A stretch of 64,000 bases of DNA, from sequence record MK234886, one strand, 5' to 3'. Within the stretch, counting starts at the first letter, position 1; every line of letters begins with the position of its first letter. The translations under genes and the position numbers were made by a program. This document shows positions 1 to 64,000 of this stretch, piece by piece. The notes below the pieces were generated by a model that made no database searches, had not been told where the DNA came from, and saw only the letters and a program-made list of their open reading frames with translations. This stretch comes from Escherichia phage AnYang.

Positions 1-52
1 CTCAGGTTTGTTTTTACATTATACTCCAAGGGAGGAGATTCCTCCCTATGCT

Positions 53-751
53 TTAGAACGAGTGGCTTGAGCCTGCTTCCATAGCCAATACATAAGAAGC
101 TTGTGAACCTTCAAACTTGGCTGCGAAACGAGCGTCCTGTCCTTCACCACGAGCCCATAGCAATACATGATAATCAGCCGGCATCATTTTCATATTAGTT
201 TTGTTAATAATGAATTTGAATTCGGGGCCATCATGGTCTGCAACCACTAAGGAATACAATGGACGTGCCAGGTCCTTATCATCAACTTGTTTGTAACCGT
301 TGATAACGATTTTACCATTGTCCGTGGTGATAGCAAATGTATCAATACTCAGTCCAGAGGACACACGCATCAACTGTTGGTAATCTTCGGCTTTAAGGTC
401 AAAAATAACTTCAGCCACTGGGAATGGAATAGCTTTGCTTGGGAATGCAATTGTGCTTGGGTCGGCAATAGGCCACTTAATAGTTGAACGTTGGTCTTTA
501 ATAATTAAAGTGGTTTGGTCTTCACTTACCGAAACTTCAGCACTATCGGATACCAATGACAGAATACTTAAGAAGCCGTTCAAATCATAAATTGCGGCTT
601 CGATATCAAAGGTATCAGATACGGTAGCTTCACCATAACTTGCACCCGTTACTGAACGAGTTAGAATAGTGTTACCAGGTTTAAGCATGATACCTGGGTT
701 AATACCGGAGAAGTTTTTCAGAATGTTCAGAGTTTCTTTAGAGAATTTCAT
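53..751 (-). CDS. 45: DNA polymerase sliding clamp gp45
   Basis: 232 aa; near full-length similarity to T4 gp45 as I recall it; synteny upstream of 46/47. Confidence 0.93.
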   Translation of the reverse strand: MKFSKETLNILKNFSGINPGIMLKPGNTILTRSVTGASYGEATVSDTFDIEAAIYDLNGFLSILSLVSDSAEVSVSEDQTTLIIKDQRSTIKWPIADPSTIAFPSKAIPFPVAEVIFDLKAEDYQQLMRVSSGLSIDTFAITTDNGKIVINGYKQVDDKDLARPLYSLVVADHDGPEFKFIINKTNMKMMPADYHVLLWARGEGQDARFAAKFEGSQASYVLAMEAGSSHSF

Positions 752-776
752 AATGTTTCCTTATCAAGTCAAATTA

Positions 777-1190
777 TTAAGCAATAACGATCATTTGTTT
801 ACGAATGGATTCAGGCAGAGATTCAATATACTCTGGAATCTGGGAAGCAACAATAGCACCAGCTTCAAGCAGTTGTTCGTCAAAATCTACGCAATAATCA
901 TCTTCGAGACGTTCAGAACCATCACGGTCGATAACCAGTTTAGCACCTGCGGCCAGTGAATCATTATAGTGGCGACGCATAATTTCTACCCACTTATCGG
1001 ATACGTCGTTATCAATGATACCGTAGAGCATGAACTTAGTTTCTTGTGGAAGAGACTGCAGACGACGTGCAGAGTCGGTATCAATATTCAGTACCCATGA
1101 TTTACGGATACGGTTTTGGTTATGTGGGTTGGAATCAGTACGGATAGTTTTAACTTGGATATCTTTAACAGTAATAGCGTTAGCAAACAT
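777..1190 (-). CDS. RpbA-like protein (RNA polymerase binding), start uncertain
   Basis: ORF between 45 and 45.2 as in T4; ORF-track start is TTG at 1232, internal ATG at 1190 or 1205. Confidence 0.45.
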   Translation of the reverse strand: MFANAITVKDIQVKTIRTDSNPHNQNRIRKSWVLNIDTDSARRLQSLPQETKFMLYGIIDNDVSDKWVEIMRRHYNDSLAAGAKLVIDRDGSERLEDDYCVDFDEQLLEAGAIVASQIPEYIESLPESIRKQMIVIA

Positions 1191-1252
1191 AATATTTTCT
1201 CTCATTTGGTTGGTAGATGTATTATAAATCAATATTTTAAAGCACTTAATGT

Positions 1253-1444
1253 TTAATCAAAGTATTCATAAACGAACCAGGCAGGGTTCCTGTTAGCCAT
1301 GATTTTAACATACTCTGACTTAAAAGCATTTTGGAGATAATCTTCAGTAACAAGGTGTTCGTCACCAGAGAAGTTGTTAACTAAAACATATCTCTTTATT
1401 TCCGGAACGGCCAACAAATGCTGGCCTGTTATAAAATCACTCAT
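1253..1444 (-). CDS. hypothetical protein (gp45.2 position)
   Basis: 63 aa ORF, ATGA overlap with gene 46 stop; T4 synteny. Confidence 0.5.
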   Translation of the reverse strand: MSDFITGQHLLAVPEIKRYVLVNNFSGDEHLVTEDYLQNAFKSEYVKIMANRNPAWFVYEYFD

Positions 1445-3123
1445 TCCATCACCGTGAATCGTCCAACTTTCTTCATCTGAAGATGTTGGCCATAAGCTTG
1501 TGGGTCATGGTCTCGGTGAGAGATAATGAACACGTTCGTATCCTCAAGGCTATTCAAGATGGTTGCAATGGTCTTAACGCCTTCAGCGTCAGTAGCACTG
1601 TCAAATACCTCATCAAGAATTAACGTGCTGATATTAACACCTGATACCTTAGAAGCAATATCACGCCATGTAAAAAGGAGTGCGATATCAATACGTGCTT
1701 TCTCACCCTGTGAAAATGAAGCATAACTAAAGTCTTCACGTCCACGTGATTTAATCGTCTCATTGAACTCTTCGTCTAGTGTAAAGACGTAGTCGGCTTC
1801 CATAATCTTCAAATAAGAATTTATCTGCTTATTAAAGATAGGAATGTATTTCTTAATAATGGAACCTTTAATACCGGTATCCTTCAACATTTCTGTCAGA
1901 ATTCCACGATGATATTTTTCCATTACCAAGGACGATTTGGTAGAGACGATTTTATCAAGCTCTGCTTGAAGCGTGGCAATCTCTTCGGCATTACTTACGA
2001 ACTCAGCAGCTGCTTGGTCAATTAATACTTTAACCTTTTTAGCTTTCTCTACAGCAGTAATGGCTTGTTGCTTATGAGTAGCTATCTGAGATTTAATGGC
2101 CAGCGCTTTATTACGTTGTTCGGTTACTTGGTCCTTAATGAGCTTGAGTTCTTGGTACTGCTCATTAATCTTATCCAAAGATTTTTGAAGCTCAAAGTTC
2201 TTATCCTTAATTTTAGTAAGGATGTTTCCATGCTCTTCCAGTCCTTGCATACATGTAGGACAACTACCACCGGTTTCGTATAATTTCACGACCTTAGTAA
2301 AGGTTGCCATATCATTCTTGATTGCAAATCCTTTATTGCTCAGGTCACTCATAGAGTCGCTAGGGTCATCATCGACTATGACATTGAGTAATTCATCAGT
2401 TAGTTTTTCTATATTGCCCTTCGCAGTCCTGGCTTCTTTAACGAGCTCGTCATACATTACTTGTAGACGTGCAGCGTTCTCACCAGATAATTTACGCTGG
2501 CGTTCTTCGTTGTCATTATAAATTTTAATCTGTTGGGTAATAGAATCCTGTTTAACGTCGATTACTTGGATTTGGCTATTAGTCTCACGAATCAAAGATT
2601 TGTTCAACTTGTCCATATCCGCTAATACAGAAACCTCTAACAGGTCTTCCACAAGCTTTCGGCGCGCAGGGGTCGACAAACCCATGAAAGGGGTATACCC
2701 TGCTGTACCAAGTACGACAATCTGTTTGAAACTGGCATATGACATTCCGATAAGCTGTTCAAATTCTGCTTGGAAGTCTTTACTGCTGGCAGATTCATCA
2801 AGACGTTCACCGCCACAAGAGATTTCAAAAATATTGGGTTTTTGCCCGCGTTTGATATAGTATTCTTTGCCATCATATTCCATCCACAGTTCGACCAAAA
2901 GGTCTTTCTTATTACTTGAGTTAATCAACTGCCCTTTCTTAACATCACGAAAAGGCTTACCGAACAGAGCAAATGTAACGGCTTCAAGGAACGTAGATTT
3001 CCCAGCGCCATTTTTACCCGTGACTAAGGTCTTTTGGACCTTATCAAGTTGGATTGTAATAGGTTGCTGGCCTACCGACATAATATTTTTATATGTTACT
3101 TTCTTTAACTTAAAAGTCTTCAT
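1441..3123 (-). CDS. 46: recombination endonuclease subunit gp46 (Rad50/SbcC-like ATPase)
   Basis: Walker A GKNGAGKST, Walker B LILDEVFD, coiled-coil middle; start set to MKTFKL as in T4 (560 aa). Confidence 0.93.
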   Translation of the reverse strand: MKTFKLKKVTYKNIMSVGQQPITIQLDKVQKTLVTGKNGAGKSTFLEAVTFALFGKPFRDVKKGQLINSSNKKDLLVELWMEYDGKEYYIKRGQKPNIFEISCGGERLDESASSKDFQAEFEQLIGMSYASFKQIVVLGTAGYTPFMGLSTPARRKLVEDLLEVSVLADMDKLNKSLIRETNSQIQVIDVKQDSITQQIKIYNDNEERQRKLSGENAARLQVMYDELVKEARTAKGNIEKLTDELLNVIVDDDPSDSMSDLSNKGFAIKNDMATFTKVVKLYETGGSCPTCMQGLEEHGNILTKIKDKNFELQKSLDKINEQYQELKLIKDQVTEQRNKALAIKSQIATHKQQAITAVEKAKKVKVLIDQAAAEFVSNAEEIATLQAELDKIVSTKSSLVMEKYHRGILTEMLKDTGIKGSIIKKYIPIFNKQINSYLKIMEADYVFTLDEEFNETIKSRGREDFSYASFSQGEKARIDIALLFTWRDIASKVSGVNISTLILDEVFDSATDAEGVKTIATILNSLEDTNVFIISHRDHDPQAYGQHLQMKKVGRFTVME

Positions 3124-3373
3124 CGTTATAAGCATCCTTGATGCATGATTCAGCCATATGAATTAATGTTTCTGGAGTATCATCTACCATTACATTAAAG
3201 CTAAATTCCACAGCCCAATCAGTAGCAACATAAACTTTAATAAGCTCGTTGGTATCACGAGTGCTCACGGCTTCAAACCAGAACTTAATGACACTCGTTT
3301 GGTTATCGTCATCAATAACGATACAGTCGTGTTCTAGTTCAAGGCCTGATTTTTTGAATTCATCTAAAGTCAT
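3110..3373 (-). CDS. hypothetical protein (gp46.1 position)
   Basis: 87 aa ORF wedged between 47 and 46 with ATGA overlap. Confidence 0.5.
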   Translation of the reverse strand: MTLDEFKKSGLELEHDCIVIDDDNQTSVIKFWFEAVSTRDTNELIKVYVATDWAVEFSFNVMVDDTPETLIHMAESCIKDAYNDEDF

Positions 3374-4392
3374 CGTGTAACCTCATTATAAAGTTGTGCA
3401 GCCATAGTCTTAAGGGCTTTAACATCGTCTTCAGTGTGGCCGTCAGGAAGGGCATCGATATAATCATACATCATATCCAAGAGGGACTTAACTTCATCTT
3501 CCTCTTCAGAATCATCGATATCAACACTGTTATCTACCTTAGACACAATACGTAAAGAATGGACAACCTTTTCAAGCTCTGATTCGAACTTAGTAAGGCC
3601 GTCATCAATTTTATCGACTATAACACGAACTGCGATATTTGTAAAATCTTTGTAATCGATAGTCGCGTTAGGATAATGAATCTTACGATGCCAACAGGTT
3701 TCATTGATGATGAAGTCCATCTTATGAGTTTCTGTATCGAAAATCCAGAAGCCGCGAGGGTCGTTCTCATCTCCAGCAGTCAGGGTCCATGGCGTACCAA
3801 TATATTTAACGTTTGCTGCATCAGAAATAGTGTGGAAGTGGCCTGACCAAACTTGCTTATACTTCTTAAGGAAATCAGGTTCTAAACCATGAGATTTCAT
3901 TCCTTTATAGAAATAAAAACCATTTAATTCCCAGTGGCCAATACAAAAGTCTGCTGTGGTATTTTTGATATGGTCCATGATATCAGTCGTGTTTTCTTCA
4001 CACATCCATGGAATCAAATCAATTTCGGTGCCATCAAAGTTAACAGTAGTAGGTTTCTCAATAACCTTGATATGGTCATATTTACCCAGAACTTCAGAAG
4101 CAGCGTTCGGAGTCAAGGTATTTTTGTAGTGCATATCATGGTTGCCAACAATGGTATACATGGTGATGCCGTTGGCTTTAAGCAAATCGGAGATTTCGCG
4201 AGCGAATTCCATGCACTTGTGGGTAATTGCTTTACGGACATCAAAGATATCGCCGTACTGAATCCATACAGTAATACCATTTGCTTTAGAATAATCAATA
4301 GCGTCTTGGATACCTTGACGTTGGATATTTTGTACCCATACATCATCGGCCTTAACTCCAAGGTGCCAATCACCTGTGTTTAATATTTTCAT
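3370..4392 (-). CDS. 47: recombination endonuclease subunit gp47 (Mre11/SbcD-like)
   Basis: 340 aa; phosphoesterase motifs GDWHLG, GDIFD, GNHD. Confidence 0.93.
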   Translation of the reverse strand: MKILNTGDWHLGVKADDVWVQNIQRQGIQDAIDYSKANGITVWIQYGDIFDVRKAITHKCMEFAREISDLLKANGITMYTIVGNHDMHYKNTLTPNAASEVLGKYDHIKVIEKPTTVNFDGTEIDLIPWMCEENTTDIMDHIKNTTADFCIGHWELNGFYFYKGMKSHGLEPDFLKKYKQVWSGHFHTISDAANVKYIGTPWTLTAGDENDPRGFWIFDTETHKMDFIINETCWHRKIHYPNATIDYKDFTNIAVRVIVDKIDDGLTKFESELEKVVHSLRIVSKVDNSVDIDDSEEEDEVKSLLDMMYDYIDALPDGHTEDDVKALKTMAAQLYNEVTR

Positions 4393-4437
4393 AATATCCT
4401 CGCTTAATTAAACCTATTTTATCATCCATTCAGAAAG

Positions 4438-4462
4438 CAAAAAAGGAGCCTAAGCTCCTTTA
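4438..4462 (-). terminator. hairpin plus U-tract on minus strand
   Basis: AAAGGAGC-TTAG-GCTCCTTT stem followed by T-run on minus strand. Confidence 0.35.
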
Positions 4463-4623
4463 CCAACTAATACACCATACAGAGGTTCACGATTAGACGT
4501 GAACTTGATTTTCTTATAGGTAATAGTACCTTCATTTTCTGCTTTAATACGAGCGGCTTCAAATTGAAGAATCATCTCGTTTTTGTCAGATTTAATCTTA
4601 TCAAAATCCGTCGAATTCGTCAT
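4450..4623 (-). CDS. hypothetical small protein (57 aa, below ORF-track cutoff)
   Basis: ATG with AAGAGG SD; stop lies inside the hairpin; hand-translated. Confidence 0.3.
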   Translation of the reverse strand: MTNSTDFDKIKSDKNEMILQFEAARIKAENEGTITYKKIKFTSNREPLYGVLVGKGA

Positions 4624-4681
4624 TCATACAACCTCTTAAACTTTTTCGTATTCGTCTTTCATTAGCCACCGGTCCATGTTA

Positions 4682-4882
4682 TCATCGTTGCCACCATTTC
4701 TTAAGTTGGTGTGAATCCACCCAAACCTTGGCTACAGGCTCAATCTGAAAAATACCATCAGAATATTGACCCATCATTTTGTATTCGGTTTCGGTCTGCT
4801 TAATACAAATATTACCATATGAGCGAAGTCTAAAGGCGGCTCCAATAAGAAGCCGTTTAAAAGGTTTATTTACTAGAGCCAT
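4682..4882 (-). CDS. hypothetical protein
   Basis: 66 aa ORF, ATG start, minus-strand gene tiling. Confidence 0.35.
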   Translation of the reverse strand: MALVNKPFKRLLIGAAFRLRSYGNICIKQTETEYKMMGQYSDGIFQIEPVAKVWVDSHQLKKWWQR

Positions 4883-5177
4883 TGACGATTTCCCAAATTT
4901 GTTTGCGGGTAGATTCCCACATCAATTGAACAAGTTCATCAGTAACAGGTTGACGGTAAATACCGCGTAATTTAATTAAAGCGTACTTATATGCTTCAAA
5001 GTTGTTTTCAAGTACAGCGCCTTGGGCATGGAGATTTAAACGACGGATTTCACGAGCATTCTTCTTAAGAATCTTAGCCGCTTGAGAATTAGCTTCTTTA
5101 ATATTGTGCTCTTCTAAACGTTGCTGGGCTTCTTCAATTTGCTCATCAGTCAATTGAGAAATGTCGTGGCTTTGCAT
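4866..5177 (-). CDS. hypothetical protein
   Basis: 103 aa, AAAGGAT SD, abuts upstream gene stop. Confidence 0.5.
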   Translation of the reverse strand: MQSHDISQLTDEQIEEAQQRLEEHNIKEANSQAAKILKKNAREIRRLNLHAQGAVLENNFEAYKYALIKLRGIYRQPVTDELVQLMWESTRKQIWEIVNGSSK

Positions 5178-5178
5178 A

Positions 5179-5409
5179 TTAATCCTTTGGAGTCAATTCA
5201 ATAGTGAAGTAGAAATTAGCGTTCTCGACATGATAACGATAATCTACGTTATTGTCAGGGGAAGTGAATTCAATATTCCTGACGTTAAGTGGGTCAATAT
5301 CAATAGGAAGGCCTTTAACATCCCGTAATATCAATTTAATAAAATATGGGAGTGCTTCGAAGTCTTCCATTCCATCTAAAAGTGGAGTGATATTAATCTG
5401 ATGTTCCAT
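5179..5409 (-). CDS. hypothetical protein (start uncertain)
   Basis: ORF 5179-5445 overlaps gp55 3' end; internal ATG at 5409 or 5370 more likely. Confidence 0.4.
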
Positions 5410-5950
5410 ATAAAAAATCCAGTTCACCAACTTTAGGTTCGGCACTCTTATCAGACCCTGGTGCTTTAGTTAAAGAGGTTTCATACTGAGTCATTTTGTC
5501 ATAGATATCTTGGATAAAGGTTTCATCTGCAATACCTACCATGTCGTCATCATTACTGTCATAGACATTATGGACGAAGTAGCTATATTTCTTTGCCATT
5601 TCTTTACGTTCTTTCTTGATACGCTGAACGAAGGCATTAAAACAAGCCATAGTGATATATGCATGTGGGTTGTCGTATTTTGTTTCGTCGAAGTTGTGAA
5701 GACCTTTAATCGAAGCTTCGATTCCGTCAGCAATCATTTCTTGCTTCCAAGATTGGGTATATCCTGAGAAGTTGAAACGTTTACTTAGTCCTTCAGCAAT
5801 GAGCATAATAGCCAAGCCAATAACATCGTTCTGTCGAACTATTTTATTAGGATCGGTATTTTCTCTGAGCTCTGTTTTCCATTGGGTAATAGCTTTAAGA
5901 AGCTCCTTATTATTTACATAGTTATTTTTAGTCAGTTTAATTTCGGTCAT
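5393..5950 (-). CDS. 55: late-transcription sigma factor gp55
   Basis: 185 aa; strong similarity to T4 gp55 as recalled (NYVNNKELL...[48 protein letters not shown]). Confidence 0.93.
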
Positions 5951-6016
5951 TGTTACCTCAGATAACTCAAATCATAGGTCTATTATATCATGGTATTTGA
6001 AGACCCTTTTAAAGCA

Positions 6017-6280
6017 TCAACGGAGTAAGCAATAAGCCTGAAATACTGTTTCAAGGATTTTTTTGAACTCTTCAAAGGAAGGAGCTCCTTCAAACCCTTG
6101 GCTTTGAATGTAAAGACAGAATTGTTGGTAAAGGGCCAAATATTCACGATGGTTGTATTTGGAAATATGAGACTTCCATACTTCAGAAGTCTCACCACAA
6201 ACAAACTCAACATCCATACAGTTATCTATTAAGAAAAATCCGAGACCTTCGTAGGCGAGGGTAGTGGATACAGGGGTCAT
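6017..6280 (-). CDS. hypothetical protein
   Basis: 87 aa ORF, ATGA-coupled to upstream gene. Confidence 0.5.
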   Translation of the reverse strand: MTPVSTTLAYEGLGFFLIDNCMDVEFVCGETSEVWKSHISKYNHREYLALYQQFCLYIQSQGFEGAPSFEEFKKILETVFQAYCLLR

Positions 6281-6543
6281 TGTAGGAACCGAGCTCCTTC
6301 TAGTGCGTCATCAAGATTATCAAACTCATCGACGTAATCAACACCGCCAACTTCATCCTTCGCATAAAGCCAGTACTGTTTAAATTCGTATTCGATGATA
6401 AAGTGGTCACCCTCAATCTGGAGAGTCCCATCACCATTAAATTGAACTGCATAACCTGTAAAGCGGACATCATTCAAGAGTTCTTCTTTCATAGCAATCA
6501 TTTCCAAGTTTTTATCGTAATTAGAGAGTTTTATTTTAATCAT
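6277..6543 (-). CDS. hypothetical protein
   Basis: 88 aa ORF in tiled minus-strand operon. Confidence 0.5.
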   Translation of the reverse strand: MIKIKLSNYDKNLEMIAMKEELLNDVRFTGYAVQFNGDGTLQIEGDHFIIEYEFKQYWLYAKDEVGGVDYVDEFDNLDDALEGARFLQ

Positions 6544-6784
6544 TCAAATAATCCTCAAATTCATTTAATGTCATGCCTTCATCCCAAGCTATTTTTGGGT
6601 CAGGCATTTTCATATAAGTGGTTTTAGAGCTTATAGGAAATATCCTGAAATCACGATGACTTCCACTTAGCATCTTAGCCGCTTTTATAATAGTTTCAAT
6701 ATTATTCATCATGGGTGTACGTTGGAACCCGGCTAAAGCTTTAAGGACTATTATAACCGATACACCCTCAGGCAAATTATTCAT
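6536..6784 (-). CDS. hypothetical protein
   Basis: 82 aa ORF in tiled minus-strand operon. Confidence 0.5.
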   Translation of the reverse strand: MNNLPEGVSVIIVLKALAGFQRTPMMNNIETIIKAAKMLSGSHRDFRIFPISSKTTYMKMPDPKIAWDEGMTLNEFEDYLND

Positions 6785-7110
6785 TTAGCTGCCTTAACAA
6801 TTTTCAGGTCGACGAATTTTTTCTTACGTTGGTTTTTCATACGACGGATAGTTTTATCCGTGATTTCACCAGGGCACCAAGCTTTGGATTCAACACCAAA
6901 GGCAGCGACATCGAATTCATCAAGGATATATTGAACCAGGATTTCACGAATACCGTTCTTACCAATTTTCTGGTCTTTAGAGTGCATGATAGGTAACAGC
7001 TCAGCAACCCATTGGTCGAGAATTTCAGGAGTCACAAAACCTGTTTTCATCAGTTCGTTTACTTTATCGAAAGCGAAAGAGTTCAGTACGTTTTTAATAG
7101 CTTGTGACAT
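6781..7110 (-). CDS. hypothetical protein
   Basis: start moved to internal ATG (MSQAIKN) with AAGGAAA SD, downstream of the early promoter at 7150-7179. Confidence 0.5.
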   Translation of the reverse strand: MSQAIKNVLNSFAFDKVNELMKTGFVTPEILDQWVAELLPIMHSKDQKIGKNGIREILVQYILDEFDVAAFGVESKAWCPGEITDKTIRRMKNQRKKKFVDLKIVKAAK

Positions 7111-7149
7111 AATAATTTCCTTAGTTTTAAAGTTATAATCCGTAGGACC

Positions 7150-7179
7150 ATTATACTCTGGTCCCAAGAGTTTGTAAAC
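7150..7179 (-). promoter_or_regulatory. T4-type early promoter (GTTTAC -35, TATAAT -10) with flanking inverted repeat
   Basis: minus strand GTTTAC-N18-TATAAT; GGGACCA/TGGTCC arms flank the -10. Confidence 0.5.
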
Positions 7180-7379
7180 TATTTTTGTGCTTTGGCGCCT
7201 TTCCAACCTTCGAACATCATTGCTGCGGAAATTAACAAAGCACCCGAGCAACTTGAATATTTGTGATTCCAAAACCAGTTTAGAAAAACTTCGTCATCAA
7301 TACCTTGAGCTATCATATTTTCAAAGAACTGACGACGAGCTTCAGCAATTCGCTGTGATAATTTAGATTCAGGATTCAT
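7179..7379 (-). CDS. hypothetical protein
   Basis: 66 aa ORF, ATG start. Confidence 0.4.
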   Translation of the reverse strand: MNPESKLSQRIAEARRQFFENMIAQGIDDEVFLNWFWNHKYSSCSGALLISAAMMFEGWKGAKAQK

Positions 7380-7511
7380 TTAAATTTTCCAGTTTCCGTG
7401 TTTATCAATGAATTTAATCCAGTCATTTACTGACCACGTGGTTGTATCGCCTTTTGGAGCCACATTTAAAGTATATAACCCTTGCTTAAAAAGCATTCGT
7501 TTGATATTCAT
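7380..7511 (-). CDS. hypothetical small protein (43 aa from internal ATG)
   Basis: GAGGAAA SD before ATG at 7511; the longer ORF would overlap the upstream gene. Confidence 0.3.
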   Translation of the reverse strand: MNIKRMLFKQGLYTLNVAPKGDTTTWSVNDWIKFIDKHGNWKI

Positions 7512-7518
7512 ATTTTCC

Positions 7519-7812
7519 TCAGCTGTAACGATAACATTCGTTTGATTTACGTTTTGCAACTTGATGAGAAGTATTGTAATCAGGTTCATCGTCGTTGTAA
7601 ACATCTTTTTTCAGCTTTCTCACTTCTTTACGAAGCTGGCGATTCATTTCGTTCTTAACTTCAGAATCAACACCGCGCATACGTTTCCACTTGTCAGAAC
7701 GGAAGATATTTTCTTCAACCAAATCCTGACTTACGCCGTCCGGTGCTTTACGACGTCCGGAATAATAAAAATCTTTTACAGACAATTCTTTACGACGGAT
7801 AGTTTTACCCAT
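7519..7812 (-). CDS. hypothetical basic protein
   Basis: 97 aa, Lys/Arg-rich, GAGGTAA SD. Confidence 0.5.
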   Translation of the reverse strand: MGKTIRRKELSVKDFYYSGRRKAPDGVSQDLVEENIFRSDKWKRMRGVDSEVKNEMNRQLRKEVRKLKKDVYNDDEPDYNTSHQVAKRKSNECYRYS

Positions 7813-7814
7813 AG

Positions 7815-8069
7815 TTACCTCAGCAGTTTGTATCCAATAAGATTTTTAATGTATTGGACATCTTTGACATCCAAATCCAACTTAATATCTTTCAGGCGTT
7901 CGGCCAGAGTAAGAAATGTTACGCGTTTCCAATTCTTAACAGGACAGCAATAAGTTTTCGGGCCATTAGCGATTTCAATATTCTTATCAGTGATGGTGAT
8001 AAAAATCAAACGTTCATCATCAAGATTAAGGGTGACTACATTTTTCATTGAATGTAATTTCAGGCTCAT
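7815..8069 (-). CDS. hypothetical protein
   Basis: 84 aa ORF, ATGA-coupled. Confidence 0.5.
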   Translation of the reverse strand: MSLKLHSMKNVVTLNLDDERLIFITITDKNIEIANGPKTYCCPVKNWKRVTFLTLAERLKDIKLDLDVKDVQYIKNLIGYKLLR

Positions 8070-8242
8070 AATTTGATTTCCTTAGCTATCGAACAAAATA
8101 CAGCACGGTCACAAATCATTTTAATATTAAGCTCAATTACGGTATACCACACATCCAGGCTAGATATTTCAGTTACTAGAACAGCTTTGCCGTTGATTGA
8201 ATAATACTGGTTGACTTTAATTTCTTTATCTTGGATAGTCAT
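8066..8242 (-). CDS. hypothetical small protein (58 aa, below ORF-track cutoff)
   Basis: GAGGAGAA SD, ATGA overlap with downstream gene, early promoter upstream; hand-translated. Confidence 0.45.
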   Translation of the reverse strand: MTIQDKEIKVNQYYSINGKAVLVTEISSLDVWYTVIELNIKMICDRAVFCSIAKEIKL

Positions 8243-8272
8243 AATGTTCTCCTCATGTGTTGATAGGATAGA

Positions 8273-8300
8273 CTATAACACGTGAGGAGAGGAAGTAAAC
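8273..8300 (-). promoter_or_regulatory. T4-type early promoter
   Basis: minus strand GTTTAC ... TTATAG upstream of the 58 aa ORF. Confidence 0.4.
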
Positions 8301-8301
8301 A

Positions 8302-8619
8302 CTAATCTTCAATTAAATCTTGGTCATAGCCAAGTTCAATCAAAAGTGATTTGAAGGCAGGAATATTTTCTATTTTCTTATTATCGACAAAGATGACAGG
8401 ATAGCGTATCGCTAAGCTCTTGAAGCCTGCACGTTTGGCCAATGATACTATAAGAGGCTTGTCATATACTGCGCCTGACGGCGTCTGGTTAATCACAGGA
8501 TAGAAAGTATGTGGGATAGAAAGGGAATTTAGGAGCGATAGAACTGCAATGCACCCTGGACAGCGCATGACTGTCTCAGGGATACCGTAAATCTCAATTT
8601 TAGTTAACTTTTGGTCCAC
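8302..8619 (-). CDS. glutaredoxin/thioredoxin-like redoxin (CPGC motif)
   Basis: 105 aa; IEIYG...CPGC active-site-like motif; GTG start with AAGGAG SD. Confidence 0.5.
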   Translation of the reverse strand: MDQKLTKIEIYGIPETVMRCPGCIAVLSLLNSLSIPHTFYPVINQTPSGAVYDKPLIVSLAKRAGFKSLAIRYPVIFVDNKKIENIPAFKSLLIELGYDQDLIED

Positions 8620-8896
8620 AGGAAATAACTCCTTGGTAGTCCCAGGTTTTTAGAACTTCGTCCTCAGTAGTTCCATACGGGACGTAAATCTGAATAAGAA
8701 AACCAGTGTCATCGAAAGAGAAATAAACAGTCGGTTTAATACCATGAATCTCTGACAGGGCATAGATGTCCTTGAGGTCTTCTTCCTTACCGACAAAGAA
8801 TTCCGGGTTCAGGTCACAGTCATGGAAGTACCAATCATCACCGAATTTGTCCCATGCGGTCCAATTGGTAGCTACATATTCTTCAAAACGTTTCAT
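8600..8896 (-). CDS. hypothetical protein
   Basis: 98 aa ORF. Confidence 0.5.
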   Translation of the reverse strand: MKRFEEYVATNWTAWDKFGDDWYFHDCDLNPEFFVGKEEDLKDIYALSEIHGIKPTVYFSFDDTGFLIQIYVPYGTTEDEVLKTWDYQGVISCGPKVN

Positions 8897-9108
8897 TCTT
8901 TCACCTTCATCATTTTGGAAATAACACCATGAACAGACTGGATTCGTTTTTCGAACTCAGACCCTTCAAGACCTTTTTCAGTACTCAGGGCACCAATAAT
9001 CACAAACAGCAATCCAAATGGGATGACCAGGATTAAAAGGCACACGATAAACAGGGCAAATGTAATATTGGCCAGGATATCGGAAACAGCATTACGAAAT
9101 TTGTTCAT
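8893..9108 (-). CDS. small membrane protein
   Basis: hydrophobic core; start at internal ATG coupled (TAATG) to the upstream micro-ORF. Confidence 0.45.
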   Translation of the reverse strand: MNKFRNAVSDILANITFALFIVCLLILVIPFGLLFVIIGALSTEKGLEGSEFEKRIQSVHGVISKMMKVKE

Positions 9109-9233
9109 TAAAGAACCCACATGTTAGTTACAACAAATAACCATTGAGCAGGATACTCAACACCCATAATACGCACCGCATCGTTCAGAGATTCGGCTAA
9201 AGCATAAAATGTGTAGCCATAAAAATTAATCAT
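9108..9233 (-). CDS. micro-ORF (41 aa) translationally coupled between gene 49 and the downstream gene
   Basis: ATGA overlap with gp49 stop and TAATG overlap with next start; hand-translated. Confidence 0.3.
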   Translation of the reverse strand: MINFYGYTFYALAESLNDAVRIMGVEYPAQWLFVVTNMWVL

Positions 9234-9703
9234 TTAAGCGATTTCCTCAGTTGTTTTTTAAACGAATCGACCATTTGTTTCTTAGTGGCAGATTCATTAT
9301 AAGTCATTCCATGTGAAAGCATTTCAGCAATCATTTCTTCCTTACCCAACCTGCTGAACTCTTTGGTTTTATCAGGAACGAAATTAGGATGAATATTGTT
9401 TTCAGTATAATCAGCTTTCAGATAGACAAGCAAATTCTCTAACCATTCGAGGTAGTCAACGTTTTGACCTTTAAGACCAGAACGGTTGAACTTATGCTTC
9501 ATTTGTCCTTCTGCAGCATTGCACAGGTTACATAGTAAACCACGAACCTTACCGGCTTTTGGCCCATTTAACTCGTGGTCGTGGTCAAGGTGGTTACTTT
9601 GAACATCAGGGTTTAATTCACGTTTACAAATCAAACACTTACCACATTGTGCATCATAAAGTTTTTGTTTTTCTTCTTTGTATAATTTGCCGGTCAACAA
9701 CAT
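9230..9703 (-). CDS. 49: endonuclease VII (Holliday junction resolvase) gp49
   Basis: 157 aa; near-identical to T4 EndoVII as recalled, with Cys-rich zinc site and HLDHDH motif. Confidence 0.95.
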   Translation of the reverse strand: MLLTGKLYKEEKQKLYDAQCGKCLICKRELNPDVQSNHLDHDHELNGPKAGKVRGLLCNLCNAAEGQMKHKFNRSGLKGQNVDYLEWLENLLVYLKADYTENNIHPNFVPDKTKEFSRLGKEEMIAEMLSHGMTYNESATKKQMVDSFKKQLRKSLK

Positions 9704-9738
9704 AATAAACCCTTACCATTATTAGATAAGGGTATTTA

Positions 9739-9924
9739 TTATTTTTCAAATGTACTATAGAACGAACGATGCAACCGTTTAAATTGACGAATCATCTTTT
9801 TGGTAGGGCGAGTATACAATCCTACACAGGTGGCCATAAACTGGTCGGTAGGACTTCCTTTGATAAGAAGTTTCCAGACCTTACTGCCATCCAACTTTTC
9901 GGTATAAACCAGTACAGTTTTCAT
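9739..9924 (-). CDS. hypothetical protein
   Basis: 61 aa ORF. Confidence 0.4.
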   Translation of the reverse strand: MKTVLVYTEKLDGSKVWKLLIKGSPTDQFMATCVGLYTRPTKKMIRQFKRLHRSFYSTFEK

Positions 9925-10097
9925 CAGAACGCCTTATCAGCAAAGCGAAGTTGAGCTTCAAGCCAATGAATATAATCGGCTGCAGCTTTAATCAAATCGG
10001 ATTCTAAGTCAGGTAAAGAACCTGAATCCGACAACTCGTAAAGCGAATGTTCAATAAGACGGCCTTTATGGCGACCAATTTCAATTTTGGTACTCAT
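9924..10097 (-). CDS. hypothetical protein (start uncertain)
   Basis: ORF-track ATG at 10139 lies inside the promoter -10; internal ATG with GGAG SD chosen. Confidence 0.35.
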   Translation of the reverse strand: MSTKIEIGRHKGRLIEHSLYELSDSGSLPDLESDLIKAAADYIHWLEAQLRFADKAF

Positions 10098-10137
10098 ATC
10101 CAAACTCCATATCGATGAAATCATTGTTTGAAGGTTC

Positions 10138-10167
10138 ATTATACTCTATTTCGGAATCGTTGTAAAC
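10138..10167 (-). promoter_or_regulatory. T4-type early promoter
   Basis: minus strand GTTTAC-N18-TATAAT preceded by a GCTCGGT/ACCGAGC hairpin. Confidence 0.45.
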
Positions 10168-10213
10168 CGGTTCCTCTGGCTCGGTAGTTTCCCACCGAGC
10201 GACATACCATGGC

Positions 10214-10522
10214 TTAACGGTCACACCACCAACTCGATACTTCAAAATCGGGTTCACCATCTTCCCAGTACCAAGGACCTACTGGATGCCAATCGCCATG
10301 TTCATCTTCTTCAAATTCTTCAGATTCAAGCCCAACGTATTGCCATTGGACTTCATAAGCAGTACCACCGATTACAACGGTGTTCTCACCGTATGGGTGA
10401 GCTACAGCAAAGTCAATACCTTCTGCTTTAGCCAGCCAAACCATATATTCGTATAGTTTATATTCCAGGTCATCTTCGGTACCATCACCTAGAAAAATAG
10501 TCTGTTCATTTAATTCAATCAT
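10214..10522 (-). CDS. hypothetical acidic Trp-rich protein
   Basis: 102 aa ORF, ATGA-coupled to nrdC. Confidence 0.5.
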   Translation of the reverse strand: MIELNEQTIFLGDGTEDDLEYKLYEYMVWLAKAEGIDFAVAHPYGENTVVIGGTAYEVQWQYVGLESEEFEEDEHGDWHPVGPWYWEDGEPDFEVSSWWCDR

Positions 10523-10782
10523 TTGAAATACGCTCTCAGCTGGTCAAACCCACCAATATGACTTCCGTCTGGAGCGAATACCTGAGGCATAGTCAAACCT
10601 ACCTGAGATTCACGTCCAAGAGCAGCCAAGAGTTCGGCAATCTTCTCATCATCAAATACACCTTTTTCAGGCATCACGTTAATGAATTCGTAAGGTTGTT
10701 TCTTAACATCAAGCAGACGTTTGGCATTATCACAGAAAACACAACGGTGAATATTTGAATCGTAACCATAAACTTTAAACAT
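10519..10782 (-). CDS. nrdC: thioredoxin NrdC
   Basis: 87 aa; CVFCDNAK active site; near-identical to T4 NrdC as recalled. Confidence 0.92.
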   Translation of the reverse strand: MFKVYGYDSNIHRCVFCDNAKRLLDVKKQPYEFINVMPEKGVFDDEKIAELLAALGRESQVGLTMPQVFAPDGSHIGGFDQLRAYFK

Positions 10783-10783
10783 T

Positions 10784-11020
10784 TTAAATTCCTAATATTT
10801 GTTTGAATGCTTCAGAACGGTCAAGTTCTGTTCCATATTTTTCCAGGTGCTCATATTTTAAATCATACACATCAGATAGTATATTATTATACGAACGAGT
10901 TAAAGCAGATTTTAAAACTGAATAACTGTCCGGAAATTTACCATGCTCTTTATAATAAGCTAGAGTAAGTTCGCGGACTGCCTTATCGGCAGCCTCTACA
11001 TATTCTTTACGCTTTGCCAT
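10784..11020 (-). CDS. hypothetical protein
   Basis: ORF-track start is TTG; ATG at 11020 chosen. Confidence 0.4.
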
Positions 11021-11315
11021 TTTCGTCTCGCTCAAATCGGTGTTTGCAATGGCGGCATTTGTAACAAAGATTACTAGTCTGCCAATGGACTAACTGAACC
11101 TGTTCTGTACCACACTTAGGACAGTTCGGAACGTTCTTAGAAGCTTGTTCTCGTCGTGCAACCATAGCCGTTACGGCATCCCAATTAACGACATCACTAT
11201 ACTCATCACCATGAATTTTACCAACCAATTCAGCTTCAACATCCTCGGCTTTAATAAATTTCAATAAACCGGTATTAGATGCTGAAGCAATATCTTCAGC
11301 TAAACGTTGTTTCAT
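11007..11315 (-). CDS. zinc-ribbon protein (CPKC ... CRHC)
   Basis: 102 aa; two CxxC pairs at C-terminus. Confidence 0.5.
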
Positions 11316-12322
11316 TTCAGCAGCTCCAGAGCCTGTTCAAGACGGTCTAAACGATTGGTAGACTCTTCCCAAAGTTTCTTGGCAGCGGTATATTGTCCAG
11401 TCAGTTTTTTGTTGATAGCAAGGGCATCTTTATACGCTTTTTCTAAGGCAACGATTTCCGGTAACTTGGATTTAGTAATTGGTGTAGGGGCCATGATAGG
11501 GCTGTTCAAGTCGTTAATCAAGTCTTCTAATGTAGCAGGCTCTTTATCAGTATTCACAATTTCCTCACATTTTTCTTGGTAAATTTCAGCATCAGTTTTT
11601 GGAACAGGGCATTTGATTTCACGAACTGTTACTAAAACTTCGTATCCTTTCCAGCCTAAGTGGTGTTTAACTTCTTGGGTCTCATATTTCTCTACTGTAT
11701 CCATCAAAGCTAAGGCTTGTTCGATAGTATTCAAGGTATCGTAAGCAATATCTTGATACTTTACAACTTCCGCATCATCTTTAGGTTTCCTATTAGGTGA
11801 CCAAATAACAGAAATAATAGCTTTTCCTTTATAACTATTTGTTTTAATCATGCAATTAGCCATTGGGTGAATAGTACGACAATCACCGGAAACTATAGTT
11901 TTAGAGCCCGCTTTGAGAATTAATGCAGAGTTAGCCTTGAATTCGCTAACCCAACGTTGCGGAAATAAACTACTAGGGTCCATACCTTTAATTTTGACAT
12001 AACCTTTTATGGTATCACCAAACCATTTGTAGCTAACAACATGGCTAGAACCCGGATATTTCTCTTTACCGAACTCAGAAAGGATATCCTTATTGACCAG
12101 ACGCGAAAGCAGTCGAGAACTTTTAAATGTATCTACGATATCAGTAATAAACAAACGACCCGCAATCTTTTCGATTTCAGCTTTGAAACAGCGCGATAAT
12201 GCATCATCAATTTGGTCGACCCATTTATTGATATTAGAAACTATTACCACATATGGGGTTAATGGAGGGGTGTTGGCAGTGATATACGTAGTAAAGGCAT
12301 TAATGTATTCAGTACGAGTCAT
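11312..12322 (-). CDS. hypothetical protein (336 aa)
   Basis: long ORF, GAGGAGAA SD, early promoter upstream. Confidence 0.6.
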   Translation of the reverse strand: MTRTEYINAFTTYITANTPPLTPYVVIVSNINKWVDQIDDALSRCFKAEIEKIAGRLFITDIVDTFKSSRLLSRLVNKDILSEFGKEKYPGSSHVVSYKWFGDTIKGYVKIKGMDPSSLFPQRWVSEFKANSALILKAGSKTIVSGDCRTIHPMANCMIKTNSYKGKAIISVIWSPNRKPKDDAEVVKYQDIAYDTLNTIEQALALMDTVEKYETQEVKHHLGWKGYEVLVTVREIKCPVPKTDAEIYQEKCEEIVNTDKEPATLEDLINDLNSPIMAPTPITKSKLPEIVALEKAYKDALAINKKLTGQYTAAKKLWEESTNRLDRLEQALELLK

Positions 12323-12348
12323 GATATTCTCCTCAAGTTGATAGAAAG

Positions 12349-12378
12349 ATTATACTCCATCCGTCCTTGGATGTAAAC
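12349..12378 (-). promoter_or_regulatory. T4-type early promoter
   Basis: minus strand GTTTAC-N18-TATAAT with CATCC/GGATG hairpin in the spacer. Confidence 0.5.
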
Positions 12379-12379
12379 A

Positions 12380-13279
12380 TTATTTTAGAGCTAATACTGC
12401 CGCGCGGAGCTTGTCACGCTGGAGTTCCATGTTCTTGATGCGAATCAATACGTCTTGGATACTCTTTTTCTCATCTTCGATCTGACCGTTTAAACGGTGG
12501 ATTGATTCCTGGATGTGGTCCTCATGATACTTCTCGATAGGTTTCATCGTAGGGTTAGTAACCACCATAGAATTATCAGGTGTAATTTTCCAATGATACG
12601 GTTTGGAATTGAATGGACTCGGTACAGCCGTGGTTTTGAATTTGTCATAGGCTGCATACTGGCCTACGCTATCACATGATACTGCAGAGGTAGAGATACG
12701 TCGTTCCATTTGTGGGTCCTTTTGTTGGGATTGATAAGGGGCATAAGACAAAAGATATTCGCGAGTTAGTTTAACATTAAAATAAACCGCATCAGCCCGA
12801 CCAGAACAATCAGCGTATTCATCGGTTGTAACTTTATATGATTCTACAGCCTTAATACGAGTCATTGCTTCCCTGAATAAGGTTTCGAATGCTTCACGAA
12901 GGGCCTTATTACCTTTTGAGGTAGGACGGAAACGAACTTGAATACCGTCATTCAGAATATTAATGACTAGGTTACGAGCCGTAAAATTAATATTCTTGAT
13001 ATTAACAGGAACCGTAGAAATACGTCCTGCAGTAGCCAATAGGTCTTTGATATTAGCTCGTAATGTTGCACCAAACAGATGGGCTGGGCAACGGCAATAA
13101 TCGTTCAAAGAACTGATGTAAGTTCCTTTACGGCCTACGCCATAAGTATAATTACCATTACAAATATGGCCAAAGTCGGCCAGCCGATCGATAGCGATAC
13201 GACGTGTGGTATCAAAATCATATCGAGAATATTCTTTACGTGTTTTAATGTTCATATTAAAGTCCAAATAATTTTTCAT
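12380..13279 (-). CDS. hypothetical protein (299 aa)
   Basis: long ORF, no recognised motif. Confidence 0.6.
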   Translation of the reverse strand: MKNYLDFNMNIKTRKEYSRYDFDTTRRIAIDRLADFGHICNGNYTYGVGRKGTYISSLNDYCRCPAHLFGATLRANIKDLLATAGRISTVPVNIKNINFTARNLVINILNDGIQVRFRPTSKGNKALREAFETLFREAMTRIKAVESYKVTTDEYADCSGRADAVYFNVKLTREYLLSYAPYQSQQKDPQMERRISTSAVSCDSVGQYAAYDKFKTTAVPSPFNSKPYHWKITPDNSMVVTNPTMKPIEKYHEDHIQESIHRLNGQIEDEKKSIQDVLIRIKNMELQRDKLRAAVLALK

Positions 13280-13460
13280 AGAATTTAGCGATTGGCCAGG
13301 TTATAATAAAAACTATCCCAAACATAGCAAGAACTGGCCAGATAAAGGTGGCAAACGCCGCTTCACCACCTGAGTTAATTTCCATATGATTACGACCAAT
13401 AAGGACAGTAATGAATCCTATCACAAGGTATCCAAAAATAAAACTGATAATTATAGCCAT
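13257..13460 (-). CDS. small membrane protein
   Basis: 67 aa, two hydrophobic helices, AAGGAT SD. Confidence 0.5.
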   Translation of the reverse strand: MAIIISFIFGYLVIGFITVLIGRNHMEINSGGEAAFATFIWPVLAMFGIVFIITWPIAKFYEKLFGL

Positions 13461-13461
13461 A

Positions 13462-14307
13462 TTAATCCTTAAGAAGATTTAGGATATCGATATATTTTTG
13501 ACGTTCGGCCTTGGCTTTAGCGTTCAGTCCAGAGAGTCGGAAAATCTCATCATCTTGTTGTTGGATTGTAACATTCAAGCAAGTAAGCAAATTGCTAAAA
13601 TACCCAATCTGGGCTTGATGCTTCTCATTGCTGCGCACTGGCACAGGTTCCGGTTTAGGAGCTTGTTCTGGATGCTCTTCAGCCAGGTCTTTAATTTTAT
13701 AAAGTTTAATACGCTGACCCACTCCAGTTTCGGCATCACCAAAACTAAGAACACCGTGCTGTTCTAATTCAGACAGGGCTAAGCGCAGGTGGAACTTCCA
13801 GTTGTCGTATTGACATCCACTGTAGTGGGAAATAGTATACTCATTTTCATTTCCGGGGTGGTTAACAATATTAAAGATAATCCAATCACCCGAACCATTG
13901 GTCTTAAAGATCATTTGTTTATCAAGACCTTTTGCAAGGCGAGCGCCAAGAGCCAGTAGACGTCGTTGGTTGGCATGAAGGTCTTGAACAACTTCGTCAA
14001 ATGACATCGCCGGGATTAAACGACCATAAAGGTCGTAGCCTTTGTTATAATTTTTAAGAATAATTTTGGCATTAGCACGAGACAACATACCTGTTTTACG
14101 AAGAGTTTTCATGACTCGGTCTTCTAACGTAAACGAACCTTTAGTCCTGTCAAAGATTTTAGTGAAGTCATCTTTAACAGTACAAACATTGAACTTGTCC
14201 CACATCATATATAGAACCTTTTCAACAACTTCTTTAGAACTCGGAATACGACCAAATTTAATAACTTTTTTAACTTCAGAACGAATTTGATTAATTGCCT
14301 GTGACAT
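13462..14307 (-). CDS. hypothetical protein (281 aa)
   Basis: long ORF with GAGGAAA SD. Confidence 0.6.
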   Translation of the reverse strand: MSQAINQIRSEVKKVIKFGRIPSSKEVVEKVLYMMWDKFNVCTVKDDFTKIFDRTKGSFTLEDRVMKTLRKTGMLSRANAKIILKNYNKGYDLYGRLIPAMSFDEVVQDLHANQRRLLALGARLAKGLDKQMIFKTNGSGDWIIFNIVNHPGNENEYTISHYSGCQYDNWKFHLRLALSELEQHGVLSFGDAETGVGQRIKLYKIKDLAEEHPEQAPKPEPVPVRSNEKHQAQIGYFSNLLTCLNVTIQQQDDEIFRLSGLNAKAKAERQKYIDILNLLKD

Positions 14308-14370
14308 AATAATTTCCTCAGTAAGTAATTAAGAACCTAGAACCATTATACCATCCTTGGTATAAAGCGT

Positions 14371-14895
14371 TTATGCGAGAACCGTCTTTAAACGCTCTTC
14401 AAATTTCTGAAGCAGAGCTTGGCGTTCAGCTCGTTGTGATTTGTACTGCTCGATACGACCTGAAGTGAGGGCGTACTGTTCATTTACTGATTCCCGCATG
14501 AATTCAGGAATCTCTTTACAAGCTTTGATTTCGTCAAACTTATCAATAACCGCTTGTTCCTCGGCAATCAGATTATCGAAATAAGCGATATCAGATTTAA
14601 CGTTTGCCAGGTCAGATTCAGTAGGCATTAAACGTTTGTTACGTTCAGCTTGATAAGCTTGATTGGTTTCACGACTCCAGTGAAGAGTACGTTTTTTGTT
14701 AGTATTTTTATAGAGCTCTACAATACCAACTGAATCGATGATAACAATCCAGTTCCAACGGCTTTTGTAAATCTCTCCTCCAGATACGGTAATCTCATTA
14801 CCACAAGCAACGTCGTTAAAGAACTTGCTTTGTTTTTCAGATTTGAAATTACCGTTGTTGAAATTAATCAGTGAAAAAATATCTTTAGCGTTCAT
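14371..14895 (-). CDS. hypothetical protein (174 aa)
   Basis: GGAGG SD embedded in the 3' arm of the promoter-flanking inverted repeat. Confidence 0.55.
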   Translation of the reverse strand: MNAKDIFSLINFNNGNFKSEKQSKFFNDVACGNEITVSGGEIYKSRWNWIVIIDSVGIVELYKNTNKKRTLHWSRETNQAYQAERNKRLMPTESDLANVKSDIAYFDNLIAEEQAVIDKFDEIKACKEIPEFMRESVNEQYALTSGRIEQYKSQRAERQALLQKFEERLKTVLA

Positions 14896-14921
14896 GATAA
14901 CCTCCAGTAGTTGATAGGTCT

Positions 14922-14950
14922 ATAGTATCATTTCTACTGGAGATGTAAAC
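14922..14950 (-). promoter_or_regulatory. T4-type early promoter with CTCCAGTAG/CTACTGGAG inverted repeat (PeSL-like cassette)
   Basis: GTTTAC -35, TACTAT -10; downstream arm contains the SD of the 14371-14895 gene. Confidence 0.5.
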
Positions 14951-14952
14951 AA

Positions 14953-15294
14953 CTAATAGAAACTTTTTTCACCTGCTTGTCCACTAAACCACACTGATTG
15001 GGTGTTCTCTTTCCGTTGGTGTTCAATACGAATGCGATATTCATTCCTGATGGCACAGAGTTCACCTCGGAAGTCGCCTGTCAACTTTACCTGCTTGTGG
15101 TCTAGATTTATTAAGGCCTGAGTCTTAGCTGCCAAGGCCAGTCTCTTATAGTCTCCTTCTTCACAATCGGTTTTATAAACCTTCTCGGCGAATTTGTATT
15201 TAAATTCATTATCATAGTCCTCGACGGACTGTTTCATGGCATTAGAGTACTTCAACTCTGCTTTTATAAGGTCATAACTAAATTGTTCAAACAT
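14953..15294 (-). CDS. hypothetical protein (113 aa)
   Basis: ORF with AAGGTG SD. Confidence 0.5.
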   Translation of the reverse strand: MFEQFSYDLIKAELKYSNAMKQSVEDYDNEFKYKFAEKVYKTDCEEGDYKRLALAAKTQALINLDHKQVKLTGDFRGELCAIRNEYRIRIEHQRKENTQSVWFSGQAGEKSFY

Positions 15295-15304
15295 AATTTC
15301 ACCT

Positions 15305-16297
15305 TTATTTCAGAAGGGTAACTTCAGCAATTTCGTTCCAGTCATTTTTATCGGTGGCAATGAAGTCCGCCAGATAAAGAGCTGTACGTAATGATACGTT
15401 ACGAAGACGAGATACATTAGCCTTCATCCATGCTAAAGCTTGATAAGTCTCAGCATCAGTCAGACCTCGATTTTGCATCATATCAGTGGACAGGATAACG
15501 TCTTCAACACGAACCATAATCTCTTCGTTCGAGTGAACTCCGAGGTCTAAGTAAACTGAACGAGATACTAAAGCCTGGAGGTGTGGAGCAAGTTTAGTTC
15601 CACGTTCTAATTCACGGTCAATATCAACGTTGGTGATGAATACGATGGTGCCTTCGTATTCGAATTCTTTATCGATATTTTTATCATCGAGGTAAGAACT
15701 TGAAGTGCTCCAGCACACCTTACGTTTTTCACCAGTATCTAATGCCGCTTTTAACAGGTTCAGGATATCCATATCAGAGAATACATCAACATCATCGATA
15801 AGAAGAACACTATTAGGGCCGCGGTTATTCCAAAGCTGCTCGTAAAGACCGATTCCACTAATCTTTCCGTTGATTGATTTATATTCGATAGTTTCATTTT
15901 CGTGGGCATTCTGTAATGCTTTATCCAAAGAATATGTTTTACCAATACCTGCGGCACCAGAGATGATAAGGGAACGAATTTTACCATCGATGATTCCGTT
16001 AGTCATCATGTTCATTACTTTAAAACGTTTGTTGATGCGATGTTTCATTTCTTCAGAGGATTCAGTAACAACTGCAGGAGCTTCAGCACCTTCCATTTCA
16101 ACGTCACATTTGAACACCCATACACCACGTTCAACACCATCAATCTGTACGAATACCTTGCCATCACCGAGGTGAGCTTCGGATTCATGAATTTTATTAG
16201 GGAACCAGGTTTTACCTGAACTCATGAACGTACCAGAGATTTCATTACCGCGATAGATACCTTTGTTGATTTTGATAGTTAACATTATATTCTCCAT
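15305..16297 (-). CDS. AAA-type P-loop ATPase
   Basis: Walker A GAAGIGKT, Walker B VLLIDDVD; ORF-track ATG at 16324 lies inside the promoter -10, so start moved to the next ATG. Confidence 0.7.
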   Translation of the reverse strand: MENIMLTIKINKGIYRGNEISGTFMSSGKTWFPNKIHESEAHLGDGKVFVQIDGVERGVWVFKCDVEMEGAEAPAVVTESSEEMKHRINKRFKVMNMMTNGIIDGKIRSLIISGAAGIGKTYSLDKALQNAHENETIEYKSINGKISGIGLYEQLWNNRGPNSVLLIDDVDVFSDMDILNLLKAALDTGEKRKVCWSTSSSYLDDKNIDKEFEYEGTIVFITNVDIDRELERGTKLAPHLQALVSRSVYLDLGVHSNEEIMVRVEDVILSTDMMQNRGLTDAETYQALAWMKANVSRLRNVSLRTALYLADFIATDKNDWNEIAEVTLLK

Positions 16298-16323
16298 TTC
16301 ACTCAGTAGATTTGATAGGTCCA

Positions 16324-16351
16324 TAATAACATGCTCTACGAGGTTGTAAAC
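16324..16351 (-). promoter_or_regulatory. T4-type early promoter
   Basis: minus strand GTTTAC ... TATTAT. Confidence 0.45.
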
Positions 16352-16357
16352 TACTTT

Positions 16358-16365
16358 TATAAATA
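16358..16365 (+). promoter_or_regulatory. T4 late promoter TATAAATA
   Basis: exact TATAAATA 22 nt upstream of the collagen-like gene ATG, followed by AGGAGAAGG SD. Confidence 0.5.
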
Positions 16366-16387
16366 TTTTATTTAAAGGAGAAGGTTT

Positions 16388-17146
16388 ATGATTATATCAG
16401 CAAAAACCATCGATGAATTGAACGAGAAGGTCCAGTTAGCATTAGACGATAACTGGCATCTTTTTGGTTCAACGGTAGTCCTTCCTAATACTGTAACTGA
16501 TAACAGCGAACGATTCTTTCAAACGATGTCAAAATCAGTTACCCAGATTCCAGGACCTCCTGGACAAAAGGGCGATAAAGGCGATCCCGGGAATACCGGT
16601 GCCCCGGGAGTTCAAGGTGAACCAGGAAAGTCTTCATACCAATTATGGATTGATGAAGGTAATAGTGGAACAGTAGATGATTTTTTGACTGCAACAGCAG
16701 GAAAGAGAAGAAAATCAGAAGTGTTTTGGACTGGACTAAACATTGCACTGCAGTCTGGAGCGACGGTTAATCTTATTGAAATATTAAAATCAACTCCTCC
16801 AACATTCGGAATTCTTGAACCATTCTTCAAAGTGTCTGACAATAAACTTTGGCCATTTAATGAAGACAGAACATTGAATTTCAAACTAAATTTAACCGGA
16901 GCATTTGCGGGCCCGTCGCAGGCAAGAAGCATAACATTAAATTTTGTTGGAACAAATGGAAATACTTTAATACAAAGCAGACCGGAAGGTAATGTAACTG
17001 ACGTGCTGTCATTTAACACATTTTTCAGTGTTGATAAAAATGGAGTAATGACAACTAATGGGACAGCAGTAACTTTAACTGCTAATGGAGGGACTTTTAC
17101 AATAAACTCAGTTCTACTTGTTGCTGAACAAACTGTTACAACATAA
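16388..17146 (+). CDS. collagen-like repeat protein (G-x-y triple-helix segment plus Thr/Asn-rich C-terminal domain)
   Basis: 252 aa; GPPGQKGDKGDPGNTGAPGVQGEPGKS; strong SD; only plus-strand gene in the early region; own terminator. Confidence 0.7.
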   Translation: MIISAKTIDELNEKVQLALDDNWHLFGSTVVLPNTVTDNSERFFQTMSKSVTQIPGPPGQKGDKGDPGNTGAPGVQGEPGKSSYQLWIDEGNSGTVDDFLTATAGKRRKSEVFWTGLNIALQSGATVNLIEILKSTPPTFGILEPFFKVSDNKLWPFNEDRTLNFKLNLTGAFAGPSQARSITLNFVGTNGNTLIQSRPEGNVTDVLSFNTFFSVDKNGVMTTNGTAVTLTANGGTFTINSVLLVAEQTVTT

Positions 17147-17149
17147 ATA

Positions 17150-17166
17150 AGGGGGAATTCCCCCTT
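17150..17166. terminator. bidirectional hairpin terminator GGGGGAATTCCCCC
   Basis: perfect palindrome between convergent genes with T-runs on both strands. Confidence 0.6.
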
Positions 17167-17169
17167 TCA

Positions 17170-18180
17170 TTAACTATAATAAGCGTTGTGGTTGTCAAGG
17201 TACACCTCTTCAACGAACTTGTCCCAGAACTTCATGTCTACCTTATCAGGCATACCATTCTTAGCGGCCCAGATAGCATTAGTTTCGACTTCATCAACGA
17301 TAGCTTCAAGTTCGGCCTGTACATCTTTAAAAGCATGAAGCCCTTGTTTGATTTCAAGGATAAATGGTGCTGTACGTAAAGGGTATTGGAGGTCACCTGT
17401 TTGATAGATTTCCTTCAACTGGTATCCAGCACGATAAGCATGGCTCAGAGCTTTCCAGTCAATACCTTCATTGGCTTCTGCCTTACGAGCACGTTCACCA
17501 TATTCGGCATCGAGCTTATTCAGAGATTGCTTGAGCTCGATTAAAGACAGGGTGGTTTGGTACTTACGTCCAAGAACAGTATAGAACGTTTGAGGACCTG
17601 TTTTCTCGTGGTTATGGAATACCCATTCACAGAACTCATTTTCAGGGAGTCGATGTTTGATATCTTCTACCTTAGTTCGACGTTGCTTAGTCGAACCATC
17701 TTCTTGATAGTCGACCCACTGTTCAGGAATCCGGTTAATGATTGTCAGTACACCACGTAGAGCGGCCAATCGTGAACCTTTAACACCATATTTGGAAGCT
17801 TGCTTACGGACATACCCCAAATAGGCTTTCATGTTGGTTGTATAGAACCGCGAACGGTTATCCTGAATAAACTTCCATACATCTGGTAAATCGGATTTGA
17901 CAACCAGGTCAGCCGGCGTGTGAATCATGTCCAGAGCAACGGTTTCGCCTTCGGCTGCCAGTTTAAAGAAATATTTCAGACTATAAAGTTCATGGTCAAC
18001 ATCATCTTTTGTATTTTTGGTGGCCGTGTTATTCGTGTTCAGGTTGGTATGGTTCATCGCCGTCCCAAGTAGAATATCACGAGGATGTGGAACAAAGATT
18101 TCTTTAAAATCGACATCAGATTCCGGAGTACTTGTTCCATAAAGGTGGCTACCGAAGTAGCCTTTCATAACTGTTCTCAT
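17170..18180 (-). CDS. Pol-beta superfamily nucleotidyltransferase
   Basis: 336 aa; N-terminal GSHLYGTSTPESDVDF (hG[GS]...[DE]hD) nucleotidyltransferase signature. Confidence 0.65.
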   Translation of the reverse strand: MRTVMKGYFGSHLYGTSTPESDVDFKEIFVPHPRDILLGTAMNHTNLNTNNTATKNTKDDVDHELYSLKYFFKLAAEGETVALDMIHTPADLVVKSDLPDVWKFIQDNRSRFYTTNMKAYLGYVRKQASKYGVKGSRLAALRGVLTIINRIPEQWVDYQEDGSTKQRRTKVEDIKHRLPENEFCEWVFHNHEKTGPQTFYTVLGRKYQTTLSLIELKQSLNKLDAEYGERARKAEANEGIDWKALSHAYRAGYQLKEIYQTGDLQYPLRTAPFILEIKQGLHAFKDVQAELEAIVDEVETNAIWAAKNGMPDKVDMKFWDKFVEEVYLDNHNAYYS

Positions 18181-18629
18181 TCTTTGTCCTCGAAGTGGAT
18201 TACCGGACAGACCTTAGATTTACGAGCTTTGATATATTGAATAACGATATTTTCTTTAATTTCCTTTCCTTCACGTTTAGCTTTAATTAGTTCCCATTCT
18301 TTTTCTTCTTTACGTAAATCATACCAGGCCCAGAAACTCATTATACAATACACAATACCAACAGCTACCGCTAGAATAAGAGCCAGCGTAACCAGTCCTA
18401 AAATAAAACCTAAACCCAAACCAACAGGAGTACTCAATACAAAGAACTGCTCCAATATACCGGCACCTGCAACAGTTAAGCCGAAAATAGTACTACCTGC
18501 AAGCACAGAACACATAAAGAACACCCAAACCATTTTCCAGAAGTATGCGCATAATGAGCGCGGACGTGAATAACTGGCATAAAAACGGTCATGTAGTTTA
18601 ACGTGCCAAGAGTTTGTATTGATAATCAT
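18177..18629 (-). CDS. membrane protein
   Basis: 150 aa, several hydrophobic helices, AAGGAAA SD. Confidence 0.55.
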   Translation of the reverse strand: MIINTNSWHVKLHDRFYASYSRPRSLCAYFWKMVWVFFMCSVLAGSTIFGLTVAGAGILEQFFVLSTPVGLGLGFILGLVTLALILAVAVGIVYCIMSFWAWYDLRKEEKEWELIKAKREGKEIKENIVIQYIKARKSKVCPVIHFEDKE

Positions 18630-18639
18630 AATATTTTCC

Positions 18640-19200
18640 TTAAGCGTTCATAGTTGGGATAACAGAGTTCAGATAAGAGACTAAAGCTTTGAGCTCGTCC
18701 TTAGTAAATACCACTTCATTTTCACCGTCGTGTCTTTGGGTCAAGGATAGCAAATCACGACCCTGATGTTGATACACGGACAATTCGGTGTCATAATCCA
18801 GTTCTTCTTCATCACCTTCAAATGTTTCACTAGAACGAATCACTGCATCTTGGCCAGGGACTTTCCATTCAACTTCTGGCTTACATTCTTCTTGGAACAG
18901 TTTAAAAATACATTTAAAGAAATTAGCAGAATCACTAATGCTTAGGCATTCTGCATCCGTTTCTAAATTAAACCCGTTGTCATGGTTATAAATCTGGGCC
19001 CACATATCATCGTTAATATCAAATACACCTCTAAAACTACCCTTAAGATATTCATGTTTGTCCAAAACCTTTAAATTATAAAGCGGCTTGATATCTTGGA
19101 TAGTCAGTACGATTTTATCGTCTTCTTGTGAAAGCACAATTGCATTATCAACTACTTCAGCAGTCAGGTCACCAAACAGCCCAGATGTTTCAATAATCAT
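18640..19200 (-). CDS. hypothetical acidic protein (186 aa)
   Basis: ORF with GAGGAA SD. Confidence 0.55.
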   Translation of the reverse strand: MIIETSGLFGDLTAEVVDNAIVLSQEDDKIVLTIQDIKPLYNLKVLDKHEYLKGSFRGVFDINDDMWAQIYNHDNGFNLETDAECLSISDSANFFKCIFKLFQEECKPEVEWKVPGQDAVIRSSETFEGDEEELDYDTELSVYQHQGRDLLSLTQRHDGENEVVFTKDELKALVSYLNSVIPTMNA

Positions 19201-19210
19201 TTTCCGTTCC

Positions 19211-19393
19211 TCATTTCACATTTTGTTTAATAAAATTTAACAACTCTTTAAGAGCTTCATCTTCTTCTTTAGAAAGCCTGCTGCATTCACTAGCTGGGTA
19301 ATCATTGCAAAACGCAGTTTCAAATCTGGCCACTGCTCCAGAATATATCTCGATAAGCTCTTCAAGTTTTAAATGCTTTTCTTCGGTTTTCAT
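19211..19393 (-). CDS. hypothetical protein
   Basis: 60 aa ORF. Confidence 0.4.
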   Translation of the reverse strand: MKTEEKHLKLEELIEIYSGAVARFETAFCNDYPASECSRLSKEEDEALKELLNFIKQNVK

Positions 19394-19396
19394 AAA

Positions 19397-19606
19397 TCAC
19401 CGGTTGTGTTTTAAAATACTATAAAGCTCTTCAACTTGGCTTGCATCCAGATAAATGACCTCGTCATCTTGTTCCAGAACAATACCACCTTTAACAAGGT
19501 TCCATTCTACCACTTCAACAGTCATATCATCACCAGAACCGGCTAATGTCTCAGGTTCTAGAACAATAATACCATCTTCAGAATTACCACTCGGGTCATA
19601 TAACAT
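19397..19606 (-). CDS. hypothetical acidic protein (start uncertain)
   Basis: ORF-track start is TTG at 19681; ATG at 19606 has GAGGAAA SD. Confidence 0.4.
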   Translation of the reverse strand: MLYDPSGNSEDGIIVLEPETLAGSGDDMTVEVVEWNLVKGGIVLEQDDEVIYLDASQVEELYSILKHNR

Positions 19607-19701
19607 TACAGTTTCCTCGCTAACCATGAAAAGAATAAACCAATTAAAACTGGCCCTACAGCCATTGTTAGCCAAGCCCAAGGTTCAAGATAGTAAATCA
19701 T
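19606..19701 (-). CDS. possible 31 aa hydrophobic micro-protein
   Basis: AGGAG SD; TAATG coupling to downstream gene; hand-translated. Confidence 0.25.
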   Translation of the reverse strand: MIYYLEPWAWLTMAVGPVLIGLFFSWLARKL

Positions 19702-19725
19702 CTCATGCTCCTGTGCCATCAGCCA

Positions 19726-19908
19726 TTATGCTTTCAATTCTTCTAAATAATCAACCAAAGCCTGTTTTGATTTAGCCAAATCTCGTTTACACCGTTCTAT
19801 TCCGGAATATGAATAACCTTCACACATCTCAACCGCAAGGTCGTTAGAATCTCTTTCAATTTCAATAGCCAATTTAAGAATTTTTGCACACTGTTCAGTA
19901 GTTAACAT
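19726..19908 (-). CDS. hypothetical protein
   Basis: 60 aa ORF. Confidence 0.4.
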   Translation of the reverse strand: MLTTEQCAKILKLAIEIERDSNDLAVEMCEGYSYSGIERCKRDLAKSKQALVDYLEELKA

Positions 19909-19912
19909 AATA

Positions 19913-20149
19913 TCACCAGTATTTGTTGATGGTAGAAATTAATTCTTGGACCTGGGCTGTATTCAGTTTACATCCACATCCCTTTAATGTGTCTTTAAGG
20001 AGCCACGGTTCCTTGAGCTCGTCCTTTTCTAGACGAATTCTGTATCCTCGATAATCGGCGAAGATACTTCGATCGTCGAATATCTTAATCTCAAGGATAC
20101 GACCGTTGATTTCATATTCTAATGAAACCGTAGTACTTGCAAGTTTCAT
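19913..20149 (-). CDS. hypothetical protein
   Basis: 78 aa, GAGGAAAA SD, early promoter upstream. Confidence 0.5.
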   Translation of the reverse strand: MKLASTTVSLEYEINGRILEIKIFDDRSIFADYRGYRIRLEKDELKEPWLLKDTLKGCGCKLNTAQVQELISTINKYW

Positions 20150-20177
20150 ACTGTTTTCCTCATTAGTTGATAGGTCT

Positions 20178-20206
20178 ATAGTATCATGTTCCTAGAGGAT
20201 GTAAAC
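20178..20206 (-). promoter_or_regulatory. T4-type early promoter
   Basis: GTTTAC -35, TACTAT -10. Confidence 0.5.
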
Positions 20207-20213
20207 ACCTAAA

Positions 20214-20241
20214 CGAAAAAAGGTCCCACCGAAGTGAGACC
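20214..20241 (-). terminator. rho-independent terminator (minus strand)
   Basis: GGTCTCAC-TTCG-GTGGGACC hairpin (G-U wobble only on minus strand) followed by U6. Confidence 0.55.
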
Positions 20242-20246
20242 TTTGA

Positions 20247-20630
20247 TTATTCTAACGTCAGCAAATACTTAGTCTGGTAAAAGACACCAGTGATATCGTC
20301 CAAAGTCGACTGGATGGCCTTAGGAAGAGTGTCATAGATTTTATCAGATGCTTTAAGAAGCTCGTCAAGAAAATCTACCGGGTCCTTAGGCAAGTCTGAA
20401 GCAGACGGTAATGATGCTTTATATTCTTTGCCACTGAATCCAAGATATTGCTCACTAAATTGGTCCAGAGGTCCTTGAACTTCTACATAATAGAAGTCAT
20501 ACGCTTTGTGTCTTGCATAGCTTTTGGTTTCTAAATGGGCTGACTTAAAATAGGCTAAAGAAACCAGTAGCCAGCCAATATAAGAATCCACTTCAGACCC
20601 TCGACCGGGTACGAAATCATTGAATTTCAT
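20247..20630 (-). CDS. hypothetical protein (127 aa)
   Basis: ORF ending at terminator. Confidence 0.5.
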   Translation of the reverse strand: MKFNDFVPGRGSEVDSYIGWLLVSLAYFKSAHLETKSYARHKAYDFYYVEVQGPLDQFSEQYLGFSGKEYKASLPSASDLPKDPVDFLDELLKASDKIYDTLPKAIQSTLDDITGVFYQTKYLLTLE

Positions 20631-20910
20631 CTTCTACCTTCATTAGTTTTACATAACGCTCTCCGATGGCACGACCTTCAATTGAGCACGTTTCTATAGT
20701 CCGACAACTTGAAATCTTCCAAGACGTCTTAAGATAGGCCCAATAGTCTTCGGAGGCCTTTACGCTGGGTCTACTCATTTGCGCATAAACAGGCATCGCA
20801 CTACTAGCAAATGCATCCATCAATTTATCATTGGTATTATTTGCTAGTGAAACTGTAGGGCTTAAACATCCCGCCATAAGGATACAAGCCGCTGTACGGA
20901 AAATATCCAT
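20617..20910 (-). CDS. rI: lysis-inhibition regulator rI-like membrane-anchored protein
   Basis: 97 aa with N-terminal signal anchor; position upstream of tk as in T4; sequence similarity only loosely recalled. Confidence 0.45.
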   Translation of the reverse strand: MDIFRTAACILMAGCLSPTVSLANNTNDKLMDAFASSAMPVYAQMSRPSVKASEDYWAYLKTSWKISSCRTIETCSIEGRAIGERYVKLMKVEDEIQ

Positions 20911-21002
20911 ACAAAAGTCCTTTGTTGTTTTATACTATTTGCCTTTCGGCCTTAACCGATAGCGATTACCAAAAGCTAAAGCTCTACGGTTAGTATTATT
21001 AT

Positions 21003-21281
21003 TTATAGCTTTTTAAGCTTACTACAATAAGAATAGAACACGTCGTTAAAATTATATTCAACCCAATTCCTCTGTATAGGCGAGGTAATAGAAAGCATAT
21101 AATGCGCTTTAATTAAATCCATCCCATTTTTATTAGGACACTCTTTATTATTAGCATTATACGTCGCTGCTACAACCTCTATCTCTCTTTTGTAAGCCAC
21201 ACCATCCATGATAGGCAAAAGAACAATATAAGAAATAGCCACAGCGAGCGCTAGAATTAAAATCTTTGAATTTAGGTCCAT
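21003..21281 (-). CDS. small membrane protein
   Basis: 92 aa, N-terminal TM helix. Confidence 0.5.
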   Translation of the reverse strand: MDLNSKILILALAVAISYIVLLPIMDGVAYKREIEVVAATYNANNKECPNKNGMDLIKAHYMLSITSPIQRNWVEYNFNDVFYSYCSKLKKL

Positions 21282-21288
21282 AGTACCC

Positions 21289-21861
21289 TCAACTCGTTAT
21301 TTCTATCCAGTGCTTCCTGCACAATGACACGTAAGAATCGTTGCCACCTATAGAAACTTGGGCTCCGTCCTTAATTGCGATACCATCTTGGATACGAGCC
21401 GTCATAGTAGCTTTACGGCCGCAATGGCACACACCTTTGTACTCAACGAGTTTATCTGCTGTAGCGAGTAATTCAGCAGAGCCAGGAAACAGTTTACCCT
21501 GAAAATCAGTTCTTAGTCCATAGCACATAACCGGAACATTATAATTGTCTACTATCTTTGCCAGTTGTTTTATCTGTACAGGTTCTAAGAACTGCGCTTC
21601 ATCCACAAACACACAGTGGATATCTTTTTGAGATTCAGCCCAACGATAGAACTCGTATAGGTCCATATCCGGAGTCACTGCATTAGCCTCTTGGCTAATC
21701 CCTATACGAGACGAAATGCTATGGCTTGATTCTCTATTGTCTATCGCAGGCTTTAAAAGAAGTACGCCCATACCACGTTCTTTGTAGTTATGAGCGGCTG
21801 TTAGCAATGAAGCGGTCTTCCCGGAATTCATTGCTGCGTAGTGAAAATAAAGTTGGGCCAT
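21289..21861 (-). CDS. tk: thymidine kinase
   Basis: 190 aa; P-loop MNSGKT, C-terminal Cys cluster typical of type II thymidine kinase. Confidence 0.9.
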   Translation of the reverse strand: MAQLYFHYAAMNSGKTASLLTAAHNYKERGMGVLLLKPAIDNRESSHSISSRIGISQEANAVTPDMDLYEFYRWAESQKDIHCVFVDEAQFLEPVQIKQLAKIVDNYNVPVMCYGLRTDFQGKLFPGSAELLATADKLVEYKGVCHCGRKATMTARIQDGIAIKDGAQVSIGGNDSYVSLCRKHWIEITS

Positions 21862-21870
21862 ATTACCTTC

Positions 21871-22062
21871 TTAAAGACTATTTACATAAGCTATTAATTC
21901 ATTTTCTTTCTCATCAAATCGATTGGCAAATTCTTCCTGATGTTCGGGAGATAGTGGGCCGTATTCATCATAAAAGGCGTTTGCTTCTGTATGCTCGTCC
22001 AAAAGCTCATGGATAAGCTCAAACAATTTATCTTTCTGTTCTTTACTCAGACTCATAACCAT
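21871..22062 (-). CDS. hypothetical protein
   Basis: ORF-track start is TTG; ATG with AAAGGTG SD chosen. Confidence 0.4.
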   Translation of the reverse strand: MVMSLSKEQKDKLFELIHELLDEHTEANAFYDEYGPLSPEHQEEFANRFDEKENELIAYVNSL

Positions 22063-22265
22063 TGCACCTTTAAGCAATATTCTTCTACATGCTGTTTACG
22101 TTTATTTTTATCTATAAAAGTATATTCAACGTATTCACCGATATACCATTTATCGGTGTTGTGTTGACTTTTTATAGGGCATTTAGTTACTCGGGTTTCG
22201 GTCCAGCGTCGAATAATTTCCGCTTTGTTTTTAGGGTCAAACGGATGCGGGTAATGGGCTTTCAT
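22053..22265 (-). CDS. hypothetical protein
   Basis: 70 aa ORF. Confidence 0.4.
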   Translation of the reverse strand: MKAHYPHPFDPKNKAEIIRRWTETRVTKCPIKSQHNTDKWYIGEYVEYTFIDKNKRKQHVEEYCLKVQWL

Positions 22266-22704
22266 AATCTACCACCACTAAATTAATATCAGGAGTAAAC
22301 AAATTAATCAATTGATAAACCTTGTCCCAATCACCACCAGCAATACCACAACCAATGCGAGGAATATAAATTCTTGGTTTAAACAAAAGACCTTTTGCGG
22401 TACGGTTTAATTCTATCATACAGTTTACTAAAGCACCGTAATCAAGATTAGGGCCTGGTTCGTATTGGGTGTATAAATTATAGCAAATTTGCCCATTATT
22501 ACCTGTGGCTTGAGTAAACGTGCCAAGTTTTTCCAAATGGCCTAAATAAGTGGTTTTATCGATAGCGAGAATAGGCGGATAAGCCTTAGCTAATTGCCCG
22601 GCTACACCTGAACCCATTGTGTGGAAACAGTTGCACCCGTGTGCAACATTATTACCTTGAAGAAACAGGGCGACAATATCGCCCTTAATATAATCAATAA
22701 TCAT
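22237..22704 (-). CDS. macro-domain-like protein (possible ADP-ribose binding or hydrolase)
   Basis: 155 aa; VAHGCNC...MGSGVAGQ and RIGCGIAGGDW resemble macro-domain glycine-rich loops. Confidence 0.5.
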   Translation of the reverse strand: MIIDYIKGDIVALFLQGNNVAHGCNCFHTMGSGVAGQLAKAYPPILAIDKTTYLGHLEKLGTFTQATGNNGQICYNLYTQYEPGPNLDYGALVNCMIELNRTAKGLLFKPRIYIPRIGCGIAGGDWDKVYQLINLFTPDINLVVVDYESPLPASV

Positions 22705-23057
22705 TTAGAGTTTAATCCTCGATTGTATGAATCAACGAGTCTGTCTACCATAGACGCGCACATTTCTTTGTACTTTTTATCAGATGGAACACATTCAGTA
22801 ACATTTAGACGTTGCTCGTACCTTTTAGAAAGAGTTTTCTCTTTCATTCTGCGATGCTCTACGTCGTTCTGTCCATCTTTAAAAGCCGCTGTGATTTTTG
22901 AACTGAATTCGATAACACATTCAGTATTACTTGGATGACAATAATCTTTTGCTGTGCGGGTAGCATACTCAACAATTGAATTATTGCTATCATCAACTTG
23001 TGACGCTAATACTCCCGGAGCGATCAACATAAGCGCTATAGTCATCTGCTTAATCAT
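22701..23057 (-). CDS. secreted/periplasmic protein
   Basis: 118 aa with N-terminal signal peptide. Confidence 0.5.
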   Translation of the reverse strand: MIKQMTIALMLIAPGVLASQVDDSNNSIVEYATRTAKDYCHPSNTECVIEFSSKITAAFKDGQNDVEHRRMKEKTLSKRYEQRLNVTECVPSDKKYKEMCASMVDRLVDSYNRGLNSK

Positions 23058-23597
23058 TTAATATACCGCCTCAAACATCTTTTTAGATTTTAGGTAATTG
23101 GCCTTTTCTAGAACTTCAGAAGCATACTTACTGCCTGCTTTGACGTTCCAGCCCGCATTATAAGAAGCAATCGCTTTTCTCAGGTCACCTTTGTGAACAT
23201 CAATCCAATAAGACAGCTCAATGTAGGCCCAAGAGGCACTGTTCTGTCGTTTTTGGACCATACGAATTATTTCTTTGTCAGACATCTTCCAACCTACCTG
23301 TTGAACACGACTTCTTAACGTAGGCAAGTAATTTTGGAACATGCCATAAGCATGGTGCTTATCTTTATTTAAACCCTGATTAATTCCGGCGGATGATTCC
23401 TGCCATAGTAATCCGGCCATGATATATCCTAATCCTTTTTGATTAGGGTTTTCTTTGAACTTTCCCGACTTTTGGTATTGTTCACCGAAAGCATACGCAT
23501 AATGTAAATTATCGAGTTGTTCATTACTGAAAGTAGGCTCTACGCTATGGGCAGACATACTAACTGTCAATAGTAAAGTGGCTAATACTTTTTTCAT
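23058..23597 (-). CDS. secreted lytic-transglycosylase-like protein
   Basis: 179 aa; signal peptide; LLWQESSAG...AYGMFQ resembles SLT catalytic motif. Confidence 0.55.
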   Translation of the reverse strand: MKKVLATLLLTVSMSAHSVEPTFSNEQLDNLHYAYAFGEQYQKSGKFKENPNQKGLGYIMAGLLWQESSAGINQGLNKDKHHAYGMFQNYLPTLRSRVQQVGWKMSDKEIIRMVQKRQNSASWAYIELSYWIDVHKGDLRKAIASYNAGWNVKAGSKYASEVLEKANYLKSKKMFEAVY

Positions 23598-23609
23598 GAG
23601 ACCTCATTA

Positions 23610-24068
23610 TTAAAGATAGATTACTTTAGTGCTTGTTTTACCTTCTAAACGTTTAGAGTTAACAAATGCCATACGGCATTTAAGGGAATATCCTTTATCA
23701 GGATGTTTACGGTCTACTGTCATACCTAGCCATAAGGTTTTATCGGTAATTTCGAGACGCAATGGACGATACACTTTACCAGGGACAATTTCGGATTCTA
23801 CATCAGGCAGAGGTTCCTGGATTAAGAATTCATGGATTTCTTTAACATGGTTATGGAGTTGCTTGAATAAAGCAAAAACGTATTTTTCGTCGATTTCACG
23901 TTGGATAGCACGGTCCAACAAATGATTAGAGTACTTAATAAAGAAGGCTGGGACTCCGCTCTTAACGGCGGCTTTTTTGATGGACGCATTCAGTTCGCGG
24001 AATTCGGTTTCGAACTGACGACGTAATTTGTTGCGGCGGATGAATACTTCTGAATTAATTTCTGACAT
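23610..24068 (-). CDS. regB: endoribonuclease RegB
   Basis: 152 aa; strong similarity to T4 RegB as recalled (EVFIRRNKLRR...HLLDRAIQREIDE). Confidence 0.9.
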   Translation of the reverse strand: MSEINSEVFIRRNKLRRQFETEFRELNASIKKAAVKSGVPAFFIKYSNHLLDRAIQREIDEKYVFALFKQLHNHVKEIHEFLIQEPLPDVESEIVPGKVYRPLRLEITDKTLWLGMTVDRKHPDKGYSLKCRMAFVNSKRLEGKTSTKVIYL

Positions 24069-24096
24069 TTTGTAATCTCCTGTAGTTGATAGGGTT

Positions 24097-24125
24097 ATAG
24101 TATCACGTCTACAGGAGATGTAAAC
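24097..24125 (-). promoter_or_regulatory. T4-type early promoter with CTCCTGTAG/CTACAGGAG inverted repeat
   Basis: GTTTAC -35, TACTAT -10; downstream arm holds the regB SD. Confidence 0.5.
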
Positions 24126-24129
24126 AGCT

Positions 24130-24339
24130 TTATTCTTGGAATGGGGTAAGTTTTCCAGCAGCAGAACAAATTTCTACCAATACAGGATAAAACTCTTTCA
24201 CCTGTTCAAGGCGTTGGGCTGCATACTGTACTTCACCTTCTTCGAGACAAGCCATTTGGTCGTCAAGCAAGTATTTGTGGTAGCCAGTACAGGCTTCACC
24301 GATGATACGCTGGAAATCTTGTAAACTTTCAATTTTCAT
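24130..24339 (-). CDS. hypothetical protein
   Basis: 69 aa ORF. Confidence 0.45.
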   Translation of the reverse strand: MKIESLQDFQRIIGEACTGYHKYLLDDQMACLEEGEVQYAAQRLEQVKEFYPVLVEICSAAGKLTPFQE

Positions 24340-24617
24340 CAGTATTTTTCCTCAGGTTGGAAAACGGAACGACACGCCCACATGCTTGCTTCTTTCAAGC
24401 GTTCGATTGCCGTACGAATCTGGGTGATGCGTTCATGAGCCTGGTCTAGTTCTTGTTCAGAAACCTCTTCGGTGTCTAAACCCATATAATGGTTGACATG
24501 CTCTTCTTCCAGAGCTTTAAACATTAACCCAAGACGAACTTCAGCATCTTTGATAGCGTTCACTTTACCGATTTTATCGTCGGTATGCGGCTTATAACCC
24601 TTAATATCTTCAATCAT
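24339..24617 (-). CDS. hypothetical protein (vs.4 position)
   Basis: 92 aa ORF downstream of regB in tiled operon. Confidence 0.5.
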   Translation of the reverse strand: MIEDIKGYKPHTDDKIGKVNAIKDAEVRLGLMFKALEEEHVNHYMGLDTEEVSEQELDQAHERITQIRTAIERLKEASMWACRSVFQPEEKY

Positions 24618-24832
24618 TTCACTTCCTCATCAGATGCAATATCGTATTCAACTAAATGAATCCCATCATATCCACCACGAACAGAGATATATGTGCTAGG
24701 ATAAACGGTTTCTTTACCATTCCATTGTCCGCTATCCCAGCATTCCAAAAAGCCTTGTTCGCCCTGTTCGTGGAACCAGTCAACAAACATCTTCAGAGCT
24801 TCATCAGAGCCTTCAATTGTCAATTTAGACAT
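24614..24832 (-). CDS. hypothetical protein
   Basis: 72 aa ORF. Confidence 0.45.
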   Translation of the reverse strand: MSKLTIEGSDEALKMFVDWFHEQGEQGFLECWDSGQWNGKETVYPSTYISVRGGYDGIHLVEYDIASDEEVK

Positions 24833-25121
24833 ATTTTTTCCAGTCAGAAATCATATGAATCTCTTGGTCATAAGTTAAGAGACTGCGAGTAATAATACCC
24901 TTACAAGGCCCTGAGATGAACTCGAGAGTGAAGTAAGGAACCTGTTTCATTAATCGGATGCTTGGGGCATGACATCTAAAACGAGAGCCCTTAAAGGGCC
25001 CTGTCATGAACACGTATTCTAGTGGGTAAAAATAAGCATATTCAAAATTCGCGGTAAGGTCCTCTCTTCGAACCTTACGTGAGAAATAACAGAACTCAAA
25101 AAGTTCTTCATCAGTCATCAT
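24825..25121 (-). CDS. hypothetical protein
   Basis: ORF-track start is GTG; ATG ATG with AGGAA SD chosen. Confidence 0.45.
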   Translation of the reverse strand: MMTDEELFEFCYFSRKVRREDLTANFEYAYFYPLEYVFMTGPFKGSRFRCHAPSIRLMKQVPYFTLEFISGPCKGIITRSLLTYDQEIHMISDWKKYV

Positions 25122-25645
25122 TGCATTCCTATCACAAAGAACAGAGGCAAAGGCTTGTCGCCTTGGCACATAAATTTATTAATCATTACCTGATAAGCTT
25201 CATAGAACTTATCCATTGCCGGAAGACGCATCGGCTCTTCAATAATAATCAATAATCGAGTAACAGATAGTCCACGATACTTATGAAAATTGTCTTCATC
25301 AAGGAAACTGCGCACAGTATCATAGACAACAAAACCAGGACCTTCGACTTGGAGATGTGGGTATGCCTTAGAAACCTGTTTTATTACATTACAAATTTCT
25401 CGCGAGCGATGCGAAGAACTTGACATAACAATCACATCATTACCCTTAGAAACCCAATCAGCCGCGAACTGAGCAAGGGCACTTGTTTTACCTGTTTGGC
25501 GTCCGCCATCAAGTCGAAGAGTACCAAACTCTTGCATTCTTGAAGCTGGTTCATACCAGGTGTATTGGTCTGAATCTAAACGTTCAATGGCGCGTTCAGC
25601 GAAGGCGTGCATTAAGGTTAGATAAATGGGAGTTAAAAATTTCAT
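25118..25645 (-). CDS. small P-loop NTPase
   Basis: 175 aa; Walker A GGRQTGKTS, Walker B LLIIIEE. Confidence 0.55.
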   Translation of the reverse strand: MKFLTPIYLTLMHAFAERAIERLDSDQYTWYEPASRMQEFGTLRLDGGRQTGKTSALAQFAADWVSKGNDVIVMSSSSHRSREICNVIKQVSKAYPHLQVEGPGFVVYDTVRSFLDEDNFHKYRGLSVTRLLIIIEEPMRLPAMDKFYEAYQVMINKFMCQGDKPLPLFFVIGMQ

Positions 25646-25806
25646 AGTAGTCTCTTAGCGGTGGGGCCATTCCTTGGCACATTAAGTCGTCCATGTATCC
25701 GTATGTAAACCCTTTACCGCACTTGGGCTCGACCTTATTACAGGTAGGGAAAGGTCCATCACTCAGAGGACGCGACGTTCATGAGGAGAGGGCCGGCTTG
25801 CCTTTA

Positions 25807-26106
25807 TTAGAAAGAACCAGAGCCTTTAATTGTGTTCTGGCGACCTTTATTTTCTAATTCAGAGTGGTCGATTTCATATGCTTGTGCTACGCCAAAGGCC
25901 TTTTTAACTTTAGCTAAAGAACCTTTAGATGTAACAATATTAAAAGTATTACCTTTGGTAAAATCAACCAAATCGACTTGTACACCCTGTTTACCAAGGC
26001 TTGCTACAATAGCGTCAACATATTCTTGGTCTAAATTACCTTGAACTCCAATTTGAAATGCTTTAGGAGCTTTGGCTTCTGTAATAAATTCTTGATAAGT
26101 TTTCAT
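25807..26106 (-). CDS. internal-protein-like protein with capsid targeting sequence (CTS)
   Basis: 99 aa; N-terminus MKTYQEFITE matches the T4 IP leader with Glu at position 10. Confidence 0.65.
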   Translation of the reverse strand: MKTYQEFITEAKAPKAFQIGVQGNLDQEYVDAIVASLGKQGVQVDLVDFTKGNTFNIVTSKGSLAKVKKAFGVAQAYEIDHSELENKGRQNTIKGSGSF

Positions 26107-26114
26107 ATTATTCC

Positions 26115-26474
26115 TTAAAGATGGTCAAGCGCCGGGTTATGAGGTTTTTCTGCTTTAGTAGTGTTTTTATGCCAATCTGATTTGGAAACACGAATTGCAT
26201 CAGCACCATAAGAACTCTTAAGGATACCTTTTTTATTGTACACGCTTATTGAAGTAAGAGAATCGCCATTCCAAGTAGCATGGACAAAGTTAGATTTAGA
26301 TTTAAGTTCTTTAGCCAAGCTCTGGTTAGATGCCATAGAAGCGAAATCTTTACCCGTAACTTTAAAAACTTCAGATGGGTTCAACCCTTCTTTAGCTTTA
26401 GCCAACTGTTCAGGCGACATAGCTTCATTAAGACGCTGAGTTGATTCTGTAATAAATTCTTGATAAGTTTTCAT
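26115..26474 (-). CDS. internal-protein-like protein with CTS
   Basis: 119 aa; N-terminus MKTYQEFITE. Confidence 0.65.
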   Translation of the reverse strand: MKTYQEFITESTQRLNEAMSPEQLAKAKEGLNPSEVFKVTGKDFASMASNQSLAKELKSKSNFVHATWNGDSLTSISVYNKKGILKSSYGADAIRVSKSDWHKNTTKAEKPHNPALDHL

Positions 26475-26516
26475 ATTATTCCTTAAGTTGATAGAAGTAT
26501 TCTATCACGGATTTAA

Positions 26517-26933
26517 TTAAGCGTAAATAGCCTTGCCATAATATTTGTACCAAGTAGGTCGCTGTGCAATTTTTTCGTCCAAACGGGCCTGAGATATAGC
26601 TATAGAAGCTTCGTGAGGAGTATAGTCACCACGGAATTCCTGAGGAATATCACTAATGTCCTGGACCGTAGTGTCCTTGATATTAAAACCACGTTTTAAA
26701 CATTCGGCTATAAGCTCGATTTGACGTTTACGTAAAAATTCAAGCTTATCATAAAAGAAAGTAACATGGCCTGTACCGAGGATAAAAGTAGAGCTAATTT
26801 TAAAATCACGAACACGTTTACCATTAGCAACATGCTTACGAACTGTGCCGAAAACACGTGGTAATTCGCGATATTCAGCCATTAAGTGCTGGTCGGCCAA
26901 TTCAGATACTAAGGTAAGGTTGATACGAGTCAT
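26517..26933 (-). CDS. denV: endonuclease V (pyrimidine dimer DNA glycosylase) DenV
   Basis: 138 aa; near-identical to T4 DenV as recalled. Confidence 0.95.
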
Positions 26934-26993
26934 TTTAGTGTTCTCCGTGTTTGTATGAGAACACTATATCACAGCTGTTGTAAAAGTAAACTG

Positions 26994-27296
26994 TTATTTA
27001 GCTTTAATTGCTTTAGCTGCTTCGGTAGCCGCTTGCTGAAGGTCATCCATAGACATACCGAACTTAGAAGCAAAGTTATCAATTTTCTTTTCGACAGAAT
27101 TCAAAGGCTTGGCCTGTTTACCTTCATTAGCGCCAGGGAGAGCGAGAATACGCTCTTTCTCAATATAAAGGCTTACAAGTTTCTTACGGTCTTTATCTGA
27201 CAAATCATGAAATGAATGGGCCTTTTTATTTACAGCGGCTTCTAATTTACCTGCGGTTACGCGGGCTTCAGTGATAAATTCTTGGTAGGTTTTCAT
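26994..27296 (-). CDS. ipII: internal protein II
   Basis: 100 aa; MKTYQEFITEARVTAGKLEAAVNKK...; matches T4 IPII as recalled; synteny. Confidence 0.8.
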   Translation of the reverse strand: MKTYQEFITEARVTAGKLEAAVNKKAHSFHDLSDKDRKKLVSLYIEKERILALPGANEGKQAKPLNSVEKKIDNFASKFGMSMDDLQQAATEAAKAIKAK

Positions 27297-27324
27297 ATGT
27301 TTCCTTTAAAGGTAAATCGCTTTA

Positions 27325-27921
27325 TTAATTACCACGGGCTGCATTAGCAACGGCGTAAGCGTACTGAATATTAGCATCTTTAAACGTACCTTTAGAGGTA
27401 TCTATCTCTGCCTTAAAGCCGCCTTTAGCCATAACATCGGCAAATTCTTTACGGAAGGCCATTGCATCAAGACCCTTCCATGTTGATTTGTGCTTGGCAA
27501 ATTCAAGACCGGCGAAGTTGACCGCCTTAGCCAATTTATTATCAATAGTCCATTTACCTGCTTTAGGTACAAATACCGGACCTTTCTGTTTAGAGAACAG
27601 TTTTAAATTCCAGCGACGAAGGTCACCATCAGCTTTAACAAAAGCTGCGTCCAAGTTACTAGCAACAACATCCTGAATATGGCCAAATTTAAGTCCATCA
27701 GTTTCAATATTTAGGTCGTTACGCCAGCGAAGTCCTTCCCAGGCGAAAGCTTTAAAGTCGGAAGCCTTTGTAGCTAAATACCGTTCAATAGGAGTTGTTT
27801 TAGCGTCAAAACCGTTTCCTGGGTTGTCAACGCCGTTTCCTCGGTAAGTCCACTCATCTTTATTAATGCCTTGGACCTTTCCTACAGAAGCTTCGGCGAT
27901 AAATTCTTTATACGTTTTCAT
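27325..27921 (-). CDS. ipIII: internal protein III-like
   Basis: 198 aa; CTS MKTYKEFIAE; position between ipII and e. Confidence 0.65.
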   Translation of the reverse strand: MKTYKEFIAEASVGKVQGINKDEWTYRGNGVDNPGNGFDAKTTPIERYLATKASDFKAFAWEGLRWRNDLNIETDGLKFGHIQDVVASNLDAAFVKADGDLRRWNLKLFSKQKGPVFVPKAGKWTIDNKLAKAVNFAGLEFAKHKSTWKGLDAMAFRKEFADVMAKGGFKAEIDTSKGTFKDANIQYAYAVANAARGN

Positions 27922-27974
27922 ACGGGTTCCTTAAAGGTAAATATTTTAATTGGTATGTTCAAGTAACTGTAGAT

Positions 27975-28003
27975 ATACTATCACAATTCTAGGAGATGTA
28001 AAC
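27975..28003 (-). promoter_or_regulatory. T4-type early promoter
   Basis: GTTTAC -35, TAGTAT -10, 17 nt spacer. Confidence 0.45.
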
Positions 28004-28402
28004 TTATTTGTAGGTTTTCATCCAATTCTTGAACAAAGCCGCGACGTCTTTCTCTTTAACGTTCAGTTTAACGTCCAACATTTTACCACCCGCTGCTCTC
28101 GTTTGGCGAATCTTAGCAGTACCGGTTTCGCCATTCCACTCAACATAATACTGTCCAGTGTTCATTGCAATACCGTCGCCGTAGTCTTCATTTTTAGAAG
28201 TGGTGAAGGCCAGCTTCATAGTCTTAGAGACGCGGGCCTGCATGCCTGTCTTCAGAGCGTTACGAACGCGAATAACCTGAGGAGTGGCCTGGGTCAGGTT
28301 CTCATTCAGGTCTTCAGTGAACTCTTCAGATTCAAACATCGCCAAAAGTTCTTTAGATGCAGGAATTACATTCTCTGCGATAAATTCATTATAAGTTTTC
28401 AT
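28004..28402 (-). CDS. internal-protein-like protein with CTS
   Basis: 132 aa; N-terminus [10 protein letters not shown]; overlaps start of e by 14 nt. Confidence 0.6.
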
Positions 28403-28883
28403 ATGCTTTCCAAGTACCTGTTTTAAATGTTGAAATCACGCGCTTAGCACGATTAGGAGTTTGTTTATACCAACGGGATTGAGCCAGGTTAACTGCCGCA
28501 TCATCCCAACGTTTCTGTTGGAGCATACGTAAAGAGTTAGTGAACCCAGCTACACCTGCTTCACCCATCTGGAAGACCATGTTAATTAAAGCACAACGAC
28601 GAACTTCGTCCAGTACATCATAAACAGGTTTCAATTTAGGATTACGCAGAATAGCTCTACGAGCATTTTCAACTGATCGGTTAAAGAGTTGTTCAGCTTC
28701 AGCCATAGTAATACGACCGTTGCAAACTCGGCCTATAAGCTTATCTAGTTCAGCGCGAGCAACATCTTTAGATGGGTTCTTGGTAACTAACTGGCCAATA
28801 CCAATAGTCCAATAACCTTCAGTGTCTTTATAAAGATTTAAATCAAGACCTTCGTCTTGACGTAACATATCAAAAATATCCAT
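28389..28883 (-). CDS. e: lysozyme (endolysin) e
   Basis: 164 aa; T4 lysozyme fold with catalytic Glu11/Asp20 context ([21 protein letters not shown]). Confidence 0.95.
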
Positions 28884-28884
28884 A

Positions 28885-28914
28885 ATACCTCCTGAGTATA
28901 GGAGGTATTTATAT
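28885..28914 (-). promoter_or_regulatory. gene e translational-control hairpin with embedded late promoter
   Basis: ATACCTCCT/AGGAGGTAT inverted repeat holding the SD; minus-strand TATAAATA overlaps the 5' arm. Confidence 0.6.
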
Positions 28915-29363
28915 CAAAAGAGCGAATCTAAAACCTTAAACATCGACTTACCCATGACATATTCCCATTGCGGACGTTTAATCAAGGCGAACGCATCGAA
29001 TTCAGGAATCGTACGACCATCAGGGAACGTATGGTAAGCCGTACATTTGCAATTCTTGAACTGCTCGTGTTCCACAGGCACTGTATATAAGAACAGATGT
29101 AGATTCTTATTGCTTGAATATTTGAACTCACCTAGGTCTTTCAGGAATGCAGGATCGTATGCTGTGAATCCAATCTCTTCTTCGGTTTCGCGCATTGCCG
29201 CTTGAATAGGCTCTTCGCCTGGTTCGACATGACCTTTAGGAATGTCCCATTTATGACGCATGTTCTCTGGATTACGAGAGCCTGTTACACGACCCATGAC
29301 CAGTTCTTTATCAACGGTCATGAACAAAATACCTGCCGATAATTCCTTAGCTTTCTTACCCAT
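28914..29363 (-). CDS. nudE: Nudix hydrolase NudE
   Basis: Nudix box GHVEPGEEPIQAAMRETEEEIGF; start set to MGKKAKEL (149 aa). Confidence 0.85.
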   Translation of the reverse strand: MGKKAKELSAGILFMTVDKELVMGRVTGSRNPENMRHKWDIPKGHVEPGEEPIQAAMRETEEEIGFTAYDPAFLKDLGEFKYSSNKNLHLFLYTVPVEHEQFKNCKCTAYHTFPDGRTIPEFDAFALIKRPQWEYVMGKSMFKVLDSLF

Positions 29364-29592
29364 CGTCTCGTTCCCATGATTGTTTAAAAATATCTTGCAT
29401 AATAATTTGAAGTCTATTTTCTGATGATGGACTTTCACTATCAGACACTTGAAGCATATAGTCACCAATAGGACAGAACATATCCATATCGCTTTCTAAA
29501 TCTTCTTTGATTTTCTCTTCTGATGTTCCGGTATCATAGGAATATAGATATGAATCGCATGACTCAGATTTAATATAAATTGCAATGCTCAT
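29356..29592 (-). CDS. hypothetical acidic protein
   Basis: 78 aa ORF, ATGA-coupled. Confidence 0.45.
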   Translation of the reverse strand: MSIAIYIKSESCDSYLYSYDTGTSEEKIKEDLESDMDMFCPIGDYMLQVSDSESPSSENRLQIIMQDIFKQSWERDDG

Positions 29593-30176
29593 TTACGACA
29601 TTCCTTAATAAAAGAGTTTAATGTATTTTTCTTAGTGATATCGTCATATACCTTTTTAACTTTAGAAATACGAAAAGGTACTTCGATAACAGAGGTCCAT
29701 AAAAATGATGCGATAAGACCTAAGATAGCAGCAGACATCGCTGAAGCGAATACACAAATAGGCAGGTCATTATCTGTTGTCAGGAAAAACCCTAGGAGTG
29801 GGAAAAATAATATACCCATCCAAACATAGAATCTAGAACTCACCAATTTGTCGTATTCATCACTCCAGGCACGGAAGCCGTATTTTTTGCTATAACAAAT
29901 CAATGGGTCTGGAGTCTGTTCTTTATGTGGTTCCGCTTGCCAGCCGTTTACGATATAGCCCATTTTATATTCCTCAATTAAAAGCTGTTTCATTTCGGCA
30001 GTACAACCTGACCAATCTATTGTACTGGCTGAAATTCCTTCATCACCGTCATCGATATTTCGCCAGGACTTTTTAATAATCATAGTCTCACCACTTGGGA
30101 TAATAATTCCAGCATTTTCCGACCGACGGATGAAGTTTGTATCAATACCCATACACCCGGGTTCATAAAGGGCCAT
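29589..30176 (-). CDS. membrane protein
   Basis: 195 aa; C-terminal TM helices; GGAGGG SD. Confidence 0.55.
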   Translation of the reverse strand: MALYEPGCMGIDTNFIRRSENAGIIIPSGETMIIKKSWRNIDDGDEGISASTIDWSGCTAEMKQLLIEEYKMGYIVNGWQAEPHKEQTPDPLICYSKKYGFRAWSDEYDKLVSSRFYVWMGILFFPLLGFFLTTDNDLPICVFASAMSAAILGLIASFLWTSVIEVPFRISKVKKVYDDITKKNTLNSFIKECRK

Positions 30177-30865
30177 TACCAGCCCTCCATAGGGAATTCC
30201 AGATAAACTTGAGCATTAACACGGATTTCATTAGTAATCTTTTTAACACGGTCGGTATTACGAGAGACACGACCAAACCAGCGCCACCCGTTACTTACTG
30301 CACGAGAACCTGTATGCCATGTCTGCCAATCAAACTGGAGCAACGTGCGGTCAGGAGCATCCCACTTGGTTAATTCATTGGACTCAATTTTTTCCAGAAC
30401 TTCTTTATGCCACTGGCGATAGATAAGTTCGCCTTCAGGAATCTGACTAAATTGTGCAGTTCCGGTTGCAAAATGGGTAGGACACACATCAGCGTTAACA
30501 AGACCAAGAATATGTTCAGAATGGTAACGAGGATTATCATAATCAGGTTGCCCTGCGGTAATAAAGTGTTGACCAACCGGAATATCCGGGCGTGGTACAT
30601 CATCATGGTGGAAGCCTGGAATTGCAGGGTACCAGCCGGGCATTAACATGTGTACACGGGAATCAAATACAATATCAGGCCCACATTGCCAATCTTCAGG
30701 CAGGTTTTCAATAAAGCTACGAGTAATAGGACCGCCGTGTTTATGAGCAAAATAAGCATCGCAATTAAAGAACATAGGCTCATTTTTAATCATATCATTA
30801 CTGATATCTTGAGCAAAATTACCTACTATAGAAGCTTTGGAATTAAAAGTTTTTGGACCATTCAT
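30176..30865 (-). CDS. hypothetical protein (His/Asp-rich, possible metal-dependent enzyme)
   Basis: 229 aa; GAGGAAA SD; FHHDDVP and HF motifs but no firm family assignment. Confidence 0.55.
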   Translation of the reverse strand: MNGPKTFNSKASIVGNFAQDISNDMIKNEPMFFNCDAYFAHKHGGPITRSFIENLPEDWQCGPDIVFDSRVHMLMPGWYPAIPGFHHDDVPRPDIPVGQHFITAGQPDYDNPRYHSEHILGLVNADVCPTHFATGTAQFSQIPEGELIYRQWHKEVLEKIESNELTKWDAPDRTLLQFDWQTWHTGSRAVSNGWRWFGRVSRNTDRVKKITNEIRVNAQVYLEFPMEGW

Positions 30866-30879
30866 AATATTTTCCTCAC

Positions 30880-31104
30880 TTACTTTTTGTTGAAAAAGTA
30901 CATTTTACCTTTAGGAGATAAAGATACACGAAGTGCGTTACCAATACCAACTGAACATTTAACCAGGTCAGCAGATTTCAATTCACCAAATGCTTGACGA
31001 AGGTCACCGTCACGAGTGTTAACCATCAGGCATTTAGCGCCAGCTGCACGAACTTCGTTTAACATGTTGATTGCTTGATTAGAAAGTTTCATTTTATTCT
31101 CCAT
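30880..31104 (-). CDS. hypothetical protein
   Basis: ORF-track TTG start lies upstream of the promoter; ATG at 31104 or 31092 chosen. Confidence 0.45.
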   Translation of the reverse strand: MENKMKLSNQAINMLNEVRAAGAKCLMVNTRDGDLRQAFGELKSADLVKCSVGIGNALRVSLSPKGKMYFFNKK

Positions 31105-31129
31105 TTCACTCTGTTGTTTTGATAGGTCT

Positions 31130-31159
31130 ATAGTATCACACCTATAGACCTTGTACACT
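31130..31159 (-). promoter_or_regulatory. T4-type early promoter with AGGTCTATAG/CTATAGACCT inverted repeat
   Basis: GTGTAC -35 variant, TACTAT -10; cassette nearly identical to those at 36608 and 40958. Confidence 0.45.
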
Positions 31160-31170
31160 GTTTTGTGCAA

Positions 31171-32130
31171 TTATTTTTCGAAAGGACGAATTAAATGATG
31201 GTTATCTTGGAAACGCTTGATGTAGTCGTTTTCACCTAAAGTCTTGTACATATTAACCACAGCTTGGTAGTTTTCCCAGGCGTACTCACGGAACCAACCT
31301 GAAGTGATTGAGGTGCACACTTTCTCAAGAGCCATATAGAAACTTAATGATGGTGAAATATTGAAGTCATTAGGAACCTGCGAACGTTCTAGCGCCAGGA
31401 CACAAGTTTCTTCATACACACCAGCCAATTTAATAGCTTCAGGCAAAGCCTCGAACTTCTCACGAGAGGTCATGACTTCAGAACCTTCCTTCATATAAAA
31501 GGTATATGCAGGGCGCCCTGCCAATGCCACGGCTTCATGGATAGAGTCATGGTCTAGCGTATAAATGGTGTCATTAAAGAACGATGATTTGTTTACATCC
31601 AATTTAGGATGAGAATAGCTCAACGTTTCTTTTTGGCGTTGCAGCATAATTTCCTGGAGTTCTTCATTCAGGGTGATACCTTTATTACGAAGGTATTTGA
31701 TGTGGGACATAGTTTTCAGGAAGAAAGGATTATTCTTCAGGAAACGATGAGAGGTTTTGATAGCCAGACAGATATCAGGCGTCGCCCAATAGAAGCCTGT
31801 CATACGGTCCTTTTTAATATGCTTTTTAGCATAATTCAGAAGGCGGTAGCTTGAGGTGTAGTCTTCATCTTGGAGCTCACCGGTGATTTCTCGTACGTTA
31901 GTCAGGGCACGGACGATATAAGCTTCGAAATAGGTTTCTTTACCATTATGCATACATTTGAAAGCCTGGACATCAGGGTTATCAACGTGTACATGGGCAC
32001 CGAACATCTGTGCTTTAAAATTATTCCATGAACCTTGGTCGGCAATGAAATCCCAATCAGAATTTTCGATATACTTACTTTCAATCAGACCAGCATGGTG
32101 CAGTGCACGAGAACCAATAACTAACATCAT
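31171..32130 (-). CDS. hypothetical protein with nucleotidyltransferase-like N-terminal motif
   Basis: 319 aa from MMLVIGSRAL...; GS...SDWDF resembles Pol-beta NTase signature; GAGGAAA SD. Confidence 0.55.
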   Translation of the reverse strand: MMLVIGSRALHHAGLIESKYIENSDWDFIADQGSWNNFKAQMFGAHVHVDNPDVQAFKCMHNGKETYFEAYIVRALTNVREITGELQDEDYTSSYRLLNYAKKHIKKDRMTGFYWATPDICLAIKTSHRFLKNNPFFLKTMSHIKYLRNKGITLNEELQEIMLQRQKETLSYSHPKLDVNKSSFFNDTIYTLDHDSIHEAVALAGRPAYTFYMKEGSEVMTSREKFEALPEAIKLAGVYEETCVLALERSQVPNDFNISPSLSFYMALEKVCTSITSGWFREYAWENYQAVVNMYKTLGENDYIKRFQDNHHLIRPFEK

Positions 32131-32149
32131 AATATTTTCCTCAGTAAAC

Positions 32150-32389
32150 TTAAATTTCGGCAACATAAGTATTATGCAATTCCCACATATCATCGGAATT
32201 ACTCTCAACGATAGGAATTATCTCATTAGAGATTTCTTCTGCATAAGGGTCATTGATACAATGGGCATCTTCAAAACGAACACCGTAATCAGACTTCTTA
32301 TAAGCAAAGCCATAAATCTTTTTAAACTTGGCACGAGTAATGCGTACCGGTTCATTAGACTTATCGGACATCGGAGCGTAATACCACAT
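32150..32389 (-). CDS. hypothetical protein
   Basis: 79 aa, GAGGAGAA SD. Confidence 0.5.
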   Translation of the reverse strand: MWYYAPMSDKSNEPVRITRAKFKKIYGFAYKKSDYGVRFEDAHCINDPYAEEISNEIIPIVESNSDDMWELHNTYVAEI

Positions 32390-32432
32390 ATGTTCTCCTC
32401 ATGTTTGTGTAGGGTAATAGTAACACGTATTT

Positions 32433-32762
32433 TTAGAGTTGTACATCACTTCTGCAATATTCTAAAAATAATTTATCGTTGTCTACCGTATCCCAACGAC
32501 GCCAAGATGGATTCCAGACCAGAGCGTTGTCACCACAATCATTGAGCTTAAAATGGTCGTAGTACATAGCTATACGTTTAGTCTCGTCGCCAGAGAACCC
32601 CAGTATAGGCTCACCGTGGGTATGATACATATGATGGTGCATTGAGAGGTCGCATTTGTAAAACATCTCACGTTTACCACGAACGAACAAGAAGGCTTGC
32701 CCATTCATATAGAATTCTTTATCTGTTTTCAAAAGATATTTGAATACTGAATCTTTATGCAT
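32433..32762 (-). CDS. hypothetical His/Cys-rich protein
   Basis: start at internal ATG with AGGAGGA SD; contains CDLSMHHHMYHTHGE. Confidence 0.5.
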   Translation of the reverse strand: MHKDSVFKYLLKTDKEFYMNGQAFLFVRGKREMFYKCDLSMHHHMYHTHGEPILGFSGDETKRIAMYYDHFKLNDCGDNALVWNPSWRRWDTVDNDKLFLEYCRSDVQL

Positions 32763-32792
32763 AAGTCCTCCTATCACATCCATGTGGTTAAA

Positions 32793-33020
32793 TTATTTTC
32801 CTAACGAAACACGAGTAGGTTTTTTACCAAAATAGTCCTCATAAGAACCATCTAAACGACCCGCTTTAGACCGACAATATGAATCGTACTTTTTGTAATA
32901 AGTCATCTCAGTATTATAACGTGGGTGTCTATCAGCCATAATAATACTTAGTGGCCAACCTTTGGCATAATCGCGAAGACCATTTATTTTACGAATGTAT
33001 CGTTTTTTCAATTTTAGCAT
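32793..33020 (-). CDS. hypothetical basic protein
   Basis: 75 aa, Lys/Arg/Tyr-rich. Confidence 0.45.
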   Translation of the reverse strand: MLKLKKRYIRKINGLRDYAKGWPLSIIMADRHPRYNTEMTYYKKYDSYCRSKAGRLDGSYEDYFGKKPTRVSLGK

Positions 33021-33238
33021 GAGCTTGGGTACCAGATTTTACCATCGGAACGAGCAACGAAGGTGCGACCAGCTTCTTCACCATAACAAGAGCTATTCAG
33101 CCAATCTTCGAGACGAACTTCACCGTCATAATCATCGAGCTCAACGCCAAAATCCTGAGCAGAAGCCATATCTTTTACTTTCTTATACAGTGCAGCCAGT
33201 TCAAGTGCAGCTTTTTCTAATTCATTAATATCAGTCAT
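33014..33238 (-). CDS. C-terminal W-x-S-S-Cys family protein (member 1)
   Basis: 74 aa from ATG with AAGGTGA SD; ends ...WYPSSC; also internal WLNSSC. Confidence 0.5.
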   Translation of the reverse strand: MTDINELEKAALELAALYKKVKDMASAQDFGVELDDYDGEVRLEDWLNSSCYGEEAGRTFVARSDGKIWYPSSC

Positions 33239-33248
33239 TTTTATCACC

Positions 33249-33458
33249 TTAGCAAGACATAGAGGAGCTAAACCAGAAACCTTCACCTTCTGGAATACCG
33301 TAATCATCACGGGCCCATTCGTAATCATCATATTCCGGACTAGAAGCTGGAATATATTCTTCGCCACCAGCGTGGAAGTGTTGACCTGTTTCGTCAGCCA
33401 CGGACTGGCCTTTACGTACTAATTCACGGATTTGTTTTTCAATTTCATCAATAGTCAT
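33249..33458 (-). CDS. C-terminal W-x-S-S-S-x-x-Cys family protein (member 2)
   Basis: 69 aa; ends ...GFWFSSSMSC; AAGGAAA SD overlapping upstream stop. Confidence 0.55.
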   Translation of the reverse strand: MTIDEIEKQIRELVRKGQSVADETGQHFHAGGEEYIPASSPEYDDYEWARDDYGIPEGEGFWFSSSMSC

Positions 33459-33467
33459 TTTATTTCC

Positions 33468-33665
33468 TTAGCATTCGTAAGAGGAGGACACCCAAGAGGT
33501 ACCACTAATAGTAATACAACCGTTATAAAGCGTGATATGTCGTTCTAGGTCACGAACACCATCGATATAGATATCAGCTTCTTCGCGTTCTTCTTTACAA
33601 ATCTGGATAACGTTTTCAATAGCTGCGGCTGCAGTACGGATTGCACAATCTAGTTCACGAGACAT
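33468..33665 (-). CDS. C-terminal W-V-S-S-S-x-x-Cys family protein (member 3)
   Basis: 65 aa; ends ...TSWVSSSYEC. Confidence 0.55.
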   Translation of the reverse strand: MSRELDCAIRTAAAAIENVIQICKEEREEADIYIDGVRDLERHITLYNGCITISGTSWVSSSYEC

Positions 33666-33674
33666 AATAATTCC

Positions 33675-33956
33675 TTAACATTCAGAAGAAGAGGACACCC
33701 ATCCACCATTTTCTAGGCTGGTGGTGTAATCATGTTGGTTTACAATAGCGTACTGAGCTTCACCGTATTCTTCCCAGTGGGCAAGGTCGGCTTTCAGGGC
33801 GCCAGGAGAATAATAGTCACCGCCCATACCGCGAGCAGGGTATATATTAAAATGAGTCTCATATTTGTTAGCAATTTCCTCAGCACGACGAATAGCTTTA
33901 TGAATATCATTTACTGCTTCAGCCAGCTCTTTATTTTTACGGTAATCATTCATCAT
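33675..33956 (-). CDS. C-terminal W-V-S-S-S-x-x-Cys family protein (member 4)
   Basis: 93 aa; ends ...GGWVSSSSEC. Confidence 0.55.
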   Translation of the reverse strand: MMNDYRKNKELAEAVNDIHKAIRRAEEIANKYETHFNIYPARGMGGDYYSPGALKADLAHWEEYGEAQYAIVNQHDYTTSLENGGWVSSSSEC

Positions 33957-33965
33957 AGCGTTTCC

Positions 33966-34256
33966 TTAGCACATTGCCGAAGAGGAGACCCAAGCACCGA
34001 CTGTAACGACACCGTTTTCAACTTCACCGCCATTGTTTTCAATTTCATCTTTAAACCACTGGGAGCATTCATAACCGACAGGATAATATGTACGGCCTGA
34101 ACCATAATCACCTGTACCGAATTGGATACCATACTTATCGGCAATAGCTTCACATTCATGTTCGATGGTATTCACTTTATTCAGAAGAGCATAGATAGCC
34201 TTTTCTGCAGATTTCTCATCATTGTGTTCTGGGATTTCAATTTCAATTTTATTCAT
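33966..34256 (-). CDS. C-terminal W-V-S-S-S-x-x-Cys family protein (member 5)
   Basis: 96 aa; ends ...GAWVSSSAMC. Confidence 0.55.
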   Translation of the reverse strand: MNKIEIEIPEHNDEKSAEKAIYALLNKVNTIEHECEAIADKYGIQFGTGDYGSGRTYYPVGYECSQWFKDEIENNGGEVENGVVTVGAWVSSSAMC

Positions 34257-34606
34257 GATTTACATTCCTTAATAAAGGTTTCAAGGTCATTACGATTGGT
34301 TTGTTTTACATACTCATTATAATTAGCCATCGATACAGCATATCTCTTACGGATGGGAGCATTCAAAGCATTTGTATGGCAAATATCATACACTACAGGG
34401 ATAAAATAAGCCACGACAGCCGGAGCGATTATCATATAGAAACCCATCTCAATAGGTGTGACTCCTTCGATTACAGCCATAACCACGGTCATTACCAGGC
34501 CAATTAGGCCGCCAAGCATGGCTGTAACAATCCCTAATAATAAATTGGCACCAATATCATATTCAGCCAATTGATAAACATGTGATGAAAGACTAGGCCG
34601 CTCCAT
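34253..34606 (-). CDS. membrane protein
   Basis: 117 aa from MERPSL... with AAAGAGG SD; TM helices; C-terminal ...ETFIKECKS. Confidence 0.45.
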   Translation of the reverse strand: MERPSLSSHVYQLAEYDIGANLLLGIVTAMLGGLIGLVMTVVMAVIEGVTPIEMGFYMIIAPAVVAYFIPVVYDICHTNALNAPIRKRYAVSMANYNEYVKQTNRNDLETFIKECKS

Positions 34607-35135
34607 TTTGAACCTCTTTAGCGTATTCGCGACATTCAGCAATAAAACGATTAAGCTTCCGTTGTTGTTTTCGAATCTCTGATGTATACTCATTAGCCAA
34701 AATAATAAGCTCATCTTTATCGTAATTTTTAATATCCGAATAACTCGGGCGGCGGTCGACCATACCAAAGTGGTCACCATTTTCTAACATCAAATAGCAT
34801 ACTAAATGGTAATCATCGTCAGCATCAACAAGCTGTTTACAATCACTTGGTTCATTTAAAGCGTATACTGAATAGCATAATCCAGCGAATTCCACTCGTT
34901 GAATACCTAGATTTAAGTCAATAATTTCTAAAGCTTCTGCAAAAGAAAGGTCCTCAGCTAAAGCAAAGATAAAAGGTAATTTGCTAGTGTATCCACGGCT
35001 ATTTGTTCGACTTAAGAAATCATTGGAATAACCTAAGTCTTGGCGAATTCTATAAAGAACTGAATTAGTTTCATGGGAAAGACCACTATGCTTAAACCAG
35101 TCAATATTTGATATCAGGTCGTCATATAAACTCAT
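34593..35135 (-). CDS. hypothetical protein (180 aa)
   Basis: strong GGAGGAGAGGAG SD; C-terminal ...NRFIAECRE. Confidence 0.55.
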   Translation of the reverse strand: MSLYDDLISNIDWFKHSGLSHETNSVLYRIRQDLGYSNDFLSRTNSRGYTSKLPFIFALAEDLSFAEALEIIDLNLGIQRVEFAGLCYSVYALNEPSDCKQLVDADDDYHLVCYLMLENGDHFGMVDRRPSYSDIKNYDKDELIILANEYTSEIRKQQRKLNRFIAECREYAKEVQNGAA

Positions 35136-35158
35136 AATATTCTCCTCTCCTCCAAATA

Positions 35159-35176
35159 GGGAGACCGAAGTCTCCC
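35159..35176 (-). terminator. hairpin GGGAGAC-CGAA-GTCTCCC (minus strand)
   Basis: perfect 7 bp stem downstream of 35184-35777; same core as the terminator at 36664-36690. Confidence 0.4.
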
Positions 35177-35183
35177 AGTAACA

Positions 35184-35777
35184 TTACTTAAGTGAATTAA
35201 TGTAGTCGTCGATATCGGCAGAAGTCGTATCCATTCCAACTTGTGGGCCTTTAAACGTTTCTACACGCAGCAGGGTATCTTCAATATCAATCTTAGTCAG
35301 TGCAGCGATTTCAACAACATCATCGGCAGTAGCAATACCAAGGGCAGCCATATTGCGAGTTTCACGGATGTACTCGAGCTTAACGGCCAGTTCCTGACGA
35401 GAGTCATCAAGTTCCTTGACCTTCAGTTTAATTTCATTACGCATTTCGATATAATCATCGGCCTTCTTACGAAGCTGAGTAGCTGTACGACGATAAAGGA
35501 GGCCAAGTTTAGCATGTACCTGGACATCAGCACCTTCGGCAATCAGTTTACGAATTTCACGTTCTTTAGAAGCGGCAAGCTGGTCTTTTTCATTAGCCAA
35601 CGCACGAATACGTTTTTCTTCATTCACAGACTTAACATGAGCGGTCTGGAGTTCAGTAATTTTATCAATCAGGGTAGAAGCAGCTTTGGTGTATTGGTCT
35701 TCGATTGACAGGTTCTGAGCCATTGCAGTACCCAGTTTAGAACGGATGAATTCAACGATTTTCTTTAAAGTGTTCAT
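35184..35777 (-). CDS. coiled-coil protein
   Basis: 197 aa, heptad-rich helical sequence, AAGGAAA SD. Confidence 0.55.
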
Positions 35778-35852
35778 AGTATTTCCTTCAGTTGATTAAG
35801 ATTTATAATCCATGAGGACATTATACCCTGTCCTCTGAGGTTTGTAAATATT

Positions 35853-36251
35853 TTATTTCATTTTTGCGAGGCAAATTTCATTGGCTTCCCATTGAGCTTG
35901 CTTAATAATAGCTTTGGATACAGGAACCCTTTGGCCATAAGTTTTTGACGTTGAGAGAACAATATGTTTGTTTGCTTCATTATGCCAGCCCCATGATTTT
36001 TCGCCATGAGTACCTTTAACTACAGCTGACACCTCAACAGAGCAACCACCATCAGAAATCTTGGTTTCGACAATCCATTCATTTCTTTCGACGGCTTCAA
36101 GTTCTAATCTAGTTTTTTCTTCATACATAGCGGCCCAATCAGTTTTTGCCAAGTTGAAAGTAAGAGCTTTCTCCAATTCTTTGGCAGCTTTTTGTTGTTC
36201 AGGCGTTAATGAATTATACAACTCTTGCATTTCTTTATCTTCGATATTCAT
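35853..36251 (-). CDS. hypothetical protein (132 aa)
   Basis: GAGGAGAA SD. Confidence 0.55.
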   Translation of the reverse strand: MNIEDKEMQELYNSLTPEQQKAAKELEKALTFNLAKTDWAAMYEEKTRLELEAVERNEWIVETKISDGGCSVEVSAVVKGTHGEKSWGWHNEANKHIVLSTSKTYGQRVPVSKAIIKQAQWEANEICLAKMK

Positions 36252-36269
36252 TATGTTCTCCTCAAATTA

Positions 36270-36299
36270 CGGGCTCATAATATCTTAATCATGAGCCCG
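36270..36299 (-). terminator. stem-loop CGGGCTCAT/ATGAGCCCG
   Basis: 9 bp inverted repeat immediately downstream of 36309-36572. Confidence 0.35.
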
Positions 36300-36308
36300 T
36301 GTAAACAA

Positions 36309-36572
36309 TTATTTCATATTATTGAAATAATCTTCCGCATCAAAATCGTTATCATGATAAACTTTGGTAGACAATTTAGCATAACCTTCAGCTGAGAACA
36401 TATTAATCACAACCTTAATTGTATACCATTGTCCATCATCATTACCCATTACTGCGTAAGTTTCAAATATAGGATGGTCATCACCTATAACCTTAATATC
36501 GTTAACAGTAGCACCAAATTCTTCAGGAACGCATTTCATAAAGAAATTAAACAATTCACCATAATTATCCAT
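36309..36572 (-). CDS. hypothetical acidic protein
   Basis: ORF-track start is GTG; ATG at 36572 with AAGGAG SD chosen. Confidence 0.5.
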   Translation of the reverse strand: MDNYGELFNFFMKCVPEEFGATVNDIKVIGDDHPIFETYAVMGNDDGQWYTIKVVINMFSAEGYAKLSTKVYHDNDFDAEDYFNNMK

Positions 36573-36607
36573 TTTACTCTCCTTCACTCTGTTGTTTTGA
36601 TAGGTCT

Positions 36608-36636
36608 ATAGTATCATGTTTAAAGGAGGTGTAAAC
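36608..36636 (-). promoter_or_regulatory. T4-type early promoter
   Basis: GTTTAC -35, TACTAT -10. Confidence 0.5.
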
Positions 36637-36663
36637 AACTTTGTGAAATTATTTTTAGTCTAA

Positions 36664-36690
36664 CCCCCAAAAAGGAGACCGAAGTCTCCT
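36664..36690 (-). terminator. rho-independent terminator (minus strand)
   Basis: AGGAGAC-TTCG-GTCTCCT hairpin followed by TTTTTGGGGG. Confidence 0.6.
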
Positions 36691-36694
36691 TTCA

Positions 36695-37303
36695 TTATTT
36701 ACGAGTCTTTTCGAACTGGGCTGCGTCACCTGCAAGGCGGCCGGCTTGGCGAAGTTTGTTATTGATTTCTTCGCGCATAGGCTGGGTATACTTAAGGCCT
36801 TCAACCGTCAGATAGAGACGATACAGGTCTGGGGTATCCAGGTTGTTAATGTGTTGACCATTACGAAGAGCGTTGAATTCACGAACAAGGTGTTTAGTTT
36901 CAGATTCGATTTCAGAAACTAAAGAAGCCAGTTGGTTATATTTTTTAACTATAGTGCTGGTGTCAAACTTGATTTTAGGTTTAGGAGCTTCTTTTACAGG
37001 TTCTGGTTTAGGCGTCGGTTTCGGTGTTGCAACTTTGGGCTGAGCCGCAGGTTTAGCAACAGGAGCTTTAGTAGGTTTAGTAGCGCCACCAGCTACGATA
37101 TCTTTAAAAGCTTTGGAAGCTTTGTAATATTCTTTCTGGTTACTGGTGTCGAGCCCATACATATCATAGACGTTTTTAAAGAATTCGGTGGTGGTTTTAG
37201 TCCCAGAAATTTTATCATAAGCTGCTTGCCACATATCTTTAGTCATGCGAACGCCGGCTTCACTCAGAATGCTTTCGTTCAAAAATTCATTGTAAGTTTT
37301 CAT
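36695..37303 (-). CDS. internal-protein-like protein with CTS and Pro/Ala/Lys-rich linker
   Basis: 202 aa; N-terminus MKTYNEFLNE; KPTKAPVAKPAAQPKVATPKPTPKPEPVKEAPKPK low-complexity segment. Confidence 0.6.
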   Translation of the reverse strand: MKTYNEFLNESILSEAGVRMTKDMWQAAYDKISGTKTTTEFFKNVYDMYGLDTSNQKEYYKASKAFKDIVAGGATKPTKAPVAKPAAQPKVATPKPTPKPEPVKEAPKPKIKFDTSTIVKKYNQLASLVSEIESETKHLVREFNALRNGQHINNLDTPDLYRLYLTVEGLKYTQPMREEINNKLRQAGRLAGDAAQFEKTRK

Positions 37304-37331
37304 TGGTATTTCCTAAGTTAATTAACTTATC

Positions 37332-37366
37332 TATTTATACAAAAAGCCCAACCTTTCGGAAGGGCT
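37332..37366 (-). promoter_or_regulatory. terminator plus late promoter (TATAAATA) module
   Basis: minus-strand hairpin AGCCC...GGGCT with U-run, then TATAAATA about 28 nt upstream of the CTS gene ATG. Confidence 0.5.
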
Positions 37367-37371
37367 GTAAA

Positions 37372-37926
37372 TCAGTTCTTATAGAATCGGAACGGGTTTA
37401 CGTGGAAGGCTAACATAGCCTTAGGGATTTTACGAGACAAAAGACTCTTAAGTTTCCAACCACAGTACACGCGAAGGTAAAAGGTAATACCTCCAACCTT
37501 AAGATAAGGAACCGAAGCAAAAACTCCCCATGCGTCATCATTCCACATCCATAGCCACCCGTGATGAGCTTTATCAGGGGAACCTGATTCCACATCAGGA
37601 TTACCGCGATAATGGAATTCTGAGCTACAATCACGTCCGAGTTTATGGTAAGCAAAGTTATAAGCTTTATTTCGCCATAGCCAAGCTACTCTCTGGAGAT
37701 AAACGCCAAAAGGTAGTTTTCTGATTTTAGCCCAACGTTTAATGTGACCTTTATCACCGTCAATTGGATTATCGTATGTCATCATCCAATCAAAGCCATA
37801 TGGTAATTTACCGGTCTTTTTATTGTGGAAAGGGACTACAAAAGGTGCAAGGATAACAGCCAGAACCATAGAGATAAAATCTAGAGGGACCAACAGAACC
37901 CAACTCAAATATTTTAAAAGTTTCAT
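37372..37926 (-). CDS. membrane-anchored Trp-rich protein expressed from a late promoter
   Basis: 184 aa, N-terminal TM helix, AGGAAAT SD. Confidence 0.55.
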   Translation of the reverse strand: MKLLKYLSWVLLVPLDFISMVLAVILAPFVVPFHNKKTGKLPYGFDWMMTYDNPIDGDKGHIKRWAKIRKLPFGVYLQRVAWLWRNKAYNFAYHKLGRDCSSEFHYRGNPDVESGSPDKAHHGWLWMWNDDAWGVFASVPYLKVGGITFYLRVYCGWKLKSLLSRKIPKAMLAFHVNPFRFYKN

Positions 37927-37952
37927 ATTATTTCCTAAGTTAGTTTACTACA

Positions 37953-37989
37953 TATTTATACAAAAAAGGCCCGACCTTTCGGAAGGGCC
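37953..37989 (-). promoter_or_regulatory. terminator plus late promoter (TATAAATA) module, second copy
   Basis: GGCCCTTCCGAAAGGTCGGGCC hairpin with U6, then TATAAATA; near-duplicate of the module at 37332-37366. Confidence 0.5.
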
Positions 37990-38225
37990 TTTAACCTAGG
38001 GTAACCTTGTCGGGGTTCCACCTGCTAGGCAAGTGTTCGGTGCGCCGTTTCAGCTGTGATATAAGGGACTTTAAGAGGAACTCATGTACGCCTTAAAGTC
38101 GGGTCTTATTCAGGGAACTTCAGTCCGACGACTTACCGGTAGCGACCCGGTTTCTTGTTTGTTGCGCCGGTGAATGCTGGTAATCAGTCTTCATACGACG
38201 GCTTGACTATATAATAGTCTTCATT
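37990..38225 (-). ncRNA. candidate small stable RNA(s) distal to tRNA-Arg
   Basis: 236 nt non-coding gap between tRNA-Arg and a terminator; internal hairpin GACTTTAAG/CTTAAAGTC; T4 has stable RNA species 1/2 at this position as I recall. Confidence 0.3.
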
Positions 38226-38300
38226 TGGTATCCCGCCCTGGGATCGAACCAGGACCGCAAACTTAGAAGGATCGTATGCTATCCATTACACCAGCGGGAC
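38226..38300 (-). tRNA. tRNA-Arg (anticodon UCU)
   Basis: hand-folded cloverleaf: acceptor GTCCCGC/GCGGGAT, T-arm CCTGG-TTCGATC-CCAGG, anticodon loop CTTCTAA, encoded CCA. Confidence 0.8.
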
Positions 38301-38305
38301 GTAAT

Positions 38306-38971
38306 TCAAAATTTTATTTTACGGCCTTTATTCCAACCTTCAGGAATAATATCCGTTTTGTTAATACGTTTAGAAACTTTTTCTTCTAAAGAATGAATCC
38401 ACATTTTTCCATATCCGGAATTATTTTCACCTTGTTGGTGTTTATTTCTGGCGTGAGATTCTTTCATTTTATTTTTGGTTTCATCTGAATGGGTCTTACC
38501 CAAGAAAGATTTAGTATTTGAAAATTTCTCTCTATACTTAGGATTATCCCAAAGTTGTTTAAACCTTTCTGAACCCATTTTACGATATTTTTCTTTAAGG
38601 TCTGGGTCGTTCTCAAATCTGGTTTTAAAAGCGGCAACTCCTTTTAAGGAAGCTTCTTTCTTTTTATCTAAATATTCTTCAGTGTTTAAATGGTCCCAAC
38701 CACCTTCACCGCCTAATTTCAAATTATAAACATCGGGGCGCTTTAAAAACTCTTCAGTCACAATATTCTTTTCTGACTCAAACATAGAGATTTTATCGTC
38801 AAAGAACTCTAATATTTCTTTAGAGAAATTTTCTATACCGTATTTGGCCTGGGCCCTTTTCAAGAGTTTACCGGAACCAAAATATGCATCATTCAAATTT
38901 TCGGTTGAATGGGCTCCTATATAGATTTTATTATTAATTTTGTTTGTTATTTTATAAGTGTAATGGAACAT
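38306..38971 (-). CDS. segB: GIY-YIG homing endonuclease (SegB-like)
   Basis: 221 aa; N-terminal YKITNKINNKIYIG GIY-YIG motif; sits between the two tRNA genes. Confidence 0.8.
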   Translation of the reverse strand: MFHYTYKITNKINNKIYIGAHSTENLNDAYFGSGKLLKRAQAKYGIENFSKEILEFFDDKISMFESEKNIVTEEFLKRPDVYNLKLGGEGGWDHLNTEEYLDKKKEASLKGVAAFKTRFENDPDLKEKYRKMGSERFKQLWDNPKYREKFSNTKSFLGKTHSDETKNKMKESHARNKHQQGENNSGYGKMWIHSLEEKVSKRINKTDIIPEGWNKGRKIKF

Positions 38972-39012
38972 AAATATCTCCTATTTCTAAGAGTATTTAT
39001 GTTCTCAAAATA

Positions 39013-39083
39013 TGGCCCTGGGTGGAATCGAACCACCATCCAGCGATTATGAGTCGCTCGCTTGACCGTCCAGCTACAGGGCC
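39013..39083 (-). tRNA. tRNA with CAU anticodon (Ile-lysidine type or Met)
   Basis: hand-folded cloverleaf: acceptor GGCCCTG/CAGGGCC, anticodon stem AGCGA/TCGCT, loop CTCATAA, T-arm GGTGG-TTCGATT-CCACC; CCA not encoded. Confidence 0.7.
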
Positions 39084-39088
39084 TTAAT

Positions 39089-39355
39089 TTAAATTACAAA
39101 TCCAGCAGGAGCATTATCATCTTTAGCCATGTGCTGAATTGTATGATAAGTCATTTCTTCAGGAGCAACCAGATAAGCCGCAGCGTTAACTAGTGGAATT
39201 ATTTTTGGTTTAGCGAATGTGCTATCGGCAATTGCCATAAAGGGCTCGCCGTCGGTCTCAACTTCACCAAATTGGCATTCATATGAAATAGAACAACGTT
39301 TGGTAGTTGTTGTCTTGGTTTCCGGGTCATAAAAAGCTAATTTTAATACTAACAT
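39089..39355 (-). CDS. hypothetical protein
   Basis: ORF-track start is GTG; ATG at 39355 with GAGGTG SD chosen. Confidence 0.45.
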   Translation of the reverse strand: MLVLKLAFYDPETKTTTTKRCSISYECQFGEVETDGEPFMAIADSTFAKPKIIPLVNAAAYLVAPEEMTYHTIQHMAKDDNAPAGFVI

Positions 39356-39484
39356 AAACACCTCAAATAAAATTAAGTAAAGTAAGTTTGATTAATAGAC
39401 CTTGTCTATTATGAAAGGTTCTTTGAGGGAAGAACCTTTGGTAATAGAGGGTATTAATGATAGAGTAATAATATCACATAATTC

Positions 39485-39769
39485 TTAAAGCATATTAATG
39501 TAATCAAGTTTAATAGAAGCAATCTTCAAAGGATTTTTAAAGATGTCATATTCGACCAATCCATTTTCAGTTGCGGTATAAAAAGTAAAGTTAACAGAAT
39601 TATAACGATGGCTGTTAACTTTGAGTTTAACATCGCTTGAACTACGGCCAATATTAACCTGTTGAACATCAAGCACAGCATCTTTGCCATAATTGCGAAT
39701 CAACAACTCAGCTGCAACCTGGTCTGAATTATAGCCATTCTCTGGATTAGTAACCTTAACGTATAGCAT
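39485..39769 (-). CDS. hypothetical protein
   Basis: 94 aa ORF. Confidence 0.5.
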   Translation of the reverse strand: MLYVKVTNPENGYNSDQVAAELLIRNYGKDAVLDVQQVNIGRSSSDVKLKVNSHRYNSVNFTFYTATENGLVEYDIFKNPLKIASIKLDYINML

Positions 39770-40171
39770 TTAACCCTCGTCTACAATGGTGTGGGTGTTG
39801 GCATTAACAATTTGCCACCAGTCAAAACGATTAGACCCATAAAGAGGCTTATTCTCGTTTTCTTTAATAATATCACGCAGTTCATCTTCAGAGAATGCTT
39901 TAGCGATTAAATCAGTATATCCACCACGTGGATAATAGTTGTCACCCGCGAACAAAAGGAAATTTACCTTTCCAGAAGGAATATATGCTTCCTTAGGATA
40001 CTTGTTTCCTGCATGGTCTAACACTTCAATATAACGATAAGGGATATCAGTACTTTCAACCCATTGCCAAGCCGCAGCAGGAGAGTCAAAAGCATCTACA
40101 CCTAAACGGTTATCTTCATCTTTAGACGGATTATTTTCATAATCCGCATATACATAATATTCAACGTTCAT
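39770..40171 (-). CDS. hypothetical protein (133 aa)
   Basis: ORF coupled to upstream gene. Confidence 0.5.
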   Translation of the reverse strand: MNVEYYVYADYENNPSKDEDNRLGVDAFDSPAAAWQWVESTDIPYRYIEVLDHAGNKYPKEAYIPSGKVNFLLFAGDNYYPRGGYTDLIAKAFSEDELRDIIKENENKPLYGSNRFDWWQIVNANTHTIVDEG

Positions 40172-40356
40172 TATTCACCTTTAGAGATTTTATCCATAAC
40201 AAAAGAGATTGAACCAATTAAAAATGCCACTACTAAAGAGATTATATTCTCGGAAGTTGAAAGCATATCGAGCATGAATCCTGCAAACATACTAAAGCCA
40301 AAAGCAGTAACGGCGGCCAGTGCAGTAACATTTCTAATTAATTCGCAACGTTTCAT
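40171..40356 (-). CDS. small membrane protein
   Basis: ORF-track start is TTG; ATG at 40356 with GGAGAA SD chosen; two TM helices. Confidence 0.45.
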   Translation of the reverse strand: MKRCELIRNVTALAAVTAFGFSMFAGFMLDMLSTSENIISLVVAFLIGSISFVMDKISKGE

Positions 40357-40392
40357 TTTATTCTCCAATCACTCATTTGTTTTGATAGGGCT

Positions 40393-40422
40393 ATAGTATC
40401 ACCACTAGAGCCCGTTGTAAAC
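40393..40422 (-). promoter_or_regulatory. T4-type early promoter
   Basis: GTTTAC -35, TACTAT -10, GGGCTCTAG/CTATAGCCC imperfect inverted repeat. Confidence 0.5.
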
Positions 40423-40424
40423 AA

Positions 40425-40697
40425 TTATTTTAGATAAATTGCATACTTTTTATAACCAGCCGTTTCGTGACGCAGTCCTTTTTCATTAGCAAAACGTTCA
40501 ATATTGTTAATTTGATTCTGGTCAAGTTCTGAAGTATCAAAAACAAAAAAGTTTCGCTTATTGCCTAAAGTTACATGATTAGTCAAATCAATGTTATAGA
40601 GATGATTTATATTATCAATCATGGTCTTAACAGATTTGTTAATTTTTACTTCTTCATTAAGAACAGATTCAGCGATAAATTCTTGATAAGTTTTCAT
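40425..40697 (-). CDS. internal-protein-like protein with CTS
   Basis: 90 aa; N-terminus MKTYQEFIAE. Confidence 0.65.
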   Translation of the reverse strand: MKTYQEFIAESVLNEEVKINKSVKTMIDNINHLYNIDLTNHVTLGNKRNFFVFDTSELDQNQINNIERFANEKGLRHETAGYKKYAIYLK

Positions 40698-40698
40698 T

Positions 40699-40920
40699 TT
40701 ATTCTACGCCAGCGGCTTTCAAAAGTTTTTTAAGATTGGCGGTGCCTTGAGCAGAAAATGTGACCTTGCCGCCTTTTTCGCTGATGCTCCCAGTCAATTT
40801 AGCAAGTTTATCACTAGAGACTTTTTTAAAATCAGCCAATGTACCGTCAAAGGTTTTTGTAACAACCGGCAGTTGGTCATGTTTTTTAGCTTCTGTAATA
40901 AATTCTTGATAAGCTTTCAT
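40699..40920 (-). CDS. internal-protein-like protein with CTS (ipI position)
   Basis: 73 aa; N-terminus MKAYQEFITE; immediately upstream of 57B as ipI is in T4. Confidence 0.6.
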   Translation of the reverse strand: MKAYQEFITEAKKHDQLPVVTKTFDGTLADFKKVSSDKLAKLTGSISEKGGKVTFSAQGTANLKKLLKAAGVE

Positions 40921-40957
40921 TTTGATTTCCGTTTGGTTAGTTTGTTTTGATAGGTCT

Positions 40958-40986
40958 ATAGTATCACGCCTATAGACCTTGTAAAC
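40958..40986 (-). promoter_or_regulatory. T4-type early promoter with AGGTCTATAG/CTATAGACCT inverted repeat
   Basis: GTTTAC -35, 17 nt spacer, TACTAT -10. Confidence 0.5.
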
Positions 40987-40998
40987 ACCTTTTTTAAA

Positions 40999-41676
<678 letters not shown>

Positions 41677-41684
<8 letters not shown>

Positions 41685-42438
41685 TTTTATTTCCTAATAA
41701 TTTATCAATAGTAGTGTATAGTTCAGAAAGAGTGCCGTTATTTTCAACAACAACGTCACCAGGTAAAATTGGTAGACCCGCTTCAGTGATGTGCGAGTCT
41801 TGTACTTGACCGGTTTCAGAGCGAACTACATGAATAATCGTAGCACCCATCGCTCTGAGCGAATCAATTTCGTGTGTTTGACGAACATCAGGTACGACAT
41901 AGTATTTCGCATCAGAGTATATTTTATCAAAATAGTCTAAAGCGAACAACTTAACCCAATACATCTTATCAAATTGGTTAACAATAATATCAGTCCCAAG
42001 GGTCTGCATGAGACGACGTACTGACCAATTGTTATTTTTATTTATTACTTCAAACAGTTGGTCTTTTGTTTCTTCAGACAGATACTGGACTGGGGTAAGA
42101 CCATAATGATATGCGGTACGAACGTCCATTCCTGGAATAGGAAGGATATTATTCAGTTTGACAATAGCATTTTCAAAGATATCAACCACATCATATGGTT
42201 TTAAAGGAAGGATTTCTTCACGGTCGTAACCGATACCTTCAAAACAGTTGAAATCCAGTTTAGGCATATAACTACGGTCGAATACAGGGTCATCAGAGAT
42301 GTATTCATAGGCTTCAGCCAGATACTTTTTAATAGGACCTGCGAGCTGAAATTTTACCGAATCCATATTTTCGATTACATAGTTAGCAACGGTATCCTTA
42401 CCGCTACGTTTGATTCCTACAATTGATATTAGTTTCAT
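41677..42438 (-). CDS. 1: dNMP kinase gp1
   Basis: 253 aa; P-loop GIKRSGKDT; synteny. Confidence 0.85.
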
Positions 42439-43028
42439 TATTTTCTCATAGATGGATGCATAGACATACGAGCCACACGTTGTTCGGCATACGAATCAAT
42501 TTGTGGACGACCTGTAACTATTGTACCATCTATTTCTACAGCAAACGATTTGAAGTTGAATGTTGCTGTAGCGATTATCGCAGGGTCAGAATCTTCTTTA
42601 TACGAATACTGGATTTCCGAGAGGTCGGATGGCCAACCACCGTAGTAATGAATGCTCATTACTATTTTCTGTTTGTTATTATCAAGGATATGGAGGGTAA
42701 TTGCTTCAGGTAAGCCTTTAGGATGCCAAGCTTCGGATTCGTGGGTTACATAGTTGTTTAATGACAACATCCACTTATAAACGTCAAGCCATGATTTCAA
42801 TTCACGGTCCACAAGAAAGTTCACAATCAATGGGTCGAATTCTACTGTAGAACCTGGCAGCTTAGCACGATGTATGCCCTGGGTCGATCCTGGGACGTCT
42901 GAGATCGGAATATGGATACCAGGTAGTGTTACATCTTGTACGTTCAATTTGAATGACTGTGTCATTCCTGAGTCACTAACCTCTAAGATAAAGTTGGTGG
43001 TGTTAGTTTGGTTAAATAAACCGTTCAT
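42438..43028 (-). CDS. 3: tail completion / sheath stabiliser gp3
   Basis: 196 aa; position between genes 1 and 2. Confidence 0.7.
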   Translation of the reverse strand: MNGLFNQTNTTNFILEVSDSGMTQSFKLNVQDVTLPGIHIPISDVPGSTQGIHRAKLPGSTVEFDPLIVNFLVDRELKSWLDVYKWMLSLNNYVTHESEAWHPKGLPEAITLHILDNNKQKIVMSIHYYGGWPSDLSEIQYSYKEDSDPAIIATATFNFKSFAVEIDGTIVTGRPQIDSYAEQRVARMSMHPSMRK

Positions 43029-43110
43029 AGGATTCCTATATTGCTTAAATCCCGGACAGGGTATAATGGTCCTAGGTCTGTTCCATTCAATAACTGGCCG
43101 GGATAATAGA

Positions 43111-43947
43111 TTATGAATTCTTCCATACTTTCTGAGCTGAGTAACGCTTGCCTTTAGACATGAACTGTTGGAGAGGCATCATGACCACATTAGCCCAATC
43201 AGCAGGTTTTATCTCTACTAAAGGTCCTTTAATATTTCCTGGGATATAGGCCTTAATCATAACGTCTGCGCCAGCGAATCCTTTTACCTTACTCCAATCG
43301 ATTTTTAATTTAGTCGAGTTGGTAATGGTAGGTGTACTCGCGTATTGCTTCAGCAATTCTTCTAGAAATTGTTGGCGTGCTTTAGGCGGGATATAGTGTA
43401 GGTTCAGCCCATACATTAAATTATGCTTACCTAACCCAAGATAAATGATTAAAGGATATTTGTCCCAGTATGGCAGGGTATCCTTGTGTTTAGCGTCATA
43501 GATATAAGCATAAAGCTTACCGGGTTGTGGTTTAGATACCTGGTGTCCACGAATTCCTTTCTTTAATGTTTCTGTAAACCATTTAGCTGATTTATTGTTT
43601 ACAGCAGCGCCTTCGTTAGCAATCTTATCACGAATACTCTTTCTAAAACTATTCACCAAAATTAATTGACGTTCGGCTTTGGTTAATTTATTGCCAGGTT
43701 TCTTCTGAAGTTTTTCAACCTGTACAGCAGTTTTAATTCGACTCGAGTATCGAGACATCGCAGATGTAAAGCTAGAATACTTAATGCCTTTATCTTCAGC
43801 GAATTTCTTAGCCGAGACACCTTTAGCCTTAGCTTTGGCATATTCAACACCTAAAGCTATCCATTGTTGTTCTGAACGGGTAGGCTTAGAACCTTTTGTG
43901 GTTTCAGTAGCCTCATTGATGTAGGAAAATATACTCATCCTTTCCAT
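43111..43947 (-). CDS. 2: DNA end protector gp2
   Basis: 278 aa basic protein; position between genes 3 and 4. Confidence 0.7.
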
Positions 43948-44384
43948 CCTAATTTTTTCAGTGAATGTTCGGTAATCAATCTAAAGGTGATACCCATTTT
44001 ATCTGCAGTAGCTTTAGCTGCTTTCCACTTATCGGTATTAACAGACCAAGTATAGTGTTCGTTGATATATCTCTTTTTAGCAGCCGTAGTCATTTTAACA
44101 GGCACCGCAGGAGCATGGGTTTCTTTAAAAGGTTTGACTTCAAAAAAGAATTGTTGGCCTGTATCAAATTTAACCCAGAAGTCCATAAAATATCGTCTTT
44201 TCTTTCCTTCGGCATTGCAAAAGTATGGGATAACCACCTCTTCTGAATTCCACTGGACTACATTAGGATGGTTGTCAAGCCAACGCATAAACCATGCTTC
44301 CCAAGAGGAACGATATTGGATTTTCTTCCAGTCACCTTTATATTTTTGTAAGTTTGTAGGTTTAAATTTCCCTGAGTAAGCCAT
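43935..44384 (-). CDS. 4: head completion protein gp4
   Basis: start set to MAYSGKF with AAGGAGG SD (149 aa); minus-strand late promoter upstream. Confidence 0.75.
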
Positions 44385-44395
44385 AGTTGCCTCCT

Positions 44396-44418
44396 TATAA
44401 ATATTAATATTATTTATA
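44396..44418. promoter_or_regulatory. divergent late promoters (TATAAATA on each strand)
   Basis: plus-strand TATAAATA at 44396-44403 for gene 53; minus-strand TATAAATA at 44411-44418 for gene 4. Confidence 0.6.
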
Positions 44419-44430
44419 CTCGGAGGCCCT

Positions 44431-45033
44431 ATGCTCTTCTCATTTTTCGATCCCATCGATTACGAATCAAAAACAGTCAAGCCAGATTCGGGCTCATTAA
44501 CAAATGCCGATGTACTGAGCGTGCCGATGACTGATATATTTAGAAATTATAAAGAATATTTTGATAAAGTGGCTAAAAACTATACACTAAAGACTTATTA
44601 TATCAACGGGGCCCCTCGTCCGGAAGAATTGGCCAATCAACTTTATGGTAACGTTCAGTTATACTGGGTTTTATTGATGTGTAACAATATCTATGACCCT
44701 TATTATGGTTGGATTACAGGTCAAGAAGCAGCCTACCAAGCGGCAATCCAAAGATATTCTACTGCAGGCGGTAATCAAGTTCTTTATCACGTTAATGAAA
44801 AGGGTGAGAAATTCTGGAATCTTGTTAATACTCCAGAAAACCCGTATACTTGGTATGATAAAGGCGATACAGAAAAACGTTATCCTCAATATGAGGGCCC
44901 TTTGGCTGCAGTAGATATTTATGAGGATGCTATTCGTAAAAATGAATATAAGCGCGAAATAAAGATTGTAGACCCTAATGATATTGAGTCCTTTATTTCT
45001 GCCCTTATTCGCGAAATGGAGAAAGCCCTCTAA
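44431..45033 (+). CDS. 53: baseplate wedge protein gp53
   Basis: 200 aa; position and size as T4 gp53; late promoter and SD. Confidence 0.8.
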   Translation: MLFSFFDPIDYESKTVKPDSGSLTNADVLSVPMTDIFRNYKEYFDKVAKNYTLKTYYINGAPRPEELANQLYGNVQLYWVLLMCNNIYDPYYGWITGQEAAYQAAIQRYSTAGGNQVLYHVNEKGEKFWNLVNTPENPYTWYDKGDTEKRYPQYEGPLAAVDIYEDAIRKNEYKREIKIVDPNDIESFISALIREMEKAL

Positions 45034-46775
45034 TGATTAACATGTCTGATAATGTAAGTTGGTTCGTCGGTGTAGTTGAAGACCGAATGGACCCGCTCAA
45101 ACAAGGCCGAGTACGCGTACGTGTATGGGGTATGCATCCCTATGAAAAAGTTCAAGGCCCTGTAAAAGGCCTTCGTACAGAAGATTTACCATGGATGTCG
45201 GTATTAATGCCTACATCTTCTGCCTCTGTTTCTGGTATACAAACCGCCATGACTGGTATGGTCCCGGGTACACAAGTTTATGGTCACTTTCTTGATAAGT
45301 GGAAATTAAACGGACTTGTCCTTGGTACATACGGTTCTGCTTCAAAACAAAAAGCGAATCCTAATGAAGGTTTTAGTGACCCAACAGGCCAATATCCACT
45401 TTATTTAGGTAACGATGCTGCTGCACTAAACCGAGGTGGTGAAGTTGGATATGATGCAACTTCTAACGTAATACAGGATGCAAACACCGATGTAGGTATT
45501 AATCCTGATGGTTTAGATTTAAGTCAAGTCAAGCCTGACGATAATCCTAATTTCACAATAGAAAACATGCTTCATCGTGATGAGGGTCTTCGTCTTAAAG
45601 TATATTGGGACACTGAAGGATATCCTACTATAGGTATAGGTCACCTTATTACGCCACAACCTATTAGAGATATGAACCAGATAAACAAAATATTATCTAA
45701 TCAGGTAGGACGGGAAGTTAAAGGTAACCCTGGTGCAATATCAATGGACGAGGCTTCTAAATTATTTCAAGAAGACCTTAAAAAAGTCCAAAACGATATA
45801 GGCAGGCATAGTGTTGTAGGTCCTGTTTACAATAAAGAAAACCGTTCAAGACAAATGGCTCTTGAAAACATGGCTTTCCAAATGGGATTAGGTGGATTGG
45901 CTAAATTCCGTGGAATGCTTAGTGCAATGTTAATAGGCGATTATAAAAAGGCATTTGAAGAAGCTCGTAATTCAGTGTGGTTTAACCAAACTAAAGGACG
46001 TGCATCAAGGGTATCAATGATTATCCTTACAGGTAATATGGAATCATACGGTATTATGGCCCCTAAAGAAAGGTCATTTAAAGGGCGTTCGTATAGAATG
46101 ATTCAAACCTTTGCGGCCCCTACAAATTCTGACCCGGCCGATCCGTGGACCCCAGAAGACACAAGGATTCTTTTTAAAGAACCTGATTCTAGTTATAAAG
46201 GTGAGTACCCATATGTCCAAACCATGCAAACTGAAGGTGGACACGTCCAAGAATTTGATAACACCCCAGGGCAAGAACGTTATCGTTTAATCCATCCAAC
46301 CGGTAGTTATGAAGAAGTTGCTCCTGATGGTCGCAAAACTTCTAAGACGGTAGCCGATGGGTATTATATGACCCAAGGCGATTCTAATACTTATGTTGGT
46401 GGTAATAATAAAGTCAACATAGGTGGTGATGAAACCTATTATAATATGGCAAACGTGCGCCGTCAAACTGATGGGTCTGAAAGCATCCATATTCGTGGTA
46501 ATGAAACCAAAACGGTAGAAGGTGACGGAACCCTTATTGTTAAAGGGAACGTTACGGTTATTGTTGAAGGCAATGCAGATATAACTGTTAAAGGTGATGC
46601 AAAAACACTAGTTGAAGGCAATCACGACTATACCGTAAATGGAAACGTTAAATGGTCTGTAAACGGAAACGTTGATATGACTGTTGCCGGTAATTGGTCT
46701 GAAACTATGTCAACCATGAGTTCTATCGCATCAGGTCAATATACTATTGATGGTTCGAGGATTGACATTGGCTAA
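45033..46775 (+). CDS. 5: baseplate hub and tail lysozyme gp5
   Basis: 580 aa; central T4-lysozyme-like domain (RDEGLRLKVYWDTEGYPTIGIGHL) and C-terminal VxGxxxxxV beta-helix repeats. Confidence 0.93.
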   Translation: MINMSDNVSWFVGVVEDRMDPLKQGRVRVRVWGMHPYEKVQGPVKGLRTEDLPWMSVLMPTSSASVSGIQTAMTGMVPGTQVYGHFLDKWKLNGLVLGTYGSASKQKANPNEGFSDPTGQYPLYLGNDAAALNRGGEVGYDATSNVIQDANTDVGINPDGLDLSQVKPDDNPNFTIENMLHRDEGLRLKVYWDTEGYPTIGIGHLITPQPIRDMNQINKILSNQVGREVKGNPGAISMDEASKLFQEDLKKVQNDIGRHSVVGPVYNKENRSRQMALENMAFQMGLGGLAKFRGMLSAMLIGDYKKAFEEARNSVWFNQTKGRASRVSMIILTGNMESYGIMAPKERSFKGRSYRMIQTFAAPTNSDPADPWTPEDTRILFKEPDSSYKGEYPYVQTMQTEGGHVQEFDNTPGQERYRLIHPTGSYEEVAPDGRKTSKTVADGYYMTQGDSNTYVGGNNKVNIGGDETYYNMANVRRQTDGSESIHIRGNETKTVEGDGTLIVKGNVTVIVEGNADITVKGDAKTLVEGNHDYTVNGNVKWSVNGNVDMTVAGNWSETMSTMSSIASGQYTIDGSRIDIG

Positions 46776-46809
46776 TATTTTACCTATGAGCACAGATTTA
46801 GGAGACTCC

Positions 46810-47307
46810 ATGGAAGGGGCCTCAATCGATGTTACGTTTACTGCTCAATTAGAAACAAACGAAACATTAGTTGAAATAAATATAACAGAATATGAGCCTA
46901 CAGAAGGCATTATTGTCGATGGAGCCCATTTATATGGAACCTACGAATCGGTATTTGGATTCTCTGAGGATGCATTAAAATACCGATTAAACGATGAATT
47001 TAAAACTGCCGGTTCATGGAAAGATTTACCAGAGGACGAGAGCACTCAATTATACCTCTGGAAAGCCCCTAGCAATCTCCAGAAGACTTTTTCTTATACT
47101 GTCACATTAATCTATGACTTTCAGGAAGAGACGTCAGGAGGTGATACAGGGAGCTCAGGAGGGAGTAATTCTAGAGCCGGTAACGAAACAGACCCTCCTC
47201 CAGCACCAGTAAGAAAAACCCTTACTAAGGTTTATACCAAGGTTATAGTGGGTAATTGGAGCAAATGGGCTAACCAATTAAGAGAATACGTATATGCGAG
47301 GCCATAA
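46810..47307 (+). CDS. 5.1: gp5.1-like protein
   Basis: start at ATG with AGGAGA SD downstream of gp5 stop; Ser/Gly-rich C-terminus. Confidence 0.6.
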
Positions 47308-47600
47308 TGTCAGGCTTAAGTTACAACCAATGCGTAACGGCAGGTCATGAAGCATGGCCTCCTACAGTAATAAATGCCACCCAAGGTAAAGTATTTACGG
47401 GCGGTATTCCTGTATTAGTTGCAGGAGACCCTATTACAGAACATACAGAAATTAAAAAACCATATGAAACCCACGGTGGGGTAACCCAACCTAGAACATC
47501 AAAGGTATATGTTACAGGCAAAAAGGCTGTCCAGATGGCAGACCCTATTTCATGCGGAGATACAGTCGCACAAGCCTCATCCAAAGTATTCATAAAATAG
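47307..47600 (+). CDS. 5.4: PAAR-repeat spike tip protein gp5.4
   Basis: 97 aa; size and position as T4 gp5.4; PAAR-like fold motifs. Confidence 0.8.
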
Positions 47601-47608
47601 GAATTAAA

Positions 47609-49567
47609 ATGGCTACTCCTACGAATTACCAATTAACAAGAACCGTTAACGCTATCCCAAAAGTATTTGTGGGAGCTACGTTTGAAGAAATTAAAAAGAA
47701 TATTATAGACTGGCTTTCTAGCCAGGACGAATTTAAGGATTATGATTTCGTTGGTTCTCGAATGAATATCCTTATTGATATGCTTGCTTATAATACCCTT
47801 TATATGCAACAATTTGCTAACACAGCTTTATACGAATCTTTTATAGGAACCGCAAACCTTCGTTCTTCGGTTGTCCAGGCTGCACAAGATAATGGATATC
47901 TTCCTAGTTCTAAATCAGCGGCAAAAACCACCGTAATGCTTACGTGTACTCAAGCCCTTAATGAAAAGAATATTCGTATTCCAAGAGGCACTAAATTCTT
48001 AGCTTATGCCCGTGATACATCCGCCGATCCATATTCTTTTGTGACGACCGATAACGTTATTGCAGTGCGTGATGTTAATAACCAGTATTGGCCTATTGTT
48101 TCTCTGGCTCAAGGACGTATTATTCGTACCGAACTTAAATACGACCCTAAAACTCCTATTCTTATTCGTGACCCGGATATTGATAGACAAGAAGTTAAAC
48201 TTTATGTTGATGGCGCGGAATGGATTAACTGGACCAACAAATCAATGGTTCACGCTGGTAGCACCTCTACCATTTACTATATGCGCGAAACCGTAGATGG
48301 TAATACTGAATTCTTCTTTGGTGAGGGTGAAGCCGAGAAATCTGTTGCAGGTGGAGTATTAGAAGCTAATTATATTGGCGGTCTAAAACCTGTTAAAGAT
48401 TCTACCATTGTTATAGAATACCTTCGTACCGATGGTGAAGTTGCAAACGGTGCGGTTGACTTCAGTTATGCCGACTCCTTGGCTTATATTACTGTAGAAA
48501 AAATTACTGAAAACTATAACGATGACCCTGATTATGTTGGTGCCGATGGTGGTGGTGACCCTGAAGATATTGAACGAATCCGTGAATTAGCTGTAGTTAA
48601 ACGTGAAGCCCAGATGCGTGCTGTAACAGGAACCGACTACGATACATTCGTGTCCGAACGTTTTGGTTCTATTGTACAAGCAGTACAAACCTTTACAGAC
48701 CCAAATAAACCAGGTTATGCTTTTGTCACCATTAAACCTAAATCAGGGCTATATTTGACAGCAGTCCAACGTGAAGATATCCAAGACTACCTAAAAGAAT
48801 TTAACTTAGCCCCTATTACCGCTTCTGTTATTTCTCCCGATTATTTGTTCTTAAAGCATAAAATTAAGGTGTCGTATGCCTTGAATAAATTACAGGAATC
48901 TGAACAGTGGTTATCGGCTCAAATTCTTTCTCAGATAGACCGTTATTATATTAACGAAGTAGAAATTTTTAACCACGGGTTCGCCAAGTCAAAAATGCTG
49001 ACTTATATTGATAATGCTGACCATAGTATTTTAGGCTCCTCTGCTACCATAACAATGGTTCGTGAGGTATTGAACTTTTTCAAAACCCCTGAATCAGGTA
49101 TTAAATACTATAATCAATACACTAACCGTTCTGTGGTTTCTAGTGAATTTGAGTTTGTCCCTACTATCGTTTCTGAAGACAGTCCTGCATATAATGTCAG
49201 AATTGCTGCTACAGATAAAGACGAACGTGGTGATGGTAAAATTGTTATTGGGCCTTTCCGTCCAGGAGATGTAATTGAAAACCAATATATTAAACCATAT
49301 ACAGGAAATGACTTTGATAAAATGCCTGCTCCTGCAGACCAATCCGTTTATTACGTTATAGGTGAAATTGATTATTATTCAGATTTCATTTTCTGGGACA
49401 TTGCGGCTATAGGTTTAACGTCCGATCGTTTTGAAGTTCAATCTATAGAACTTTATGCGGGACCTGACCAAGATAACATCTTTACAAAAGACGGTTCGTT
49501 AATCGTATTTGAAGATGACCTCCGCCCTCAATACACGACCATTGAATTAGAACCTATTACAATATAA
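47609..49567 (+). CDS. 6: baseplate wedge protein gp6
   Basis: start at MATPTNYQ after gp5.4 stop; about 652 aa as in T4 gp6. Confidence 0.85.
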   Translation: MATPTNYQLTRTVNAIPKVFVGATFEEIKKNIIDWLSSQDEFKDYDFVGSRMNILIDMLAYNTLYMQQFANTALYESFIGTANLRSSVVQAAQDNGYLPSSKSAAKTTVMLTCTQALNEKNIRIPRGTKFLAYARDTSADPYSFVTTDNVIAVRDVNNQYWPIVSLAQGRIIRTELKYDPKTPILIRDPDIDRQEVKLYVDGAEWINWTNKSMVHAGSTSTIYYMRETVDGNTEFFFGEGEAEKSVAGGVLEANYIGGLKPVKDSTIVIEYLRTDGEVANGAVDFSYADSLAYITVEKITENYNDDPDYVGADGGGDPEDIERIRELAVVKREAQMRAVTGTDYDTFVSERFGSIVQAVQTFTDPNKPGYAFVTIKPKSGLYLTAVQREDIQDYLKEFNLAPITASVISPDYLFLKHKIKVSYALNKLQESEQWLSAQILSQIDRYYINEVEIFNHGFAKSKMLTYIDNADHSILGSSATITMVREVLNFFKTPESGIKYYNQYTNRSVVSSEFEFVPTIVSEDSPAYNVRIAATDKDERGDGKIVIGPFRPGDVIENQYIKPYTGNDFDKMPAPADQSVYYVIGEIDYYSDFIFWDIAAIGLTSDRFEVQSIELYAGPDQDNIFTKDGSLIVFEDDLRPQYTTIELEPITI

Positions 49568-49595
49568 GCCTCTTAGGAGGCTTTGAGGAGATTTA

Positions 49596-52500
49596 ATGTC
49601 TGTGCAAGCGCCTTCCGTTACTAGTTTGAGAATTGATAAACTCTCGGCTAACCATGTAAGTATTCTTTGGGATGACGTAGGCGCCAATTTCTATTATTTC
49701 GTAGAACTGGCCCAAACCAAGGATGCGGGTGAATCTATACCCGATGATAAGTTATTTTGGAGAAATTTAGGTTACACCCCGAACAATAACTGGTTCGAAG
49801 AAAGATTTATTTCTCCTAATTCGTTTTATAAAATGCGTGTCGCTGTAGCTGCTCAAGGATTTGAACAATCCGACTGGGTTTATACAGAAGAATTCGAGAC
49901 ATTTTCTACTAACGCATATACCTTCGAGCATATGCGTGAATTCACTTTATCCAATAAATTCATTGAAGAAAAATTTACCAAAAATAACCAGAGTTACGTG
50001 GATTTTAATAGCGACGCTATTATGGCCTCTATGATGACCGAAGATTTTACTTGGACTCCGGCATATTCACACCTTTCTTCAATTTCCAATTATGTATTAA
50101 AGGCCGACCGCTTCCATGAGATTCAAGGAAGTATCCAAGCCGTTTGTAAAGACCCTAATCGTTCTATTTTAATGGAGCTTGGTGGTGTACTTTACCTTTT
50201 AGAAAGATTCCAGAACACCGCTAAGGTATCTAACGATAAGGCCCAGAACTGGCATTATATCCGTTTGTTTAATGATAGAGTAGGTAATCCGGTTTCACGT
50301 ACGGCTCATTATCAAACAGACACAACAACTTATGTTCTAGGGTATGACCGTATATTTTACGGACGTAAATCAAGTGATATTCGTTGGTCTGCTGATGATG
50401 TACGTTTTAGCTCACAAGACGTGACATTTGCCAAAATTGGTAGTGATATCGATTTGGACTTCGAAATCGAAATTTTCGGTTCTTATGCCCGTTTACCATT
50501 AGCTATTTCTACTATCGCAGAAGCTATGTGTGCTTCGGATGATTTTATTTACGTTGCAGCCCGAGACAGAGTTTACAAAGCAAAAACTACTGATGCCCCT
50601 ATTGATACCGACCCAGGCTCTCCTACTTACGGTGAGAAAATATTTGAAAGTGGCTATTCGACCATAACCGGTAATCCTAAAGCGGTTTGTTATAAATTGG
50701 ATTCTATTCAAGGAAATACCTTTGCCTTAATTACGGGTGAAGTTAAAGAAGAAAGAATGGACCCTACTAAAGAAGAAAATGTGGTTGATTCTGAATCTAA
50801 AGGTGTTTATTGGTTGGATGTTGAAACTGATACATGGACCCGAGTATTTGGTAATACTGTAGAAGAGAGACGTCGTATTGAGCATGGCTATACTAGCATG
50901 TCTACCGATGGCGAAGAAATATTCTTTAGCTCAAGTAACTTCAAATATGAAGTAGAAGTTGATAACGAATTACCTTTAGAATACCCTATTGTGGCCTCAG
51001 CGGTAAAATATGTTAAGGATGAACAGTGGATTCACGATAAACATTATCTGATGATGAGCTTTAGAGCTAACAGTAAATCAGATTTTAAAGAATTCAAACC
51101 CGGTCGAATGGCTTATTATGCTGAACCGTTCTTTAGTTGGTCTAGACGCGACGGGACCCGTTCTTGGATTACCACAAGTAATCATGCAATGGTTGTTTAT
51201 AATGATGCCTTATACCAGAAAATTATTGATTTAAACAGCGGTTCTTCTCCTGAACGTATTATTCGTGAAATTTGGGATAAAGGCTTTTGTACCGTAACAT
51301 GCCCTAATATCGAATTCAATGGATTTAAAAAATACTCTTCAGGTATAATGATTCACAAATCATCAGGTGAATTGGTTGGATATTTCGAGTTCGACTACCG
51401 AGTTCGAGATGAAGTTAGAATAATCTGGAAGCCTAAAGAAATAATGTTTACGGCTGAACTTCAAAACCAAGAGCATGAAATTCCATGGACCCCTAAAGAG
51501 GAAACCGGTGAACAAGACCCTGATTTGCGTCCTTTATTGGTTAAAATGGTTCCTGATAGTTATTTGCTTCAAGATTCTAACTTTGAAAAATTCTGCGAAT
51601 ATTATCTCCAGTTTATTAGTGATGGCTCCGGCACCCATTATAATAATCTATTAAATCTTATTCGTAACCAATATCCTAGAGAAGAAGATGCCTGGGAATA
51701 CTTATGGTCTGAAATCTATAAACGCAATATCTATTTGTCTAAAGAAAAACGCGACGAAGTAGTTCGTTTCTTCCAAGCAAGACAATCGGATTTCTGGTCT
51801 ACAAAAGGTACCGAAGCTTCATATAAATTCCTGTTTAAATTGCTTTATAACGAAGATGTTGAAATTGACATCGAGTCCAAGAACTCGATTGAATATGATA
51901 TCATCGTAGAATCCGACAATATCAGTGAAGATATCGTAGGCCAAACGATTTATACCCCTACAGGAAGAAGTAATGTTACTTATATAGAACGAAATTACAA
52001 AGATGGTAAATTGCAATGGCGTTTAACCATTCACAATCTTTTAGGCCGTTTTATAGTTGGACAAGAGATTAAATCTGAACGCACCTCATTTAAAGGTATG
52101 ATAGTGCAGGGTGTACGCGGTAAAGAATTGTTAAGTAACAATATCGATTATATTAACCGTAACCGTTCTTATTATGTTATGACTATTAAATCCAACCTCC
52201 CTACTTCTCGATACCGTAATGACGTGTTGAGATTTGTCCACCCTGTAGGATTTGGTTTTATAGGTATTACGTTGCTTTCTATGTTTGTTAATGTTGGTTT
52301 GACATTAAAGCACACGGAAACCATTATTAATATACTTAAGAACTATAAGTGGGACTCAGGTCTTCCGTCCGAGTGGTACGATAGAGTTGCTGTAATCGGA
52401 TTTGATGGTAATATAGAAAGAGACCCTAGAACAGGACTTCCGGTTTATAACGTTGGGCCTAAAGCAGGCGAACCGTTCCCTATTCCTGATGGTTATGATG

Positions 52501-52688
52501 CAGAAAATGATTTCTCTGTATTCCAAGGTCAATTACCTCATGAACGTATTAAAAAGCATAGTCCTTTATTTGACCAAAGTGCAGTAACATTTTCAAAATG
52601 GCGTGCTTTAGTTGATGACAGACTTAAAGCTGATATTGGAAACCCTAGAGACCCGCAAGACCCAACTCAGGTAAAAATTGATGATTAA
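49596..52688 (+). CDS. 7: baseplate wedge protein gp7
   Basis: 1030 aa (T4 gp7 is about 1032 aa); synteny. Confidence 0.88.
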   Translation: MSVQAPSVTSLRIDKLSANHVSILWDDVGANFYYFVELAQTKDAGESIPDDKLFWRNLGYTPNNNWFEERFISPNSFYKMRVAVAAQGFEQSDWVYTEEFETFSTNAYTFEHMREFTLSNKFIEEKFTKNNQSYVDFNSDAIMASMMTEDFTWTPAYSHLSSISNYVLKADRFHEIQGSIQAVCKDPNRSILMELGGVLYLLERFQNTAKVSNDKAQNWHYIRLFNDRVGNPVSRTAHYQTDTTTYVLGYDRIFYGRKSSDIRWSADDVRFSSQDVTFAKIGSDIDLDFEIEIFGSYARLPLAISTIAEAMCASDDFIYVAARDRVYKAKTTDAPIDTDPGSPTYGEKIFESGYSTITGNPKAVCYKLDSIQGNTFALITGEVKEERMDPTKEENVVDSESKGVYWLDVETDTWTRVFGNTVEERRRIEHGYTSMSTDGEEIFFSSSNFKYEVEVDNELPLEYPIVASAVKYVKDEQWIHDKHYLMMSFRANSKSDFKEFKPGRMAYYAEPFFSWSRRDGTRSWITTSNHAMVVYNDALYQKIIDLNSGSSPERIIREIWDKGFCTVTCPNIEFNGFKKYSSGIMIHKSSGELVGYFEFDYRVRDEVRIIWKPKEIMFTAELQNQEHEIPWTPKEETGEQDPDLRPLLVKMVPDSYLLQDSNFEKFCEYYLQFISDGSGTHYNNLLNLIRNQYPREEDAWEYLWSEIYKRNIYLSKEKRDEVVRFFQARQSDFWSTKGTEASYKFLFKLLYNEDVEIDIESKNSIEYDIIVESDNISEDIVGQTIYTPTGRSNVTYIERNYKDGKLQWRLTIHNLLGRFIVGQEIKSERTSFKGMIVQGVRGKELLSNNIDYINRNRSYYVMTIKSNLPTSRYRNDVLRFVHPVGFGFIGITLLSMFVNVGLTLKHTETIINILKNYKWDSGLPSEWYDRVAVIGFDGNIERDPRTGLPVYNVGPKAGEPFPIPDGYDAENDFSVFQGQLPHERIKKHSPLFDQSAVTFSKWRALVDDRLKADIGNPRDPQDPTQVKIDD

Positions 52689-53685
52689 TTCAACAGTAAT
52701 ATACCGTTCTATTGTTACTTCTAAATTTAGAACGGAAAAGATGTATAACTTTTACAGAACAATCGGTGATGGTGAAGACCAGAACACAATGTATGTATCT
52801 TTCGGGAGAGCCCAACCATGGGCTCCTAACGAAAACGACCCAGGCTTTGCTCCACCTTATCCTGTAGATGATTCTGAGGGCGTAGAAGACGTCTGGACAA
52901 ACATGATGGGTTGTGTTAAGGTTTATAAGAGTATGTTGGATTGTGTTGTTCCTCGCAAAGACTGGGGCGATACCTCTTATCCTAACCCTTTCACTTTCCA
53001 AATCGGTGAAATTGTAGTGGCTAACAGCCAACCTCAAAACCGTACTGATGTTGGTGCAGGTTGGATGGTTTATCGTTGTGTAGACGTGCCTGAATCAGGA
53101 GCATGTTCTATTTTGTCCCTTGATAATAAAACCGAGTGTATTAAACTTGGTGGTAAATGGACTGCTAACGTTCCTTCAGTTAAAGCCCCGGCCGGACAAG
53201 GCGATACGGAAGGTATGGTAGACACCGGTGACGGTTACCTTTGGGAATATCTTTATGAGATTCCACCTGATGTAAGTATCAACCGTTGTACTAATGAATA
53301 TATTGTAGTACCATGGCCAGAAGAAATTGCCGAAGACCCTGAACGTTGGGGATACGAGAATAACCTTACTTGGCAGCAAGACGATTATGGGTTAATTTAT
53401 CGTATTAAAGGCAATACTATTCGTTTTAAAGCATTCTTAGATTCGGTTTATTTCCCTGAATTTAGTCTGCCTGGTAACAAAGGGTTTAGACAGCTTTCGA
53501 TAATTTCTAACCCATTAAAAGCTAAAGCTCACCCATCCGATCCGATCATTAAAGCTGAAAAAGAGTACTATGATGTTATAGACCTCTCCCGCCATTCAGG
53601 TGAAATGATTTATATGGAAAACCGTCCTCCGGTTATTCGTTCCATGGACCAAACAGAAGAAATTAACATTATCTTCGAATTCTAA
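52678..53685 (+). CDS. 8: baseplate wedge protein gp8
   Basis: 335 aa; synteny. Confidence 0.85.
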   Translation: MMINSTVIYRSIVTSKFRTEKMYNFYRTIGDGEDQNTMYVSFGRAQPWAPNENDPGFAPPYPVDDSEGVEDVWTNMMGCVKVYKSMLDCVVPRKDWGDTSYPNPFTFQIGEIVVANSQPQNRTDVGAGWMVYRCVDVPESGACSILSLDNKTECIKLGGKWTANVPSVKAPAGQGDTEGMVDTGDGYLWEYLYEIPPDVSINRCTNEYIVVPWPEEIAEDPERWGYENNLTWQQDDYGLIYRIKGNTIRFKAFLDSVYFPEFSLPGNKGFRQLSIISNPLKAKAHPSDPIIKAEKEYYDVIDLSRHSGEMIYMENRPPVIRSMDQTEEINIIFEF

Positions 53686-53688
53686 TAA

Positions 53689-53719
53689 GGGCCGCAAGGC
53701 CCTTTCGGGGGTATAAATA
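53689..53719 (+). promoter_or_regulatory. terminator hairpin followed by late promoter TATAAATA
   Basis: GGGCC-GCAA-GGCCC plus T-run, then TATAAATA at 53712-53719 upstream of gene 9. Confidence 0.6.
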
Positions 53720-53745
53720 CATTATATCAATAATGAGGCATACCT

Positions 53746-54606
53746 ATGATTAAGCAAACTGGTAAGTTACTAATTGACGTCGGTGAGATTGGTAATGCCA
53801 GCACCGGCGACATCTTATATGACGGCGGTGTTAAACTGAACACCGACTTAAACAACATCTATAATACTTTTGGTGACCAACGTAAAGCAGCCCTTACAGG
53901 TGAAACTACCGGTCAAAAATTACATGCCACTGGATACTATCAAAAATTCGGTGATACTGACCAAGCGGGTTCTGTTGATTTAGGCTCTTTGGTGGATATC
54001 GATGCTTCTACCGGTTCTATAGTTTTAACAACTGTAAAAGGGGCTGTGGGTGAAGGTATTGAAATAATTAACTCTAACGGAAGCATTTCAGCTACTAACT
54101 ATCTTGAAATCCGTATATTGGATTCATTTTTAAATCACCCTACATCAACCTTAAGAATAGTAACTCCTTATACTCGAGTTCTTTTATGGTGTGTAAGTGA
54201 TATAAATGGTATAGCTGTATGGGATTATTCTATTGAGAGTATGTTTGGTGACAAACGAGTACCATTAAATAGAACATATAACATTTCTAACGTACCTAGA
54301 GATATCCCAGTGGTTTTTTCAGGTCAATATTCTTTAGTTAAGCTTTTAGTTACGGCAGTAAATGCCAATGAAACCATTTATAAAGCTTCTGAATATCTTT
54401 TGTTTATGGATAACCAAGCTAAAAAAATATATTCTACGGAATACGCTGTTATCCGTCGTGGACAAGCCACTGATGAAGACGAAATTTACAATCTCGATTT
54501 TAAATTTGATACATCCAACTATATAGTGGCTACGGCATCATCTGAAATCCCTATGAGATTGGCAATTAAAGTCGTAGATACCCAAACTATTGGAGTCCCA
54601 GTATAA
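53746..54606 (+). CDS. 9: baseplate protein gp9 (long tail fiber socket)
   Basis: 286 aa; synteny. Confidence 0.85.
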   Translation: MIKQTGKLLIDVGEIGNASTGDILYDGGVKLNTDLNNIYNTFGDQRKAALTGETTGQKLHATGYYQKFGDTDQAGSVDLGSLVDIDASTGSIVLTTVKGAVGEGIEIINSNGSISATNYLEIRILDSFLNHPTSTLRIVTPYTRVLLWCVSDINGIAVWDYSIESMFGDKRVPLNRTYNISNVPRDIPVVFSGQYSLVKLLVTAVNANETIYKASEYLLFMDNQAKKIYSTEYAVIRRGQATDEDEIYNLDFKFDTSNYIVATASSEIPMRLAIKVVDTQTIGVPV

Positions 54607-56417
54607 TGAAACAAGAATTAAAAATCGGCCAGGCCGTTGACGATGGCTCCGGAGATTACCTGCGCGCAGGTGGTCTAAAAATCAATAATAACTTTAATGA
54701 GTTATATTATCAATTAGGTGATGGAGATAATCCACACGCTGCTGGTGCCTGGAAACAATATTCTACTGCAGACGGTCCTTTACTTAATGCCGTTATGGGT
54801 CATAGCTATACATTGAATACTCAAGGTGGAAGGATTAACGTTCAACTTCCTAAAGGCACCCCATCAGAATATAACTTTGTAATTCGTTTACGTGACGTTT
54901 ATTCCTCTTGGCAAGCTAACCCTGTGACTATTATACCGGCCCCAGGCGATACAATTAAAGGTTCCGCTGTACAGGTTGAAATAGCTCGTAATTTTGCTGA
55001 CCTTGAACTTGTTTACTGTGCCCCAGGACGTTGGGAATATGTTGAGAACAAACAAGTTAACCGTATCCCAAATAACGACCTCGCTACTGTAGCAACTAAA
55101 CAGTTTATTGCCACTGAAGGCCAGACCGATTTCTTGGATATTTTCCCAGGTCTAACCTATAATATTTCAAGTCTTAGCGTTATCCAACGTGGTAACAACT
55201 TGTTCTACGGTGTGGATGATGTATTTGATGAAGCTACTTCTGAGTTTGGTAGCCCAGGCGCAAACCCGGGTGAATTAGTTGAATTGAACGGTAAAGATAT
55301 CCGTTTGAAATATCCTTGTGAAGCTGGCGATACGGTAATTATTAAATCATATAACGATGGATTGGCCCAATGGCGTAGTTCTTATAATCGTCGCGATATT
55401 ACTATTTTAGATAGAACCCTGACCCATGAAACCACAGTTAATGGTTCTAAAGTAGTATTAGACCTTTCTACCGTACAGACTATTACATCAGCAGAATTAA
55501 ACGTTTCTCCTACAAGCCCTATTAACCCTAATGCTTGCCAGGTAATGCTTAACAGTACTTTATTGCATCAAGCTGGTACTGCAGGGTTCCCTGCTTTCTA
55601 TTGTGAAGGTGTTGATACGGATGATGCAGGCCTTTGTGCAGATTCTGGTGGTGTATGGACCCAATCTAAATCTGATTATATTTTGAATATAGCAGATGAC
55701 GATAAAATCGAGTCATTTGAATTTGGACGTAAACTGGAACATGGTGATATCCTTACTGTAATTTGGTATAATAACGATATCGGTACCACTATGACTATTG
55801 ACGAGATTTTAGATACTACAAATGATATCTACATTTCTCAAGGTCCTTCGGTATCTTTGACTGGCCAGGTTCGTATTACTGATGTGGATAATCCATTTTC
55901 TCCTAACTTTGAACCTGTAGCAGAATCTGAAGTTTCTATTAATACGGCAGCAGTGATGTTTGATTTGTTCCATCCTATCGGAACCATTTATGAGAACACC
56001 GTGAACCCTAATAACCCTGCAACTTATATGGGTATGGGTAGCTGGAAACGTCTATCTGATAGTTTCCTTGTAGGTTGGTCTCCGGATGCTGACTCGTTGT
56101 TCAATGCGAACAATAATGATTTAGACTCTGGTGGTGCTCCTAAATCTACTGCAGGCGGTACAGGTGGTTCTCATAATATTTCCATTAAATATGAAAACGT
56201 TCCTGAACTTAATACAGACGACAATGTATTAGTTGCTGATGATAATGGTCCTATTGTTATTGGTGGATGTTTGGTAGACCCGGATGCCCAAGGCCCGGCT
56301 TATACAAAATATCGTGAAGATAAAGCTACTATAAACAAACAGCAATCTACAACGCCTATTCCTATTGATACTTTGCCTCCATATACAACCGTTTATCGCT
56401 GGGTGAGGATTGCGTAA
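54606..56417 (+). CDS. 10: baseplate wedge protein gp10
   Basis: 603 aa; synteny. Confidence 0.88.
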   Translation: MKQELKIGQAVDDGSGDYLRAGGLKINNNFNELYYQLGDGDNPHAAGAWKQYSTADGPLLNAVMGHSYTLNTQGGRINVQLPKGTPSEYNFVIRLRDVYSSWQANPVTIIPAPGDTIKGSAVQVEIARNFADLELVYCAPGRWEYVENKQVNRIPNNDLATVATKQFIATEGQTDFLDIFPGLTYNISSLSVIQRGNNLFYGVDDVFDEATSEFGSPGANPGELVELNGKDIRLKYPCEAGDTVIIKSYNDGLAQWRSSYNRRDITILDRTLTHETTVNGSKVVLDLSTVQTITSAELNVSPTSPINPNACQVMLNSTLLHQAGTAGFPAFYCEGVDTDDAGLCADSGGVWTQSKSDYILNIADDDKIESFEFGRKLEHGDILTVIWYNNDIGTTMTIDEILDTTNDIYISQGPSVSLTGQVRITDVDNPFSPNFEPVAESEVSINTAAVMFDLFHPIGTIYENTVNPNNPATYMGMGSWKRLSDSFLVGWSPDADSLFNANNNDLDSGGAPKSTAGGTGGSHNISIKYENVPELNTDDNVLVADDNGPIVIGGCLVDPDAQGPAYTKYREDKATINKQQSTTPIPIDTLPPYTTVYRWVRIA

Positions 56418-57082
56418 TGACTTTAACAGAAATGAAAAGCGGGTTAAAATCCCGCCTTGCCGACTTTTTAGAATTTTCTTTTACAACTAATCAACCTGCC
56501 GCAGTGGCAGGTCAACGCCCTATTGGTGGTCCATCGGCAAACCAAACCCAAAAAGGCGTTTATTATCCTACAGTCCAAAGTGCTATTGATGATATTGCTT
56601 TCCGTGCAGAACTTCCTGTCAATGCGGTGGTAACTACTACTGAAAACAGAGCACCTGGCTTTATTCAACAATCAGATAAATTAACTTTCTCCGGCTCCAT
56701 TTCTTCCGGTGGCGAATTAGGCGATACGGTTATTATTAAGGTATTCGGTTTGCCTGTTGAAGTTATTGTAGGTGATTCTTCGGTCCTGGTTGCTTCTAAA
56801 GTTAACGATGCTTTTATAAGCGCTATTGCCGATAGTTATATTTTGGCAGAAACGTCTATTGACCCTCTAGACCAGTCTACTTTAAACATTAAATATAACG
56901 ACTACCAAAACCATATTTTTGAGCCATTTAAACAAGCAGGATGCACCATTTCTCAGACCATAGTTCAAGAGCCTCGTGCAGGTTATGGATACTGGGAATA
57001 TTTAGGTTCTACTACAGAATCTATGACAGGTGGAACCGTAAATGGAACAACAACCTTATATCACTATAAGCGAGTAAGTTAA
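56417..57082 (+). CDS. 11: baseplate wedge protein gp11
   Basis: 221 aa; synteny. Confidence 0.85.
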   Translation: MTLTEMKSGLKSRLADFLEFSFTTNQPAAVAGQRPIGGPSANQTQKGVYYPTVQSAIDDIAFRAELPVNAVVTTTENRAPGFIQQSDKLTFSGSISSGGELGDTVIIKVFGLPVEVIVGDSSVLVASKVNDAFISAIADSYILAETSIDPLDQSTLNIKYNDYQNHIFEPFKQAGCTISQTIVQEPRAGYGYWEYLGSTTESMTGGTVNGTTTLYHYKRVS

Positions 57083-58614
57083 TGTCTACAAATACACTAA
57101 AACACATAAGTGATAAATCAGAATTTAAAACATTCGACCCTACCGGGTCGAATTTTGACCCCTCTATTACTAATGTCCAGGATGCATTGGCGTCTATTTC
57201 CGCTATAGGTGTTACAGGTAATATACCTTCGGCTTCTGAAACAGAACAGGGTATTATTAGATTAGCGACCCAACAAGAAGTTATTGATGGTACTGATACT
57301 TTCTCTGCGGTAACTCCGGCCACTTTAAAAGGTCGTTTAGATATTCCTACTCAAGCAACAGAAACTTATGTGGGTATCACCCGTTATGCCACTAATGCTG
57401 AAGCCATTGCCGGAACAGAAACCCAGGCTGCAATCGTAGCATCGTCTTTGAAAGCTACTATAGATTATACATTCACCAATCGTTTAGCCACAGAGAACAC
57501 TACAGGCGTACTCAAGATTTCAACCCTGCCTGCTGCTCTAGCAGGTACAGACGATACGACGGCAATGACACCTCTGAAAACCGCTCAGGCAATTGGTGCC
57601 GCTACATCCGCATTACCGACTTATGCCAGTGCTACTCAAACTACTGAGGGTATTGTTAGAATCGCAACAAATGCTGAAGTGGCAAATGGTACATTGACCA
57701 ACGGTGTAGCGATTTCTCCTTCCGGGTTAAAATCTTTAACTTCTACCCAAGGACGAGCAGGTATTATTAGATTAGCCACCCCGCAAGAAGCTTCTGCCGG
57801 CAGCGATTCCAATATAGCTTTATCTCCTTCAACTCTTCTTTCTCGTACTGGCACTACCGGAAGGTTGGGTGTTGTTAAATTATCGACTACGGTCGGTTCT
57901 GGTGATGGTAATACGGCATTGGCATATAATGCTAACGTTATTTCTACCACAGGTGGCACCATTAATGGTACTTTAAACGTTAATGGTACTTTACGTCGCA
58001 ATGGGCGTGATGTTGTTACTATCGACCAATTAAAAGATTCTGTCCCTATCGGTACTATTGTTATGTGGGGAGGCCAGATTAATAATATTCCTGCGGGTTG
58101 GGCTGTTTGTGATGGCGGTAACTCCGGTGAACAAGGATTCCGAAATGTAGTTGGTAGTAAATGGGGTTCAACCGGAGCACGTCCTGACTTCCGTGGATTA
58201 TATCCTAGAGGCGCAAACCAGACTAATGATGGTGGATTAAAAGAATGGGACGCTAACGTCAGAATTAGAGATGCTAAAGGTAATGATGCTAAAGGTAAAC
58301 CTAAATTAGGTGTAGGCTGTGGTTCATATGGTCACGGCACTGTACAAGCCCAGCAACTTCGTTTCCATAAACACGCCGGCGGCTTTGGTGAACACGACAA
58401 TGCGGGTGCATTTGGTAATACCGTTCGTTCTAATTTTGCCGGCACTCGTAAAGGCCTGGACTGGGATAACCGTTCTTACTTTACAAACGAAGGATACGAA
58501 ATTGATGGTTCAGGTTCACGAGATTCAAGAACTACTCTAAACAGTGAAGGGTTAATTGGTAACGAAAACCGTCCTTGGACTATGTCCATCCTATTCATTA
58601 TTAAAGTTGCTTAA
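57082..58614 (+). CDS. 12: short tail fiber gp12
   Basis: 510 aa; N-terminal tandem repeats (GIIRLATQQE..., GITRYATNAE..., GIVRIATNAE...); His-rich C-terminal head. Confidence 0.88.
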   Translation: MSTNTLKHISDKSEFKTFDPTGSNFDPSITNVQDALASISAIGVTGNIPSASETEQGIIRLATQQEVIDGTDTFSAVTPATLKGRLDIPTQATETYVGITRYATNAEAIAGTETQAAIVASSLKATIDYTFTNRLATENTTGVLKISTLPAALAGTDDTTAMTPLKTAQAIGAATSALPTYASATQTTEGIVRIATNAEVANGTLTNGVAISPSGLKSLTSTQGRAGIIRLATPQEASAGSDSNIALSPSTLLSRTGTTGRLGVVKLSTTVGSGDGNTALAYNANVISTTGGTINGTLNVNGTLRRNGRDVVTIDQLKDSVPIGTIVMWGGQINNIPAGWAVCDGGNSGEQGFRNVVGSKWGSTGARPDFRGLYPRGANQTNDGGLKEWDANVRIRDAKGNDAKGKPKLGVGCGSYGHGTVQAQQLRFHKHAGGFGEHDNAGAFGNTVRSNFAGTRKGLDWDNRSYFTNEGYEIDGSGSRDSRTTLNSEGLIGNENRPWTMSILFIIKVA

Positions 58615-58624
58615 GGAAATAAAA

Positions 58625-60169
58625 ATGATTGACAAACTGAGTATTAAAGAACTTCCGTTTGTCGATGGTGTACCCGATGCATCCCAAGAGCGTATCCGTT
58701 GGATACGCAATGGAGAATGTATTGAAGGAGCCACGACTAAATACGGTCACGACGGTAATTTGAATGCCCCTGCTTTAGGAGTACAAACCAACGTAGTTAG
58801 ATTAGAAGAAAACAGTATAGCTTCTAAAGACAAAATTAACGAGCTTGTGGATAACGTTAATTTGATTAATGAAGCCCTAGATATTTCTACTGATACAGGT
58901 GTTATTCAGCAAATTGAAAAGAACCGTGTCGATATACTGGCTGTGGATGAAAAGGCTTCCGAAACTAAACAAGAATTAGGTGACTTAACCGTTAATTTTA
59001 ATTTTTTAGAAGAAGATGTAGGTTATTATGACCCTTCTTTAGACGGCCCGTATCTCACTGTCAGAGAAAATATAAATCTTCTTAAATCTGAAATAGGTCA
59101 TTATGCGAACCAGGATATAAACAGCCAACCGCTTCCTCCAGGTGAAACTTCTGAAGCCACCGGCATGAAACGTCGCATTATGGATAATACCAGTGCTATT
59201 GTCGACCATTCACAACGTATAGATACCCTTGAAAAGAATTACGAAGATTCTGATGTAGGGCAGCTTGGGCTTAAGATTAACGAAATTCGTGAAGAACTTG
59301 GCCCTCATATCGATACCATAGGTAAACAACCGGCGTATACCAGGATTTCCACTCTTGAAACTGCTGCTGTAAGCTTTAACGAATCAATAGATTCTATCAA
59401 AACCAGTATAGGTTTTAATAAAGGCCCTATTGATACAAGAGTAACCACGCTGGAAACTAAAACTTCCACTTTAGAAAACACTGTTAATAACGGTTTGACC
59501 CCTAGAGTTACTGCAGTGGAAACCGCTATCGGTGCAGCAGATACCCCTACTTCTATTAACGGTAGATTAGGTGGCTTACGTACTGATGTTAACGAACTAA
59601 AAACTATAGTAGGTGCTAGTTCATCCGAAGGGCTTCGTTTCCAGATTTCTGATATTGACCGTAAAATTGGTGCCGATGTAAGTCCGGCTGCAGGAACAAT
59701 TAATAAACGTCTGAATGACCTTACGACTCAAGGTAATACTTCAGCCTCTACTATTCAGGACTTGCAGGCCGAAATTGGTAATAACCAAACGGGTATTAAA
59801 GGGTCTATTCTTAAAATTACCAACCAAATTGAAGGAACAAACCCTAACGGTAGTACTGTAGAAGAACGAGGGTTAATAAACTCTGTTAAAGGCCTTGAAG
59901 CTCAAATGCCTACTAAATTGGGTGACGCCCCTGCTGATGGTAAATTATACGGACGCAAAGATGCGGCTTGGGCTGAAATCCTTGGCACTACAGAAATTGA
60001 TACAGTCAAAGCTTCTTTATTGGTGGCTGAAGGTAAAATCACTGCACTAGAAACTGAGTTGGCTAAACGCCCTCCTGTTGCTCCTGTGGCTGACGGACTT
60101 CCGTATGTTCTGGTTAATAACGCATGGGTACTATTGTCAGATTTTGTGACTTTAAACCCAGCACCATAA
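58625..60169 (+). CDS. wac: fibritin (whisker) wac
   Basis: start at MIDKLSIKEL after gp12 stop; coiled-coil segments; C-terminal foldon-like DGKLYGRKDAAW motif plus extension. Confidence 0.8.
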   Translation: MIDKLSIKELPFVDGVPDASQERIRWIRNGECIEGATTKYGHDGNLNAPALGVQTNVVRLEENSIASKDKINELVDNVNLINEALDISTDTGVIQQIEKNRVDILAVDEKASETKQELGDLTVNFNFLEEDVGYYDPSLDGPYLTVRENINLLKSEIGHYANQDINSQPLPPGETSEATGMKRRIMDNTSAIVDHSQRIDTLEKNYEDSDVGQLGLKINEIREELGPHIDTIGKQPAYTRISTLETAAVSFNESIDSIKTSIGFNKGPIDTRVTTLETKTSTLENTVNNGLTPRVTAVETAIGAADTPTSINGRLGGLRTDVNELKTIVGASSSEGLRFQISDIDRKIGADVSPAAGTINKRLNDLTTQGNTSASTIQDLQAEIGNNQTGIKGSILKITNQIEGTNPNGSTVEERGLINSVKGLEAQMPTKLGDAPADGKLYGRKDAAWAEILGTTEIDTVKASLLVAEGKITALETELAKRPPVAPVADGLPYVLVNNAWVLLSDFVTLNPAP

Positions 60170-60174
60170 TAAAA

Positions 60175-60203
60175 GGGCTTCGGCCCTTTTTTTGCTATAA
60201 ATA
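60175..60203 (+). promoter_or_regulatory. rho-independent terminator followed by late promoter TATAAATA
   Basis: GGGC-TTCG-GCCC plus T7, then TATAAATA at 60196-60203 upstream of gene 13. Confidence 0.65.
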
Positions 60204-60224
60204 CGGTTATTAGAGGAATAAAAC

Positions 60225-61157
60225 ATGGCAAGCGAATCATTTAACCCTAAGCAACTCAAGGACGCTATCCTGCGCCGCCTGGGTGCGCCGATTACAAATA
60301 TTGAAGTAACTACAGACCAAGTATACGATTGCATCCAGCGGGCCCTAGAGCTCTACGGTGAGTATCATTATAACGGGTATAACAAAGGTTATCAGGCTTT
60401 TTATATCGGTCATGATGATGAAGAAAAATTCCGTAATGGAGTGTTTGACCTTAAAGGACGTAATATATTTGCAGTGACACAAATTTTGAGAACTAACGTG
60501 GGTTCTTTAACATCTATGGACGGGCAAGCAACTTATCCATGGTTTACTGATTTTGTATTAGGCTTAGCAGGTATTAATGGCGGGTTAGGGTCTTCGTGTA
60601 ACAGTTTTGGACCTAATGCCTTCGGCGCCGACCTTGGTTATTTTACCCAGTTAATGCAATATCGTTCTATGATGCAGGACCTTTTGGTTCCACTACCTGA
60701 TTATTGGTATAACGACGCCACCGAACAGTTGAAGGTAATGGGTAACTTTGTTAAAGGCGATTTTATTGTAATTGAAGTTTATACTCGCTCTTTTAATGGA
60801 GTGGATTCTATGGTAGGAAATACTGTAGGATATGGTTATGCTTCAGCTTGTGGTGAAGATGCATGGAGCCCGGGTGCTGTTTGGGATAACCCGTCACGTC
60901 GTATTTCTGGTATGCGTGTAGGTGAGGACCTTGGTCTTCAAGATGGTGCATATAATAACCGTTGGGTTAAAGATTATGCTACTGCATTGGTTAAAGAAGT
61001 CAATGGTAATATTTTGGCCAAACACCAAGGCATGCAACTTGCAGGTGGAACCACTGTAGATGGTATTCGATTGATTGAAGAGGCTCGTTTAGAAAAAGAA
61101 CGTCTTCGTGAAGAATTAGATTTGCTCGACCCACCAACACCTATTTTAATTGGATAA
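60225..61157 (+). CDS. 13: neck protein gp13
   Basis: 310 aa; synteny. Confidence 0.85.
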
Positions 61158-61159
61158 TT

Positions 61160-61933
61160 ATGGCTACTTTCGATTCGAGTTTATTCGCTAAGCTAGAAGA
61201 TAATACTGGCTATGCTAATACGAACGAAACTGAAATAATGAACCCTTTCGTCAACTTTTACAAGCATGAGAATACCCAAACATTGGCTGATGCTTTAGTT
61301 GCTGAGTCTATCCAGATGCGTGGTATTGAGCTTTATTATATACCACGTGAATATGTTAAACCGGACCAGCTATTTGGCGAAGACCTTCAGAACAAATTTA
61401 CTAAAGCCTGGAAGTTTGCAGGATATTTGGATTCCTTTGAAGGTTATTCAGGTGACAATACTTATTTCAGTAAGTTCGGTATGATGGTTAATGATGAAGT
61501 AACAATCACAATTAACCCTAACCTTTTTAAACATCAATGCAATGGCACTGAACCCGTTTCAGGCGACTTGATTTATTTCCCAATGGACAACAGCCTATTT
61601 GAAATTAACTGGGTTCAACCTTACGACCCGTTCTATCAAGTGGGTGCTAACGTCCAGCGTCGAATCACTGCTACCAAGTTCATTTACAACGGTGAAGAAC
61701 TTCGTCCTGAATTACAGAGAAATGAAGGTATTAATATTCCTGAGTTTAGTGAGCTTGATTTAATGCCTGTTAAGAATATCGACGGATTAGCTGATATCTC
61801 CGACATTCAATACGAAGAGGTCAATGAGATTAATGCTGAAGCGGCGGAATTCGTACATCCTTATGTTGTAATTAATGGACGAGGAGAAGATGCTCCTCCT
61901 ACAGCATTTGATGATGCTTTTTTAGATGATTAA
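61160..61933 (+). CDS. 14: neck protein gp14
   Basis: 257 aa; synteny. Confidence 0.85.
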
Positions 61934-61940
61934 ATAATAC

Positions 61941-61959
61941 ATGGCGCATGGTGCGCCAT
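61941..61959 (+). promoter_or_regulatory. intergenic hairpin ATGGCGCA-TGG-TGCGCCAT
   Basis: 8 bp inverted repeat between gene 14 stop and gene 15 SD. Confidence 0.35.
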
Positions 61960-61971
61960 TTAGGAGGTTTG

Positions 61972-62834
61972 ATGTTTGGACATTGGTATAATAGTTCGCT
62001 ACGTCGCTATATTGTTTTGATGGGTGATTTATTTTCCCATGTTCAAGTAGCACGTCAAAGAGAAGATACAGGGCTTAAATTTATTAAAGTTCCTATCACG
62101 TATGCTTCTAAAGAAAGATTTATGGCAAATTTGGGTAAATGGACTGCTGTTCAAAATATTCCAAACCCTAATATGTCTCCTAAAGAACGAGCTGAACAAA
62201 AAGCTAAAGTGGAAACAGTTCTTCCACGTATGAACCTTCAAATGGTCGATATGCTTTATAACTCACAATACAAAACAGCTCTTCAGAACAGAACCCAAAT
62301 TCAATTTGAGAATGGTGACCCGAGAAAACGAGTTAGCCAATATTCTCCTACTCCGGTTAAAATGATTTTCGAACTGGGTATTTACACTAGAACCCAAGAT
62401 GATATGTTCCAAATTGTGGAACAGATTATGCCTTATTTCCAACCTCATTTTAATACAACAATCACTGAACTCTATACAAACGAGATTAAATTTGACCGCG
62501 ATATTCGTATTGTGTTCCAGTCTATTGCAATGGACGAACAATTAGAAGGTGATACCACTTCACGTCGTCGTTTAGAATGGTCTATGATGTTTGAGGTTAA
62601 CGGGTGGTTATATCCTCCTGTGAAAGAAATGGAAGGCGAAATTAAAACCATTTATCTTGATTTCTTTGCTAACTCAAAGGAACTCGCTCCTGAAGGTAAT
62701 TTCGAATCGGTTGATAGCGAAGTGGTTCCGAGAGGTGTAGAACAAACAGAATGGGACGGAAGTTCCGTTCAAACATATTCACAAGATATTCCAGTGCCTG
62801 TCGAGCCAGCGCCTCCAGCCCCAAGGAGAAACCC

Positions 62835-62838
<4 letters not shown>
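61972..62838 (+). CDS. 15: tail sheath stabiliser / tail terminator gp15
   Basis: start at [13 protein letters not shown] with GGAGG SD (T4 gp15 begins MFGYFYNSSFRRY as recalled). Confidence 0.88.

Positions 62839-64000
<1,162 letters not shown>

Follow-up and report, generated by a model that had tools for sequence, protein, structure and literature searches.

The locus analysed here lies within a 64,000-nt stretch of DNA from Escherichia phage AnYang (record MK234886; referred to as the window), and all of its tRNA, segB and rnaD features are encoded on the minus strand (Table 1). The closest genomes in a sequence search were those of the Dhakavirus phages IME540, LQ5 and LHE83 at 95-97%, and the phage is, as judged from its sequence, a Dhakavirus of the JS98/IME08 group and a relative of T4. 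The locus very probably represents the 3' end of a tRNA operon composed of a tRNA-Ile2-like gene (CAU), segB, tRNA-Arg(UCU), a 66-nt truncated copy of rnaD, full-length rnaD, a trailer and a terminator, from which rnaC is absent. The locus itself has a well-understood T4-type architecture; it is an ordinary T4-type tRNA region that was probably rearranged by a SegB homing endonuclease. A first-pass annotation of the window had already recognized the SegB-like gene within a tRNA region of T4 type, which is borne out by the match to the GIY-YIG domain and the similarity to T4 SegB described below. It had also given eight tRNAs for the homologous T4 locus, and the T4 map indeed shows eight, together with rnaD and rnaC. 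The region would be transcribed as a single unit up to the terminator, and host tRNA-processing nucleases would cut the transcript into the tRNAs, a stable rnaD RNA of ~118 nt and, possibly, a mini RNA of ~66 nt; we infer stable RNAs in this phage because their genes are homologous to those of the T4 RNAs. The late-promoter motif TATAAATA occurs in one copy immediately past the terminator and in none within the tRNA/rnaD unit.

Table 1. Features of the tRNA/rnaD unit, with positions in the 64-kb window.
Feature	Position	Strand	Evidence
tRNA with CAU anticodon, most likely of the tRNA-Ile2 type, no CCA encoded	39013..39083	-	ARAGORN; Rfam RF00005, 62.6 bits
5' leader of segB with ribosome-binding site	38972..39012	-	100% identical to the T4 tRNA-Ile/segB intergenic sequence
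segB-like GIY-YIG homing endonuclease gene, 221 aa, intact	38306..38971	-	Pfam and comparison with T4 SegB
tRNA-Arg (UCU), CCA encoded, T4 allele	38226..38300	-	ARAGORN; Rfam RF00005, 48.8 bits
66-nt insertion relative to T4, putative 'mini-rnaD'	38156..38221	-	Similarity, covariance model and fold
Homologue of T4 rnaD (stable RNA species 2), ~118 nt; P1 hairpin, long-range helices P2a and P2b, UGA/UCA, P3	38038..38155	-	Alignment, covariance model and fold
Exchangeable apical cassette of rnaD helix P3, 'type A'	38059..38105	-	Cassette comparison; inverted repeat I1
Conserved 3' trailer: hairpin CACUUGC-CUA-GCAGGUG, then GAACCCCGACAAGGUU	37993..38037	-	Alignments
Intrinsic terminator ending the tRNA/rnaD unit	37962..37992 (stem 37965-37992)	-	Terminator scan; inverted repeat I2

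ARAGORN identified exactly two tRNA genes in the whole window, tRNA-Arg(tct) and one with a cat anticodon, and a search with the Rfam model RF00005 (gathering score 29) returned the same two only, even at E ≤ 10 over positions 37800-39300. The earlier description of a reduced cluster is thus right about the two tRNAs, but it is overstated, as Dhakavirus and Gaprivervirus relatives carry two or three at this place. A small tRNA set (CAU, Asn, Arg) is the norm of the genus, and the apparent further decrease to two is consistent with homing of SegB into tRNA-Asn. The tRNA-Arg gene and its flanks match T4 over 84 nt with 100% identity, and the tRNA-Arg of IME08 has a different sequence. The CAU tRNA shares 100% identity with the IME08 allele and 93% with tRNA(CAU) of W70, a phage of the Vequintavirinae. 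Most likely it is an AUA-reading, lysidine-type tRNA-Ile2 like T4 tRNA-Ile rather than a tRNA-Met. ARAGORN labels it tRNA-Met from the anticodon, and most phage records annotate it in the same way; nevertheless, we regard either kind of methionine tRNA (initiator or elongator) as improbable. The nearest E. coli relatives (79.7% identity), among the lysidine-type tRNA-Ile2 genes of E. coli and its prophages, are annotated as tRNA-Ile despite a CAT anticodon, and the gene occupies the operon slot of T4 tRNA-Ile, with which it shares only ~64% identity. Moreover, the phage uses AUA at 10.0 per 1000 codons. The anticodon stem-loop GCGACUCAUAAUCGC corresponds to that of E. coli ileX, and the tRNA has the C4-G69 and C5-G68 pairs that TilS uses.

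Between the two tRNA genes lies the free-standing segB, whose product matches the GIY-YIG domain (PF01541) with 24.2 bits at a cut-off of 22.6; for the DNA-binding motif NUMOD3 (PF07460) it scores 19.4 bits, marginally under the cut-off of 20.4. The protein has the same length and domain as T4 SegB (Brok-Volchanskaya et al. 2008, PMC2330249), to which it aligns ungapped over 221/221 aa with 76% identity. As in T4, the gene sits directly upstream of tRNA-Arg and has the identical 5' leader. With 78.8% DNA identity to T4 segB, it is nevertheless a divergent allele of putative activity in a Dhakavirus backbone, and upstream of it lies a different CAU tRNA without the other six tRNAs of T4. Compared to the region of the IME08/JS98 type (tRNA-CAU, tRNA-Asn, tRNA-Arg, rnaD and trailer), the window shares rnaD and its cassette (98-100%) and the trailer (98.6%) in addition to the CAU tRNA. 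In IME08, a tRNA-Asn and a tRNA-Arg of its own take the place of the segB, T4-type tRNA-Arg and 66-nt element of the window, the position of tRNA-Asn corresponding to that of segB. At the level of sequence identity, this arrangement is clearly a recombination mosaic, in which the CAU tRNA, rnaD and the trailer are of the IME08 type and the segB leader and tRNA-Arg, both at 100%, are of the T4 type.

SegB of T4 preferentially cuts in tRNA-Asn, homes with an efficiency of 94-99.6% and, in doing so, excludes the Met, Tyr, Asn and Arg tRNA genes of the recipient (PMC2330249). The tRNA-Asn of IME08 carries GGTTCGAATCC, which is compatible with the SegB core motif GGTTCRANTCC; the sole exact match to this motif in the window is at 39024-39034, within the CAU tRNA. 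The apparent replacement of tRNA-Asn, together with the T4 allele of tRNA-Arg, matches homing by SegB as published. From the mosaic identities we reconstruct that a SegB-type endonuclease would have cut the resident tRNA-Asn, and that repair from a segB+ donor would have led to the loss of tRNA-Asn and the replacement of the resident tRNA-Arg, leaving the tRNAs for AUA and AGA, codons which the phage uses at 10.0 and 7.1 per 1000. As segB is ~79% identical to T4 whereas its flanks are 100% identical, there must therefore have been more than one exchange. The locus would provide a clean natural example of how SegB-type homing reshapes a tRNA set, with tRNA-Asn lost and tRNA-Arg converted to the donor allele.

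The 236 nt between tRNA-Arg and the terminator had been described as non-coding, as not foldable into a tRNA by eye and as occupying the position of T4 stable RNA species 1 and 2. Correspondingly, there is no ORF of at least 30 aa inside 38000-38225 on either strand, and neither ARAGORN nor RF00005 has a match there, even at E ≤ 10. The comparison with the stable-RNA genes of T4 suggested at that stage proved to be the right one: the alignments recover rnaD (species 2), but rnaC (species 1) is absent, so that the assignment by position stands for one of the two RNAs. In order, the 236 nt contain the 66-nt element, the full rnaD homologue and a near-invariant trailer of ~45 nt, and are followed by the terminator. 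Rfam has no family inside 37990-38225, either at the gathering threshold or at E ≤ 10; the only overlap is a chance-level match to RF02744 at 37909-37996 at the terminator end, which with 9.9 bits (E = 5.6) stays far below the gathering score of 88. The reported repeats are present as well, namely a 9-bp inverted repeat, GACTTTAAG/CTTAAAGTC, at 38067-38075 and 38092-38100, and two families of internal direct repeats, AGTCTTCAT in two copies and TGTTCGGTGCGCCG/TGTTTGTTGCGCCG. Statistically, both the stem and the direct repeats are at chance level, and they are meaningful only because of the comparative evidence.

The rnaD homologue lies 70 nt downstream of tRNA-Arg. Its 5' core shares 96% and its 3' core 90% identity with T4, the corresponding values for IME08 being 100% and 95%, and our rnaD covariance model scores the window copy with 115 bits, the window sequence being included in the model. 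Like T4 rnaD (NC_000866 71053-71171), it is located on the same strand downstream of the identical tRNA-Arg, has the same predicted fold and is followed by the same trailer and terminator. In contrast to T4, it is set an extra ~70 nt away from tRNA-Arg, its P3 cassette is of type A and has no sequence relationship to the type B cassette of T4, and its 3' end is ACCG where that of T4 encodes ACCA. In T4, rnaC and rnaD are real transcripts of the late class that have been validated by Northern blot and have no known function (PMC9697503, PMC3014915, PMC12685909); accumulation of rnaD as a stable RNA of ~120 nt in infected cells is known for T4 only (PMC9697503).

Genes of the rnaD family adjoin tRNA genes in six genera of the Tevenvirinae (Tequatrovirus, Dhakavirus, Mosigvirus, Gaprivervirus, Karamvirus and Jiaodavirus) and also in two phages of the Vequintavirinae. 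As in the window, rnaD is situated within the tRNA cluster, on the same strand and downstream of a tRNA, in T4, IME08, WG01, W70, CC31 and Jiaodavirus. Some 800 phage records match rnaD, and the family has no entry in Rfam release 15. Scans of IMG/VR for rnaD returned known T4-like contigs only, plus two chance matches. Loose pattern scans of genome and metagenome contigs are uninformative on the distribution: the rnaD model, run on 200 of their 240 loci, gave nothing credible among the matches listed, with one partial match of 22.5 bits in a Pseudomonas stretch of 72% GC.

Comparison of 27-28 distinct sequences demonstrates that rnaD has a covarying fold across the six genera, made up of a hairpin at the 5' end and a second, long and irregular one whose cores are invariant. 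The definition of the family by P1, P2a, P2b and P3 was derived in the present analysis and not taken from the literature. The invariant core strands, AAGUCGUCGG, UCCCUG, UCA and ACGGCGC, flank the apical cassette. RNAalifold, run independently on a MAFFT alignment, recovered P2a, P2b and P3 with compensatory changes in 8 of the 14 predicted pairs. In the same alignment, pair counts gave 92.9% paired, compared to 34-50% when the partners were slid. The model-fitted alignment was 96.7% paired, with changes on both sides in 11 of 23 pairs. Because the sequences are related and recombinant, shuffle controls overstate significance. The alignment underlying the covariance model includes the window sequence and has an effective sequence number of 2.59. 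P2a is invariant save for one compensatory change from G-C to A-U, and because variation is nearly absent it rests mainly on thermodynamics and context. The minimum free energy fold of the window rnaD as a single sequence equals the comparative structure. Two other structural candidates were rejected. A hammerhead or K-turn, noticed by eye as a CUGAUG...GAAA internal loop, would require a motif that is not kept in Karamvirus and Jiaodavirus, and the topology of the rnaD helices is two-way, not three-way. For a local hairpin AGUC-GUCG-GACU in place of P2a, Karamvirus has GGCAU at this position, and CGUCG/CGGCG is invariant.

The 9-bp stem picked out in the first-pass annotation falls inside the P3 cassette; it exists, but it is not free-standing and forms the tip of the exchangeable apical hairpin of rnaD. 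Sequence comparisons demonstrate that this cassette has been exchanged among phages and differs between otherwise near-identical ones. Three unrelated types occur between identical rnaD cores. The window cassette is 97.9% identical to that of IME08, and compared to IME540, the closest genome overall, the identity is 74.5% only, which is the level of noise.

Between rnaD and the trailer, T4 pairwise and four-way alignments revealed no homologue of rnaC but a clean absence of 139 nt. The end of rnaD, ...GCGCACCGAACACTTGCC, directly joins the trailer, whereas in T4 rnaD is followed by rnaC and rnaC by the same trailer. Accordingly, T4 rnaC (NC_000866 70908-71046, 139 nt) shares only its genomic neighbourhood and this downstream trailer with the window. 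The gene is also absent from IME08 and IME540 and present in the Dhakavirus WG01. T4, WG01, IME08 and the window all have GCAGGTGGAACCCCGACAAGGTT unchanged within the trailer, and the whole trailer is near-invariant in ~20 loci including VR26, where rnaD was not detected; RNAalifold predicts two hairpins, with almost no variation to test them. The terminator consists of the inverted repeat AAAGGCCC/GGGCCTTT followed by a U-tract and exhibits one compensatory change from C-G to G-C among the relatives.

The first ~70 nt after tRNA-Arg have no counterpart in T4. Neither T4 nor IME08 has the 66-nt element in this part; WG01 and IME540 do, and it occurs in 25 phage records only, all 98.8-100% identical. 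It consists of a hairpin, GACUAU/AUAGUC, followed by AAG-C-CGUCG...CGGCGC closing a small hairpin, and we consider it a putative internally deleted or truncated rnaD paralogue. The element is collinear with rnaD (z = 3.5-4.2, p ~0.002 against dinucleotide shuffles, the pattern having been noticed beforehand), and the direct repeat D1 links the 3' ends of the two. The rnaD model matches 38160-38223 with 15.6 bits (E = 0.017), aligning P1 and P2a, which is the second-best match in the window (the next one has 10.1 bits). Its fold has a z-score of -3.0 and is better than that of 198 out of 200 shuffles. As all copies are nearly identical, the putative mini-rnaD comes without a covariation test.

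Because the element sits where IME08 has its own tRNA-Arg, with the two being forced together by MAFFT and CAAACA-AGAAACC following both, it might also be taken for an eroded tRNA gene, a resident tRNA-Arg or tRNA-Asn left behind by recombination. This origin appears very unlikely, since local alignments to the Arg, Asn and Met tRNAs of IME08 and the eight tRNAs of T4 remain at chance (z from -1.2 to 2.5 in 16 comparisons), ARAGORN and the Rfam tRNA model have no match even at E ≤ 10, and the element aligns collinearly to rnaD as well as to P1 and P2a of its model. On these alignment scores, which cover 12 tRNA genes of IME08, T4 and VR20 and are at chance, a pseudo-tRNA origin was rejected. 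An unrelated insert without an RNA of its own, its resemblance to rnaD being coincidental or due to a recombination junction, deserves more weight as a real though minor possibility: the model score is low, the p value was computed after the pattern had been noticed, and the copies show no sequence diversity. What argues for the truncated paralogue instead is that the second-best model match in 128 kb of searched strand lies just 4 nt from rnaD and on the same strand, that the architecture of a hairpin followed by AAG-N-CGUCG...CGGCGC is kept, and that so few shuffles fold better.

A related question is whether the 236 nt as a whole may be a decaying, non-functional remnant of a T4-type rnaD/rnaC region that merely serves as a spacer before the terminator. 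The loss of rnaC, the strong difference of the rnaD centre from T4 and a thermodynamic z-score of only -1.2 for the window rnaD would be in line with decay, and the T4 tRNA region has been reported to be non-essential for phage development (PMC2330249). Yet the cores of rnaD keep 90-100% identity between genera in which the flanking genes have diverged to noise level, the helices are maintained via compensatory changes, and the divergent centre is not randomly decayed but a well-formed replacement hairpin common to other phages. We therefore consider such a remnant highly improbable.

With respect to function, the literature on rnaC and rnaD offers only statements that it is unknown. Searching the rest of the window for antisense targets of the 262-nt RNA region gave longest exact complementarities of 11-13 nt, as expected by chance for 64 kb; the sole 15-mer complementarity is to a second copy of the terminator hairpin near 37351. 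As a tentative proposal and the most speculative one, rnaD might bind a protein via its invariant internal loops and the CCC bulge rather than pair with mRNA, and the cassette might be dispensable or tune specificity. The rnaD family occurs with tRNA genes across the Straboviridae and into the Vequintavirinae. A more elaborate model, to which we would assign a low probability, treats rnaD as a modular phage RNA in which a conserved core (P2a/P2b, the CCC bulge and the UGA/UCA closure) is combined with a horizontally exchanged specificity cassette. The phage would then express a tandem pair, full rnaD and a 66-nt mini-rnaD keeping only the core-closing helix, and these could have a role linked to tRNAs, for example by counteracting host defences directed at tRNAs or by sequestering a factor involved in processing or translation.

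Ever since they were discovered in T4, rnaD and rnaC have been without a known function, and most relatives lack an annotation of them. Concrete starting points for experiments are the covarying fold, the motifs of the invariant core, a cassette that can be swapped, the loss of rnaC as an independent event and the extension of the family into the Vequintavirinae, all of which could also serve to seed an RNA-family model. For annotation, we suggest that the CAU tRNA be listed as Ile2-type and that rnaD be added to the Dhakavirus records.

The locus is made up of elements of known kinds, namely a T4-type tRNA operon with a SegB gene, rnaD (T4 stable RNA species 2) and an intrinsic terminator, all on the minus strand (see table). 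Over this region, the closest relatives were the Dhakavirus phages IME540, LQ5 and LHE83 (95-97% identity). Across the entire 64-kb window, ARAGORN and the Rfam tRNA model (gathering score 29) agreed on two tRNAs only, and no other Rfam match reached its gathering threshold. The segB-like ORF aligned with T4 SegB end to end and without gaps. From tRNA-Arg to the terminator, no ORF of at least 30 aa was detected on either strand, and a permissive Rfam search (E ≤ 10, 37800-39300) found no RNA family within this 236-nt stretch. The first-pass annotation, which had described two tRNAs flanking a GIY-YIG gene next to 236 non-coding nt with a 9-bp inverted repeat and direct repeats, was thus confirmed; the direct repeats form two families. 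The eight tRNAs it had given for T4 match the order in NC_000866: seven tRNAs, segB, tRNA-Arg, rnaD (119 nt), rnaC (stable RNA species 1; 139 nt), trailer and terminator.

Features of the tRNA-rnaD locus
Feature	Coordinates	Strand	Basis
CAU-anticodon tRNA	39013-39083	-	ARAGORN; Rfam tRNA model, 62.6 bits
segB-like ORF, intact, 221 aa	38306-38971	-	Pfam GIY-YIG cut-off passed; 76% identity to T4 SegB
tRNA-Arg(UCU)	38226-38300	-	ARAGORN; Rfam tRNA model, 48.8 bits
66-nt insertion	38156-38221	-	Alignment with T4, IME08, WG01
Full rnaD homologue	38038-38155	-	Alignment with T4, IME08, WG01
Trailer, ~45 nt	37993-38037	-	Alignment with T4, IME08, WG01
Intrinsic terminator	37962-37992 (stem 37965-37992 + U-tract)	-	Terminator scan; inverted repeat

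Aligning the window with T4, IME08 and WG01 resolved the anatomy of the 236 nt. The stretch had been proposed to occupy the position of species 1 and 2, which is half right, since rnaD is present and rnaC is missing: no rnaC lies between rnaD and the trailer, and the rnaD end (...GCGCACCGAACACTTGCC) joins directly onto the sequence found 3' of rnaC in T4. T4, IME08, WG01 and the window share the trailer core GCAGGTGGAACCCCGACAAGGTT without any change. The whole trailer is near-invariant across genera, lying 3' of rnaD in the window and 3' of rnaC in T4 (compared locus L001, ~2865-2908, minus strand); VR26 keeps it (L017, ~1225-1260) although the rnaD model gave no match there. It forms a 7-bp hairpin with a variable loop (CUA, CUUG, CUUA, CUU) and might act as a signal for processing or yield a small RNA from the 3' end.

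We found rnaD to be a structured RNA family. The set comprised 27 distinct sequences from Tequatro-, Dhaka-, Mosig-, Gapriver-, Karam- and Jiaodavirus, with the copy of phage W70 aligned as well. On a plain MAFFT alignment, RNAalifold predicted the long-range helices P2a (CGUCG/CGGCG, plus a G-C pair across a bulged U) and P2b and the base of P3, the helix with the exchangeable tip. Adding the 5' hairpin P1 and a UGA/UCA closure gave a 22-pair model, in which 92.9% of cells were paired, compared to 34-50% when partners were slid by 1-3 columns; in the model-fitted alignment this rose to 96.7%. Pairing-preserving double changes occurred at 8 of 14 pairs in the RNAalifold prediction and both sides changed in 11 of 23 pairs of the fitted alignment, counts that come from related, recombinant sequences (effective sequence number of the covariance model, 2.59). 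P2a is essentially invariant. Compensation is clearest in P2b, where (A/U)GUU pairs with AGC(U/A) in T4-like phages and UUAAU with AUUAA in Karamvirus, and at the base of P3 (A-U, G-C, C-G, U-A and other pairs). Folded as a single sequence, the window copy showed the comparative architecture in its MFE structure, with the 9-bp stem forming the P3 tip.

In every case, rnaD lies just 3' of a tRNA gene within a tRNA cluster, including in two Vequintavirinae phages, W70 and A73. Its 5' and 3' parts are near-invariant (AAGUCGUCGG, UCCCUG, UCA, ACGGCGC), whereas the centre exists in at least three unrelated versions in T4-like phages: type A (window, IME08, JS98, VR25), type B (T4, WG01, VR20) and type C (IME540, LH2, ZN18). 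A fourth, shorter version occurs in Karamvirus, Jiaodavirus and W70. Cassette type and genome relatedness are discordant. The window (38059-38105) has the cassette type also seen in IME08 and in VR25 and DCP80, both Gapriverviruses; IME540, whose genome is closest overall, has the type common to the Tequatroviruses LH2 and ZN18, and the Dhakavirus WG01 has that of T4. In W70 (L019, 1418-1593), a tRNA(CAU) with 93% identity to that of the window is followed 2 nt on by an rnaD-family RNA (98.8 bits) with a compensated P1 sequence and a short, Karamvirus-type P3; A73 is identical over the queried rnaD stretch (L019, 1493-1596). This pair suggests that tRNA and rnaD moved between phage families as one module. 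In Karamvirus and Jiaodavirus, rnaD sits between tRNA-Asn and tRNA-Asp (CC31, L025 ~779-913; equivalents in L026-L028, L029, L030, L034), followed by a conserved stretch of ~130 nt without ORFs; this stretch opens with a hairpin (CCGAAAG...CUUUCGG), has no similarity by eye to T4 rnaC and may be another unannotated RNA.

The 66-nt insertion, which WG01 shares and T4 and IME08 lack, was found in 25 phage records only (all 98.8-100% identical). It is collinear with rnaD (AAGCCGUCG...GACUGAU...CAGCAUUCACCGGCGCAACAAACA versus AAGUCGUCGGACUGAU...CAGC(U/A)GAAACGGCGCACCGAACA; z = 3.5-4.2, p ~0.002 against dinucleotide shuffles), and direct repeat D1 is the 3' end common to both. With the unfiltered rnaD covariance model, it was the second-best match in the whole window (15.6 bits, E 0.017; next match 10.1 bits), with an alignment that covers a P1-like hairpin and the strands of P2a and leaves out the central part of the model. 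Of 200 shuffled versions, 198 fold less well than the element itself. The element is thus probably an internally deleted tandem paralogue of rnaD, a putative 'mini-rnaD'. A tRNA origin was also considered; tRNA alignments gave no resemblance to any tRNA.

The strongest minus-strand sigma-70-like promoter match (40393-40421) lies upstream of a trna.4-like ORF. As the terminator at 37962-37992 is the first downstream of it and no late-promoter motif lies between the two, a single transcription unit would end at that terminator. Host tRNA-processing nucleases would then cut out the tRNAs and rnaD, and perhaps also the mini RNA and a trailer carrying the terminator. Immediately past the terminator lies a T4 late-promoter motif, TATAAATA (37953-37960, minus strand), upstream of a DUF7338 gene (37372-37926) with a second copy of the terminator-hairpin core (GCCCTTCCGAAAGGT, ~37351-37365, minus strand) at its 3' side. 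In T4, Northern blots confirmed RNAC and RNAD, which were assigned to the late class (PMC9697503). The literature searched gives no function for rnaC or rnaD. Invariant internal loops and a CCC bulge, compensated helices and a freely exchanged tip, with no above-chance complementarity of the rnaD region to the rest of the window, favour a protein-binding scaffold, itself a tentative and rather doubtful proposal, over an antisense regulator. The covariation-supported fold with cross-genus cassette exchange, the occurrence in Vequintavirinae and the truncated tandem copy are absent from the literature searched and from Rfam 15, and are incremental additions.

Judged by segment-wise identities, the locus is a mosaic. 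Identity to IME08 is 100% for the CAU tRNA; identity to T4 is 100% for the segB leader and for tRNA-Arg plus flanking bases (5 nt upstream, CCAAATG downstream), and only 79% for the segB coding region; the 66-nt element matches WG01 at 100%, and rnaD with its cassette matches IME08 at 98-100% (3' core 95%). Another mosaic piece is a 90-aa ORF without Pfam match (39089-39361, minus strand) that separates the CAU tRNA from a trna.2-like gene: WG01 (ORF140) and IME540 carry it at 98% identity, and T4 and IME08 lack it. The relatives checked carry small tRNA sets at this locus (CAU, Asn and Arg in IME08 and DCP80; CAU and Arg in WG01, VR20 and VR26). segB occupies exactly the slot of IME08 tRNA-Asn, whose T-loop (GGTTCGAATCC) matches the SegB core motif GGTTCRANTCC. 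T4 SegB preferentially cuts within tRNA-Asn of segB-less relatives, homes with 94-99.6% efficiency and excludes the recipient's Met, Tyr, Asn and Arg tRNA genes (Brok-Volchanskaya et al., PMC2330249). The window arrangement would be the expected remains of one or more SegB homing events in a Dhakavirus backbone. The only exact core motif in the window lies in its own CAU tRNA (39024-39034, minus strand; tRNA-Arg has one mismatch), so this segB-carrying genome may have kept a weak SegB site, as reported for T4 itself.

The CAU tRNA occupies the slot of T4 tRNA-Ile, and the E. coli tRNAs closest to it carry the label tRNA-Ile despite their CAT anticodon. The anticodon stem-loop of the phage tRNA is that of E. 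coli ileX. If this tRNA is of the AUA-reading Ile2 type, the surviving tRNAs would decode AGA and AUA. These codons occur at 7.1 and 10.0 per 1000, respectively, in 68 ORFs of the window, 2-3 times the E. coli average. The same decoder pair is found in the chromosome of E. coli strain 504838 (L036, 301-611), in a tRNA-Ile(CAT), -Arg(TCT), -Thr and -Gly cluster adjoining a DNA methyltransferase gene.

Follow-up and report, generated by a model that had tools for sequence, protein, structure and literature searches.

A paired ip8-ip9 arrangement of T-even internal-protein genes at the ipI locus of Escherichia phage AnYang

The ip8-ip9 pair and its surroundings

The window, a 64,000-nt stretch of DNA from Escherichia phage AnYang (MK234886), belongs to the genome of a T4-like phage in the genus Dhakavirus, a T-even of the JS98, IME08 and VR5 kind. 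The first-pass annotation had read two short ORFs with similar N-termini on its minus strand, and these were found exactly as described (Table 1). Judged by sequence, the two ORFs are orthologues of Ip8 and Ip9, members of the polymorphic set of T-even internal proteins. Compared over the full length, the RB15 proteins are 82% identical to Ip8 of the window (74 aa, 1e-43) and 78% identical to Ip9 (90 aa, 2e-54), and in PHROGs Ip8 matches phrog_8765, 'internal virion protein', at 1.8e-24 and Ip9 the internal-protein family phrog_7673 at 3.5e-56. The same two genes are annotated as ip8 and ip9 in sister Dhakaviruses such as VR5, and the 1.4 kb around them are 95-98% identical to IME08, UGJNEcP3, QL01 and relatives; the IME08 record leaves its ip8 unannotated. 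Pfam, NCBIfam and PADLOC hold no family for either protein, save for a sub-threshold match between DUF7412 and the tag region of Ip8.

In the collection searched, Ip8 occurs in 106 phage records, all of them T4-like and belonging to the genera Dhakavirus, Tequatrovirus, Jiaodavirus and Moonvirus, and Ip9 in 198. Pairwise dN/dS values are low (0.13-0.29 for ip8 and 0.02-0.19 for ip9), and both are therefore functional genes under purifying selection. The observation as a whole lies far above chance level, and a reading of the two genes as chance ORFs is ruled out by their conservation together with the dN/dS values.

Table 1 Features of the ip8-ip9 region and other tagged ORFs, in window coordinates
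Feature	Position	Strand	Remarks
57A	41454-41684	minus	
57B	40999-41454	minus	left flank; Acb1 anti-CBASS phosphodiesterase family, PF23474 (8.4e-59)
Upstream cassette	40941-41004	minus	T4-type early promoter overlapping a 10-bp hairpin (40952-40979); precedes ip8
ip8	40699-40920	minus	73 aa, N-terminus MKAYQEFITE; internal head protein precursor (ORF and homology)
ip8 capsid targeting sequence	40891-40920	minus	MKAYQEFITE, codons 1-10
ip8/ip9 junction	40695-40701	minus	TAAAATG: ip8 stop, one base, ip9 start
ip9	40425-40697	minus	90 aa, N-terminus MKTYQEFIAE; internal head protein precursor (ORF and homology)
ip9 capsid targeting sequence	40668-40697	minus	MKTYQEFIAE, codons 1-10
Downstream cassette	40376-40440	minus	promoter 40393-40422, hairpin 40388-40413; after ip9, before trna.4
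trna.4	40171-40356	minus	right flank; small membrane protein-like; phrog_1692
trna.3	39770-40171	minus	
trna.2	39485-39769	minus	
Tagged 202-aa ORF	36695-37303	minus	late-promoter consensus TATAAATA at 37332-37339
Tagged ORF	28004-28402	minus	
Tagged IPIII orthologue	27325-27921	minus	
Tagged IPII orthologue	26994-27296	minus	
Tagged ORF	26115-26474	minus	
Tagged Ip7-like protein	25807-26106	minus	50% identical to RB15 Ip7

Internal-protein loci of these phages lie between 57B and trna.4 or beside gene e, and ip8 and ip9 occupy the former. The window reads 57A-57B-[ip8-ip9]-trna.4-trna.3-trna.2 where T4 reads 57A-57B-[ipI]-trna.4-trna.3-trna.2, and the two flanking genes are 85% (57B) and 67% (trna.4) identical to those of T4. 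The earlier assignment of the pair to the slot of the single T4 ipI, with 57B upstream, is correct, since the gene order is the same and both flanks are conserved. The true start of trna.4, like that of its T4 counterpart, is likely at the ATG of MKRCELI. Further along the minus strand, a GIY-YIG homing endonuclease gene (38306-38971), 76% identical to T4 SegB, is situated between the genes for tRNA-Arg (38226-38300) and tRNA-Met (39013-39083); VR5 and IME08 have no endonuclease gene between these two tRNAs.

The content and order of the locus differ among phages. RB15 carries ip5-ip9-ip7-ip8, RB32 ip5-ip9-ip7 (annotated as "flanked by 43 bp direct repeat"), WG01 orf147-ip8-ip9-ip7, Merlin orf-ip8 and Mineola ip8 only, CM8 has the series ip5-ipI-57B'-ip5-ipI-ip8, and IME08 has approximately 210 extra bases upstream of ip8. 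These differences support well the shuffling part of the modular acquisition that had been proposed for the pair, but the basis on which it was proposed, a cassette for each gene, fails in the window. The existence of Ip8 and Ip9 and the shuffling at this locus were reportedly known from work of 1994. More than 30 variants of internal proteins have been described (Arbiol et al. 2010, PMC2839356), and the modular shuffling, well supported as it is, has been published previously.

Several peculiarities of individual phages may be added. In the Shigella phage CM8 the series (1-1725 of the extracted piece) is a tandem duplication in which the intervening 57B is truncated. The additional ORF of some Dhakaviruses, about 210 nt long and located between 57B and ip8, corresponds to 3770-3979 in WG01 (ORF147) and to about 3105-3610 in IME08 (positions in the extracted loci), and is absent from the window. 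Finally, a 77-aa 'ip7 protein' of Escherichia phage OLB35 appears to be a chimera of an Ip7-like N-terminal part and the last ~35 residues of Ip9, which suggests that recombination may take place inside ip genes too and not solely at the cassettes.

Promoter/hairpin cassettes and the ip8/ip9 junction

Two cassettes of ~65 nt lie at the borders of the pair, and both consist of GTTTACA, a spacer of 16-17 nt and TACTAT, with a hairpin overlapping the -10 region. In the upstream copy the -35 element GTTTACA begins at 40986 and the -10 element TACTAT ends at 40958. The cassettes are direct repeats spaced 565 nt apart, with repeat segments of 38 nt at 87% and 26 nt at 77%, and they can be aligned with the copies flanking T4 ipI on either side as well as with those in WG01 and VR5. 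Their hairpins are stable, with folding energies of -17.9 kcal/mol (z = -5.05 against shuffles) for the upstream and -16.3 kcal/mol (z = -3.12) for the downstream one. In the whole window the pattern GTTTAC-N15-20-TAYTAT has eight matches where 0.25 would be expected, every one of them on the minus strand within 14922-40986, and the late-promoter consensus TATAAATA has none within 3.4 kb upstream of ip8. The two thereby show the hallmarks of the cassette family, a T4-type early promoter joined to a stable hairpin and present in copies at the borders of modules; the upstream one is the predicted driver of ip8 and ip9 together, and the downstream one forms the right-hand border of the ip8-ip9 module.

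The first-pass annotation had assigned to each gene an early promoter and stem-loop of its own and regarded the two as independently acquired single-gene cassettes. Such an arrangement is seen in RB15 and RB32, whose ip genes each have a cassette in front of them, but in the window the two cassettes bracket the pair, the second being located downstream of ip9, and the one-base gap between ip8 and ip9 leaves ip9 with none, which makes independent acquisition highly improbable here. One cassette per gene is the putative ancestral state, and for the window genome it is refuted by the sequence.

The cassettes have recognized counterparts in the PeSL elements and the analogues of these at T-even internal-protein loci (Arbiol et al. 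2010, PMC2839356; PMC4122927), which likewise are composites of a promoter and a stem-loop, likewise stand as copies at module borders and likewise offer short homology usable for exchange. The PeSLs of RB49 and phi1, however, are of a sigma-70-consensus, GGGG/CCCC type, whereas the cassettes of the window have richer AT content in their stems and a promoter of the T4 early kind (GTTTAC...TACTAT), a contrast also noted by Arbiol et al. (2010, PMC2839356).

The junction of the two genes reads GTAGAATAAAATGAAAAC, in which the stop codon TAA, a single A and the start codon ATG follow each other, and contains no promoter, no hairpin and no good Shine-Dalgarno sequence. Because of the one-base gap and the lack of both a cassette and a strong Shine-Dalgarno sequence, translation of ip9 is probably coupled to that of ip8, the two genes most probably forming one co-transcribed unit. 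Ip8 and Ip9 of RB15 share with those of the window the tag, the lengths and the location between 57B and trna.4, but there the genes stand in the reversed order and each has its cassette, whereas in the window they appear fused into a single transcription and translation unit.

A clue to the origin of the junction comes from an alignment that took in CM8, Mineola, RB32 and Merlin, with which the RB15 sequence agrees. In CM8 and Mineola the end of ip8 is GAATAAA, a 61-nt cassette comes next, GAGGAGAATAAAATG of the following gene stands after it, and the same GAGGAGAATAAAATG stands ahead of ip9 in RB32 and RB15. A deletion between two GAATAAA repeats reproduces the junction of the window exactly, which suggests that the intervening cassette was lost in this way and that TAAAATG may be its scar. 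A 141-nt probe across the junction matches 27 records over 80% or more of its length, and other phages match it by one half only. The bicistronic fusion with its presumed deletion scar is a small addition beyond known facts; the genes, the tag, the polymorphism of the locus and the flanking cassettes are all already known from the literature and GenBank annotation; the initial interpretation of the pair is partly supported, being largely right but restating known biology.

Targeting sequences and cargo domains

Both proteins carry the tag by which they had been recognized as bearing a capsid targeting sequence (CTS). The first ten residues of Ip9 match those of T4 IPII and IPIII, as translated from the T4 record, at all ten positions and those of Ip8 at eight, and the tag ends with I-T-E in Ip8 and I-A-E in Ip9 at residues 8-10. 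The T4 prohead protease gp21 cuts after Leu/Ile-x-Glu. N-terminal peptides of this kind serve as capsid targeting sequences (PMC3012670). The predicted mature Ip8 has 63 residues, of which 12 are Lys or Arg, and a pI of 9.85, and the predicted mature Ip9 has 80 residues and is near neutral, with a pI of 8.0.

Beyond the tag, the two proteins have little to do with the internal proteins of T4. BLASTP gives no alignment between Ip8 and T4 IPI, and aligns Ip9 with it over residues 1-31, the tag region, with no match in the cargo; the IPI* fold (PDB 2JUB) was likewise not recognized in either protein. Membership in the family of IPI, whose mature form IPI* inhibits GmrSD, is rejected on both counts, and the original impression that neither cargo resembles T4 IPI holds. 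The window pair nevertheless shares with IPI the slot, the flanking promoter/hairpin cassettes and a similar size, and is predicted to have the same arrangement of an N-terminal targeting peptide removed at Glu. T4 IPII and IPIII, which inhibit GmrSD variants (PMC12373910), have the tag MKTYQEFIAE of Ip9, but their cargo is unrelated to either protein and their locus is different, and the window holds separate orthologues of both.

Nor are the two cargos related to each other. BLASTP aligns Ip8 with Ip9 over residues 1-19 only, and the profile-profile alignment of their families with hhalign covers no more than the tag region in the first ~40 columns, so that homology between the cargos is rejected. 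The AlphaFold (AF2) model of Ip9 is confident (pLDDT 85.9) and shows a cargo of alpha-beta-beta-alpha-beta-beta topology, and that of Ip8, a small alpha/beta domain, is of moderate confidence (pLDDT 76.7); sequence profiles of the two searched against solved structures gave no match below E = 0.2.

The cargo of Ip9 has relatives that lack the tag. First, a 72-aa protein from the early region of 44-kb siphophages (2507-2725 of the extracted locus) is ~51% identical to Ip9 residues ~17-90, and its ORF has a Met of its own as start and does not reach further upstream. Next, an unannotated ORF of the Seuratvirus ECP2304 (2432-2716) contains the cargo, likewise without a tag. Finally, an Ip9-like domain is present in proteins of 660-861 aa of Ackermannviridae (SKML-39 against phrog_7673, 1.7e-08), and in the 660-aa protein of an Agtrevirus (776-2758) it is the C-terminal domain. 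The conserved N-terminal part of the large Ackermannviridae protein is annotated as "unknown structural protein" in Dickeya phage LIMEstone1, and the N-terminus of the Agtrevirus protein, MATPSFLNFLEE, looks like a targeting peptide. No Pfam domain was recognized as a partner of the Ip9-like domain in the longer proteins. When 1.84 billion representative proteins were searched with a profile, 39 clusters were returned, some with a tag of their own (MKSFKEYLTE...) and most without.

The tag-less relatives and the 39 clusters suggest that the T-even Ip9 derives from a small, widely distributed effector domain by gain of a tag. A fuller version, which we put forward tentatively and consider rather unlikely, would have the Ip9 cargo as a portable effector domain of ~70 residues with three deployments in enterobacterial phages, as a tagged and injected protein in T-evens and more distant T4-like phages, as a free early protein in the siphophages and Seuratvirus, and as a fused part of a large virion protein in Ackermannviridae. 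If so, the target of Ip9 would be a defence or host factor of wide occurrence that is not tied to T-even DNA chemistry, and the T-even Ip9 would document how an ordinary early gene was turned into an injected one by gaining a 10-residue tag. The tag-less relatives themselves are a modest addition to what was known.

Possible functions of Ip8 and Ip9

Of all phage counter-defences, only internal proteins are already in the cell before phage transcription starts. They have been described as diverse defence proteins with only the tag in common (PMC3012670), and T4 Ip1, Ip2 and Ip3 each block one distinct GmrSD type IV nuclease with no cross-protection (PMC12373910, 2025). The surroundings of the window pair are in line with such a role, since 57B, directly upstream of ip8, belongs to the Acb1 anti-CBASS family, which makes the neighbourhood a small counter-defence cluster. 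A literature search for the function of Ip8 and Ip9 returned no reported target, and one for Dhakavirus virion proteomics nothing relevant.

The explanation that we regard as likely, taken as a whole, sees the two as orthologues in the hyperplastic ipI locus that are packaged, injected and directed against host defence, and whose genes were shuffled by cassettes and then fused. The cassette ahead of ip8 and the one-base step to ip9 would have the two transcribed together, with probable coupling of translation. On the T4 paradigm, the 10-residue N-terminal tag would send each precursor into the scaffolding core of the prohead, where gp21 would cleave after Glu10 and release the mature forms amid the packaged DNA, and both proteins would then be ejected with the DNA and act ahead of any phage gene expression. 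By analogy, each might neutralize one host defence, the likeliest being a modification-dependent type IV nuclease of the GmrSD family; packaging and injection are thus derived from the behaviour of T4 internal proteins, and the GmrSD-type target is only an analogy. The pair itself would have arrived by cassette-mediated exchange of modules, the separating cassette being deleted afterwards between the GAATAAA repeats.

The distribution of the cargo bears on the choice of target. Ip9, and possibly Ip8, could be an effector against a defence or for host takeover whose target is common among enterobacterial hosts and is not a modification-dependent nuclease, the T-evens having merely tagged a domain that other phages express early. 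The tag-less homologues in siphophages, Seuratvirus and Ackermannviridae speak for this, as does the spread of Ip8 over four genera that possibly differ in DNA chemistry. The DNA of Seuratviruses and Ackermannviridae is modified as well, however, and a target that senses modification is still compatible with their carrying the domain. Moreover, all three of the T4 internal proteins with known targets act on GmrSD enzymes (PMC12373910), and we hold a target of this other kind to be possible but somewhat doubtful. In view of its wide distribution, the target of Ip9 is perhaps not specific to T-even DNA chemistry, which bears on its function because the prediction for Dhakaviruses is arabinosylated 5-hydroxycytosine and not glucosyl-hmC (PMC13326640).

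A mainly structural role, in which Ip8 and Ip9 would fill the head as basic proteins or neutralize the charge of the DNA with no specific host target, appears improbable. The strongly basic character of mature Ip8 would suit it, and lysines of internal proteins do contact DNA phosphates in T4 heads (PMC3012670), but mature Ip9 is near neutral, and its compact, confidently modelled domain is conserved also in phages that leave it unpackaged. Strong purifying selection over the whole sequence, together with presence/absence polymorphism among close relatives, is also more in keeping with accessory effectors than with material that packs the head. Ip8 and Ip9, widespread as they are (106 and 198 phage genomes), are obvious next candidates for assays of GmrSD-type inhibition, and the presence or absence of their genes may help in predicting which hosts a therapeutic T4-like phage can infect.

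The tag is also shared by six further minus-strand ORFs, for a total of eight tagged ORFs in the window (Table 1). One of them encodes the Ip7-like protein, and the Ip7 of RB15, RB32 and WG01 is found at the other internal-protein locus than this one.
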